Counted from the first letter of the stretch, positions 1-64,000 are shown. The stretch is DNA of 64,000 nucleotides from Macrostomum lignano (GCA_002269645.1 NIVC01001558.1:1-64000), one strand, 5' to 3'. Made by a program: numbers and translations. The notes: generated from the sequence alone by a model not told the origin.

Positions 1-856
1 GTCAGTCTTTAGTATAGGCTCTCGTGTCATCTTTAGTAATCGGCTCTCGTGTCAGTCTTTAGTATCAGGCTCTCGTGTCAGTCTTTAGTATCAGGGCTCT
101 CGTGTCAGTCTTTAGTATCAGGCTCTCTGTCGGAGTCTTTATATCAGGCTCGTGTCAGTCTTATATCAGGCTCTCGTGTCAGTCTTTAGTATCAGGCTCT
201 CGTGTCAGTCTTTAGTATCAGGCTCTCGTGTCAGTCTTTAGTATCAGGCTCTCGTGTCAGTCTTAGTATCGGGCTCTCGTGTCAGTCTTTAGTATCGGGC
301 TCTCGTGTCAGTCTTTAGTATCAGGCTCCTCGTTCAGTCTTTAGTATCAGGCTCCTCGTCAGTCTTTAGTATCTGGCTCCTCGTGTCATCTTTAGTATCG
401 GCTCTCGTGTCAGTCTTTAGTATCAGGCTCTCGTGTCAGTCTTTAGTATCTGGCTCTCGTGTCAGTCTTTAGTATCGGCTCTCGTGTCAGTCTTTAGTAT
501 CAGGCTCCTCGTATCAGTCTTTAGTATCTGGCTCTCGTGTCAGTCTTTAGTATCTGCTCTCGTGTCAGTCTTAGTATCGGCTCTCAGTCTTAGTATCGGC
601 TCTCGTGTCAGTCTTTAGTATCGGCTCTCGTGTCAGTCTTTAGTATCAGGCTCTCGTGTCAGTCTTTAGTATCGGCTCTCGTGTCAGTCTTTAGTATCAG
701 GCTCCTCGGTCAGTATCAGCTCGTGTCAGTCCTTTGTATCGGGCTCTCAATGTCAGTCTTTAGTATCAGGCTCCTCGTGTCAGTCTTTAGTATCAGGCTG
801 TCGTGTCATGCTCTTCGTGTCAGGCTCTTGTGTCAGACACTTCGTATCAGGATCTA
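1..856. repeat. ~26-bp minisatellite (GTCAGTCTTTAGTATCAGGCTCTCGT), runs off the window start
   Basis: Direct tandem copies with small indels; it explains ORFs 433..618 and 630..857. Confidence 0.95.
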
Positions 857-1312
857 GTGTTATGCTCAGGCACTTGTCCCTGGCCAATGCAACAACTGGC
901 GCAATGATCTAGAAGACTAAACAAAGATACCGTCGTTGGATGCTTGTACAACACTTCCATTACTCTGATGCTGAGATGCAACTCTCATTAACAGACTGAC
1001 GCGAGAATACGAGAAATATAGCTATTTTTTCTCGTCACAGCTAGGTGATGTGAATGTTTTCGACTTCGCTGATTAAGTTAATTAAGGTGCTGAGACGAAG
1101 CTGCGGGGGATTAGGGGCTGAAATGACAAGACAGACGTCACAAATCAGATTTTGACATCGCAAAGGTTAAATTAATTTTGTGTACTCACAAGACGGATGT
1201 TTTTCTGCTTTCAAGGTAACAGCATGTATATGTCTAATTATATTCGTATCTATCTATACAGGAGTATGCTCAGGTTCACCGAAATTCAGACATTTATCCC
1301 GATAGACAAAGT

Positions 1313-1400
1313 GGGTCGTAGCCTAGTAGTCTAGCGCGGAGCTCTTATGTACCAACGGCCACAAACTCGATTCCAAGTGCAGTCACATTTATTTGGATCT
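1313..1400 (+). mobile_element. Degenerate tRNA-derived SINE head
   Basis: A-box-like TAGCCTAGTAGT and B-box-like TCGATTCC; TCGATTCCAAGTGCAGTCACATT aligns with the better copy at ~6500 (TCGATTCCGAGCGCGGCCGCATT) by transitions only. Confidence 0.45.
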
Positions 1401-2775
1401 GCTCGCGCAATTACGAGCTAATGCCCTTGAAGACACAGTGAAGTTTACGTGCCTATCGATAAATAAAGTTAGGGCCGCTGTACACTCCTGTGTGAGTGTG
1501 TGCCTGTGTCTATTCCAGTTGACGGAGTCCTGAAAGACACTAACAAAATTGTAAATTCTCTTTAAGCTGAACTCTAAAAATATCACACACGATGTACTGA
1601 TGGCCATTTAAAGCCATCGCTTTTTTAATAAGAAATTCAGTAAACACATATTGCATGCAAAGCTTGTGAGCTAAATGCAGCTCCTCCTCTGAAGCATGCT
1701 TGAGCATTGCCAGATGGGTTGTATTGAAAGGATTTCAACGTGGGTGGGGATCATAAAGCGAAACAGTGAGAATCGAAAGCCCCTATTTAGAGCACAGCTT
1801 CGGGTAAATCTCCAGCGCGTCAGTCGAATTTCTATTTGACACCCGAAAGGTGATGCCGAGCTGCCAGCCTTGAATGCTGCGACAGCGAGCTGAGCACCGG
1901 GTCATTAATTTCTGCTTTTCAAACAAGGCATTTCTTGCATACTGCCGCAGTCGAGCGCTCATTATCCGCAGGAGCTGGAACGCAGGAGATGGTGATCCAA
2001 TTAATGAGAGTGACAATTAAGCAGAATTTCAGTTTTGCTGCATGAATAAGTTAATGACAGAAATAAGCATGCAACTAATGAATAAAATATGCAGTAATAG
2101 CATAACTAACAGGACTGCGGACATGAACGTCAAGCATTTTCTAGCTGGGAAATCTTTTTTTGATTCAAGAAGATTAAAAAGTCTCGATTCTATTAGGCAT
2201 TGCATCTGTGCAACATTTTGCAGCAAAGTCCGACATCTAAGCCAAGGCCTAGGGCATAGCGGCACAAGTGCGCCTTGGGCTCTAAGGAGCGTGACTCTGT
2301 CACACTTCGATCGAGCTAATATGAGCTCAGCGCAGTAAAGTATGAGAGACTACGACGGCAAGGCAAAGCAAAGCAAAACACCAGATAATGCTCGACCCTC
2401 AACTGGTATCTGAGGGCCTTCAGAACACTTCGTTGAGCAACAGGCCTGTCCCATTTAGACTCGCCAACCAATAGAATCTCAGCTGCGACTGCACCCATAG
2501 CGCCATTGGTCCAGTCGTGGCCTCAGCTGTTTGGGAGTGTCGGGCACAACTGCAGCAGCATGAGACCCTCCGCATCTCCCTCTCTCTCCTCTCCTCCTGT
2601 GTTGACAAATCGCAGAGGTAACGGCTGAGAGCGCGGCGAAGATATAGAGAGACACTTGCAAAGGCGAAAGGACGCAGAACTCTATCAACCAAGACTGGCA
2701 AGGATACACGCACTGTTTAAATACCGTTCGATACCAAATTGTCGCCATACAAAAGCAACCGTGCGTCCTCTAGCC

Positions 2776-4013
2776 ATGCAGCCGACGCTAACACCACAGC
2801 GAGTGCGTGACAACTGCTTGACAGGTACAATGGCAGCATGACGGATATGCACATGCAACTGATACCCTACGCTGTGTACACTAGCCGGCCTTGATCCCTA
2901 TATGGGTTATTATCGGGTGCCGGGGGCGGTGCTCAGCTTCCTGGTTTGGAGCAGCCGGCGCATGCGTTCCTCATCAGCGTGTACCTGTGCGCCCTGGCCA
3001 TCCTGGACTGTGCCTTCCTGCTGCTGTGCAATTCCCCTACTACCTGTACATGCACTTCGAAGTTAAAATCCTTCGACCGGGCACGTGTCACGCATTCCCA
3101 GCTATCAACATGTGGTTGCAGTACCTGTCCCCGCTGCTCACTCTCGCTTTACCATCGAGCGCTACATTAGCATTTGCCATCCGTTCAAACGGGACCGGCT
3201 GTGCACCGTGCGGCGAGCTTTGATTGTCACCGGCTGCATGACCGCCAGCTGCCTAGCGATGGGTCTGGTGCAGGTGAACTTCTATCAATACAGCGAGGAC
3301 GGCTGCTCGGAAGATCCGCGCATATTCGACCCGACCTCGCTGCAGAGCCGGGTGTACAACGGCTGGACGAAGTCCACCGAAGTGATCTTCTTCGCCGTGG
3401 TGCCTCTGTCCATCCTGTTGTTCAACACCTCGTGCTGATCCAGGCTCGCCGGGTCATGGAGAAACAGGTTGGCGGCAGCCGTCAGAGCAAGGGCAAGTCG
3501 GCCGCCACCACTGTGACCCTGCTGACGGTGTCGTTCTACCAGATTGGCGCGTGCTCCCGTCACCATTCTGCTGTTTGTCGCATCCACGTTTACAGCAGCA
3601 ACCTGAGCGTGCCATGCGACCAGCCGGACTCTCAGCTGATCCAGCTGCCCAACATCCGGCTGTTTGTAACCTACCTGGCTGTCAACAAGATCGTGGAGAG
3701 CCTGTCGGTTAGTCACTACGCCATGAAATTCTTCATCTACCTGTTGACTGGCAGCATGTTCCGGACTCAGCTGCTGTCTTGCTCAGCTCCTGCCTGCCCT
3801 GCCTGCCGCCTGAGAGGGGCGCAGAGAGCAACACCGCGGAGCTCCAGCTGCCGGTACACCGCACCTCGGAGGAGCGGCGGCGATGGCGTCGGAGGCAGAC
3901 TGGCGGTGACGCCATCAACGAAGACGGCGACGAGAGGCATCCAGTCAGCTGGCGCTCATGGCCGGCCCGCCGCTGGCACAGGCAATGGTGAAATCATATC
4001 TCAGCATGCATGA
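2776..4013 (+). CDS. Class A (rhodopsin-like) peptide GPCR, FMRFamide/myosuppressin-receptor-like; reading frame broken by several 1-nt indels
   Basis: Pieces in successive frames: TM2 SVYLCALAILDCAFLL (ORF 2946), TM3 then TIERYISICHPF (ORFs 2891/3085), TM5 EVIFFAVVPLSILLFN, TM7 SHYAMKFFIYLLTGSMFR (ORF 3174). Start position uncertain. Confidence 0.8.
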
Positions 4014-5149
4014 GGCCGGTTATTAGCAAAGGTCACAAAGTGCAGGTGGCCAGTTTGCAGCCAGAAATTTTAATTCCTCTAACAAGAACAAAACCACTTG
4101 CTTCGTGAATAATTGTTGTTTTTGTTGTTGCTGTTGTTGTTGTAAAAGAGCTAGATGCATTGTTTCTTTAGAATTTCACACAACAACGCACGATTTGAGG
4201 TGAGGGCGAGACGCTGTCGCGCTCATGCGCAACGAACATGTCCAGCTTCACTGTCTCCATTCTCCGACTAAACCACAGCTGATATTGAGCTGGAAAATTG
4301 TACTGAATTCTGCTTGCCCCGAGCCCAAGACTGACGCACACTATAGATAATAACATTGATTTCATAGTAGGTGCACCTAAAGTTGTAGATATGAGACCAA
4401 AATACACCTCTTTCTGTAGTTCAAAGTTAAACATATTTGTTATACTGGCTTTGTATCTTTGTTTGGTTACAGTGACTCTCAAACACTGACAATTCTTTCG
4501 CTACAATACTCCATGACTGCTTTGTCTTGATTGCTTTATGAAACGAAGCAACCGGAGCACCTGGGGGAGGGGCAGTCAGTAAATGCGGTTTATTCATTAC
4601 TATCATGCAGATAGTCTGTACTGCGAACCATTGAAGCATGGAATCATGAAATTCAAGGTAAGGGGATACAGGGGTGACAGTTTCTTTTCCTTTGAATTTC
4701 GCGCTAGACAGGTGGAGTGAACGGGGAAAGACGCCAGTCCCTTGAATTCTTCACTAGACAGGTGGAGTGAACGGGGAAAATTTCCAGTCCTCAAATGTTT
4801 TCTTCTCAATAAAAGCCCATATTGAAAGTGAGATTCTCCAGAGAAAAAGGGGATTAAAACTTCGTAGCTGCCCATGGGCATCAGGTTTCTCGGAATTCCT
4901 CCAGCCACCCAAGCAGTCAAACGATGAAGGAAAGAATTTGGCATTGCTACATGTTGGGCTCCGAAGTTAGCCGTCAATAATATGAATTGCTGGCTTAGAA
5001 AGTTAAACAAATGGGAATGAATCAATACTGTCAATAGCGATTGCGACTCAATGCTGCTTACTAGCTCTGTGTAAAGTGACTTCGGTAAGGCTGCCGCATC
5101 TCAGATTCCATCTGCTGATTCCAATGTCACACTCTTAAGCATTTCTACG

Positions 5150-5355
5150 AGTGTTTGATTCCAATGTCTCTGCAGTCCTGAGTCGATCTGTTCGATACAA
5201 TGTCCAATGTCCCGATGTCCGATGCCTCAACGTTCAAATGTCCCAATATCCCAATTTCCAATGTCCCAAAGTCGAATGTCCCAACGTCCAATATCCAAAT
5301 ATCCAATGTTCAATGTCCCTAGGTCCCAATTTCCAATATTCCAATGTCCAATAAC
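5150..5355. repeat. Degenerate short-period (T)CCAATG(TC) low-complexity repeat
   Basis: Many CCAATG/CCAATA/CCAATT units in ~200 bp. Confidence 0.75.
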
Positions 5356-6289
5356 CAGTGGGTTGACTGACGGCTGTTAATTCTCAGATTGCAGTAGTTT
5401 TTGTGCAGCAGATGTTTCCCAGAATCACATCGGTGGTGAAAATTGGTTCAATATAAAAACTGTCTTCAGCATTGTAAATGATAAGAGCTCGCATTGAGCT
5501 CTAGATCGTTACATTTGCCGGCACTGTAATGCGACAGAGGCAACTAGGCGATTAATGCAGCTACTATCGAAGTGAGGCAGAACTGTCCCAATATGATGAT
5601 TAAATTACAAGCTGTTTCAGAACGGCTATGATAAAATCTAATTGAATTGTTAATATTGTTTTATAAATTACACTAATCGCTTTAATTAATAGACAGGAAC
5701 GCAACAGACTAAACTCTTATAGGGTACGAATCTGTAAATGCATGCTTCTATCCACAATTATCAGTTCGGGATACTAGTATGCCTAATATTAACTGTATCA
5801 AATTTCAACCAGCTTAAAAGATAAAGTTGCTTGTAAAACAAATTCTGCCGCAAATTCTCTTTGATGTCTGGATGATAAAAATGCAAGAATGCGAATCCAA
5901 GTTATCTAACGTTTAGCTGCGGCGGCATATGCAGCCAGATGCCCAGACGTAGAGCTCCACCAAGGCGCTGACTCCTGATATTGATTCCAGCAGTTGCTCC
6001 CCGCTAATGTACATTTACCCCAATGTACAACTTTGATCAAGTGACTTATTTTCCTACCCTTATTATCGATCTAGCTTTCCTTTTCTTTGCATTAGCGGAA
6101 TTAAGTGTGAATTAATGACATCCGTGCTGACAAAATAATACATGTACATAAATGATTATCCGGTGTACAATAATGTACTTGCTTAGTATGCACTGTATGT
6201 ACATGTATCCTATAGTTTGTAGAATGTATGTTTAAAGACAGTTGAATAATTGCAAAAAGCTACCATTGCCGGTATGTCTGGGAAAAAAT

Positions 6290-6572
6290 TATAATGCAAT
6301 GCCTTCGGCGACATCTTGACCCACAACACAACAGTGCAGAAGCAATTCCACTCATTCCACTGACTTCTGAGCACACCCACCACACGTTCTCAAAGTCAGG
6401 CATGTACACTCTCTGCGCCTTGGGGGTTGGCCCTCATGAGTGCGAAATCGCTCGACAACCCCTGTTCAAATCTTTGTGCACAAGCCCGGTTGAAATGAAT
6501 GCGGCCGCGCTCGGAATCGAACGTATGGCTAAGAGTCCAAGACGTGTTTACCACTGAGCTGCTATGCCCCTC
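6290..6572 (-). mobile_element. tRNA-derived SINE
   Basis: Minus strand GGGGCATAGCAGCTCAGTGGTAAACACG (A box) ... GTTCGATTCC (B box) with no closable acceptor stem; a related copy lies at 1313. The 3' boundary is approximate. Confidence 0.55.
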
Positions 6573-9500
6573 GCATATACGGATTGGCAAATGCAAATTA
6601 GACTGGCACAAATGGAACGACAGACCTTTAAATATACGAGTAGGAAGTAGTGAGTACAGCTGAGCACTGATAGAAACAGAGGTTGCTAATGCGAGCTGGC
6701 TGGTAGAAATGCGAGTAAAAATGGCCTTTCTAAAAGGGGTCAAGACTCCGCGCCACATCCGCGCCGTCTGAAGCCTCCCCCCCCGGGGGCTGCGAATTTA
6801 TTGATACAAGGCGACTCGAGCATATGAGGGGACCGCCTTGTCAGTCTGTTTATCTCCCGCGGCCAAAAACCGAAACCCCACTTCGGCATATAGCTCGTAT
6901 AGCTTATATTCGCGCGATTGGTTCCAGGCCTGTCCTGGAAATGCGATACATGTTTATGAGACTAGAATTGTGTTATACGACTCAATTTCCGTTTGGTAGT
7001 GCAACGATTGTTTTTTCGGCGACGACCATTTTGACAGCTCAGTAGATGCGGATATTAACACACTTAAGTGTCTATTGAGCAATGAGCGGTTTTATTCTCT
7101 AGCTCACTGGCACAAGCGCGCAGGCTCTGGACTGGCAAAAAGGTAAACGTTGGCATAAACGCCGCACCGGCGCTGTCAATCTTTGGCACAAGCGCGCAGG
7201 CAAATGACGGCAGCCAGAGTCAGCAGTGCTCATTATCGCAACACATTTATTTGCTCAATTCCCCGAAGCGCTTCACTGCGCTCACTCAGCAGGAGTCTTC
7301 TCTGGCAATACCGCTGACGTTTCCGTTTGCTTGTGCAGGACTGGTGCTCATGAGGCTTTAGAACAATTTAAGATACAATTTTAACAAGTGATCAACTGCA
7401 TTACACACTACGTGGCTTCGTACATGTATTAATTAAAGTTGGCAAGCATTTTTGGACACATCGAGAGGAACAGGTAGACCGGGTCACCTCGGTTTGAACG
7501 AGATGTTTTCGCCAGTTCCACATTTGCTAAGCACTGCAGCGGACAAATGCGAAGAAAGCCATGCAAAGCCTATAACTAGGTTTGTTGCTGCTCAGTAATG
7601 CAGCAACGAATTTTTTAAGTTAATAGTTAAGTTAATGATTTTTTTAACTTGTGCAGGGCTGCGCAAATAAACTCGTTTTAAGGTTTCCATCAAATTCAAA
7701 CTTCCACACGCTTCGTCCCCCCTCCCCCTTCCATTCTACTCTTGCAAAGAAAGAGTAGAAGACTGACAGAGAGGCTTCTTGTGCTCCAGGAGTGTATTGC
7801 TCATGCATGCGCAAGTTTTTTTGCACACTGAGCCCGGAGCATTGCTAACTGTCCCGCACAACCGGTTCAGCAAGCACACTGCAGCTTACTCCGCAAGGCC
7901 TTTCTTTGTTCATTATTGCTGAACAGTACTCCGACAGGCGAATATCAAAATTTCAGGCCAGGCCACACGGCAAGGCCTGCTGCTGATGCTGTCTGGTGGG
8001 CACAAACAGAAGAAAATAGAACAGAAGAAGATAAGTCAATAATAGATCCAGCATGGCTGCATCAATGTTTGCCAACACTTCTGTAGAGGCCTTCGCATCG
8101 CAGAGCTTAATACACAAGATAATTGCTTTCAGAATTTTCAAGGTATTGTACTGGTATGGGAGCACTTGAAGGACCTCACAATGAGCCAGTTGTCAACTGG
8201 AAGAGCAGCAAAGCTGGATGGCCAAGTCAATAATATTCTCATTTTTCTCATTCTACTCGGTGTTGACTGTACAAGCCCGGCCACTTGCAGAGCGGTCCGA
8301 TTCAATTGACTTCGATTTTCTCCTCAGATGCGCGACAGCCTCGCCATCAATCCGCGAGCAGCCAAACTTTTGCTCTGTGGCGGCCTCATTTCTCCCCATC
8401 ACTCTTCCACTATGCTTGCCTGTCACTTCATCATGACGACTTAGCGGGTCAACTCCATTTTTCCACTTTCATATTGCGGCCTGTTTTCTCTACCGATTCA
8501 GCCAAATTTAATCACTACACTCGGTGCTATAGCGAGCCCTCTTCACCAGCCATCAACAACGACTTGCATATGGCCAATCGATGCTTGAGAATTGACAGAC
8601 AGGTCCACCACGGCTACCATGCGTCAATTGCCGTCACATACACACACGGATAGGAGGAATTGAGTGCCAGGTAAACTACGAGTATGAACGCGAATTTTAG
8701 ATTAAAATTTGTAGCTACTAAATAATTAATTTATTGCAGCAGAATCGATAATCGTGCCCAGTAAAGTTTGACCTTACGAGGAATAGCGCGACAAAATTCA
8801 GTCAATAATCTTCCCTAGCATTTAGAAGAAAGGCATATAAAGTGATGTCCGCTTAAATAAGCTTAATTGGCGATCTAGCGCTACATAATCAGGCAATTTC
8901 TCCTTATCCCAAAGGAATAATGCAAAAATGCACAATGCGCAGGACACCAATGCCTAACAAGCAGAATAGAAAGCCAACTAATTGACTTTTCGTGTGCAGC
9001 CGCGGTGGGTCGAGCAGGAAGAGGAAGAATGAAACCTGGAGCTGGGATATCACTGACACTTGATCTTCAGGGCATCCATGCTGACGCGCCATTCAAAGTT
9101 AACGAAGCACGTGACTGATAAGTACAATGATAGGAAATTCGTAAACAATCTGAATGAGGCCAGCGGTGTGCTTTGGTGTGCGACAATAAAGCTGGCTTAT
9201 TTCTGTTACACTACGACATTTGTTCAGCACATTAAGCTGTAAAGCACTTAACAGCAGAGAGGTGTTTGCGGTAATTCAAGTCTGGGGAGGCGATAAATCG
9301 GATCCAGACTCCTCGTTTGTGGATGATATATTGACGAGTTAAGCCTGGGATCAAAGCAGTGCGCACTCACAGTTAACAGGAACCTCTAATCCGCAAGGGC
9401 GGGCATAAATTGTAGCAATTATTCAGTGCTGACTTGAATCTGCATGAATTCACGAAACCTCTCTCGCAACAGAGACTAACAGCTACTCGACCTGTAGGCA

Positions 9501-12500
9501 CATTATAGAGCGTATGACAAAACTAATGAGCAAGATCGACTGATGATCCTACCTGGCTCACGTATCGAAAAAAGCTTACTGTTAATTCTTAAATTCTTAG
9601 TTAAGTACTTGAAAAGTTTGTACTAGCAAGTGCTGGCAATACTTATTGTAAGCCGCTAAGCCACTGCATCCGTGACGCATAGCCTTCACTCAGACAATCA
9701 TCAAATTTAATATTTCGTGAAGCTTTGATTTGTCAACTTGAAAAAGTACTTTGCATCTGTTTTCTACCGTTATAGTTTCTTCGAATATACGAACTCATCA
9801 GAATATATGGCTTGGCAGGATTCAGTAACGATCAATTAGACGATCGAAGGAACAAGAAATGATAGGTTGTCAGCTCTCTTTTTCTGCTTTATTTTTTTCG
9901 AGAAAGAAAGATAAGCCGATGAGATGGAGGAGGCGAACTTATTTAGCTTTAGGCCACTCGGCAAGGCCGGGAGCCGAGCTGCAGCAGCTGATTACTGCAA
10001 TGCTAATACTTCGGTGCAGTTGCATTAATTAATTTATGGTGCAGGGCGCCAAGATTTTTTAACGGGGAAAGTTTTTTGTCTCATCAGCATTGAAAGTGGT
10101 TAAGCTGCTTATGACTAAAAATAACCAGGCTTGACGACGAACAAACGATTTCAAGAACGAACTAGAGCCGGTGGGGCTGCCAGGAAACTGCAAGCCTACA
10201 CAATCTTTCATTTTCTCTCTTGCTTGAAGGCTTTAGTCATTCACAGTTGCAAGGGATTTAGTTCCATTACCCACTGACAGCGTGCATTGGTTAGGATATA
10301 ATGCATCGAACAGTCTGAAAGGCACACGAATTGACCGAATCGTGTGCCTCACATTGCAGCAAATGTGAGGGCGCACGAGTCGTATTTTTCGCTTATCTGT
10401 GCGAATGCCGCCGCGGTGCAGTTATTCAGATGGATTGAGGATTTCGAGCGAGGGGACATGTCTTGCGAGGCTGCAGACGCAGCCGGCTGATACATTCAGC
10501 TGTGTGGCGGCATCGCACGCCCTCAGCACATGGCGGCCATGAGGAGAAGCCTTCCCATAGTCGTGTTTACGCGGTGTTTACGCTGCCTAAACCTCTCCCT
10601 ATCCTGCTGCCATGCGTAGCGCAAGTCACTACTATCTGGCGATCCAGCGCAGCGTTATATACGGCTGGTGCTGTAGCTCTAGCATCTGCATTACGAACGT
10701 ACACTTAATGCAACTCCAGTTGTGCCAGAAGTCTGGCCAATAAAAAAACTATTCCAAACGAAGTATCTAATTCACAGAACCGCACGGATTCACATCGATG
10801 CCACTAGAAACAGAAACCAACCGAGAGAGTCCTTCAGAAACAGGCATTCGGCATTGAGAGTTGAAACTCATGTGCAGCGGAGATCGCCAAAGACCACAAA
10901 AAGCCGGGTCAATAAGAATGACAAGCTCCAATTGACCCGACCGGCAGGCAGACACGACTATCCAAGCGGAGCAGGCGAAGGCAGAGAGAGGCCCGTCTGC
11001 TTTAACCAGCCCTGCGGGCGATTCTCGGCGGATCAGCTCTGTGAAAGATTGAATTATCTGACAGACACCACAGGCCGTGAGTAGCTATAATATAAGTTCT
11101 GTTTCGCTTTAATGCACTTCAGCAGCAGCATCTTTGTGCACACGCGAGCAGCTGCCAATGCACTTTTAGCTCCGTTGCTTGCTTGCGCCTGCACAAAAAT
11201 CATATCCATTCTCGAGTCGCTAGTCTGATTGAATCTATGAACTTCTATGAGTGGTAGAATTACAGGTGTTGATAGAACAGGATAAAAGGCTTGATGGTGT
11301 GTCGATGCTTTTCCTAATATTTTTATTTGAATAAATTATCAAAGCAACGTGATTTTACACAACCGTAGAATTATTATTAAGATAAATAACCCAAGCTAAT
11401 TAGCAATTCATAACTGAGCCCACAGATACTAGAATAATAAGGCAACACAGACTGTGCCTTAAACAAAAGCGTCTGTTACCTGGGCTATAATTCAATCCAA
11501 CACAGATAGATAGATAGATAGGTTCATTGATTGATTGATATGTAGATAGTTTATCTGTCTTCTATCTATCTATTTATCTACATATCTATCCCCGAACGTA
11601 GCTCCCAACGCTTTACTCTCTAATTACTAAATCTAAAATGCAAAGATAATGAGCAAGATAAAACATCACAGTACATGTGCCACTTGGTGAGTCAAATTGT
11701 GTGAAGAGTGTCCGATTGCAATAGTTAATAGTAGTGTGAAATTTTGTCCAGATCAAAATGCAACAACCTGTTTATTGTAGCTTGATGCTTGCTGACTTAA
11801 ATTATGCATTTTTATGCCTCGCCTTGCTTTAATAATGGTAATAAAATAGAGATTTTGCATGGCATGACGGTTAATAAATTTTTGAGCTTGCACTCTAGCC
11901 AGAACAAAAAAATGTTTAGACGCACAGTCTGCCTACTTTAGCAAATAAACCTGAAGTAGTCAGATAAGAAAATGCGGGAGCTAAATAGGCTGTGTGTTGC
12001 AAAATAAAATATAATTAAAAGTATAAACAATAGACGCAGACAAAAACTAGGTACGAAAAAGTTCAGTGAAAGTTTCACCCAAATAGCACCAACTAAAATA
12101 CAGCCGAAAATGCACAGAAGAAAACAATATAGAGAATAGTTGGAGCACATCGTATTAGAACAGGATTGAAGTTGTTTTCTTTATTAATTTAGGTTTGAGT
12201 TTAATGTATATATACATGTATATGTGAGATCATAAATAGGCCAAGTTAGATGACAGTATGAAGGACAATATAAATACATTGAACTGCAAGCTCGCAGTAA
12301 GCGGTTTCACAAGCTAAACAGACTGTGTATGAAAAATGCAACCCAAATGAACGGAAATGTTCAGCCAAATAAGATTTGAGCCTAACCCGCTTGGACAGAC
12401 TGGGAAGATAAAAAATTGGAATATTTACTAAGATAAAGTGAACAAAAGTATTAATAATTTTATAACTAATAATGCACACAAGATTGGCAGGTATATAGTA

Positions 12501-12564
12501 GTAGAATAGAGTAAAATATATTGCAAGCCCAACACAAAGCACCTACTACTTTAAGTAGCTTATA

Positions 12565-15202
12565 TCAATGCTTCTGACTGTTAACAATCTTGCGCAGATT
12601 TGCGCCAGGCGGAGTGTTCCACACGGCGCTGCTGCTCCTTGGCGCCTTCTCAGCGGCCGCTGGGAACACACAGCTTCATTGTGGCTGCCAGGTCCAAGGT
12701 CTCAACTGGTTTGAACACCGACCACCAATGCGGACCGCGGAGGGTCTGCTTAGCGAAGAAGCGGTGCTTATGGTTGCCCTGCACCCAGCGAGGCAGCGCG
12801 TGCCGCGGCGCGTCCTCGTTATCGGTCTCGGCGTCCGAGTTCAGATCGTCAAGCGGATAGGTCTGCGGCGACGAGCGCGGCGGCGGGATCAGCTTCTTCT
12901 CGTAGGCGGTGGTTGGCACAAACGGCTGCGACACTTTCAGCGCCTCCGACTGCTTCTTCCAGGCTAGCTGGGACTCGCGCTCCTCAGCTTGCACTGCCGC
13001 TACCGCTTCCTCCGCCGCTTTGCGTCTGCGCTCGGCCTCCTCGGCCGCCGCCTTACGCTGCCGTTCCGCTTCCTCCTCTTTCGCTTTCCGATTTCGTTCA
13101 GCTTCTTCAGCTGCTTTTTTCTTTGCCTCTTCAGCAGCAGCCAACCGCTTCCGCTCTGCTTCTTCAGCCGCTCTTTTTCGTTCCGCTTCTTCCTCTGCCA
13201 ATTTTCGTGCCGCCGATCGCTTGCGATCCGCCTCCTGCTTTTCGGCAACTTTCTGCGCTCCTCCTCTTCAGCCGCTTTCTTTTCGCGCTCCGCCTCCTCA
13301 TTTTTGCGCCGCTGTTCCTCCTGCTTTTTCTGCACTTCCTCGGCTTTGCGCTTCTCCTCGGCCTTGCGGTGCTCCTCCTCAGCTCGGCGCTTGCGCTCCG
13401 TCTCTTCGCGTCGTTTGGCCTCGGCCTGCAGAGTCTGCGCCACCCGGCCAGTCAGTTCAGTCTGCGCCAACTTCTGCGCAGACCTAGCCTGAACCTCCTG
13501 CTGACGCTTCTGCGCATTCTCCAGAACGCGTTTGCGCTTCTCCTCCTTGTCGCGAGCCTTCTGCGCGCGCAGCTCTTCGGCTTTCTCGCGGCGCTTGCGC
13601 AGGCGCTCCTCTTCGGCGCGCTCCTTCTCTTCTAGGAGGCGCCGGCGCTGTCGCTCCTCTGCGGCATCGTCAGAGGCGCGCGATACGGCCGCTCCGCCGC
13701 CGGCATCGTGCGGCACCCGAGAGCGCGTCTTGCTACCCTGCGCCTTGCTGGTGGAGGCGGTGCCATACCGACCAGACGATGACGATTGCGGAGCCCCGGC
13801 GCCTCCGCTACACTGACCGGCGACCGGGGTGCGGCCAACAGCGGCGGCAGCGCAGCCATCGTCAACAGACATTAGAGAGACATTGGGGTCCACTAGCTGG
13901 CAGCTGACATCCTCTGTCATGTACGACGAGCCGGCTGCTGCCTCCCTATTGACTGCCGGAGTTGAAATCGACGCCTTCTTGGCGCCTTTTGGCGACGAGG
14001 CGGCAGCAGCGGCCCCTACAAAATGCGGAGCGACCAGCGGCGCGTGAAACTGACGTGATACGGCCGTGGCAGCCGGGGTCATGCAGGCCGGGGCCCGGTA
14101 AGGAGCTGCGCCGGCGGTGCGCTGCTTCTTTTTTTCAGCCTCGGCTGTGCCAACGATGCCGCGGGTGAACGGCGAGGCGGCCACGGGAGAGCGAAGCCGC
14201 TTTTTGGACGACTCGGCAACTGGAAGGGGGAGAGGAGATGTGTAATGAAAGAAAGATAGCTACTCACCCACTCTACCACTACCACAGCAGTCAGCACTGA
14301 AGCTACTCACCCACTCTAGCAACAGCAGTCAGCACTGAAGCTACTCACCCACTGAACCCCAGCAGGCAGTCAGCACTGAAGCTACTCACCCACTGAACCC
14401 CAGCAGGCAGTCAGCACTGAAGCTACTCACCCACTGAACCCCAGCAGGCAGTCAGCACTGAAGCTACTCACCCACTGAACCCCAGCAGGCAGTCAGCACT
14501 GAAGCTACTCACCCACTGAACCCCAGCAGGCAGTCAGCAATAAAGCTACTCACCCACTGAACCCCAGCAGGCAGTCAGCAATAAAGCTACTCACCCACTG
14601 AACCCCAGCAGGCAGTCAGCAATAAAGCTACTCACCCACTGAACCCCAGCAGGCAGTCAGCACTGAAGCTACTCACCCACTCTGCCAGCGGCGGCCGGCC
14701 GTCCCCTAGCAGACGTGCTATTAGTAGAAATAGCAGCCGACGCAGCCGCGGCCGCCGCTCGCCCGGTGCGGGTGCTGCGAGCCGGAGCAGCGGAGGCGGC
14801 CGCGACAGCCCGAGTACGCGTGGTCCTGGCGCCAGCGCCAGTAGTGTTAGACGCCGCATTGGCGCCAATAATAGGACTACGCGAGCGCCGTTTTGAACTG
14901 GCCTGAACGCCGAGCATTTCAACGCTAAGCGGGCCATAAATATTGTCAGCCCCAATAGTAGCCGTGGTCGCTGTTGACAAGTTCGAAGCGGCAGTGGCGC
15001 CGATTCGCTTAGCTTTTTTCTTGGGCTTCGGAGTCTTAGTGGGCAGGGGATTCAAGTTGCGACCCTCAACGAGGCCGGGCATCCGTTCAAATGCCTGCTC
15101 CAGGAAGGCCAACTGCTCGCTATAGAGCTTCTCCGTGGCCTCCTCGGCCTTCAGACGCCATCGGAGAAGTCCCAGACCGGGAAATGTAGGGCAGTTGGCC
15201 AT
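12565..15202 (-). CDS. INCENP: Inner centromere protein INCENP; exons 15202-14677 and 14219-12565; two apparent 1-nt indels (~13250, ~12675)
   Basis: N-terminus ...LYSEQLAFLEQAFERM, long E/R/K/A single alpha-helix, IN-box YPLDDLNSDAETDNEDAPRHALPRW and terminal RSSSAVWNTPP (in a shifted frame). Phase-1 GT-AG intron joins the exons in frame (GTG G|TT GCC). Confidence 0.88.
14258..14686. repeat. 41-bp intronic minisatellite, ~11 copies, each carrying the INCENP splice donor
   Basis: Unit AGCTACTCACCCACTGAACCCCAGCAGGCAGTCAGCACTGA; the minus strand reads AGTGG|GTGAGTAGCT in every copy. Confidence 0.95.
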
Positions 15203-15974
15203 GGCTTTGCTTTGGAGCTGCAATGTGTTAAAAATTATCTATGCTAGACTGCCGATGTTCACTTAGTTAGATGGTCAGATTTTTGAAATTTTAGTCTGAA
15301 CTTTAAGACGTGAAAGTAGAATTTGATGGGCTGCAGTCTATATTAGAACTTGGTTGCAACCTATAGTCCTGAGCTGCAGTCTATAAGTACCAAATAAATG
15401 CATCCTAGAAAAAGCTGGCTTTCTTTCTTTGCCATAGATGCTTGAAGCTTTATGCATCAATGTATCAAGCAATTTAAAAAATTACTATTTGCAAAACTAA
15501 GCCTTGACCACAAAGCATATTTTAGGTATTTTAGATATTTTAGGTACCTAACCATGCATATATAACTGCTAGCCAACCTGGCAAATCCAGCATTGTAAAT
15601 AAAAGCTGACAGAGAAAAAATGCAAAATTGATGAATTTCTAGTCTCTATTGGAATAAATATTGAAAATCTATAGACACATTTTAGAATCATATATAAGTG
15701 ATTTTTTTTCACTTTAGCATTGTATGAAAAAAATTTCCATAGAACTATACCTGTTCTACCTGCAATTAAAAGCTATCAATCAATATAAATATATACTACC
15801 AGCATATCAATGAAGCAACATTGCATTTGTACAAAATCAAGGCCTATAGATAAGTAAAAGTAGAAATCTAAATTTATTATAACCACTTTCAATCCCTATT
15901 GGAATAAATGTTGAAAACCCACGGACACACGCTTTAGAATAGAGTCAAATTATTTTCCCACGCTTTAGGATTAT

Positions 15975-16305
15975 TAGAGATGTCCCGAAAGAGCAGTTTC
16001 CTCGAAATCAAAATTCGTTAACTTTCCAAACTCAAAATTGAAATTTTCCGAAATCAAAATGCAGAAAAACAAAGTTTAGTATGACCAATACTCACTTTTT
16101 ACATTCAATTTACTGCTTATGCAAAATGAAATACACGTATATGTAGCAGAAATTACTGCTTCTTTAGCGATTTTTTTAGCAATATATTTAGCGATTTTTT
16201 AGACGCTTCCAAATTTTGACTTCTAATTTTATTCGAAATTGAAATTTACTCCTAATAAAAATTCTAATTTTGGAAAATTCAAATTGAAATTTCGGAACAT
16301 CTCTA
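15975..16305. mobile_element. hAT-type MITE
   Basis: TIRs TAGAGATGTCCCGAAA / TTTCGGAACATCTCTA; flanks AGGATTAT and AGCTTTAT (6/8 match, decayed 8-bp TSD). Confidence 0.75.
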
Positions 16306-16763
16306 AGCTTTATAAATAATAAGTGTATAGGCCCCTTCCACAAAGGTATTAGATGACCCCTTTCCATGCATATGTATTTGCTAGAGCAGCAGCCAGCAAG
16401 AAAAGGCAGCGCGCGCAGGCGCAGAAAAACTTTTGAAATTTAGAAAAATTTCAAAAGTGCGCCGGATGCCGTCCGCGGATTTACAACTTTTTCCTATAGG
16501 GCTTTCAATCAAAAAAGTTGATAAAATTATCTTTTTACTTTTTAGGCAATAACAAAAAGCATGGACATCTAGTTATCAGGCAAAGATCTAGAAAACTTTT
16601 GAGGGGTGGGGGCAAGCTATACTAGGCACTACAACCCAATATTAGAAAATAGACCTAGCATAGTTGCAGGGAAAAAAAGTATGCCCAACATTTTCTTGGC
16701 TGCAGCTAAGGGGACAGTAATATCAATAATATGATATTCTACTGGTGATAGCATAGTATATAA

Positions 16764-17060
16764 CATACATGCGCAACCTCCAAAATTCAATCGGCCGTGC
16801 GACTTAGTTTTAACAAAACTGCAACGTAGTTTTTGGCCAGAAATGAGACTTGCATGTAAAAAAACCGTAAAGCAAAATTAACGCAACTTTGGGTAAACGG
16901 CAGGAGTAACTATAACTGTCTTATTAAGCCAAAATGCCTCGTCAGCTACTTAGTACTACTACTTTGGTGTTTATTGGGTGGGTATTTTTGCAACTTCCTT
17001 GGTTGGCCGCCAAATCGGTCAGCCGGATCGGCTGACTCGGCCAACTGTTGCGCATGTATG
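16764..17060. mobile_element. 297-bp non-autonomous DNA transposon (MITE, 8-bp TSD; hAT/P-like) carrying a 28S rRNA fragment
   Basis: Perfect 14-bp TIR CATACATGCGCAAC (16764-16777 and 17047-17060); perfect TSD GTATATAA (16756-16763 and 17061-17068). Confidence 0.9.
16891..16954 (+). other. Captured 28S (LSU) rRNA fragment spanning the R2/I-PpoI target region; not a functional rRNA gene
   Basis: GGGTAAACGGCAGGAGTAACTATAACTGTCTTATTAAGCCAAAATGCCTCGTCAGCTACTTAGT versus conserved 28S GGGTAAACGGCGGGAGTAACTATGACTCTCTTAAGGTAGCCAAATGCCTCGTCATCTAATTAGT. Confidence 0.85.
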
Positions 17061-17726
17061 GTATATAATATCAAGAATTAGACATTCCTTTGTTTTTTGA
17101 TATTTGAAATGTTTTATAAAAGTTAGACAAAATTAATTTCTAGAAATCAAAGAGTACTACTTTTATTTGAGTTTAATAAATAGATTCTAAAAAAATGTAT
17201 TAAATTCTTAGAAATAGTATATAATAACTTCTGTAATATAATACCCTAGGCTAGGCCCCCCTAACAAAGTTTTGTCACAATGAGTATTGCAATAAGGCCT
17301 ATAACTATAATAGCAATATTAGAATAATATATATATATACACTTATATATATAATATTTAAGTATTATTCCAATCATTATGAAAATGTTAACCAATAGAA
17401 CTAATTTATAGACATTAATACTAGACTGAACTTTGCAAATGCAGTTTTAAAAGAAAATCAATGTTGGCCTTAGATATCTATTCAAGTTTGGTATCCCCAG
17501 TTATGCACCATTTGCATTGAATTAGATAAAGGTAAATATTATTTTTATGTTCATATCATTTGTCTTTTTATACATATACATATAATGTATATATATACTA
17601 TAAATTTTAAAATTGTAGCCTTACAGTAAATTAAGTCATGTCTATTACTCTTTTAGGCCTACAATAACTTGTAAACTTAAAGTTCTGGTACCTAAACTCA
17701 AAAATAGCATTATCATGTTTAACTAT

Positions 17727-17978
17727 TATACATGTGCAACCTCCAAAATTCAGTCAACCATGCAACTTAGTTTTAACAAAAATGCAACAGTTTTTGGCCA
17801 AAAATGCAACTTACATGCAAAAAAACCCTATAAAGCAAAATTAATGCAACTTTGGGTAAATGGCAGGAGTAACTATGACTGTCTTATTAAGGCAAAACGC
17901 CATATCAGCTACTTAGTACTACTTGGTATTTATTTGGGTGGGCATTTTTACAACTTACATTGGTTGGCTGCCAAATCA
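17727..17978. mobile_element. Second, decayed and 3'-truncated copy of the 28S-carrying MITE (28S part 17854-17916)
   Basis: Colinear with 16764-17016; left TIR reads TATACATGTGCAAC; many CpG to TpG/CpA changes. Confidence 0.85.
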
Positions 17979-18959
17979 TATGTTAGCTATTATTTTTTTT
18001 GTTTGCACTCTTGTTACTTCTTAATTTATCTTTTTCTTTGAAATGTTCTACCTTTTATTATAAAAATTAGAAGATACTTGTACAACTTGCTTTTTGTAAC
18101 CCTATTAGAATAAATAGAAAAAGATATCTGATAGTCTGTTGCAATTTTGGCAAGTGATGTTGTGGTACAGTGCAGCCACAGTAAATTTTGGATTTACTTA
18201 GTTATACTTGCCAGAGACTGCGGAGACAGATTGACAACTATCACTTATTTGCAGAAATGAAAGGAGGGTAGTCACTTGAGAGTTTACAATTCTTTTGCCT
18301 GGCTTAATAGCTTTGGCTTTAGAATGTTCAATTATGATTGGCACTGAAAGACCTTTTGGGGTTAATGCAAAAGTAAACATGTTTTGTGTTGCATTGCATT
18401 CTTGAACTACAATTTTAGGCCCCATGTTTGCATGTCTGCAGGTTTTCTACATGTATTCCAAAAGGGTTTTATGTCACTTTTGTATGCCAAATATAACTTA
18501 AGATTCAAGCATGCCAAATATGTATACCATACCAATGAACACTACATAATAAATACTAGCATCAATAGTTAGGAGTTTAAAAGAAAGACAGAGCCAAAAG
18601 GCCTGTAACAGCTGGTGGCATTTAGCGGGATTAAAATTGGTAAAGTAGGAGGTAAAACACTTGTCACAGCTTGGTACCAGCAGTGGGATTGTTCATAAAG
18701 ACAGAGGAGTAACACCTGTCATAATAATATAATAATATACATGTGTATTCATATATTAAATTTGTTATTTTAACAAAATCTCTATTTTATAATTATGGGT
18801 TATAATAATTTCAGCAAGTCATTTTGGCAAAAGTCATTTTGCCAAAATTTATTTTGGTGAAAAGTTTTCACCATGTTTAGAAGGCACTATATAATTATAG
18901 TGTATTACCTCTTTGTTTATTAGTTGTTTGTTGTATGCAAAAAGAATATGCCTGCATCC

Positions 18960-19600
18960 GGGTTCCTGTGTAAGTAATGAGTGAATAATATACTATACGC
19001 CTTGTTGTTGTAATGTCTGGACTTCACAAAGGTGAACTTACTGTCAACAACCAAGGTGGCCTTCTTCCTTGTCAATGACTCCTCTAGCACCTCGAATCCT
19101 GGCTTCTCTACAGCAACCTTGACAGGCTGTGGGTGGCCAACATCAACAGCTGCTACTAGAAATGGCAGCTAGATGTCTTCCTCCAAATTGAAGCCATCCT
19201 CTTCTATGATAGAGACATATGCCATTTCTACAAAGACATGGCCACTGCCTTTCCCTAGAATAACTCACTACTGCAGATGCTGCTTTGGCAACCTCCTGCT
19301 TGATGGCGACCTCAGCTGCTGCTTTGGCGACCTCCTGCTTGATGACGACCTTAGCTGCTGTTAATGCTACTACTTTGGCAACCTCCTGCTTGATAACAAC
19401 CACCCTGACTACTCCTAATGCAATGTAGCTATAGCACTTCCATTCAAAGTCTTCACTTGATGTCATAAGATTGTGATACCTTTTGCCAGACATGCTTGTA
19501 TTACACTTTAGGTGACACCATTGCTGGCATTCATCACATTGAAGTGCAAACTGATGTACAGTTATTTTACATGAGTAGATTAGGCACTATGACTCTATTT
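18960..19600 (-). pseudogene. Relic of a PHD-finger + FLYWCH-like protein, probably from a Mutator/MULE-type transposon
   Basis: Minus strand ALQCDECQQWCHLKC...FEWKCYSY (PHD core), three KQEVAK repeats, then after a frameshift FEVLEESLTRKKATLVVDSKFTFVKSRHY (FLYWCH-like); stops and frameshifts present. Confidence 0.6.
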
Positions 19601-22164
19601 CAGTATTGGATTGGTTAATAATTAGGCAGTAGTGAGATGATAGCAATAGTGATTGCATTTTGAGCATTTTGTTGATATATTATGTGTGCTACATAGTGTA
19701 TGTTACATATGTATGTATGTGTGTGTTATTATTACGAATTCATACAGTGAATTTTTGGCTATATAAAAACAATTGCTTTGTTTTGGCTCTTTGGAATTGT
19801 CAAGCAAATTGTATATATGTATACTAAATGATGTCTATTTTTATAAACACTCTTAAGGTCAGCTATTAGCCACACACTGAATGGTAGATGAAATTGGCAC
19901 TGAATTATACTAGTTGATTGAATGATTTAGTAATTTTTAGGAGGCAATTGCATACATACCAACCAATTGCGCATCAAAGCAATCGATTGTTACTTATGTT
20001 GCTTTAAAGTTTGCACACTTGTTGCACACACTTATATATAATATTATTGAAAAATATCCTAAATTAATATTTAAATTTTATTTATCACTAAGAAAATGTT
20101 TGTTTCATAGCAAGCTTAACTTGCACCATTATATATATATATATATTAGTAAGCTTTTTGCCAAAATGACTTTTTAAAATATGTTTCAAAGAAAGACCTT
20201 TCACCAAAATGACTTTTTGCCAAAATGACTGGCATCCATAATTATAGATATTAATTGATAGGCTAGGCCTGCATGTATATTGCTTGTATAGCATACAATA
20301 CATAAGATTTTCTATTTATTTAAGCAGTATACAACTAAGATAGCCACATACCAAGACGGTCATAACATTGAATATCTATTATATCTATTCTTTCTTTATT
20401 ATTAATAAGCAATTTAATAGTTATTGCCATATTATTATGTTTAATCAATTATATTCATAAATAAATAATAATATAATAATAGATTTAAAACTTAATTATC
20501 TATGATACAAAACCTTTAATCTTGTTTAGTCTATACAAATTTGTTTTCTATCATTATATTTATCAGTATCAAATCTATCATTATCAGTTTATCAAGAAAC
20601 CATTGCTAATAGTATCCTAACCTAATAACAAAATAGGATAAATATACAAGGTGCTAAGCTAATTGTTTTATTTATTAGATAAATATCTATAGGTCACTTG
20701 TCAGGCTACAATAAAAGCTAAAGCCAAAAGGAATGATTATAATTAATATAATTCTATTATAGGCCTAGCATCTATTTTTCCAAGACTTAAAGATCTACGC
20801 TTATTACAAATGACTGCCAATAAAAATGAGTGAAATAGATACCTAGGCTATAATAAGACATCAAGGTTATGCACCATTTGACAGATTTTGAGCATGCAAT
20901 AGGCTTAAAACAGGAATTTAAAATAATTTACTAAGAATATTACATATAAAAACTTGATTAGATTAAAAAGACAAAGCCTAAAAAATGATATAAAAATAAA
21001 TACCTTTTTTTCTAATAAAGATTGAATAATAAGATTGTTTTCTTTTGTGAAAAGAAAACAAAGACTCAGCCTATTTAGTTATATTATTTGGTTATTTGGT
21101 TTAGTTAGTTTAGTTTATTTGGTTAGTTATAATATTTGGATTAAAAAGACAAAACTAGGTAAGAGTAAGACAATGTGGACAAAGCCAACTGGTTGCAGGT
21201 ATCATAAGAATAGGCCAACTTTGAATTGAAAGTAATATTTCAAATATTCTATAAAGCCTAGGCCTAATAATTTTCTTTTATAGCAACATAACATAACACA
21301 GGCCCACAGCACAACACAACAGACCAACAAGCTGAAGCTGTTAATTGCATTAATGATATCGATAGTCGATAGGCCTAACGTGCCTAAAGTATAATAATTT
21401 TTGCGAAAGTAAACAATCGCCGAAATCTTTTAAGGGTTTTTACGTGTATAAGAACACGAACAAAACACACCCACTGCTCGGGCCATGAGGGGGTTATTAT
21501 GGGGGCAAATTTTTAGTAAATTTTACTTTTTGAAAATGTAATCTTTAGTTTTAAGACTTAAGAATACTCGCTTTTAAAAACTTTGTTTTCTCTTTAAAGG
21601 TAATTTTTAACAAAAGTTAAATGTCTAGATTGCTTAATTGTGACTGAAAGTGTCTTTAATTTTTCATTTGGTATACCAATACAGAAATAAAAACACCGGT
21701 ATATATTTACCTTGACACCAACTACTTAAACTTTTGTCTTCGGTTGGATTAAATGATAGAAAAATTTATATTTTTGAGCGTAGCATATACCAAACAATTA
21801 CTCTGGTAAAGCACCACTTTTTGTTCCTAGAACTAGATGACCTGGTCACAATAAATGAGTCAAGGGCCCTCAGATTTTGTGTAGTTTTGTGAACTTATGT
21901 TTGTAATGCAGTTGGACGTAGTGAAATTATTATGTATATATATATTATGTATATATATTATGTATATATATATAGGTGAATCTTTTACCACGGCCCACTT
22001 TATACTAATTTTTGTGCTATGGCCTATGGGTAATGAAAAAATGTTTTAATCTAAATTTTGTGGAACATAGTAGGACGACTGCAACTTTCAAAGAACTCTA
22101 CGTCGTTTAGCATAGTTAGGCCTATTATAAATATAAGGATGTTGTTATTTAGACTTCACGAAGA

Positions 22165-22535
22165 TTGGTTCCAGAACCAGAATAATTCCGATTCCAGAGC
22201 CAGAATCGGTAATAAAATGTAAAGCTTTAAACCTTTTTATGTTCGTCAGTCTTTATAACTTTATTTTGCTTCGTCTTGGATATGAAAATAACAGAGTGAG
22301 ACTAGGCCTACTATACGCCAGAGTAGGCCTACCTCAATAATGAAAAATTGATTAGGCCTATTTCAAATATATTTTGCTGTTAAAAGTATAAACATGACAA
22401 TGGATAAAGAAAATTTCATGAACCAAATTCCAGAATTGGATCACAGTTCTGGAAACAATTCTGAAAATGGAATAGACAATACGTCAATAGGCCTATAAAT
22501 TGCTTTGAACTGATTCTGGTTCTGGAATTGGTAGG
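22165..22535. mobile_element. Decayed inverted-repeat element (MITE-like)
   Basis: ATTCCAGAGCCAGAATCGGT near 22193 and its reverse complement ACTGATTCTGGTTCTGGAATT near 22510; termini not resolved. Confidence 0.45.
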
Positions 22536-23153
22536 CCTAATATAAAAAGCCTAGGCCTGATTGAATATTATTATGGTCAGCATATAATAAATAGCAAAAC
22601 TGGTTAGGCCCATATGTTTATGGTCAACATAAAAGAAATACTAGGTCTAGGAGCCTATCTATTCTAAATTAAGTTAGGAACTTGTATTGCAAGTATTAAG
22701 AGTCTGTTAAAATTTAAAGAAAACAATTTAATATATAGTCTGTAGATAGACCCTACAATCTATCTACTGTGGTTATTTTTAGTTCTAGTGCTTCTTGTCA
22801 TGTCACCAACTTTCACTAGGCCTAGCTTTCTTAATATAATTATTAATTATTAGGGCCTAATGTAAATAATATTTCTTCCCCATCTATGTTGAAAAGTAGG
22901 CCTAACCATTGCTTTTTATTATTGCCTATTATTATTTTTTTGGATTTGTCTATAAATGCACCTAATAGAAAAGCAAAGCATAGTTAAGCCTTATCAAAGT
23001 CTTTTACAAACATTTTTTTATTTACTTCATTCTTAGTTTAGAATTCAGATCAGGTTTGAGGTTAATTTGATATCAAAATTTATGTTATAAAAGTCTCTAT
23101 TTATTTTGGCTATTATAAGTAATGGTAGGGCCTAGGCCTTATACACTATAGTA

Positions 23154-23945
23154 TAGGGCAATTCCATATAATTATGGTCGTAACATGACAGGCTATTTTT
23201 ACTTATAAAATGAAATCTAATAATAGAATACACTAAACCAATATTTTAAATGAAAGATTTTTTTGTCAAGAATATTTTTATAGAGTTTCATGTAGATATC
23301 ATCATTAATATAGATGCTATTAAACCTTGAATGGCACTTCTGGTCGTAACGACAGGATTTTTGACAGATAGAAACTAAAAGGTAAAAGTCTTATAACATT
23401 TTTCATTTTTGATATTTTGCAATAAATTTTTTAAAATTCGACTAAGAACATCTTCAGAAATCATACTCTTTTTGTAGAATATATAAACTCAAAAAGGCAA
23501 CAAAGATACAAAAGAAAAGGCAGCCTTATGGTCGTAACATTCTGGTCGTAACATATTTTGTTCTGTCAATTCAGTAACTTAGAGGTACCAATATATTAAA
23601 AATATAATTGATTATTTGTTCATCAATACTTTTATCTGATGATGCAAGTACTATACTTTTATCTATAGTTTGTTTCAACCTTCCAAAGCTTTCTATTTGT
23701 TTTTAAAAGGTTCACAAACTTAATGATGTCTTTTGCTTAAAAAACTGTCCAAATTTTTACAAAAATTACTTTTTGCCACTTGATAACATACTAATCTAAC
23801 ATTTTATCATTCATTTATTCTTAGATTGTAGATGTTACACATAAAAAACATTTGGTAAAAAAATTGGCTAATCAGGCAGTGGCAAGCAAAAATATTGACT
23901 TTTTTCTATTTTCCAAATATGTCCATCTTATATGGAATGAGCCTA
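23154..23945. mobile_element. Non-autonomous DNA transposon, ~790 bp, GG...CC ends in a TA/TATA context
   Basis: TIR-like TAGGGCAATTCCATATAA ... TTATATGGAATGAGCCTA; internal GGTCGTAAC motif four times. Confidence 0.65.
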
Positions 23946-24359
23946 TAGCAGACCTATTAATCTGGCAAAATATTTATAAAGCCTAGGCCTCTATGCTTAT
24001 ATGCTTAGCCCCCTCACTTTAGTATAAAGTCTAAAATGTAAGTCTAACATAACAAATAAAAAAGCTTAAGAGTAAAGTTGTAATTGAAAATTTTTTTATT
24101 CTAGAATAGACTTATAATCCTACTTATCATATTTTTCACAAATGGTTTATACTTAGCTTAATTTTGTATAGACCTTAGCATTAGGCTAAGCCACACTCAA
24201 ATCTGTTAAATACAGTATGCCAAAATAAGTGATCCCCTATATTTTTCATTCAAGTTTATATAAAAAACAAATTTACTCATGATATACCTGCCAAATATCA
24301 AAAAGGCATTGCAATAATGAAGGACATTTTTTACTTTGTAACAATCACCTTTTGTTGTA

Positions 24360-24740
24360 GTAATAGGTCCAGAATTTCATTTTAGGGGGGTAGGAAGCAG
24401 TCCAAGTTTAGGATGCCAACACGAATTTTAGAGGCACTAATTTTTAAGCTAAAAGGTATAAATATATATAGGATGCAAAAAATGAATATAGAAGGCAAAA
24501 AAATCAAGCTTAAAGGTACAAAAATACATGTAAAGAGCAAAAATTTGAGCTTAGTAGTACAAAAAATGCAATTAGGGGGTGAAAAGTCAAGCTTAAAGGT
24601 GCAAAAAAGGTGTTCTGGGGAAAAATCAAGTTTTGAAGTGTAGACTTAGGTTGTAGGAGGGGGGGCACAATATATTCTATCAAACTATTTTGGGAGGATG
24701 GCACTTCCCCCTTTGCCTCCACCTTGAATCTGCCCTTACT
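24360..24740. mobile_element. Highly decayed hAT-like MITE with degenerate ~21-bp internal subrepeats
   Basis: G-run and C-run subterminal motifs (GGGGGGGCAC...CCCCCTTTGCCTCCACCTTGAATCTGCCCT); same architecture as 60209-60609. Confidence 0.35.
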
Positions 24741-25459
24741 TTCTTGTGTTAAATCATTTTGGTCTGTTGTATACCACTAACTATGCCATACACTAGCTTT
24801 GTAATGCAATTTTCTAGCAGATTGTTTTGTATATTAAATATTTTATGCCAACCATTTTAAATGTTCATTGTATGCTGGAACTTTTTGATATATATATAAA
24901 ATTCAGGAGTAGAAAGGCTAAATTTTTTTAATACAAAATTTGCAAAAAGCAGTATTAAATAATATTAAAAGGAAATGAGATCTTTATAATAGGCCTAACC
25001 TACTATATTAACATTTTTAAAGCATAAAAGGCATTATAAATAAAAAAGCATTAATGTACTTATGCTATATCTTGCTATCACAGAATAGGAAATTAATTTT
25101 GGTTAATAAAAAGCAAGACTATTTAATTTGTAGATATGCATAACACTAACTTTATACTATAGTTTAATACAATGAATCAACTATTTATATATTTTTGTTT
25201 TGGTTATTTCACATATTTTTGAACTACTTAAAAACATTAAACACTTATACCAAATAAGGATAAAATATCAAAATGTTGTTATAGTTAAATTAAATGTTAT
25301 ATATCAAAATGTTGTTTGATATATAACTGATGATTATAGATCATTGATGATTATAATGAACTGATGATGATTAAATGTTGTTATATATCAAAATGTTCTT
25401 TTTACATTGTCAAGACACTATATACTTATACAGAATAGCAAAGTTTTCATTATTATTAG

Positions 25460-26115
25460 TAACAAGCTGTTGAAACCCGCGGATTTTGAACCCGGAGAAT
25501 TTCAATCCCCGGAACTACTTTTGCATGTATTCTGAAATCTAAGGTCATACACAAACAAAAACTTGTTAATAGTTAGTAGGATAGAGGTAGACATAAAGTG
25601 GACACATTCGTGTAAAATTAGGATTTGAGGCAAACATTGATATTGTTGGCTGGGGTACTGCACAGAATGTCAGGTAATGTCTATCTGACTCTAAAACATG
25701 TATTGGCAAACTCTGGCCTCTCCCTGACTCTCCCTATGTCCCTTGGATCCTTTAAAATTTCTATCGTCTCTTCTGTTTCCTCTCTTCTCTCTCGTCCCTC
25801 GTCTCTACTCTCTCTTCTCTCCTCTCTTCTCTCATATCTTCCCTAATCTCTCTTCTCTTTCATCTCTCCTATCTCTTGTCTCTTCTCTCTACTCTTTCCT
25901 CTCTCTCTCCTCTCTACTTTTCGTTTTCTCACTTATCTCCTCTCTCCTGTCTCCTCTCTGTCTCTACTTTTCGTTTTCTCTCTCCTCTCCTCTCTCCTAT
26001 CTTTTTTCGTATCTTCCCTCATCTCTCTTCTCTTTCATATCTCTTATCTCATCTCTTCCCTTTTCTTTTCTCTCTCCTCTCCTCTCTCCTCTCTACTTTT
26101 TCGTTTTCTCTCTTC

Positions 26116-26159
<44 letters not shown>

Positions 26160-28244
26160 TCTCCTCTCCCATCTCTCTTCTCCTCTCTACTCTCTCCCCT
26201 TTTCATTCTCCTATTTCCTCTTCTCTCTCCCTGTCTCTCCTCTCTCCTCTAGTCTCTGTAATCTTTTCTCTCTTATCTCTCCTCTGTTCTCTCTACTCTC
26301 CCATCTCTCGTCTGTTCACCCTCATCTCTGCTCTCTCATCTGTCATCTTTACTCTCTAATATGTTCTCTCACTTATCTCCTCTGTACTCTTCTCTTTCAC
26401 CTCTTCTGACTCCTCTCTTTCCTTACTCCTCTTTTCTTTTCTCTTCCCTATTCTATACTCTCTCTCCTCTATTATCTTCTCTCGTCTCTCTGCACTCCCC
26501 TCTCACCTTTTTGATCTCTCATCTTTACTCTCTCATCTCTCCTTTTATCTGTCTCATCTCTACAATCTCATCTCTCCTTTCTCCCCTCTTCTTACACCCC
26601 TCTCTTATCTCTATCTCTTCTCTTCTCACTCCTCTCCCCCCCTCTTATCTCTATCTCTTCTCTTCTCACTCCTCTCTCCCCCTCTTATCTCCTCTCTTCT
26701 CTATCCTTTCTACTCTCTCCTCTCTAATCTCTCCTCTTCTCTTCCTCTTGACCCTCTGTCATCTTCTTTCTGCTCTCTCATCTCTACTCTCTTCTCACTC
26801 TTCTCTACTCTCCTCTCATCGATCCTCTGTCTCATCTCTCCCCTCTTCTCACCTTTACTCTTTCCTCTCCCTCCTTTCTCCCCTCCTCTCGCTTCTTCCT
26901 CCCTTCTTCTCTGCTCTCTCCTCACCACTTGTCTCTCCTCTTATCTTCCATGTTTTCTATTATCCCCTCTCGCCTCTCCTCTCTTCTAATAGTCTATTCC
27001 TTCTCCTTTCCACTCTCATCTGGCCCGCACATAAGCTGGATTCTTTATCTGGCTTTTGAAGTAAAAGTTTGCCGATCCCTGCTTCGAAAGCCAGTTTGTG
27101 GGACATACTACTCTCATCGTTATTCTCATGCTTTGATCATGTCATCTTTCTTGCCAATTTGCAGCCCTGAAAGGAATTTGTGTATCTTCAGCTCCACTGC
27201 AGTCTGCATCAGTCTAACAACCAAGGAAATATGCATTTCTTAGGCCATTTAAATTTCAAAGTACTTTTAAGAGAAACTTAAAATTTCAATGGTGTGCCTA
27301 ATTAAGTAGGGTTGTATTGCATCGCATCGCCTTTTCATAAATCTTTCGCTTTTTACAAACCATGCTGGATTGCCTCGATTTGCCAATTGCCATCCACTGT
27401 TAAACTGCTGCAGAGTTTGCCAATACAGAGGGGAGGGCAGTGGTTAGAATTTCTTACTAAACTGTTATGGCTAAACGTAGCCTCTCCACTCTCGGGGTGC
27501 AGAGAAGGTTATAAATAAAGTTATTCCAAAACACTGTACATTTGCTATGTACATTCAGTCCTATTGCCTGATCCTTCGTCTGGCTCTGGGGGAATGAGTG
27601 AGTGAGTGGCACAAACAACAGAAAAAGCAGACAAACTTCACATGCTTACAGTTTCTTTTTCGGTTGAGTTACAGAGTTGAAACTTTACTTTTAGATAGAG
27701 AATGAGTCAATGAAGAATTGTGTCAAGTTTGAAGTCAATTGCTTTATTTGGAGCAAACTTATGGCAGCTGAAAGTTAGTCAATTTTGAAACCCTTTTACA
27801 CATCTGGGCCCAGATCGGGATCGAGAAAGAGAGGCAGGTGGGCGGAGGTTGGAGTGGTTGCTACGCTGAAAAAAACAGCCTAACTTTAAAAGTGCACAGC
27901 GCCGTTCAGGATTAACTTTGAAACTCGAAATTTTACATGATTGTTCCAAAATAGTTGAAGATTATCTGTGTCAAATTTGAAGAGAATCGGTAAAAGTGAA
28001 ATGGCGCTATGGAGTATTTAGTGAAAAAATTGCGCATTTTGAGCAGTTTTTTGTACTTTTAGGTAGGAAGACTCAAATTTAGGAAATTTAAAGGTAGCCT
28101 AAGACATTCTCCGTAGTGAGTTTAGGGTGGGTCTAAAATTTGGTGTCATTTGGTTAAGCGGTTTGGGAGTCCATAGTGATCAAAATTGTCCACACACAGA
28201 CAGACACACACACACACAGAGTTTTGATTTTTATATGTAGAGAT
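25460..28244 (+). mobile_element. Helentron/Helitron-like non-autonomous element (HINE/DINE/Lep1-like) with an internal CT-rich array
   Basis: 5' AACAAGCTGTTGAAACCCGCGG; 3' CACACACAGACAGACACAC...TTTTTATATGTAGAGAT; retains CpGs, unlike its flanks. That both ends belong to one element is inference. Confidence 0.5.
25725..27010. repeat. 1.3-kb polypyrimidine (CT-rich) low-complexity tract
   Basis: Almost all C/T on the + strand, includes a pure (CT)n run; it explains the S/L-rich ORFs 25743-27059. Confidence 0.95.
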
Positions 28245-29627
28245 TTCTATTCTTAATATATATTCAATAAGGCTTTGATCTAAAAATTACTCCAATTGGG
28301 CAATATATGCATAAAACTTATAACTTATCTGATTATATAACAAGATGGCTAAGGTAGTTAGTTATATCAAACTAATCAACTAAGAACCAAATATTTATAA
28401 GGAGTTATATAGGACAAAAACATGTAACTCTTAAATGAATAAAAGAGAAAAGACAAAAAAGGTCAAAAATAGAAAAAAATGGTGCAAAACTAGGCTATGT
28501 TACAAAAAGCTCTCTAAATATAAATATATTGCATTTTCATGGAAAATATATCATATTAGTTAGATAAAATTTAGGAGGTTATGTATATATAAATATATCA
28601 AGAGTTAAGTTGTTGATTATATAATATAATGAGGTCTCAGTTCTTTAGAACTATGGCTAGTATAGGGGTAATAAGCTATTGTAGTCTATATTGGAATTTG
28701 TTTAATATAATATTAATGTAATGTTTTATAATTCTAGGATTATTAAGCAATCATGATAGCTGAGATTCTTATTAATATATAATTTTAATATGTTTTATAG
28801 TTTACATATATTTTTATGAACAATACTATATCTTTGCAATAAAGGAAGTTTTCATGAGCAATAAAATAATTGTTAGTATTAATAAACTTCAATTATTTCT
28901 GATACCTTATAGGCCATTCATTAAGTTTGCTTTTAGAGATAGTAGATATACCTATCATTTCTTATATCTAAACTATAATTGGGTAACTTTAAATGGAAAC
29001 CTATAGATAAGCACCTTATATTTGAATCTAAATTTATACAAAAAATTACCTTAAGGTTATTGTTAATTATTGACAAGCCTAGAGAGGCACTCCTAATTTT
29101 AATTCTAATATTAAAATGTTGTCTATATCCCTAATCTCACAGCTAGGGATATGGTAAGTATGTATATAGTATATTCCCCATCCCAGCTATAGATTATATG
29201 TAGTATTCAAAGTAAAGGCTTGCTGGCCTAGTAGACAATGGCTTATACTTCTAACTTTTAAAAGTTGTTCCAACTTAGTACTAATTTCTGCTTAGCTATT
29301 GTCGTCATGCTACTGATAATCAGTAGTATGACATTAATATACACTAAGAACATTCTGATATATTTAATCCAACATTAACTCAGCTAGATGAGCTCGGATT
29401 GGTTGATTCGTTTGTCTGTCTTAGCGTATATGTCTATAACAAGCGATCGTTGGTGTTATATATTATTACAATTTTGGTATGTACTCGTATATTCTCACCA
29501 TTCTTCAATAAAAAGCAAGGCAACAGAATAAAGCGTAGGGAGTTGCTGCATGCTCGGCACTGCAGCATACATATAGTACACTAAAAGTGTTGTGTAGTGA
29601 GCAGGCGACTTACTGCCAGGCAACCAA

Positions 29628-30995
29628 ATGTACTTCGTTCGCGCTTACGATCACGAGGATCATCGGTATCGAACTGACTATCGCGGTCAAACGGTGGTTC
29701 CAAGTTTCACTCTCGAATGTCAGGAAGATCACAGCTGTTACTTGGAAGGCTGTCAAAGAGTTGTAATCAACGTGTCAGGTGAAGTATTTGAAACGCAGTT
29801 AAAAACGCTCAATCGTTATCCGAACACTCTGCTTGGCAATGAGGCGAAACGCCTGGCCTATTGGGATCGCGCTCGATGTCATTTCTTTTTCGACCGTCAT
29901 CGACTCTCGTTTCCCGCCATATTGAACTTCTACCAGACTGGAGGAAAGCTGCGCAAGCCGCACGAAGTGCCAGAGGAGATCTTCTACGATGAATTGAAAT
30001 TCTTTGAAATTGACGAAAGCGTCATCCGCGACTTTTTGCTAACAGAAGGCTACACAATGCAAACTGTGCGCACAGTTGCGCAAACGAATTGGCGCACTCG
30101 GCTTTTCTCAGCGTTTGAATATCCAGATTCTTCGTTATTTGCTAGAACCATAGCAATGTTTAATGTGGCTGTTATTGCTCTAAGCATAGCGCTATTCTGC
30201 TTAGAAACTCTGCCAGCGAAATCTTCTCCAAAGTGTCCAACCCTCGTATCTGCCAAGCAACAGGGCCAATATCAGACTTTGGTTGCACCAGTGCCAACAA
30301 CTACGCCAATTCAGATTTCTCAGCCGTCGAAAACCTATGGATTTAATTGGTTCTTCATCTTAGAGACACTCTGCGTACTGTGGTTCAGTTTTGAGTTCGC
30401 CATCCGACTAGTAACATATCCTTTTCCTCGAAAAGCGTTTATGCTTTCCTTAGCGAATTGGCTCGATTTGGCCAGTATATTGCCGTTTATAGGATCCACA
30501 ATAATCCTGCACTTCACTGTGGACTGCTATGACCAGTGCCAGAAGGGCTCCATATTTCTCAATCTGCTTCGCTTTCTGAGAGTGTTTCGGATATTCAAGT
30601 TTTATAAATACGTCACTGGAATGAAAATTCTTGCTCGCACTCTGCGCATGAGTTTTCGCGAGATGACAATGTTTATATTATTTTTAACCATATGCATAGT
30701 ACTATTCGCCACGGCAATTTACTTTGCTGAAACTGGTAACGACCGTCTGCAGTTCAACAGCATACCTGACTCATTCTGGTGGGCCATCATCAGCATGTGT
30801 ACAGTCGGCTATGGCGACTATGTCCCGCGTAGTCTACCAGGAAAGCTTGTTGGCAGCATCTGTGTAGTGGCTGGCGTGATGACTATTGCCCTGCCAGTGC
30901 CGGTTATTGTCACAAACTTTAACATAGTGTATCGTCAAACACTACAGAAGCGATTTCGGCCAGAGCTGACTAGGGAGAAGCAGATACCGGTGTAG
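29628..30995 (+). CDS. Intronless Shaker (Kv1)-family voltage-gated potassium channel alpha subunit, 455 aa
   Basis: T1 domain (RVVINVSGEVFETQ, FFFDRHR..F.AILNFYQTGGKLRKP), S4 LRFLRVFRIFK, filter TVGYGD, PVP gate ALPVPVIVTNFN. Confidence 0.95.
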   Translation: MYFVRAYDHEDHRYRTDYRGQTVVPSFTLECQEDHSCYLEGCQRVVINVSGEVFETQLKTLNRYPNTLLGNEAKRLAYWDRARCHFFFDRHRLSFPAILNFYQTGGKLRKPHEVPEEIFYDELKFFEIDESVIRDFLLTEGYTMQTVRTVAQTNWRTRLFSAFEYPDSSLFARTIAMFNVAVIALSIALFCLETLPAKSSPKCPTLVSAKQQGQYQTLVAPVPTTTPIQISQPSKTYGFNWFFILETLCVLWFSFEFAIRLVTYPFPRKAFMLSLANWLDLASILPFIGSTIILHFTVDCYDQCQKGSIFLNLLRFLRVFRIFKFYKYVTGMKILARTLRMSFREMTMFILFLTICIVLFATAIYFAETGNDRLQFNSIPDSFWWAIISMCTVGYGDYVPRSLPGKLVGSICVVAGVMTIALPVPVIVTNFNIVYRQTLQKRFRPELTREKQIPV

Positions 30996-31199
30996 TCCAG
31001 CTAGGAACCCTTGACAGTGAAAAATTTTATTTAGTTAAATATTTGACGGCTATGTTAATTCTTCATAGTAAATTATGCCACAGCCTGTTTATTACCAGGT
31101 GCAGTTTTATTGAACCCCGTGTACTTTGTTCATGCAATCCTGAGCAAGCTTTAGCAGCCATAGAAATTTCATAAATAGCCAAATCAATATATTGTCATC

Positions 31200-34100
31200 A
31201 TGTCGCAAGAGAATGCCCCGATAAAGATTGACAAGTGGGACGGCAATGCGTTGAAAAATGCGCTGGATGACGCTGCTAAAAAGGTACGAATATACACGCG
31301 CATTTTGTCACACTTCTACTTCCTAGTTTATACTCGTATAATAAAAATACGTGCATATACCCAGTATCCACTTGCAATGTATTCAACTGAGTCCTGCAAA
31401 TGCCATAGCGGATATGTTTGAGCAGTCACTCTTGATCACCGCTTGTACGAGTATATTATAAATGCACCATTGATAAGATTGATAAGGCTCCTGAGTTGGT
31501 TCTTTCCTGGCTCTGCCTTTCTCGGTTAAGTTTATCTATCTGGAATTGCTAACTGTAGTTTTTGCACCACAATTAGCATAATAAATAAATATGGAATGCA
31601 ATGGGCTACGCAGCCACGCTGGGACCTCCGCCCACTTTCTAAGACTTGCTTTATCTTTATCATAATTGTTCTGCGTCACCGCGTCTTGTTCCAATGTCTG
31701 GTTCTGTTCTTGGATTGCCAGCCAACTGTGAAATTAGCAATCGTTGCATATGCAGATTGCTTTTTGTTCCGCTTCTTTCTTTGGGTTGGCTTCCTTTCTC
31801 CGCTTATATTTCATGATATTTATGAGCTCTGTGTGTGACAATACTTTAATTGCTGCGTATCGTTATTTCTATTAAAGCTGCTGGTGTATTTTAGTTCATT
31901 CTGCTGATGCTGTGGTTAAATAGCACATTTTATTCTCCACTAGGTGTCACTACCTCACTGGAGAATGAAGGGGGTAACATCACTGGAGAATGAAGGGGGT
32001 AGTGACACCACTGGAGAATGAAGGGGGTAGTGACACCACTGGAGAATGAAGGTGGTAGTGACACCACTGGAGAATGAAGGGGGTAGTGACACCACTGGAG
32101 AATGAAGATGGTAGTGACATCACTGGAGAATGAAGGGGGTAGTGACACCACTAGAGAATGAAGGTGGTAGTGACACCATTGGAGAATGAAGGTGGTTGTG
32201 ACACCATTGGAGAATGAAGATGGTAGTGACATCACTGGAGAATGAAGGTGGTAGTGACATCACTGGAGAATGAAGGGGGTAGTGACACCACTGGAGAATG
32301 AAGGTGGTTGTGACCACTGGAGAATGAAGGTGGTAGTGACACCACTGGAGAATGAAGGTGGTAGTGACACCACTAGAGAATGAAGGTGGTAGTGACACCA
32401 TTGGAGAATGAAGGTGGTTGTGACACCATTGGAGAATGAAGATGGTAGTGACATCACTGGAGAATGAAGGTGGTAGTGACACCATTGGAGAATGAAGGTG
32501 GTTGTGACACCATTGGAGAATGAAGATGGTAGTGACATCACTGGAGAATGAAGGGGGTAGTGACACCACTAGAGAATGAAGGTGGTAGTGACACCATTGG
32601 AGAATGAAGGTGGTTGTGACACCATTGGAGAATGAAGATGGTAGTGACATCACTGGAGAATGAAGGTGGTAGTGACATCACTGGAGAATGAAGGGGGTAG
32701 TGACACCACTGGAGAATGAAGGTGGTTGTGACCACTGGAGAATGAAGGTGGTAGTGACACCACTGGAGAATGAAGGTGGTAGTGACACCACTAGAGAATG
32801 AAGGTGGTAGTGACACCATTGGAGAATGAAGGTGGTTGTGACACCATTGGAGAATGAAGATGGTAGTGACATCACTGGAGAATGAAGGTGGTAGTGACAT
32901 CACTGGAGAATGAAGGGGGTAGTGACACCACTGGAGAATGAAGGTGGTAGTGACATCACTGGAGAATGAAGGGGGTAGTGACACCACTGGAGAATGAAGG
33001 GGGTAGTGACACCACTGGAGAATGAAGGGGGATAGTGACACCACTGGAGAATGAAGGTGGTAGTGACACCACTGGAGAATGAAGGTGGTAGTGACACCAC
33101 TGGAGAATGAAGGTGGTAGTGACACCACTGGAGAATGAAGGGGGTAGTGACACCACTGGAGAATGAAGGGGGTAGTGACACCACTGGAGAATGAAGGTGG
33201 TAGTGACACCACTGGAGAATGAAGGTGGTAGTGACACCACTAGAGAATGAAGGTGGTAGTGACACCATTGGAGAATGAAGGTGGTTGTGACACCATTGGA
33301 GAATGAAGATGGTAGTGACATCACTGGAGAATGAAGGGGGTAGTGACACCACTAGAGAATGAAGGTGGTAGTGACACCATTGGAGAATGAAGGTGGTTGT
33401 GACACCATTGGAGAATGAAGATGGTAGTGACATCACTGGAGAATGAAGGTGGTAGTGACATCACTGGAGAATGAAGGGGGTAGTGACACCACTGGAGAAT
33501 GAAGGTGGTTGTGACCACTGGAGAATGAAGGTGGTAGTGACACCACTGGAGAATGAAGGTGGTAGTGACACCACTAGAGAATGAAGGTGGTAGTGACACC
33601 ATTGGAGAATGAAGGTGGTTGTGACACCATTGGAGAATGAAGATGGTAGTGACATCACTGGAGAATGAAGGTGGTAGTGACATCACTGGAGAATGAAGGG
33701 GGTAGTGACACCACTGGAGAATGAAGGTGGTAGTGACACCACTAGAGAATGAAGATGGTAGTGACACCATTGGAGAATGAAGGTGGTAGTGACACCACTG
33801 GAGAATGAAGGTGGTAGTGACACCATTGGAGAATGAAGGTGGTTGTGACACCATTGGAAAATGAAGATGGTAGTGACATCACTGGAGAATGAAGGTGGTA
33901 GTGACATCACTGGAGAATGAAGGGGGTAGTGACATCACTGGAGAATGAAGGTGGTTGTGACCACTGGAGAATGAAGGTGGTAGTGACACCACTGGAGAAT
34001 GAAGGTGGTAGTGACACCACTGGAGAATGAAGGTGGTAGTGACACCACTGGAAAATGTAGGGGGATAGTGACACCATTGGAGAATGAAGGTGGTAGTGAC

Positions 34101-35871
34101 ATCACTGGAGAATGAAGGGGGTAGTGACATCACTGGAGAATGAAGGTGGTTGTGACCACTGGAGAATGAAGGTGGTTGTGACCACTGGAGAATGAAGGTG
34201 GTAGTGACACCACTGGAGAATGAAGGTGGTAGTGACACCACTGGAAAATGTAGGGGGATAGTGACACCATTGGAGAATGAAGGTGGTAGTGACATCACTG
34301 GAGAATGAAGGGGGTAGTGACATCACTGGAGAATGAAGGTGGTAGTGACCACTGGAGAATGAAGATGGTAGTGACACCACTGGAGAATGAAGGTGGTAGT
34401 GACACCACTGGAGAATGAAGAGATAGTGACACCTGGAGAATGAAGGGATAGTGACACCTGGATAATTAAGTGATAGTGACACCTGGAGAATTAAGTGATA
34501 GTGACACCTGGAGAATTAAGTGATAGTGAAACCTGGAGAATTAAGTGATTGTGACACCTGGAGAATTAAGTGATAGTGACACCTGGAGAATTAAGTGATA
34601 GTGACACCTGGAGAATTAAGTGATAGTGACACCTGGAGAATGAAGAGGTATCACTATCTCCTATGTTCTCCAGTGGGTGCCACTACCCTCCATTGAGAGC
34701 TGGTACACAATGTCTTGTACACAATAATCACTTTAGCTCATAACAGAATTAACTCATAATTTCGTCTCGCAGATCATGAATGAAAGCTACGGTCTGGTGG
34801 AAAGCTTCAAGCTCATCGATGGCCGCCTAGCCCTGTGCTCCATGGCCGTCAGCTGCTCGCTGTTTGCGCTGCTCTGGGACTTTCTGTACCCTTTCCCAGC
34901 ATCCAAGACTGTCCTCATCATCTGCGTGGCCTGTTACTTTATTCTAACCGGCGTGATTTCTGTTTACCTGCTTTACTTCGAGGGCGGCGTGTTTTACGTT
35001 GGCCTGGAAAAGGACAAAGCCGGTATCGACCCAGATGACAAGTGGACTCTTCAGTCGTCGCTGAAGAAGTGAGTTTTCTTTATAGTAACTACGTTCTTAA
35101 GGAGTTAGAAGTGAAAGTTACTTTTAAGATTAATTCTAAGGCCTAAAATCATTGTTAATTAATTAATCTGTGAGAATCGCCCCTAATTGATCTCTGAGAA
35201 TCGCCCTAATTAACCTGTAAGACTCACCCTAGTTAACTTGTGGGAATCGCCCTAATAAATTTGAGAATCGCCCTAATAAATTTGAGAATCTCCCCTAATC
35301 AACCAGTGAGAATCGCCCCTAATCAACCTGTGAGAATCGCCCCTAATCAACCTGTGAGAATCGCCCTTAATCAACCTGTGACAATCGACCCTAATCAACC
35401 TGTGAGAATCGCCCCTAATCAACCTGTGAGAATCGCCCCTAATTAACCTGTGAGAATCGCTACTTATTAACCTGTGAGAATCGCCCCTAATAAATATTTG
35501 AGAATCACCCCTAATTAATCTGTGAGAATTGCCCCTAATCCATCTGCAAAAATCGCCCCTAATAAGGATTTGAGAATCGTCCCTAATAAGTATTTGAGAA
35601 TCGCCCCTAATTGATCTCTGAGAATCGCCCTAATCAACCTGTGAGAATCTGCAAAAGCAATCAGATCAGCCCATCCTTGCTCAGGTACGATGACCAGTAC
35701 TGCCTGAAGATCACTTACACAGGCGGCGTGTCCAAGCAGACTCGCAGCGTTGAAAGAGTGTGCTCAGTAACTGAGTTCTTCGACGAGGAAGGCACCCTGT
35801 GCTACGACCTGTACGAGGCCACTGTCAAGGGTCTCAAGGACAGTCTGAGCGCTGACAAGAAGGCAAAGTGA
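31200..35871 (+). CDS. SPCS2: Signal peptidase complex subunit 2 (SPC25); exons 31200-31283, 34773-35068, 35685-35871
   Basis: IDKWDGNALKNALDDAAKK, two TM segments, KK|YDDQY and SVTEFFDEEG; GT-AG junctions phase-compatible (0, 2). Confidence 0.95.
31935..34680. repeat. 28-bp minisatellite (GGAGAATGAAGGTGGTAGTGACACCACT), ~2.7 kb, in SPCS2 intron 1
   Basis: Tandem copies with higher-order periodicity; drifts to a 25-bp variant at the 3' end. Confidence 0.97.
35165..35650. repeat. 24-bp minisatellite (TGTGAGAATCGCCCCTAATCAACC) in SPCS2 intron 2
   Basis: Direct tandem copies. Confidence 0.93.
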
Positions 35872-37439
35872 TTTGTGTATCAACGATTCCGATTGTTTTG
35901 CTGTTTAGTTTCTCTGATCGCAAATTTCAATAACTCTGTAATTTCTTCTGGTCCTGCTAAATATTATTCAACTATTTGTGTACCCTGGTGGCCGTTAGCT
36001 CTTGCATCACATTGTGCTGGCTTTTCATGCAGTTTATTTACAATTTAATTGTCTAGCTTAAAAATCGAGACTGTGTCAATGTTCTGCTTCAGTGATTTTA
36101 GTATTCAGAATGTATTCTGTCGTACACTAAATATAAAGGTAGTTATGGGACTCTGTGTGCATTCGAGCAGTGTTAAATTTGCGTTTTCATTTTTAAATGT
36201 CGTTGATAAATTCTAATCTCTTTGTAGCAGTCCTTAATTGTAACCGTTTGTTCTTGCTGTGGGTTTCGGGTTATCCATCATCTGTTCGCTTTTGCTCTGT
36301 TTCATCTAGAATATTTAAACTGCAGGTGTTTTATCCTGCTTCTGCTTCAGTTTTTGCTTCTGCTTAATAAGAAAGCATATTGAATGCGTTTTGCTGCCTG
36401 GTACTCAGAAAAATTACATTTTTATTTGTTCCCGTTATCGTTTGGTATGTAATAAAAGATTCGGCCTTTTTTTATTGCTTTGTCAATTAAATTAATTAGT
36501 CTTTGCTAAGGCCCCCCCCCCACCTCAGTTAGCTGGTAGCTGTTGATTTCTGCTAGATAGATCATTTTAATTATATTAATTAAGCTCTAATTGGTTGAGC
36601 AGTACGGCATGCGATTGAGCCGTATACGAGCTGTAGCTTAAACTCCCCTGTTCAACAGCCATTTGAGCTGCCCAGCTCACCAGTCCGTGTGTGTGCGTGT
36701 GTGTATTCTGTAATAATCATTTTTCTAGCAGTAAATTAATTGCATTATCGGTGCGCGCTGCGCCCTAATGACTCCCGTATCCCCAACCCCCTTGAGTACT
36801 TGCTGAGCTGGCCTACCATCGGGCTTTTTGTCGGATAGGACAGGGCGGACTGCTTTAGGGAGGGGAGATGTGGTTAGGCCAACAAGATTACTGCACATGG
36901 GTGGGTTGGGGGATGTTTAATTCTATTTGTCCGCTTCCCATATGCACTGCCGGTCAGAAACCCGTTGCATGTCATATTGTAGCTCTCATCACGCCTTCCT
37001 CCGCCATCTTAGTGCAGTTTTTGCCCCTTGGATTTCTGCATAGGTAAAAGCGACATTTTTTACCTGCCCATTCTTACCTCTTCACACCCCCCTTCTCTGC
37101 CTGACACTGTCATCTGTGCCAACCACCGCAATGCTCACTGATACTCACTGGCCTGGTTGTGTGCGAATTTTATGCAGGATTTTATGTGCTAGTCATGATG
37201 CATCACGTGACTGCCTCCGGCGTCTCTCTCCAATCTGGTGGGGAGTCGATCATAGAGCCCCCATGGCTTCTCTCTCCCGCATTGTTTATCCGTATTCCGC
37301 TCTCCCAAGCAATGTTGGTCTGTCCCAGCGAAATATGCTTTTAGCATGCCAGCAACCCAATAAATGCACTCCATCTACATGGATGCCAAACTGTTCCCAT
37401 TGACCACTGAGACTTTATTCTAACCCACTACAGAATTGC

Positions 37440-37815
37440 CCTAAAATACTTTACAATCACTATAAACCACCTTAGCAGGCGTAGAGAATCATACTAAACC
37501 CTTTGAGTCGCTTTAAACTCTCTAGAATCCACCCTGAACCACTTTGAGAATAACCCTAAACCCCTTGAAAATCATTCTAAACCCCTTGAGAATCACCATA
37601 AATTCTTTGAGAATCATCCTAAACGCCTTTGGTAATCCCCTAAACCCCTCGAGAATCGCCCTAAATCTCTTGAGATTACCCTTTGAGAATCGCCCTAAAC
37701 CCCTTGAGATTACCCTTTGAGAATCATTCTAAACCCCTTGAGAATCACCCTAAACCCCTCGAGAATCTCCATAAACACTTTGAGAATCACCCTTAACCAT
37801 TTGAGGATCACCCTA
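37440..37815. repeat. ~21-bp degenerate minisatellite (TTGAGAATCACCCTAAACCCC)
   Basis: Direct tandem copies; unit resembles the 24-bp intron 2 repeat. Confidence 0.85.
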
Positions 37816-38444
37816 TTGTTGAAAAAATTTGGTTTGGTTTTGAACAATGCAAAATTATGTCTCTTATTCACAGCTAGCAAGATTAAGATTATAATTACGA
37901 ATGCAGCTGTGAAATGCGCATATATAGCTAAACTATAACGCAGCCTGCATTTCCGTCAACTTCATTTTTTGTTTTTTTTCTTTCCTCCCGCCTCTCCTAC
38001 TCCCGTGAATCAAAAAATTTGCCAATTAGTGCCGGTCCGCCAAAGCCCGCTGTTTTTTAGCCTGCCCATAGTTTTTAATTATTCAAATAGCGGCTAAATT
38101 ACAGCCAGCATCATTGCCTTGCCGCATTATTGCCGATTTACTACCTTCATATGAAAGCAGATGGGACTAGATTGCTTGGAGACTAGGGTGACAAATTTTA
38201 CAGTAGGATAAGCTATCATATAATTTTTGTCCGATTTCCTGCTGGTTTTCCATCTGGGCGACTCAATCTGTTATTAACTTCCATTTGAAGTTTTTACATT
38301 GTTAAAAGGAGCTGATAGTATCGAATGCATGTGTTTTTCAATATCGGAGAGTTTTATCGAATACTGTGAACTGGTTAACCTCTGACTGGAAAATCTTTGA
38401 AAACTCAGAGTTGCTATGTGAGGACATGGGGCAAGTATAGGAGT

Positions 38445-39000
38445 TTCGAGAGTCCATGATTGCAATGCAGCAGTCAGTAGTCAGACACTGGAGCTTCCAG
38501 TCCAGATAGTTTAGGAGTCCTTGATTGAAATTCAGCAGCCAGTAGCCAGACACTGGAGCTTCCAGTCCAGATAGTTTAGGAGTCCTTGATTGAAATTCAG
38601 CAGCCAGTAGCCAGACACTGGAGCTTCCAGTCCAGATAGTTTAGGAGTCCTTGATTGAAATTCAGCAGCCAGTAGTCAGACACTGGAGCTTCCAGTCCAG
38701 ATGTTTAGGAGTCCATGATTGCAATGCAGCAGCCAGTAGTCAGACACTGGAGCTTTCAGTCCAGATAGTTTAGGAGTCCTTGATTGAAATTCAGCAGCCA
38801 GTAGTCAGACACTGGAGCTTCCAGTCCAGATAGTTTAGGAGTCCTTGATTGAAATTCAGCAGCCAGTAGTCAGACACTGGAGCTTCCAGTCCAGATGTTT
38901 AGGAGTCCATGATTGCAATGCAGCAGCCAGTAGTCAGACACTGGAGCTTCCAGTCCAGATAGTTCAGGGGTCCATGATTGCAATGCAGCAACGATTAGTC
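38445..39000. repeat. 65-bp minisatellite, ~8.5 copies, ending just before NOSIP
   Basis: TCCAGATAGT recurs at 38501 and 38566 (period 65). Confidence 0.93.
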
Positions 39001-39047
39001 AGGCGCAAAGCACACAATCGCACAAATTCACTTCAGCGTGACCAGTA

Positions 39048-39890
39048 ATGACGCGGCACTCCCGCAACAACACATCGCACAGTGTGTACACTTACCACGA
39101 GAAGCGTCGCGACGCCCAGGCCTCAGAGTACGGCACTAAGGAGGTCCGAGTCGGTCGGGACAGCGTCAAGAAATTCGACTGCTGCTGCCTGACTAATCAG
39201 CCGTGCAAAGATCCGGTGGTGACGCCCCAGGGCTACCTATACGACCGCGAGGCCATCCTGCAGTACATGCTGCAGCAGAGGCAGGAGCTGGTTAAGCAGG
39301 CCAAAGCGCGCGAACGCCAGCTGGCGGCCGAGGCGGCGCGCCAGGCGCAGGAACAGAGCAAGCAAGAGCACGAGACTGAGGTTAGCAAATACCTGAGCGC
39401 TAATACCGTGGCCAGCAGTCCGGATAAGAAGAAATCCGGCAGCGCCGAGCAGCCGGTCACGGCCTCCAACTTTTGGATACCCTCGGCCACGCCGTCCTCT
39501 TCTTCGGCGTCGTCCTCATCGACGGCGGCAAAGCCGGCACCGGCCCGACCGGACGACAAGGTCCGCTGTCCGATGTCTAAGAAGCCCCTGAGGCTGAAGG
39601 ATCTGATTTCCATTCAATTTAAACCCGCGCCCGGCGGCGGCTACCTGTGCGCCCTGACTGGCGATGTGTTGAACGATTCGACTCCGTTGTGCGTCATCCG
39701 GCCGTCCGGCTGCGTGGTCACCAAGGAGGCCGTCGACAAGCTGGTGCGGCCCGAGATGCGCGATCCGATCAGCGGGCGCGAGCTGACCCAGGCTGACATT
39801 GTGCAGCTGCAGAGGGGCGCTAGCGGCTTCGCTGGCAGCGGGCACAACCTGCTGTCTAAGCACACTGGCGTGGTTATGCATGTTGCTTGA
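39048..39890 (+). CDS. NOSIP: Nitric oxide synthase-interacting protein (E3 ligase), intronless CDS, 280 aa
   Basis: MTRHSRNNT.HSVYTYHEK, FDCCCLT.QPC.DPV.TPQGYLYDREAILQY and C-terminal DPISG.EL...DIVQLQRGASGF. Confidence 0.95.
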   Translation: MTRHSRNNTSHSVYTYHEKRRDAQASEYGTKEVRVGRDSVKKFDCCCLTNQPCKDPVVTPQGYLYDREAILQYMLQQRQELVKQAKARERQLAAEAARQAQEQSKQEHETEVSKYLSANTVASSPDKKKSGSAEQPVTASNFWIPSATPSSSSASSSSTAAKPAPARPDDKVRCPMSKKPLRLKDLISIQFKPAPGGGYLCALTGDVLNDSTPLCVIRPSGCVVTKEAVDKLVRPEMRDPISGRELTQADIVQLQRGASGFAGSGHNLLSKHTGVVMHVA

Positions 39891-39994
39891 CTAATACTCT
39901 GCTGCGCTTAACTGGCTTGCATTGTGGATTCCGGCTCCTCTCATCCTTAATCTGGGACTTTGTGTTGTTTAATGTAATGCTAATCTAAGCCGGA

Positions 39995-40185
39995 CTCTGA
40001 GAATGATCCTAAGACCGACTCTAAGGCTGACCTATAGACTGACTATAAGACTGACTTCAAGGCGGACCTATAGACTGACTATAAGACTGACTTCAAGGCG
40101 GACCTATAGACTGACTATAAGACTGACTTCAAGGCTGACCTTTAGACCGACTCTATGACTGACTCTAAGGCAGACCCTAAGGCTG
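39995..40185. repeat. 36-bp (3 x 12) minisatellite between NOSIP and PIG-U
   Basis: CTATAGACTGACTATAAGACTGACTTCAAGGCGGAC tandem copies. Confidence 0.85.
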
Positions 40186-40464
40186 GGTTACGAGTACTAT
40201 CAGGATGGGTGTTGTTAAGGCAACCCAGAATTTCAATTAACTTGCGATTGTCAACAGTTTGTATATGAATGGTATTATAATCTCTGTACAATTAAATTTT
40301 AAATACACTTGCAATTGACGGCAAATCCCATTTACTAAACATTTTACTACGCAGTAAAATAAAAAAATTATTTATTTGGCATTGTGGCCACATTTGACTG
40401 CCTAGTAACTGTAATTGCACACCTGTGCCAACCATTGTCAGTAAAACTGCCAACCAAACCGCAG

Positions 40465-41790
40465 GCGCTAACGGTATTCGGTCTGACTGCTCTGGAGTTG
40501 GCGCTGTGCTTAGCCGGCTGCCTCTGTCGTCTGGCTCTGCGCGCCTGGCTAACGCCGCAGTCCGTGCGCGCCTGGTCAAGCTCACCTGTGGAGTCCTGGA
40601 CAGCCGTGCGCGAGTACCTGGCCCTCCGTCGGGCCGGCGTCGATCCGTACGACGGCAGCGCGTTGCACTTGCCGCCGCTGTCGCTCCGGCTGATGCTGGC
40701 CGCCGACAGTCTGCTTGGCGGCGGCGACGGCGACCGAGCCTGGCTGGTGCTGCTCGCCCTGGAGCTAGCCGGCTGTCTAGCGCTCAAACGGTTGCTGCGC
40801 GAATTCGGCGCTTACACCCTGCGCCGACAGGCGGCCAACGTTGCCAGCTATTGCTCCGCCAGCGTCCCCATGCTGCTGTCCGGGGACAGCCTGCGCCGAC
40901 TGCGGCTTCCCGTCATTGCCGCCTACTGGTTCAATCCCTACAGTCTGGTGGCCTCAGTTGCCGAGGCAACCACGCCGCTTAGTAACCTGGTTGTCCTGCT
41001 CTGCCTAGCCGAGCTGTGCCGCGGTCGGGTCGGCTTCGCCGCCGCCTTGTGCGCGGCCGCCGCCTATCACGGCCTGTACCCGCTGTGCCTGATTGTGCCC
41101 ATCTGCCTGGCCGGCCCGGCCCGGCCCGCCCTGCTGGCCTTTGCTGGCACGCTGGCCTGCCTGCTGGCAGCTTCCTACATGCTGACTGGCGGCAGCTGGG
41201 CCTACCTGCAGTCTGTGTACGCCTTTCACGCTCTGGCGCCGGATCACACGCCCGGCTTCAGCCTGTCCTGGTACCTATTCTGCGAGGCGTTCGATCATTT
41301 TCGCAGCCTATTCCAGGCTGTGTTCCAGGCCAATCTGGTGTGCGTACTGGCCCCGCTGGCTATCAGATTCCGCTCCGATCCCTGCTTCCTAGCCGTGATC
41401 TGCTGGGCCTACACGGCTATATTCAAGCCCTACTGCTGCGTGTCTGAGCAGGCCCTGATAGCCTGTGTGTTCATCATGCACGCTCAGCTGCATGCTCACA
41501 TGCGCCGAGCTCTGCTAGCTATCATACTACTAATAGTAGCATTTGTACTGGCGCCAATCATGCACCATCTGTGGCTGTATCCGGGCAGTGCAAATTCCAA
41601 TTTCTACTTTGCCATCTCGCTGTTGCACTGCACAGCTATGGCCCTGCTGCTGTATCTATTCTGCATTGCCTATTTGAAACGGGAATTCCTACTGCATCAC
41701 GGGCCCCAGCCGTTGAAGTTTAGCGACGGCACCGAGGCTAAAATTGTGCTGCAGGCGCCAACAGTAAAACTGCTGTTTGTGAACAATTGA
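40465..41790 (+). CDS. PIGU: GPI transamidase component PIG-U; open frame with no genomic ATG before the conserved N-terminus
   Basis: SPVESW..VRE...GVDPYDGS.LH.PPL, YWFNPYS, PGFSLSWYLFCEAFDHFRSLF, LWLYPGSANSNFYFA; acceptor CCGCAG| at 40464 is phase 0; first in-frame ATG only at 40693. Confidence 0.92.
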   Translation, partial: ALTVFGLTALELALCLAGCLCRLALRAWLTPQSVRAWSSSPVESWTAVREYLALRRAGVDPYDGSALHLPPLSLRLMLAADSLLGGGDGDRAWLVLLALELAGCLALKRLLREFGAYTLRRQAANVASYCSASVPMLLSGDSLRRLRLPVIAAYWFNPYSLVASVAEATTPLSNLVVLLCLAELCRGRVGFAAALCAAAAYHGLYPLCLIVPICLAGPARPALLAFAGTLACLLAASYMLTGGSWAYLQSVYAFHALAPDHTPGFSLSWYLFCEAFDHFRSLFQAVFQANLVCVLAPLAIRFRSDPCFLAVICWAYTAIFKPYCCVSEQALIACVFIMHAQLHAHMRRALLAIILLIVAFVLAPIMHHLWLYPGSANSNFYFAISLLHCTAMALLLYLFCIAYLKREFLLHHGPQPLKFSDGTEAKIVLQAPTVKLLFVNN

Positions 41791-42167
41791 ATTCATTTTT
41801 CAGTCAAGTCTGCACTGTTAGCTACTGTATCCAATTTGTAGCCAAATTCTTAGTTTCACTCAGAATGTCTGTTTCTCATGCTCTGTTACAACGCTAATTT
41901 CGTTTCTTGTTTAGTAATTTTCTCTCTACTGCTTATCCTGTGCATTCTTTTGTAATGTCGCTTGAAAGCTGTCTGTCTGTCTGTCTTTATTTGTTATCTT
42001 TGCATTATTCTCTGTTTTATATTAGCTGCCATATTCACTGTTCCATAATTGTTCCTCTTGGAAATGCCTTGTTACACTATTCAAATAAATATACAGCAAC
42101 TAGTACAAGTTCATGCCTTTCTTGTCTCTTTGTGTTGCTCTTTATTTTACTTTATAGGTTTCGCATC

Positions 42168-43145
42168 TAACCTTCCAGTCTCTCAGTTCTACATGCATCT
42201 AACCTACCAGTCTCTCAGTTCTACATGCATCTAACCTTCCAGTCTCTCAGTTCTACATTCATCTAACCTTCCAGTCTCTCAGTTCTACATGCATCTAACC
42301 TTCCAGTCTCTCAGTTCTACATGCATCCAACCTTCCAGTCTCTCAGTTCTACATTCATCTAACCTTCCAGTCTCTCAGTTCTACATGCATCTAACCTTCC
42401 AGTCTCTCAGTTCTACATGCATCTAACCTTCCAGTCTCTCAGTTCTACATGCATCTAACCCTCCAGTCTCTCAGTTCTACATTCATCTAACCTTCCAGTC
42501 TCTCAGTTCTACATGCATCTAACCTTCCAGTCTCTCAGTTCTACATGCATCTAACCTTCCAGTCTCTCAGTTCTACATGCATCTAACCTTCCAGTCTCTC
42601 AGTTCTACATGCATCTAACCTTCCAGTCTCTCAGTTCTACATGCATCTAACCTTCCAGTCTGTCAGTTCTACATGCATCTAACCTTCCAGTCTGTCAGTT
42701 CTACATGCATCTAACCATCCAGTCTATCAGTTCTACATGCGTCTAACCATCCAGTCTGTCAGTTCTACATGCATCTAACCATCCAGTCTCTCAGTTCTAC
42801 ATTCATCTAACCTTTCAGTCTCTCAGTTCTACATTCATCTAACCTTCCAGTCTCTCAGTTCTACATGCATCTAACCTTCCAGTCTGTCAGTTCTACATGC
42901 ATCTAACCATCCAGTCTATCAGTTCTACATGCGTCTAACCATCCAGTCTGTCAGTTCTACATGCATCTAACCATCCAGTCTCTCAGTTGTACATGCATCT
43001 AACCATCCAGTCTATCAGTCATCCAGTCATCCAGTCTATGATAGGGTCTATCAGTTCTACATGCATTTAACCTTCCAGTCTCTCAGTTGTACAGTCATCT
43101 AACCTAACCCTCCAGTTTCTCAGTTCTACATGCATCTAACCCTCT
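42168..43145. repeat. 32-bp minisatellite (CTAACCTTCCAGTCTCTCAGTTCTACATGCAT), ~30 copies
   Basis: Direct tandem copies ending ~70 bp before the FAAH2 ATG. Confidence 0.97.
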
Positions 43146-43216
43146 AGTCATGCGATTAAAAGAAATCGCATGAAACTGTTTGCCAGTAGGTTAATCCGCT
43201 AATCCCCGCTGGTCTC

Positions 43217-44952
43217 ATGGCCAACCCATCTGCAGCCAGCCGCGACAGTCGCGTCGCTCTCAGCGACCGCCTGATTAGCATGGTGATGCGCGTTCTGCTT
43301 GGCACCATCCGCCCCCTGACCGGTATCTGCTTTGAAATTGTTTACCGACTGTTTGTGAAGCGTCGCCGAGTGCCGCCGCTGGAGAGCCCCCTGCTGGGCA
43401 TGTCGGCCGTGGCCCTGGCTGACGCTATCAGGCGCCGCGAGGTCACCAGCGAGGCCGTGGTGCGCGCCTCCATTGATCGAATGCGTTTGGTCCATCCGAT
43501 TATCAACGCCGTGGTGTGGGAGAGGTTAGCAATATCATATGCAATCTGATCTGTTATGAGCAGCTGGGCCAGGGCAGAAGTCTAAACGACGAAAAAACTG
43601 AAAGGGATTATCTGGGTCAAATAAATAAATGCCTGCTAGACACTGTTCAGGCAAGCTCAAGCATTGGATGCTAAGTTAAATATGAGTCAACTGTCACTTT
43701 GTCGGCAATCAGTTTGTTTGCAGTCAGTCTATCGGCAGTCTGTCTGTCTGCAGTCAGTCTATCTGCAGTCTGTCTCTGCAGTCAGTCTATCGGCAGTCTG
43801 GCTATTGGCAGTCTGTTTGTCTGCAGTCAGTCTATCGGCAGTCTGTCTGTCTGCAGTCAGTCTATCGGCAGTCTGGCTATTGGCAGTCAGTCTATCGGCA
43901 GTCTGGCTGTCTGCAGTCAGTCTATCGGCAGTCTGGCTGTCTGCAGTCAGTCTGTCTGCAGTCTGTTTGTCTGCAGTCAGTCTATCGGCAGTCTGTTTGT
44001 CTGCAGTCAGTCTATCGGCAGTCTGTTTGTCTGCAGTCAGTCTATCTGCAGTCAGTCTATCGGCAGTCTGGTAATTGCAGTCAGTCTGTCTGCAATCGGT
44101 CTATCGGCAGTCTGTCTGCCTGCAGTCAGTCCCAACACTGGCGGCCAGGCCAGGCCCAAAACGGCAACTATGTCCCCTTTCTCCCAGAAAGTAGTTTAAC
44201 AATTATTACGTCATCATTTGTAAGGGCCGAATAGAACATGTATTCACGTATTTATTTCTGCAGGTACGAAGCGGCCCTGCAGGACGCCAGGCGAGTTGAC
44301 GCTATGCTGGACTCCGACCCGGACAATCCCGAATGGAGCCGCGAGGCCAAGCCATTCCTGGGAGTGCCGGCCACCGTGAAGGAGGCCTTCGGCTTGGTTG
44401 GTGGCACCCAGTCTGTTGGCCTGTGGCTGCGCACCAGCATTCGCTCAGAGCGGGACGCTGTCTGCGTTGAACGAATGAAATCGGCCGGCTGCATCCCGCT
44501 GTGCCTCACCAACGTCAGCGAGCTGTGCATGTGGTGGGAGTCGCACAATCGGGTCAACGGCATCACTGGGAATCCCTACGATAGTAGGCGAATCGCCGGC
44601 GGCAGCAGCGGCGGCGAGGGTGCCAATGTGGGCGCCGGCTGCGCCCCGGTCGGCCTCGGCTCCGACATCGGCGGCAGCATCCGCATGCCGGCCTTCTTTA
44701 ACGGCGTATTCGGCCACAAGGCCACCGCCTACATGATCCCCAACGCGGGCCAGTACCCCGATGCCATAGCCGAGGGCCGCTACTTCATGCTTAGCGGCCC
44801 AATTGTAAGCCACGCCGAGGACCTGCTGCCCATGGTGCGCCTCATGGCCGGGCCCGAGAACTCCGCCCGGCTGCTCATCCGGCCGTCCGATCCCAGGCCG
44901 GACGTGAAACGGCTCAAGATCTACTATATGGAAGGTGAGCAGGTGGCATCTG

Positions 44953-44985
<33 letters not shown>

Positions 44986-44992
44986 CTGTTTT

Positions 44993-45023
<31 letters not shown>

Positions 45024-47756
45024 TAGTGTCTCAGTGTCTGTCTGTCTGTCTGTCTGTTTGCCTATCTCTCTGTGTGTCTTCTGCCTGTCTGTCTGTCTGT
45101 TTTTGTCTGTCTCTTTGTCTGTTTCTGTCTCTGTCTCTTTGTCTGTCTGTCTCTTTCTCTTTGTTTCTGTCTGTCTGTCTCTGTCTCTTTGTTTCTGTCT
45201 GTCTGTCTCTTTCTCTTTGTTTCTGTCTGTCTGTCTCTGTCTCTTTGTTTCTGTCTGTCTGTCTCTTTCTCTTTGTTTCTGTCTGTCTGTTTCTGTCTCT
45301 TTGTTTCTGTCTGTCTGTCTGTCAACTGTTTGTCTTTGTTTTGTTTATTAATTAGTTCATAGTAATAATAATAATAATAATAATACAAGCATTTTGCCCG
45401 TATTTTGCTCTGTAACTCAACTGTATTGCACAAACTGGCATTCCAGTGATTCCAGTTGGATTCCAGTGTAGCAGGGCAAATTTCCCAGTGCATGACTGAC
45501 AATCTCTGGATAGTGAATTAAGTCGCGTTCTTAAACATTTACGAGTAACCGTTCCCAATCCCTTCGCTGATTCGGTAGGGTAAATTTAAGAAAATTTAAG
45601 CGCGTTTTAACGCAGAATTTACACGTTTGCCGGAACAGACATACTTGAACAGCATTTTGACCTTCTATTCTTCCTTGTTGGAGATCTGACGCTTTTTGCT
45701 ACCAGATTTTCCAGTTTGTCAGCCCAGCGTGTACGAGGAGATTTTAGTTTTAAATAATATTGAGATATGAATGATTCAAGTTTTATGTGCCTGCGGCTTT
45801 CCATTCCGGCTCTGTTAGTTCATTAGTTCGTTAGTTTTAGTTAGCTAGCTAGTTAGCTAGTTAGTTAGTTATTTAGTTAGTTAGCTAGTTAGTTAGCTTG
45901 TTAGTTAGTTAGTTAGTTAGCTAGTTAGTTTTTTTCTTAGCTAGTTAGTTAGATATTTAGTTAGTTAGTTAGCTAGTTAGTTAGTTTCTTAGTTAGTTAG
46001 TTAGATAGTTAGTTAGTCACTTAGTTAGCTAGTTAGTTAGTTAGCTAGTTAGTTAGTTTCTTAGTTAGTTAGTTTCTTAGCTAGTTAGTTAGCTATTTAG
46101 TTAGTTAGTTAGTGAGTTAGTTAGTTAGTTAGTTAGTTAGTTTGTTTGTTTGTTAGTTAGTTAGTTTGTTTCTTAGCTATTTAGTTAGTTATTTAGTTAG
46201 TTAGCTAGTTAGTTAGCTTGTTAGTTAGTTAGTTAGTTGGTTAGCTAGTTAGTTATTTTCTTAGCTAGTTAGTTAGATATTTAGTTAGTTAGTTAGCTAG
46301 TTAGTTAGTTTCTTAGTTAGTTAGTTAGATAGTTAGTTAGTCACTTAGTTAGCTAGTTAGTTAGTTAGCTAGTTAGTTAGTTTCTTAGTTAGTTAGTTTC
46401 TTAGCTAGTTAGTTAGCTATTTAGTTAGTTAGTTAGCTAGTTAGTTAGCTTGTTAGTTAGTTAGTTAGTTAGCTAGTTAGTTAGTTTCTTAGTTAGTTAG
46501 TTAGATAGTTAGTTAGTCACTTAGTTAGCTAGTTAGTTAGTTAGCTAGTTAGTTAGTTTCTTAGTTAGTTAGTTTCTTAGCTAGTTAGTTAGCTATTTAG
46601 TTAGTTAGTTAGCTAGTTAGTTAGCTTGTTAGTTAGTTAGTTAGTTAGCTAGTCAGTTAGTTTCTTAGCTAGTTAGTTAGATATTTAGTTAGTCAGTTAG
46701 TTAGCTAGTTAGTTAGTTTCTTAGCTAGTTAGATAGTTAGTTAGTCAGTTAGTTAGCTAGTTAGTTAGTTTCTTAGCTAGTTAGATAGTTAGTTAGTCAG
46801 TTAGTTAGCTAGTTAGTTAGTTTCTTTGTTTGTTAGTTTCTTAGCTAGTTAGTTAGCTAGTTAGTTACGTCAGCTTCTGACACTGCTGCGCGTTTAGGCG
46901 ACAAGCGACCCGCAAACAGTGGGGAGACAAGCAGTTATGCCCAATTTCCTGAACCCTAAGCACTCACCCGATCACGTATGCCAGGCAGTAACCTCCCAGA
47001 TTCAGACAGTACTTATACAGTGTATCAGAGTTGGTCTGTGTAGGCGTTGATTGAGCTCAAAATTTACAGTCAAGACAGGCCCTGTTGCCTCTCACAAAAC
47101 AATATAGTTGCATTGAATTTGCAGACAGCGGCGACTCAATCTGGTGCTCTCCAGTTGAGCCTCGCATTCGCGAATGCATCCGCCAGGCGGCCGAGCACCT
47201 CAGAGCTGACCTCGGCCTGCCTGTACAGAAAGTGCAGCTGCGCAAACTGCGCCTATCGCCTCATCTGTGGTCAAGTAAAATGAAACTATCTGGCGAAGAG
47301 AGATTCGCTGTTCAAATGGGCGGCGGAGTCAAGCTGAACTGTTACCTGGAGCTGATCAAGTGGTGCCTATTGCGCTCGCATCACACCTTGCCAGCTATTG
47401 GGCTTGGCCTGTTCGAGCAGTTTGGCTCCGAGAATCTTGATAGGCGTCTGGCGGCCATCTGCGACCAGTTGAAGGCCGAGATGGAGGAGCTGCTGGGCGA
47501 CGACGGCGTGCTCCTGTACCCGGCTCACCCCACCTCGGCTCCCTACCATCACCAGCCGCTGACTCTGCTGTTCAATTTTGCCTACACTGGCATCTTCAAT
47601 GTGCTGGGCCTGCCAGCTACTAGCATCCCGATGGGCCTGGATCACAAAGGCATGCCAATTGGCCTGCAGGCTGTGGCCAATATGCACAATGATCGGTACA
47701 CTCTGCTGCTGGCCGAACTGCTTGAGAACAAGTTCGGCGGCTGGGTTCGACCGTGA
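43217..47756 (+). CDS. FAAH2: Fatty-acid amide hydrolase 2-like amidase; exons 43217-43524, 44264-44934, 47125-47756
   Basis: Amidase-signature Lys-Ser-Ser residues ([37 protein letters not shown]); junction phases 2 and 1 compatible; C-terminal GLPIG-type GMPIGLQ. Confidence 0.93.
43700..44130. repeat. 15-bp-based minisatellite (GCAGTCAGTCTATCG / GCAGTCTGTCTGTCT) in FAAH2 intron 1
   Basis: Tandem variant units. Confidence 0.9.
44945..45335. repeat. (TCTG)n-derived microsatellite in FAAH2 intron 2
   Basis: Starts ~10 nt after the donor; followed by a short (AAT)n run. Confidence 0.95.
45815..46866. repeat. (TTAG)n/(CTAG) compound microsatellite, ~1 kb, in FAAH2 intron 2
   Basis: Direct inspection. 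Confidence 0.95.
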
Positions 47757-48326
47757 TGATTTGTGGCGCTGGGGCTTTAACTTTTTTTATTTTAATATTG
47801 CGTGTTTCCCAGCCTAGAAGCTGGCAATTTAGAGAATGGTGATAGAGTCAAGCATTGAACGCTAAAAGCGTGCTTAAATGGCTCGTGATCGCTTATTGGC
47901 TGGAGTCATTTACTGCACGAGAAATATATCGTGTTACAATACTACTCAATACTTGGTTTTGAGTGCTTGAATGGCTAGGTCACAAGTGCGCGAAGCACAA
48001 TCCTATATTGAAGACTTGATTTTCATAGTCTATGGCCCAAAACGGGGGTCTGAGGAGCAACCAATTTGAGAGTTTTGGCGCTCAATTACTCATAATCCTT
48101 TCCAAAGTATTAATCGATAGAAATCCTGGGTGTCTCAAAGCAGAGCTGGAGCTTTGTCTAATCGACTGCTGTGGTTGTCTATGGTCCAAGGCTGGCACAA
48201 CTGTGGGGAAAATGATTTTCAAATTGAACTCAAAGTCTAAAACTGGTTGCTCCATTGATCCACCTTTTGGATCATAGACAAGGAAAAGCAGGTCTTCGAA
48301 TAGATTGATTCTCCCAGTGAGGCCCA

Positions 48327-48760
48327 GTGACTGTCTATGGCCAAAAGGCTATTGATTTAAAAGGGACTGTCTATGGCCAAAAGGCTATTGATTTAAAAGA
48401 GACTGTCTGTGGCCAAAAGGCTATTCATTTAAAAGGGACTGTCTATGGCCAAAAGGCTATTGATTTAAAAGGGACTGTCTATGACCAAAAGGCTATTGAT
48501 TTAAAAGGGACTGTCTGTGGCCAAAAGGCTATTCATTTAAAAGGGACTGTCTATGGCCAAAAGGCTATTGATTTAAAAGGGACTGTCTATGGCCAAAAGG
48601 CTATTGATTTAAAAGGGACTGTCTGTGGCCAAAAGGCTATTCATTTAAAAGGGACTGTCTATGGCCAAAAGGCTATTGATTTAAAAGGGACTGTCTATGG
48701 CCAAAAGGCTATTGATTTAAAAGGGACTGTCTATGGCCAAAAGGCTATTGATTCGAAAGG
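48327..48760. repeat. 36-bp minisatellite (GGGACTGTCTATGGCCAAAAGGCTATTGATTTAAAA), ~12 copies
   Basis: Direct tandem copies; explains ORF 48327..48779. Confidence 0.95.
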
Positions 48761-49784
48761 GAAAGCCATCAGGCACTGAGACCTGTCTGTGGTAAATACT
48801 CGCCAGTTTACTAATGCTAACTATATAGAACGAAGGCAGGTTGGGCCATAGACAACACAAAAATTCCTTACAAGCCGAGAGTCGGACATCCAAATTTGCA
48901 ACTTACGGCCGCAGGGTTTTGTCAGAGACTGAAAGTCTGTATCATTCCAAGAAAGCGACTTTGTATAATATAGCAAGCTTGGATGTCCAGCTCTGTGCTT
49001 GCATATTACATGTAGCTACCTGCTGGTGGACTCATTCTGTTACTTCTGCTATTTTCAAAGCTAACAATAAGTGCTGATTCAAGTGTCGATTTTATAATAA
49101 TTAGCTATCCAGTTTGGTTTCTATTCTTCTATACTATTTGCAAGATTTTCGCAGAGAGACACAATTTTATATAGACAATTTTTTCTCTTTGCTTGAACTG
49201 ATTTTTACTGCTTTCCTCCCTCCCTGCAAACCTGCGGACCATAATTGTTGTTGTTGTGTGTGTGTGTGTGTGTGTGTGTGTCCTGTTAGTCTGTTTTATC
49301 CGCTTCGTTTTGCTCTCTTCGTCTTAGAATTTCACTCTGGAAAGCTCCTGTCTTTTTTATTCTAATTTTGTGTGTTTCTTCAAACTCAAATCTTTAGCTT
49401 TTTCAAATATTTATAATTCAGCACACACACACAGTTTTGTTTTTCAACACAATATGTTGTGCCATGCTTTGTTTTCTTAATAAGGTTTTAGTTGCTTTAC
49501 TCGTATAGTTAGTACTCTTACTTACTATTTGCTTATTGCAATTAGCGCCTTGTCGCTTTGAGTCTGCTAATTTTTTCTAAATCCCACTTCGCTTTAACTG
49601 CCTATCAAGTAATAATTACGAGTTAATAAATCTCTTTTCTGAAAAAGGCCTAATTGAGCCTAATTAAACGAACATGGCATCGGTACAATTCTCTGTTTTA
49701 ACTAAACATCAAGCGGGTCAAATGCGAACTGTTGGTTGCCTTTCATGTTGATTACAGTTTTTTTGCACAGAAAAATTCATTTTC

Positions 49785-50423
49785 TCCCAGATCCTCAGTT
49801 ACTGGGCCAGACTCCCAGATCCTCAGTTACTGAGCCACCGCCAGCGCCTCCCAGATCCTCAGTTACTGGGCCAGCCTCCCAGATCCTCAGTTACTGAGCC
49901 ACCGCCAGCGCCTCCCAGATCCTCAGTTACTGGGCCAGCCTCCCAGATCCTCAGCTCCTGGGCCAGCCTCCCAGATCCTCAGTTACTGGGCCAGCCTCCC
50001 AGATCCTCAGCTCCTGGGCCAGACTCCCAGATCCTCAGTTGCTGGGCCAGCCTCTTGGATTCTCAGTTGCTGGGACAGACTCCCAGATTCTCAGTTGCTG
50101 GGACAGACTCCCACAGACTCCCAGATTCTCAGTTGCTGGGCCAGCCTCTTGGATTCTCAGTTGCTGGGACAGACTCCCAGTTCCCAGTTGCTGGGCCAGC
50201 CTCTTGGATTCTCAGTTGCTGGGACAGACTCCCAGATTCTCAGTTGCTGGGCCAGCCTCTTGGATTCTCAGTTGCTGGGTCAGACTCCCAGATCCTCAGT
50301 TACTGGGCCAGCCTCTTGGATTCTCAGTTGCTGGGCCAGCCTCTTGGATTCTCAGTTGCTGGGTCATCCTCCCAGATCCTCAGGCATTGCCGCCACCCTT
50401 CCAGACCCTCAGAGTGGGCCATT

Positions 50424-50487
<64 letters not shown>
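49785..50487. repeat. ~28-bp minisatellite (CTCCCAGATCCTCAGTTACTGGGCCAGC and variants) followed by (CT)n
   Basis: Direct inspection. Confidence 0.92.
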
Positions 50488-50491
<4 letters not shown>

Positions 50492-50673
50492 CTATTCAAT
50501 ACAATGCATTCATTTCAGGCAGTCATATATAAATACAGACAACAATAGAAAATGATTCAAATTTCACATGAGGAGGCGCAATCCGGCTCTGTAGAGGCTA
50601 TTACTAATCTTGCTAATTATAAACTGTCATTGGTACGCTTTTGTAGTGTTAAATTACTTTTTCAGTAGATTAA

Positions 50674-52245
<1,572 letters not shown>

Positions 52246-52519
52246 CCGTTTTCACCTTTTTATACTCAATATTTCAATAAAGTCGGTTGTAAAATGAGTG
52301 CATTTTTAACTAAGATTAATTTAAGATTCTGTTTTTAATTCTTGGTATCTCCTGATTGCAATTGTCTTTTATTTGATAATTAATAATAATAATGTTTGAA
52401 TACACCTGCCCTAATGGCCAGATGTGCAACCGACAGCTCAGCCGCAGCTATTGCGCGGCGCATCTGAAGGCTGCGTACGGCTGTTCAGTCCAAGGACTGG
52501 GGGGTCGCCACACACAGCC

Positions 52520-52640
52520 TCAATTGCCCCAGCTAATGCTGGCACCCATTTTACAGCTGGGTGAACTGAAGCAATGCAGAGTTAAGTGTCTTGCTTAAGG
52601 ACACAAATTGTTCCAGTGGGTCACGATCAAGAATCTAGCC
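52520..52640 (+). mobile_element. SINE/L2-type 3' region fragment
   Basis: GCTGGCACCCATTTTACAGCTGGGTGAACTGAAGCAATGCAGAGTTAAGTGTCTTGCTTAAGGACACAA resembles, from memory, widespread MIR/CORE-like SINE tails. Confidence 0.5.
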
Positions 52641-53303
52641 AAAGGCTACAACCCCCTTTACAGTGTTATTTAAAATATTGTTTACATTGGCTTTTAATGA
52701 GCATCAGCAAACTAGAAAACAATAATATAATATTCAGAAAGTCAGGGCACCTCAGCACAACATCATTTTCATTCACACTAATTATTATTTAACAGTAGTC
52801 ACATGAGCAAGTGTTATTTAAATATTTATTTTATACGACAGTACTATCACGGCATTGCGAAATCGAATATCACAGGCTACACGCGCTATTATTCAGCAGT
52901 ATTGTATGTCGGATACTTATAAAAGTTACTGACAAGAATTAAAAAGTGCAAATTGTACTTGTGTAAGAGTGCAACCAGCCTAGAAAATTTTAGGTTTAAG
53001 TGCCAACTCCAGTAGAAGGATTGAGCTTGATTTCTTAGACATTTTTAAAGGTTCGAACATAATTTATTTGGATACTTGTTTTGTAAAACCGGCCCTCAAT
53101 TCTTTTCTAAGAAACTAATAGACCCGTCCTTCCACTTAAGTCGTGCTTGGAGAAAAAGCTGTCCAAAGGCTTGTAATGAAGTTTTGGTCTGGCTGTTGGA
53201 TTTGACACTAGCTCGGTACAGGCTTGAATGGCACAATAAATCAGTATCACATTAATCGCATTAAACCACGCGGCCATCACAAATGTACAGTAGACATAGT
53301 GCA

Positions 53304-56300
53304 TCACCGATAGCCATGGTAGTCGAGGTAACGGTAGGAGTCGGCCGCCATCAGCGCATTTGCCAACGCCTGCGATTTGCGCGAGCGCCTCAACGCCAGC
53401 CGGGTGATCCGGGCCCGCTGGCGCTCCAGCTTCTCCTCCTGACGGCGCTGCTCCTCCTTCCTGCGGAGCCATCTGGAGCGGGGAGGGGGAGGTGCAAGGA
53501 CCACTGCGTCATCTGCTTCAATTCCAGTCCAAGTGTTGTCCAAGGACCACTAGTGCGCAGCTATGTTAATCAGAGTTTAAAAAAACTGGGTTTTTTAAGC
53601 GTCACAATCACGGTGTCGTTAATTAAAAAAGTTTTGATACTTCAAATAATTATGCATTCTAGTTAAAATGCGGAGCTTGTATTAAATGGCTTGGAAACAA
53701 CTAGGTGCTAATTTCAAATTCAGGATGCACATGTACGAGAGTAGGACCAGCTCTGCACTGCATTAGGAATGCACGATGGCAGTTGTGACCCTGCGGTCTC
53801 AGCCCCCACCGTAGCCGCACCGTTTCCATGTAACCATGTGCGTGTTTGGATGTAACCATGTGTGTGTTTCCATGTAACCATGCGTGTGTTTCCATGTAAC
53901 CATGTGCGTGTTTGCATGTAACCATGTGTGTGTTTCCATGAAACCATGCGTGTGTTTGCATGTAACCATGCGTGTGTTTCCATGTAACCATGTGCGTGTT
54001 TGCATGTAACCATGCGTGTGTTTCCATGAAACCATGCGTGTGTTTGCATGTAACCATGCGTGTGTTTCCATGTAACCATGTGCGTGTTTGCATGTAACCA
54101 TGTGTGTGTTTCCATGTAACCATGCGTGTGTTTGCATGTAACCATGCGTGTGTTTCCATGTAACCATGTGCGTGTTTGCATGTAACCATGCGTTTGTTTC
54201 CATGTAACCATGCGTGTGTTTCCATGTAACCATGCGTGTGTTTGCATGTAACCATGTGCGTGTTTGCATGTAACCATGCGTGTGTTTCCATGTTACCATG
54301 TGCGTGTTTGCATGTAACCATGTGCGTGTTTGCATGTAACCATGCGTGTGTTTCCATGTAACCATGTGTGTTTGTTTCCATGTAACCATGTGTGTTTGTT
54401 TCCATGTGACTATGCGCGTGTTTGCATGTAACCATGTGCGTGTTTGTTTCCATGTAACTATGCGTGTGTTTGTTTCCATGTAACCATGCGCGTGTTTCCA
54501 TGTAACCATGCGTGTGTTTGCATGTAACCATGCGCGTGTTTCCATGTAACCATGCGCGTGTTTCCATGTAACCATGCGCGTGTTTCCATGTAACCATGCG
54601 CGTGTTTCCATGTAACCATGTGTTTGTTTCCATGTAACCACGTGCGTGTTTGCATGTAACCATGCGCGTGTTTCCATGTAACCATGTGTTTGTTTCCATG
54701 TAACCACGTGCGTGTTTCCATGTAACCATGCGCGTGTTTCCATGTAACCATGCGCGTGTTTCCATGTAACCATGAGTTTGTTTCCATGTAACCACGTGCG
54801 TGTTTCCATGTAACCATGCGCGTGTTTCCATGTAACCATGCGCGTGTTTCCATGTAACCATGCACGTGTTTCCATGTAACCACGAATACTCGGCCCTGCT
54901 CACTGCTTGAACGCCCGCCTGCAGTCCTCCTGCGAGTGCTGATCCGAGCCGCCTCTGCTGCCGGCCTCCTCTGCCTCCGGATCTTCGCCCCGTCGCCGAT
55001 GCTCCCGCTTGGCTGCCAGCCACTGCTCGAAGCTTATCCGGTCTTTCTCGCCGTCCCGTTGGCGTCGTCGTTCCTCATCGTCGCGCTCCGCCTGCTCCCG
55101 TTGGCGCCGCTCGTCCTCAGCTTTCTGACGCTTCCGAGCCAGCCAGGACTGATAGGCGGCCTCGTTGTCCTCCGGTGACTTGTCGTCGACAGACTTGGCG
55201 GAGGCCTGCCGCTGCCGCTGCCGCTGCTCGGCTTCGGTTCTCTGCTGCTCCCGCTTCCGTCGCAGCCAGGCGTCGAAAGCGGCCGAGTTCTCGCGCCGCC
55301 GCTCCTCGTCCTGTTCGTCTCGACGTCGCTGCTCCTCCGGACGGGCGGCCTTGGCGCTGCCGGCCCGATTGTTCTGCTGACGGTCGCCGCCGCCGCCACT
55401 TTGCCGATTCGCGGTTGACGAAGCCTTTGGTTGAGATTGAGTTTGGTTGCTCAGTTTGTTGAAACTTGTGCGGTTGCTATGCGGAAGGGACATACCAAGG
55501 ACTACTCAAGTAGAAGGACGGAAACTACGTTTCTTGGAAAATGTTAACAGGCAGGTTTTACCGAAAAATACATTAGGGATATCGGAGGTTTTCATTTGTT
55601 CAGCATAAAATTTGTTTTTGCTTTTGATAGGAGGCAGACCCAGTATTCATCTTTTAATATGACTTGCCTGTCTCAAAGTTCTACTGATATTTACAAAGTT
55701 TTTCGTTTAGAAAATTAGAATTCTATGTAAATTTTATATCCTACATACACGTTGTATACCTTAAAATCATAAAAATGGCACATCTCGACTCGTTGGTTCT
55801 ATGAATCTACTTTATCATTACGAGCTATGTTGCACATTTTGTTACTACGATTGCAAGTAGGATAAAAAACTAACATGAAAAATCCATAATGTAATGTATT
55901 GTTTTCGGTAAAACCTGCCTCCTAAAATTTTCCAAGAAACGTTGTTTTCCGTCCTTCTATTTGAGTGGATGGATTTGGAGAGGAGTTGGATGGTGGGATT
56001 GAGGTCATGGGATTCAGCTGATGTATTTCAGGGAATGGAATTCCGGTGATGGGAGTTCTTCCCCTTTCTCCTCCAAAGGAGGAGTTCCACTCGTACTACT
56101 ATAGTACTTCTTACTAAACGACGGCCTCCGCATGGGTTCGGCAATGCTATTGGTGTGTTGAATCGCTCAGCGACTTACCGACTTCGCCCGGGAATTCCTG
56201 CCGGACTTGGCGCCCTCGCCGGACTCTTCATCGTCGCTGATGTCGAATGCTTCGTCAGCCTCCACGTCGCTCTTGTTGACATAGCGAATTTTTCCGTCGT

Positions 56301-56831
56301 TAACCACCACGACCTTCTTGGAGCGGGGCGAAGAGTCCTGATCGCCCCCTGACGTAGAAGAATTCCTCGCCTCTTCCGAGTCCGCGCCTTCGGAGTCCGT
56401 GCCGCGTTCGAGAGGTGGCGCCGACTCGTCTTCCGGAGTGGTTGGCGCCACCTGCGGTTGCAGCAGCGTGGTGCTTAATGGTATGATCTCTGGGGTGGCG
56501 AATTAAAGTAAAGATGATGCACAACAACAAGTTTATCAAGCCATTTTTTCCGAAATGCTACCGGAGACCGGCAAGCAAGCGTAGCTCCGACGAAATTTCA
56601 ATCTATCTCTTTCGTGTATTTTTTCGAACGAAATCGTCTATGGCAGAAGCTCTGCGCGTCAACGGTCAAACAAATTGAATGGCCTTACCTGTACGAGATT
56701 CTCGCTGAACCGGATGCGCGGCTTCCGGCCGCCAGCCTGGCCGTCGTCTTCTTGCGGCACCGGCTCGTTTTCCAGACGGGCGTTCAGCTGTCCGAGGCGG
56801 GCCCGCGTCTCCTCGTAGTCCGGCGCCGGGT
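53304..56831 (-). CDS. CCDC181: Coiled-coil domain-containing protein 181-like; exons 56831-56689, 56451-56179, ~55470-54904 (5' edge unresolved), 53472-53304; possible ATG-G micro coding exon at 57301-57298
   Basis: RKPRIRFSENLVQ, KVVVVNDGKIRYVN, repeated AF..WL..K motifs, C-terminal RLALRRSRKSQ...YRYLDYHGY resemble CCDC181; most junctions phase-compatible. Confidence 0.7.
53822..54885. repeat. 22-bp minisatellite (CATGTAACCATGCGTGTGTTTC) in the last CCDC181 intron
   Basis: About 48 copies; explains ORFs 53701-55023. Confidence 0.97.
55502..55968. mobile_element. MITE with ~75-bp TIRs in a CCDC181 intron
   Basis: CTACTCAAGTAGAAGGACGGAAACTACGTTTCTTGGAAAAT... and ...ATTTTCCAAGAAACGTTGTTTTCCGTCCTTCTATTTGAGTGG; second copy at 63292. 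Confidence 0.85.
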
Positions 56832-58539
56832 CTGCAGTGGACAGTTCCGGATTTTTCCGGATTTATTTTTCTAATCAGCAGTTCAATAAAAAATCAAAAA
56901 ACCAGAATGTCTTAATTCACTCAAGTTAGGTTTCAATTACTTTTTATTCATTGTAATGATATAGGCGATAATTTCAAATCTAACATGCAATAGAACATGT
57001 GGCCCTAAAATGGCCTAAATTGTTCTTTTTGTTATTATCTTCAGATGCACAACATCGAAGGGTATGCGCAGAATGATAGCCAACAAAGATCTATAAAGAG
57101 ATTTTCTAATTAATTAATAAAGAATCGATAATATGTGCATATATACACCGTATGCAGAGCACAGAATAAAACAAACATTTTATCAAGTTAATTAACAGTC
57201 AGTACTCATACAATAAATCAATAATTAACCATTTAATGTGTTAAGATATAAAAGAAGGATTGGCATGTTTTGTGCTTGTCGATCATTAAATACTTACCCA
57301 TTAAGAGCTGATAAAATTCTGCATCTTTTTCTTCTGCAATAAAAAAGCATTCATTTTGGTCTTTGATCCAGAATGCATCTGTGAGTTAGTAAGCCATATT
57401 GAAATAGCCAGCTTAAACTCACCATTCCAGTCTTCAGGCTCTGTTTGCTGAAGGCGTTCTATTTCAGCTGTTGTTGACTTTGGGTACCCTTTGCTATATT
57501 GATCTGTTTGATGATCCTCTGAGTCTGACATTTGTAATTTTGCAGTAATATAAAATTACTTTAAAATTGGCAAGCCTTCAAGTCAAATTTTAATAATCAT
57601 TTGAGAAAGTGGTGATGGATACAAAAGGACAAATTTAAAGCAATGCTATGGTTTGACAGATATCAAAATACTCAGTAGCCCTTTCAACCTGACATCTCAC
57701 ATGCACATTGTAGTTTCTATAGTACTGTCTAATTCATGTATGAAAATAAATTCATATTAAGATTTATACTATACATAGTATTTAAATAATGTTACTACTT
57801 TTAGACAGATTGGATAAGAAAGGCATTCAATATTAGCCAGCACCCTTTTTTGTAGACTCTAGAACATATGTTTTAAATGTATCATTTATATAGATTGTCA
57901 GTTACTAGCTTTAATAAAGTATATCACAAGTTTAACTTAAAAAAAAATGCACATGAACAACTTCAAGGAAAAAATCACTAATTTATAACTTTGAACAAGT
58001 AATTTTGAAGCTAGATAGGCCTATGGCTATGTTTAGCATCTTTTCATTTTTTGTCATTGCATTTTCAATTCAGTAGAAATTTTTTCTATGGATCATACTT
58101 GATAATCAAGATAAATAAATGCTAAAAATATACCTGTACGCCTAGGCTTATTGATAAGCATATCCAACTATTAAGCCTTTAAAACGATTAGCAGTTACTG
58201 TTTTTTTACCCAGCTGCTGCAATAAAGGTATTTGATCAAAAGCTTTTGTATTTTTAATTCGGTGGCGTTTCAGAAACTAAACTCTTCATAATTATTTTCT
58301 AAAGCAATTGATATCAACAGAAATATTGTAAAAAAAGCAATATATACAATACATACACATTATACATATACAAATATCGTTATGTATCACATGAAGAAAT
58401 TATTTATAAACATTATACGATTAAGACCATTTATTTCACTTAAAGTCAGTATTTGAAATTATTCCAGTGTCACGTCGAACGCGTTGCTATGGTTTTCTCA
58501 TGAAGTCGCATTTAACGAGTTTTGAAAAAACGCAACGTG

Positions 58540-59523
58540 TATCTACATCGAAGAAGTAAATGAATTTAAATACCTGGGAATTATTTTTGAACCAAAAAAC
58601 AGCTTTAAAAATGTATTGAACACCAAACTAAGCAGGGATATACAGCCATGTTTTCCCTACTCCATAGGGTAAAGAATACGTCCCTAGACATCACACTCAT
58701 TCGCAGACTATTTGACGCGCTTGTTACCCCCGTTATCACTTACGGTTGTGAGCTCTGGGGCCCTCTGGCTACCATGTCTGATACAAAAGCTATTGATAAT
58801 ATTCAGCTGAAATTCTACAAATATCTCCTCAATCTACCAAAATTTGCTAGCAACAGTGTGATATCATCAGAACTTGAGCTTACTCCAATCTCTCAACGAA
58901 TCGCTAAAACCTACCTCATCTACTGGCTGAAGATTAGACACAAAAAACTCTGCCAAACGACTCTAGAAATTTTCTACTCAAGCACCGGCCAAAAAAATCC
59001 ATGGAAAATGAATGTACTAAAGAAACTAGAAAGTATAGACCTAAAAGCACTAACTGAAGATAAACTTTCCCAAAGCTTTAATAGCGAGAAATACCTAGTG
59101 AAAAAGCACCTCAAGATACACAGAGAAAGAGAACTTAGCCAAAAGCTAGAGAATCAGCAACATATTAAACTCTACAAAAACGCCTATCTCTACAAAAAAA
59201 TCTGCAGGCCCGACCTTTCAGATTACTTCCCATGTACATTTAGAAACAAAAAATTCTTAACAACCCTCCTAAAACTGAAATGCGAGATTACACCCAACTT
59301 TTTTTCTCAAGAACCATGTAAATTGTGTGGAGCGCGAAATGGTTCTGAAATTCTACACTACTTGACCGAATGTCCACAAACTGAAGAGATCAGGAAAAAA
59401 TACTTCTGTCAATACCTCTTAAATAGCAATCAAATACACAAGATAGGATATGCTACAAATGAAAAAAGAGTCAGAAAAGAACTCACTGGTGTAGCTAAAA
59501 TATATGAAGTCATGAATAGCTAA
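58540..59523 (+). mobile_element. 5'-truncated non-LTR retrotransposon (LINE) ORF2 C-terminus
   Basis: EEVNEFKYLGIIF (end of RT, upstream frame), LFDALVTPVITYGCELWG thumb region, C-terminal CCHC knuckle CKLCG...EILHYLTECP. Confidence 0.88.
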
Positions 59524-60208
59524 AACAGTTAAACAAACTGAATCAGATACATTAGCAGTGTAACAAATCCGCTTTTCAGTTGTTTATTCATTTACTGTCT
59601 TTTTTAATTCCCTATTTAAATCGTCGTTATTCGTTAAACGTAAAGTTCTTCCGAAGTATTGTTTATGTTCGTTTTTTCACGCTTTGAAATATCACGCGCT
59701 TTCAAAAATACTACATCTTTTTTTACAAACTCGCTTACCAAAGTAATCTCGCAATTAAAGCTATACCTCGTAATTTGTACTCATTTTTGTATTAATATTT
59801 ATACTCGTTGTTAGTTGTTAGTCGTCACTTTTCGTCCAAAAATACCGTAAAAATTCTGGCGCGCTTTCAAATATTTTATCTTTTACAATAACTCTAACTC
59901 TTACTACTACTAACTCGCGGCAAATCGTCTTTATAAACTTCTATTTCGAAAACTTTTCCAAATACATAGCTCTATAATATATTGGCCAAACAGGCTAATT
60001 GCCTGAGCCAAATTCTCTTACTACTACTACTACATCATAGTAGAATATAATATTTTGTGTGAATTTTTCTTACTTTCTGTATCGTGCATTTTTATTTTAC
60101 ACAGGTATTGCGGTTATTTTTGTTTCCTACTTAATTAGTTAAGATGGTTCTTACCCTCTAATAATTCTAATAGTGCTACATACGTTTACAAGAAATACTA
60201 TTCTGTAA

Positions 60209-60609
60209 AGGGGCGTCGCTACCGGGGGGGGGGGGACAGGGGCAGGGGGGCATGAAAAATGCTTTGCCCAACCTTGTAACCTGTTATGGAAATCAATATT
60301 TTTGCTTCAGGGCGACAAAACATAGTGGCCGCGAAATAAGTGCCTGTGGCGCTAAAAATGAGTTCCCGCAGTGCGAAAAAGTGCCCAAAATGAGTGGCTG
60401 CGGCGCTAAAATTAGTGTCTATGGAGCCAAAATGATTGTGCCTGCGGCGCCAAAATGAGAGTGCTTGCGGTGCCAAAATGAGCGCTGACAACACTGATTC
60501 AGAAAATACGCTCGTATAATTAATGTAACATGTAGGAATTTATTAGTCATGTACATGTAGAATTCCTGGCTTTTCCCCGCCCACCATAAAATCCATGGTC
60601 AACGCGCCT
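60209..60609. mobile_element. hAT-like MITE with ~21-bp internal subrepeats
   Basis: Left end AGGGGCGTCGCTACCGGGGGGG; internal GCGGCGCCAAAATGAG repeats; degenerate right end AACGCGCCTT. Confidence 0.55.
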
Positions 60610-61272
60610 TATTATTTAATGTTCAAACATGGTGATTTTTTCAATGATAACATAAAATCTGAAAAGATAACCAATTTTTTATGGTTGGTGTCGTACCGAC
60701 TCTTGGTACTCTTACTATGGGTGTCCGGGTGTGAAGAGGTTTTTTTTTTAAATAAACGTTAAACCCGGCCGGTCGATCGATCCACTCAGCTTTATATTAA
60801 TTATATATAATTAGAGATGCTATTGGGCGAACCGCAGCGACGTGTAACATGTACAATCGTATATGCATGGACAAGGAACTGCATACAGCTCATTCTAAGA
60901 TCAAGGAAGAAACCCTAAAGAATGCTGCCGGTATTTAGAGACCCAAGCTGCATGGTTACCCTTATTGAGAAAAGGTGCCATCTAAAAATCCAAAATGATT
61001 TAGTAGAGTGAATTGTGTCATGCATCGTTGTGTATATTAATCAATAGCAATTACGCTGGACCTTTTGAAGCCTTTATATTCACAATAACAGCATGCACTG
61101 CACACTTAAGTTAAGTGAGCAGCAGTTTTACAGTTTTAATTCAACATGTTCACTGGTTTACTTTTCTTTTGTTTTATTGACTCATTGACATTAGTAAATA
61201 TATTCTTAATCAGTATAGTCTGAATAAATTGTAACAAACTGGGCTGGTCTCTAGAGTCAACGTAGTCTTTCC

Positions 61273-61758
61273 TTAATTTATGATGCTGAGACACGAACTA
61301 TCACTTCTTTCGCTTTCTTTAACAAAGCCTTTTCCAAAAATCAGCCAGTTCTTCACGTCCATCTTGCTGAGGTCCATCGGCTTCATTTCGGGATCCTTCA
61401 TGTTGCTAGCCAATGCCGTTAGATTGAATCCTTTCGGCTTGCTCTGGCCGGTCTGTTGCAGCAACATCAGCCTCTCCTGGTACAGGATGATCTCACGCAG
61501 CATCTGGCTGATGTTGGGGTAGCCGTGACTCTCCTTGCGCTTAAATATGCACTCTTTATTCACGTAGACGTCAAACGTGCCAAAGTCGTCAGTCTCGTAG
61601 CCGTCAATGTTGACATCCCAGAAGTGCTTCATCACGGCGCTCCTAATTGCGTAGAATGCCACTACATTTGGCTGAATTCCACAGAATCGAATCTCGATTC
61701 GCAGTGGTTCCTTCTTCTGCGGGCCCTTTGGGGCGTCGCTTTGTCTCGTGGTGGACAT
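61273..61758 (-). CDS. Rdx-family (SelW/SelH/MIEN1-like) thioredoxin-fold protein with C-terminal extension, 161 aa
   Basis: LRIEIRFCGIQ...FGTFDVYVNKECIFKRK...GYPN matches the I.YC..C/U ... G.FEV.V...LI.SK...GFP pattern; intronless ORF with ATG. Confidence 0.72.
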   Translation of the reverse strand: MSTTRQSDAPKGPQKKEPLRIEIRFCGIQPNVVAFYAIRSAVMKHFWDVNIDGYETDDFGTFDVYVNKECIFKRKESHGYPNISQMLREIILYQERLMLLQQTGQSKPKGFNLTALASNMKDPEMKPMDLSKMDVKNWLIFGKGFVKESERSDSSCLSIIN

Positions 61759-63291
61759 CGAATTTCGTTTTTGCGAAGTCGAATAGTCGGTTTTTACAAT
61801 TAATTAATTGCTGCATGCAGCTACGTGTGAGTTTGCAGGCATCTCTCGTGTTCCCAGAGACTGAAATTATTACTAAAAGTGCATAATTTGGGTACATTCA
61901 AAACCAAAGACAAAAAATGCTAAATAAGTCATAACAATCGGTTAATGTATAGAATATGTGGTAAAAGCAATTTTTTAACTCCCTGGCATGTTTGGGGTTG
62001 AATTTTACGAAGCACGCCTGATAACGGGATAAAAACAAGCTAGCAAACCAGTGGTTTTGCCAATAGTGATTTTATACGAAGCGACGTGGTTAAGTTAACT
62101 AGCAATCCAGATTAAACCGTGAGTTACATGTTGGCATATTGTATGATGGTATATGCTCTATGCTTCTAATGATGCTATATGTTCATGTTTGCATGGCTAT
62201 TGATAAATGCTAAAGAATTTGAAATATGAATGACACTAATGTTGGGTAAAGTCAATATTTATAACGCTCGTATTTAACTAGTTTACATATAAATAGAACG
62301 AAACAGTAGCAGAACAGACTTGAACAGAAACAGCAGACGTACTTGCGTACAGCAGGTAGTTTCATAGTTTATTCCATTTAGTTAATTCAGTTACACTGAA
62401 CCTGTCAGTCTCTGTTGATTTCCATCCTGACCACCAGACATCTCGGTACAAATTAAGCTGAAGCATGCACTTGTTCTGCTCCCGTTCACTGTCATATCAG
62501 CAAAGTGCCAGTAGTTCGTCTCGGCGATAACTCGTATATGACATATACTCAGCAACATCGAAAAGTCGCCATCACAAAAGATTCCGTCTGTGGTCGCCAC
62601 TTTTGAGAGTGCAGGTAAAGTCTCTCAATCTTTGCGAGTGACGCAACTCAGCTACGCCGCGGCAGACTTGGATTGAGGAATGAAGTGGGGAGAGCGGTGT
62701 GCGAGGGTTGGACGGATTAAAGCTACTCCTCAGTTTTCTCACATTTTTTATTTTAGAATAGTCCAAGAGAAATTTCTCTTGGAGTATGCTACTGCCCTGG
62801 CTTAACTGTTTATTCCTGCATGTACTCAGTTTTTTGTTTAATAAACATGTTGTTTATGGCCTTTGCCTAGTTTTACCGATAACTAAGCTGATATACTGGC
62901 TAATTTAGCTTGCCGTTGCATGGCAGGCATGCCTTAGTTAATGTACATGTATTAATGCTTTAATATCACGAGTTATACCATTTATAGAGCACACTTAAGA
63001 AGCAATGAAATATCTTTATATTTGTAATCATAGATACGATATACATTAGCATGTAAAAAGCAAGTCCTGGATCGCGATCATCACGGGTTCCGGTGTCCCG
63101 TTCGCAAGCATTTGGATCGCATTCTTGATATTCAGAATGAGGTCTGAAGAATTAGACTAAGACAACTGTCGTACACTCGGCCTATCCAAATTTCGCTTCC
63201 AAATTCAACACCGCTTTAGATTTGTTGTCAAATTCCTAACAGTCTCATATTTGTTTGTTTGTTTATTAATACTAATTGGAAGTATTGCAAT

Positions 63292-63520
63292 ACTACTCAA
63301 GTAGAATTTTCTTGGAAAATTTTAGGAGGCAGATTCTACCGAAAATATTGAGATAGGAGGTTTTTATTTTGCAGCACAAAAATTGTTTTTGCTTTTGATA
63401 GGAGGCAGACCTAATGTTTATCTTTTGATATGTTGTGCCTTTCTTATAGCTCTATAGATATTCATAAAATTAAGTTTTTCGTTTCGAAAATTAGAAATAT
63501 ATGTTAATTTTATATCCTAC
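63292..63520. mobile_element. Truncated second copy of the 55502-55968 MITE
   Basis: Shares ACTACTCAAGTAGA, TTTTGCTTTTGATAGGAGGCAGACC and GAAAATTAGAA...TTTATATCCTAC. Confidence 0.8.
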
Positions 63521-63743
63521 GTCCAAGTACCTGTCCTATACAAGATAAAGAAATTTAGCCCTATAAACACCAATCTCATTATAAGTGCATTTTAAAGTGA
63601 AATGGGACCTACCAAGGTGTTTTTTATATGATTTTCAATTGTTGTGTCCTCTTGATACCTTTTGGTGGTCCTTGGAAGCCGGACCTGGATGACGGTCCGA
63701 GCCAAGGACCAGTCAACCCCCCCCCCTGTCTCCGCTTCAAGGT

Positions 63744-64000
63744 TCACATGATGAAGCAGCGCCAGCCGCTCCTTCCCAGCTCCTTCTTGCCGGGCGGTCC
63801 GCGGCCCAGCCTGGCCGCCTCCTCGAACACGGCGCAGACTCCGTCCTGAGTCAGGGCGGAGCACTCCAGGTAGCGCACCGCTCCGATGTCCTTGGCCATC
63901 GCCATTCCCTGCAGCCGGCTGATGCACCGGCCAGGCGGGCTGTCCTGCCGCCGGAGGTCCAGCTTGGTGCCAACCAGCAGCAGGGGGGCCAGCGGGCAGA
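63744..64000 (-). CDS. Rho-family (Rac-like) small GTPase, C-terminal part; runs off the window end
   Basis: [12 protein letters not shown] (G4), [19 protein letters not shown] (G5), CAAX box CFIM before TGA at 63746-63744. Confidence 0.92.

What the first reader, a model, noticed from the sequence alone, without database searches (positions are those of the whole stretch)
40260..40700. PIG-U has no genomic start codon; candidate spliced-leader-donated AUG
Seen: the frame is open and PIG-U-like from ~40465, but the first in-frame ATG (40693) lies after the conserved SP..SW and GVDPYDG motifs. An acceptor CCGCAG| at 40464 is exactly phase 0. Known: flatworm spliced leaders end in AUG, and this AUG can act as the initiator. 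Inference: SL-AUG + GCG CTA ACG gives MALTVFGLTALELAL..., about the usual PIG-U N-terminal length. Alternative: a cis exon ending ATG|GTATTA at ~40269-40271 (weak donor).
Basis: partly seen in the sequence, partly recalled or inferred. Interest (0 to 1): 0.72.

Follow-up and report, generated by a model that had tools for sequence, protein, structure and literature searches.

The report
PIG-U start codon from spliced leader
In the flatworm Macrostomum lignano the gene for the GPI-transamidase subunit PIG-U has no start codon of its own and most likely takes it from the AUG ending the trans-spliced leader, a mechanism already known in flatworms, so this is a tidy new example rather than a new phenomenon.

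Summary
The window is Macrostomum lignano contig NIVC01001558.1, bases 1-64000. An intronless PIG-U frame runs from 40363 to TGA at 41788-90. No ATG occurs in any frame from 40272 to 40692. The first in-frame ATG, at 40693 (codon 77), lies after the first transmembrane helix and the SPVESW and GVDPYDG motifs. A CAG| acceptor ends at 40464, in phase 0.

- The single published 35-nt spliced leader (SL) of M. lignano ends in ATG.
- The three annotated assembly copies are all 5'-partial. Their coding sequences start at the equivalents of 40465, 40468 and 40501, although the frame is open 102 nt further upstream. The annotated mRNA 5' ends therefore lie at or just after an acceptor.
- The gene sits in a same-strand cluster (SPC25, NOSIP, PIG-U, amidase, ALKBH), with an AATAAA about 100 nt upstream of the acceptor.
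- Copies differ at three sites in codons 1-76, and all three changes are synonymous.
- Starting at 40465 gives the usual PIG-U N-terminal length.
- No upstream cis donor is convincing.

No SL-junction reads could be reached, and 40497|40498 is a second phase-0 candidate. SL-AUG initiation has been documented since 2006, so novelty is modest. By-product: SL-like letters at trans-splice junctions in some assembly copies look like artefacts of RNA-seq polishing.

The parts
39048..39890 (+). NOSIP coding sequence (280 aa, intronless), the upstream same-strand neighbour
   Evidence: ORF list. Pfam zf-NOSIP E=1e-33. Annotated gene.
39891..40385 (+). Probable NOSIP 3' UTR. The 3' limit is inferred.
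   Evidence: Tandem repeat. Poly(A) hexamer scan. The end point is inferred from the AATAAA position, not from reads.
40358..40363 (+). AATAAA poly(A) signal, followed by a T/GT-rich stretch. It lies 101 nt upstream of the acceptor.
   Evidence: The spacing matches the roughly 100-bp modal intergenic distance reported for M. lignano operons (PMC8629364).
40386..40464 (+). Intercistronic segment (outron). It is AT-richer and has no ATG. The copies carry indels in a T-run just upstream, at about 40370-76.
40459..40464 (+). Candidate SL trans-splice acceptor CCGCAG| (junction 40464|40465, phase 0). It has one mismatch to the published YTNCAG motif.
   Evidence: Motif from PMC8629364. The annotated partial coding sequence of copy L002 (PAA76974.1, Mlig016610g4) begins at the next base, and that of L001 begins 3 nt later.
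40465..41790 (+). PIG-U coding sequence without an initiator: 441 codons plus TGA, intronless. With the SL AUG it gives 442 aa, MALTVFGLTALELAL...
40465..40692 (+). Codons 1-76. They encode a hydrophobic first transmembrane segment (mean hydropathy 1.5-1.9 over residues 1-31), then SPVESW and GVDPYDG. All of this precedes any genomic in-frame ATG.
   Evidence: Three differences between copies fall here and all are synonymous.
40492..40497 (+). Second candidate acceptor CTGGAG| (junction 40497|40498, also phase 0). The SL AUG would then give MLALCLAG...
   Evidence: The annotated partial coding sequence on this contig (P0007) starts at 40501.
40693..40695 (+). First genomic in-frame ATG (codon 77). 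Starting here would remove the first transmembrane helix and the conserved luminal motif.

Best explanation
PIG-U is an internal gene of a same-strand, SL-resolved gene cluster in Macrostomum lignano: SPC25, NOSIP, PIG-U, amidase, ALKBH-like.

The proposed sequence of events is as follows.
1. The NOSIP mRNA is cleaved after the AATAAA at 40358.
2. About 80-100 nt downstream, the spliceosome joins the 35-nt spliced leader (...TTATTGCATG) to the acceptor CAG| at 40464.
3. The mature PIG-U mRNA reads cap, 32 nt, AUG|GCG CUA ACG. The leader's terminal AUG is the first AUG on the mRNA and is in frame with the PIG-U ORF with no intervening stop.
4. Scanning ribosomes start at that AUG and make a 442-aa protein, MALTVFG..., whose first residues form the first transmembrane helix.

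Shown:
- the sequence facts;
- the identity of the organism and its SL;
- PIG-U homology and N-terminal colinearity;
- annotated mRNA 5' ends at or just after the acceptor;
- the operon-like context.

Inferred:
- that SL reads really join at 40465;
- that translation starts at the SL AUG.
For: 1. The organism is M. lignano, assembly GCA_002269645.1. The window equals NIVC01001558.1:1-64000.

2. Its single SL, CGGTCTCTTACTGCGAAGACTCAATTTATTGCATG, ends in ATG (PMC8629364). PMC10468722 calls this ATG a likely translation start codon. In Schistosoma mansoni more than 40 cDNAs need the SL AUG (Cheng 2006, as summarised in PMC9851317).

3. Annotation. 5' ends inside transcriptional units are cut at peaks of SL-trimmed reads (PMC5730564).
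- All three annotated copies are 5'-partial, starting at the equivalents of 40465 (PAA76974.1, 'Mlig016610g4, partial'), 40468 and 40501.
- The frame is open back to 40363. A partial coding sequence starting at these positions therefore means the annotated mRNA begins within 2 nt of them.
- None of these mRNAs contains an AUG before codon 77.

4. Context. Five same-strand genes lie together. An AATAAA sits 101 nt upstream of the acceptor, matching the roughly 100-bp operon spacing reported.

5. The N-terminus is real coding sequence.
- It is covered by the Pfam and human PIGU alignments.
- Three of three copy differences in codons 1-76 are synonymous, and 7 of 8 over the whole coding sequence.
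- GC content and GC3 rise at 40465-95.
- The first 31 residues are hydrophobic.

6. N-terminal length. I computed offsets by hand from the table. Among 58 homologues aligned from their N-terminal part, the median offset (homologue start minus query start) is -2 residues, and 46 of 58 lie within +/-10. No further upstream exon is therefore expected.

7. No phase-compatible upstream donor matches more than 5 of 9 consensus positions, and none has GTRAG.
Against: - No SL-junction read or SL-bearing transcript for this gene could be reached. Exact look-ups of MALTVFG... and related proteins, paper supplements, and a scan for the junction sequence all found nothing.
- The three annotated 5' ends disagree. 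The one on this contig (40501) is 36 nt downstream of the proposed junction.
- Annotated 5' ends can be a few nt off. For NOSIP the annotated end is 3-5 nt after its junction.
- The acceptor CCGCAG has one mismatch to YTNCAG, and its upstream tract is A/C-rich rather than pyrimidine-rich.
- The position -3 context of the SL AUG is U, which is not optimal.
Confidence: 0.75

Rival explanations
1. The mechanism is the same but the junction differs. The SL is joined at GAG| (40497|40498), also in phase 0, giving MLALCLAGCLCRL..., which is 11 residues shorter. This site might be the main one or an alternative one.
For: The annotated partial coding sequence on this very contig begins at 40501, 1-3 nt after that AG. 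Offsets of 1-5 nt between annotated 5' end and junction are seen elsewhere, in PIG-U copy L001 and in NOSIP. CTGGAG fits the Y-T-N part of the motif. The resulting 30 residues before the SP motif still fall within the range seen in homologues.
Against: G at position -3 is the least favoured acceptor base. Two sister copies with identical sequence here are annotated from 40465 and 40468. Starting at 40465 fits the family's N-terminal length better: the median offset is -2, against about +9 for 40498. It would also shorten the first transmembrane helix.
Confidence: 0.12
2. A cis-spliced 5' exon in the NOSIP-PIG-U spacer supplies the ATG, for example ATG|GTATTA at 40269-71 joined to 40465.
For: One phase-compatible ATG-plus-GT exists, and the 193-nt intron would be of plausible size.
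Against: All seven candidate donors match only 3-5 of 9 consensus positions, and none has the GT[GA]AG that dominates M. lignano donors. The site lies upstream of the AATAAA at 40358, inside the probable NOSIP 3' UTR. No annotated PIG-U copy extends upstream of 40465.
Confidence: 0.04
3. There is no SL-AUG initiation. Translation starts at the genomic ATG at 40693 (codon 77) or at a near-cognate codon, or the locus is a decaying pseudogene.
For: ATG 40693 is the first AUG of any non-trans-spliced mRNA that begins near 40465. In-frame near-cognate codons (CTG, TTG, GTG) exist in 40384-40449.
Against: Codons 1-76 carry the first transmembrane helix and the most conserved PIG-U motifs. They show only synonymous differences between copies, and 7 of 8 differences over the whole coding sequence are synonymous. 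The ORF is intact over 441 codons in all copies. The annotated mRNAs do not include the near-cognate codons upstream of 40465.
Confidence: 0.06
4. An assembly or base error hides a genomic ATG.
For: The assembly is PacBio-based and was polished. T-run lengths vary between copies at about 40370-76.
Against: Four copies on three contigs agree base for base from 40377 to 40529. All three frames carry stops between 40272 and 40464. RNA-seq polishing would tend to create SL-like ATGs, not remove them.
Confidence: 0.02

Closest known systems
Schistosoma mansoni mRNAs that use the spliced leader's 3'-terminal AUG as initiator (Cheng, Cohen, Ndegwa and Davis, J Biol Chem 2006; summarised in PMC9851317 and PMC12582326)
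   Same: A flatworm SL ending in AUG is joined in frame to an ORF that lacks its own initiator for the conserved N-terminus. The SL AUG is the first AUG on the mRNA.
   Different: The species is a free-living macrostomorph and the SL sequence is different. Trans-splicing and initiation are inferred here, not shown by cDNA or translation assays. The gene sits in an operon-like cluster.
slORFs, open reading frames created by SL addition (slORFfinder, PMC9851317)
   Same: The SL supplies the start codon, so genome-only annotation misses the ORF or truncates it.
   Different: Most slORFs described there are new or out-of-frame ORFs, or use NUG codons in nematodes, Oikopleura and trypanosomes. Here the SL AUG completes a conserved housekeeping protein.
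SL-resolved operons of M. lignano (Ustyantsev and Berezikov 2021, PMC8629364) and of C. elegans
   Same: Neighbours lie on the same strand. There is a poly(A) signal about 100 nt upstream of the next gene's trans-splice acceptor. Tandem repeats inflate the intergenic distances.
   Different: M. lignano has one SL for all positions, with no SL1/SL2 split. That paper did not address SL-AUG use.
Human PIGU in the GPI-transamidase complex (PDB 7WLD, 8IMX, 7W72) and yeast GAB1 (9UB7)
   Same: Full-length homology (E about 1e-51). It has the same N-terminal transmembrane helix followed by the SP..SW / G..PY.G motif.
   Different: The gene is intronless here and has no genomic start codon.

Membership tests
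Flatworm mRNA initiated at the SL 3'-terminal AUG | The organism trans-splices an SL whose last three bases are AUG | tested here: met
   Organism identified as M. lignano. The SL sequence ending in ATG is from PMC8629364. PMC10468722 concurs.
Flatworm mRNA initiated at the SL 3'-terminal AUG | This mRNA receives the SL at the stated acceptor | tested here: inconclusive
   The evidence is indirect only. Annotated 5'-partial coding sequences start at the equivalents of 40465, 40468 and 40501, in an annotation whose internal 5' ends come from SL reads. No reads or SL-bearing transcripts could be reached.
Flatworm mRNA initiated at the SL 3'-terminal AUG | The junction puts the SL AUG in frame with the main ORF with no intervening stop | tested here: met
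   40465 begins a codon of the PIG-U frame, giving AUG|GCG CUA ACG. The same holds for 40498.
Flatworm mRNA initiated at the SL 3'-terminal AUG | No genomic in-frame AUG can yield the conserved N-terminus | tested here: met
   There is an upstream in-frame stop at 40360-62. There is no ATG in any frame from 40272 to 40692. The first in-frame ATG is codon 77, after the conserved motifs.
Flatworm mRNA initiated at the SL 3'-terminal AUG | Translation actually starts at the SL AUG | not testable with these tools
   This needs ribosome profiling, N-terminal proteomics or a reporter assay.
PIG-U / GAB1 (Pfam PF06728) | Full-length match to the family profile above the curated cut-off | tested here: met
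   259 bits against a cut-off of 24.5, covering profile positions 6-377 of 378. 1075 homologues at E<=1e-3.
PIG-U / GAB1 (Pfam PF06728) | Homology to experimentally solved GPI-transamidase PIGU chains, including the N-terminal region | tested here: met
   8imx_U and 7wld_U at E about 1e-51, query residues 11-438.
SL-resolved operon (criteria of PMC8629364) | Adjacent same-strand genes with a repeat-adjusted spacing under 1 kb | tested here: met
   From the NOSIP stop at 39890 to the acceptor at 40464 is 574 nt, including a 167-nt repeat. PIG-U to the amidase is 1.43 kb, of which 987 nt is a 32-bp tandem array.
SL-resolved operon (criteria of PMC8629364) | The downstream gene is SL trans-spliced and the genes share one primary transcript | tested here: inconclusive
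   The locus tag Mlig016610g4 indicates a fourth gene cut out of one transcriptional unit. No read-level data were available.

The most novel reading that the evidence does not exclude
Loss of the genomic start codon may be common among conserved, operon-embedded genes of M. lignano.

In this one cluster two neighbours, PIG-U and the amidase, appear to depend on the SL AUG. This would make trans-splicing obligatory for their expression.

The public Mlig_3_7 assembly may partly hide the pattern. RNA-seq-based polishing seems to have written the SL's last letters, including 'ATG', over true acceptor sites.
Probability: 0.35. Interest if true: 0.45.

Novelty: new member of a known kind. Interest (0 to 1): 0.3.

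Why it matters
It turns a protein flagged 'partial' in GenBank (PAA76974.1 and its sister copies) into a complete 442-aa PIG-U. It also gives a concrete, testable example of SL-AUG initiation in a free-living flatworm that can be made transgenic.

For annotators, 5'-partial models in M. lignano that begin right after an acceptor should be tested with the SL AUG prepended.

For people designing M. lignano reporters, outron-containing promoter fragments of such genes need no ATG of their own. They will be read from the SL AUG.

It does not change what is known about the mechanism.

Tried and rejected
- Exact look-ups of MALTVFG... (442 aa, two allelic forms), MLALCLAG... and the Met77-start protein found nothing in the 15-billion-protein collection.
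- The homology search returned only the three genome-derived copies and distant homologues, with no transcript-derived proteins.
- Supplements of PMC5816591 and PMC5173321 have no entry for Mlig016610, PIGU or NOSIP. A full-text search for 'Mlig016610' gave 0 papers.
- A scan of metagenome contigs for the predicted junction TGCATG|GCGCTAACGGTATTCGG gave 0 hits.
- The window was searched for an SL RNA gene or longer SL suffixes. No match of 10 nt or more was found, and the 7-9-nt matches are not followed by ORFs and look random.
- An attempt to list all clustered substitutions between copies, to quantify SL 'footprints', was swamped by tandem-repeat misalignment and abandoned.
- A look-up of the Kv-channel ORF, meant to tile more of the window's annotation, failed because no such exact protein is on record.
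- An unspliced N-terminal extension was rejected. The upstream part of the frame is AT-rich, the copies carry indels of 1 and 4 nt there, and all frames have stops.

Full report
**What is in the sequence**

The region 40260-40700 spans the end of one gene's 3' UTR, a short spacer and the start of the next gene.

- In the frame of 40465 there is a TAA at 40360-62. The frame then stays open for 1,428 nt to TGA at 41788-90.
- The product from 40465 is a full-length, intronless PIG-U. It matches Pfam PF06728 at E=8e-77, with residue 21 aligned to profile position 6 of 378.
- It also matches solved human PIGU chains (8imx, 7wld) at E about 1e-51, from query residue 11.
- A scan of all ATGs shows none in any frame between 40272 and 40692. 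The first in-frame ATG is at 40693, codon 77.
- That codon lies after the hydrophobic first transmembrane segment, SPVESW (40582-99) and GVDPYDG (40636-56).
- CCGCAG| ends at 40464 and the next base starts a codon.

**Which organism, and what the public annotation says**

Exact-protein look-ups place the ORF in Macrostomum lignano assembly GCA_002269645.1 (Mlig_3_7), on three contigs. The window is NIVC01001558.1:1-64000.

All three annotated proteins lack an initiator Met.
- PAA76974.1 ('BOX15_Mlig016610g4, partial') begins ALTVFG, exactly at the 40465 equivalent.
- A second copy begins LTVFG, at 40468.
- The copy on this contig begins ALCLAG, at 40501.

The frame is open 102 nt further upstream. 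A 5'-partial ORF starting at these positions therefore means the annotated mRNA begins within 2 nt of them.

In this annotation, transcriptional units were cut into genes at peaks of SL-trimmed reads and at poly(A) sites (PMC5730564). The tag 'g4' marks the fourth gene cut out of one unit.

These 5' ends can be a few nt off. NOSIP is annotated from 39042, which implies an mRNA start at 39040-42, 3-5 nt after its junction at 39036|39037.

**The spliced leader**

- M. lignano has one described SL, CGGTCTCTTACTGCGAAGACTCAATTTATTGCATG. About 30% of its genes are trans-spliced and 15% lie in operons.
- The acceptor motif is [T/C]TNCAG, and the modal repeat-adjusted spacing between operon genes is about 100 bp (PMC8629364).
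- In Schistosoma mansoni the SL AUG is in frame in 28% of trans-spliced transcripts, and more than 40 cDNAs need it (Cheng et al. 2006, as summarised in PMC9851317; see also PMC12582326).

**Context**

Five genes lie on the + strand: SPC25, NOSIP, PIG-U, an amidase and an ALKBH-like oxygenase.

NOSIP stops at 39890. An AATAAA sits at 40358-63, followed by a T/GT-rich stretch, 101 nt upstream of the acceptor. This is the architecture expected for a downstream gene of an SL-resolved operon.

I enumerated every ATG in the spacer together with every phase-compatible GT. The seven candidate donors match 3-5 of 9 consensus positions, and none has GTRAG.

**Is the N-terminus really translated?**

- The copies differ at eight coding-sequence sites, and seven of the changes are synonymous. 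The three sites in codons 1-76 are all synonymous third-position changes.
- Upstream of the acceptor, the copies carry 1- and 4-nt indels in a T-run.
- GC content rises from 0.47 or less to 0.57-0.77 at 40465. In-frame GC3 rises at 40495.
- I took offsets by hand from the table of the exhaustive profile-free search. Among 58 homologues aligned from their N-terminal part, the median offset between homologue and query start is -2 residues, and 46 lie within +/-10.
- An ORF beginning at 40465 therefore already has the usual PIG-U N-terminal length, and no further exon is expected.

**Most likely mechanism (confidence about 0.75)**

1. The SL is joined at 40464|40465.
2. Its AUG is the first AUG on the mRNA, 32 nt from the cap, followed by G at position +4, and in frame.
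3. Translation gives MALTVFGLTALELAL..., 442 aa.

Trans-splicing at this base and initiation at the SL AUG are inferred, not observed.

The main variant is a junction at GAG| 40497|40498. It is also in phase 0 and is suggested by the annotation of this contig. It is disfavoured by G at position -3, by the two sister annotations, and by N-terminal length.

The other readings are each unlikely for the reasons above:
- a cis-spliced upstream exon;
- initiation at Met77 or at a non-AUG codon;
- a base error.

**What could not be done**

No SL-bearing read or transcript for this gene was reachable. Mapping SL-containing reads from the public RNA-seq sets would settle the junction in minutes.

**By-products**

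The assembly was polished with Pilon using RNA-seq as well as DNA reads (PMC5730564). Consistent with that, SL 3'-end letters sit in the genome exactly at junctions in some copies.
- NOSIP reads ...AAATTCACTTCAG|CGTGACC in three copies but ...AAATTCATGCATG|CGTGACC in NIVC01000774.1.
- The amidase coding sequence is annotated from GCC at 43220 in all copies. It is preceded by CATG, with no AG. In one copy it is preceded by TTGCATG, which is 7 nt of the SL.
- The 'genomic' ATG at 43217 may therefore be an SL footprint, and the amidase may be a second SL-AUG-initiated gene (MANPSAAS...).
- For NOSIP the SL AUG opens a 4-codon ORF (MRDQ) whose UAA overlaps the main AUG as UAAUG.

**Verdict**

The mechanism has been known since 2006 and has been acknowledged for Macrostomum. 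This is a new, well-documented member of a known kind, of modest interest (0.3). Its main use is for annotation and reporter design.

Noticed in passing
window 43213-43220; L001 6557-6566; L002/L005 equivalent: The amidase coding sequence (535 aa) is annotated from GCC at 43220 in all three copies, one codon after the 'genomic' ATG at 43217. There is no AG before 43220. The preceding letters are TCTCATG here and TTGCATG (7 nt of the SL 3' end) in copy L001. The assembly was polished with RNA-seq (PMC5730564). The ATG may therefore be an SL footprint written over the true acceptor, and the amidase may be a second SL-AUG-initiated gene (MANPSAAS...).
   Followed up: partly
window 39030-39050; L002 about 1627-1657: The NOSIP acceptor ACTTCAG| (39036|39037, a perfect YTNCAG) reads ATGCATG| in copy NIVC01000774.1. 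Five substitutions in 7 nt recreate the SL's TGCATG. With the SL attached, AUG CGU GAC CAG UAA forms a 4-codon ORF whose stop overlaps the NOSIP AUG (UAAUG).
   Followed up: partly
window 31124-31138 (minus strand); L005 about 1195-1210: On the minus strand the window reads GGATTGCATG|AACAAAG where copy L005 reads GGATTGCAG|AAACAAAG, a perfect TTGCAG acceptor. This may be another SL footprint marking a divergent, trans-spliced minus-strand transcript upstream of SPC25.
   Followed up: no
window 40353-40357, 40404-40408, 40440-40444; also 43185-43189: All three AG dinucleotides between the NOSIP poly(A) signal and the PIG-U acceptor are followed by TAA. The cag| upstream of the amidase is followed by TAG. 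If used as acceptors, the SL AUG would meet a stop at once. The base rate of AG followed by a stop codon in the window is 6.5%, so three of three is unusual, but the comparison is post hoc.
   Followed up: partly
window 29628-30995 (+), Rfam hit 30804-30917: An intronless Shaker-type voltage-gated K+ channel ORF (455 aa) carries a match to Rfam RF00485, the 'potassium channel RNA editing signal' (63.5 bits against a gathering score of 51). The match lies over the S6 / pore-lining coding region. It could reflect coding conservation or a conserved ADAR-editing hairpin in a flatworm.
   Followed up: no
window 40010-40176; 42163-43149; 53912-54650: Long tandem arrays fill the spaces between the clustered genes: 36 bp x 4.6 in the NOSIP 3' UTR, with copy number varying between assembly copies, and 32 bp x 30.6 between PIG-U and the amidase. 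A roughly 44-bp-spaced array containing TTGCATG lies at 53.9-54.7 kb. This fits the published remark that repeats inflate operon spacers in this genome.
   Followed up: partly
window 39048-39890 and 40465-41790: NOSIP and PIG-U are both intronless here, whereas the neighbouring SPC25, amidase and ALKBH-like genes have introns. No poly(A) or SL relic flanks them, so there is no sign of recent retroposition.
   Followed up: no
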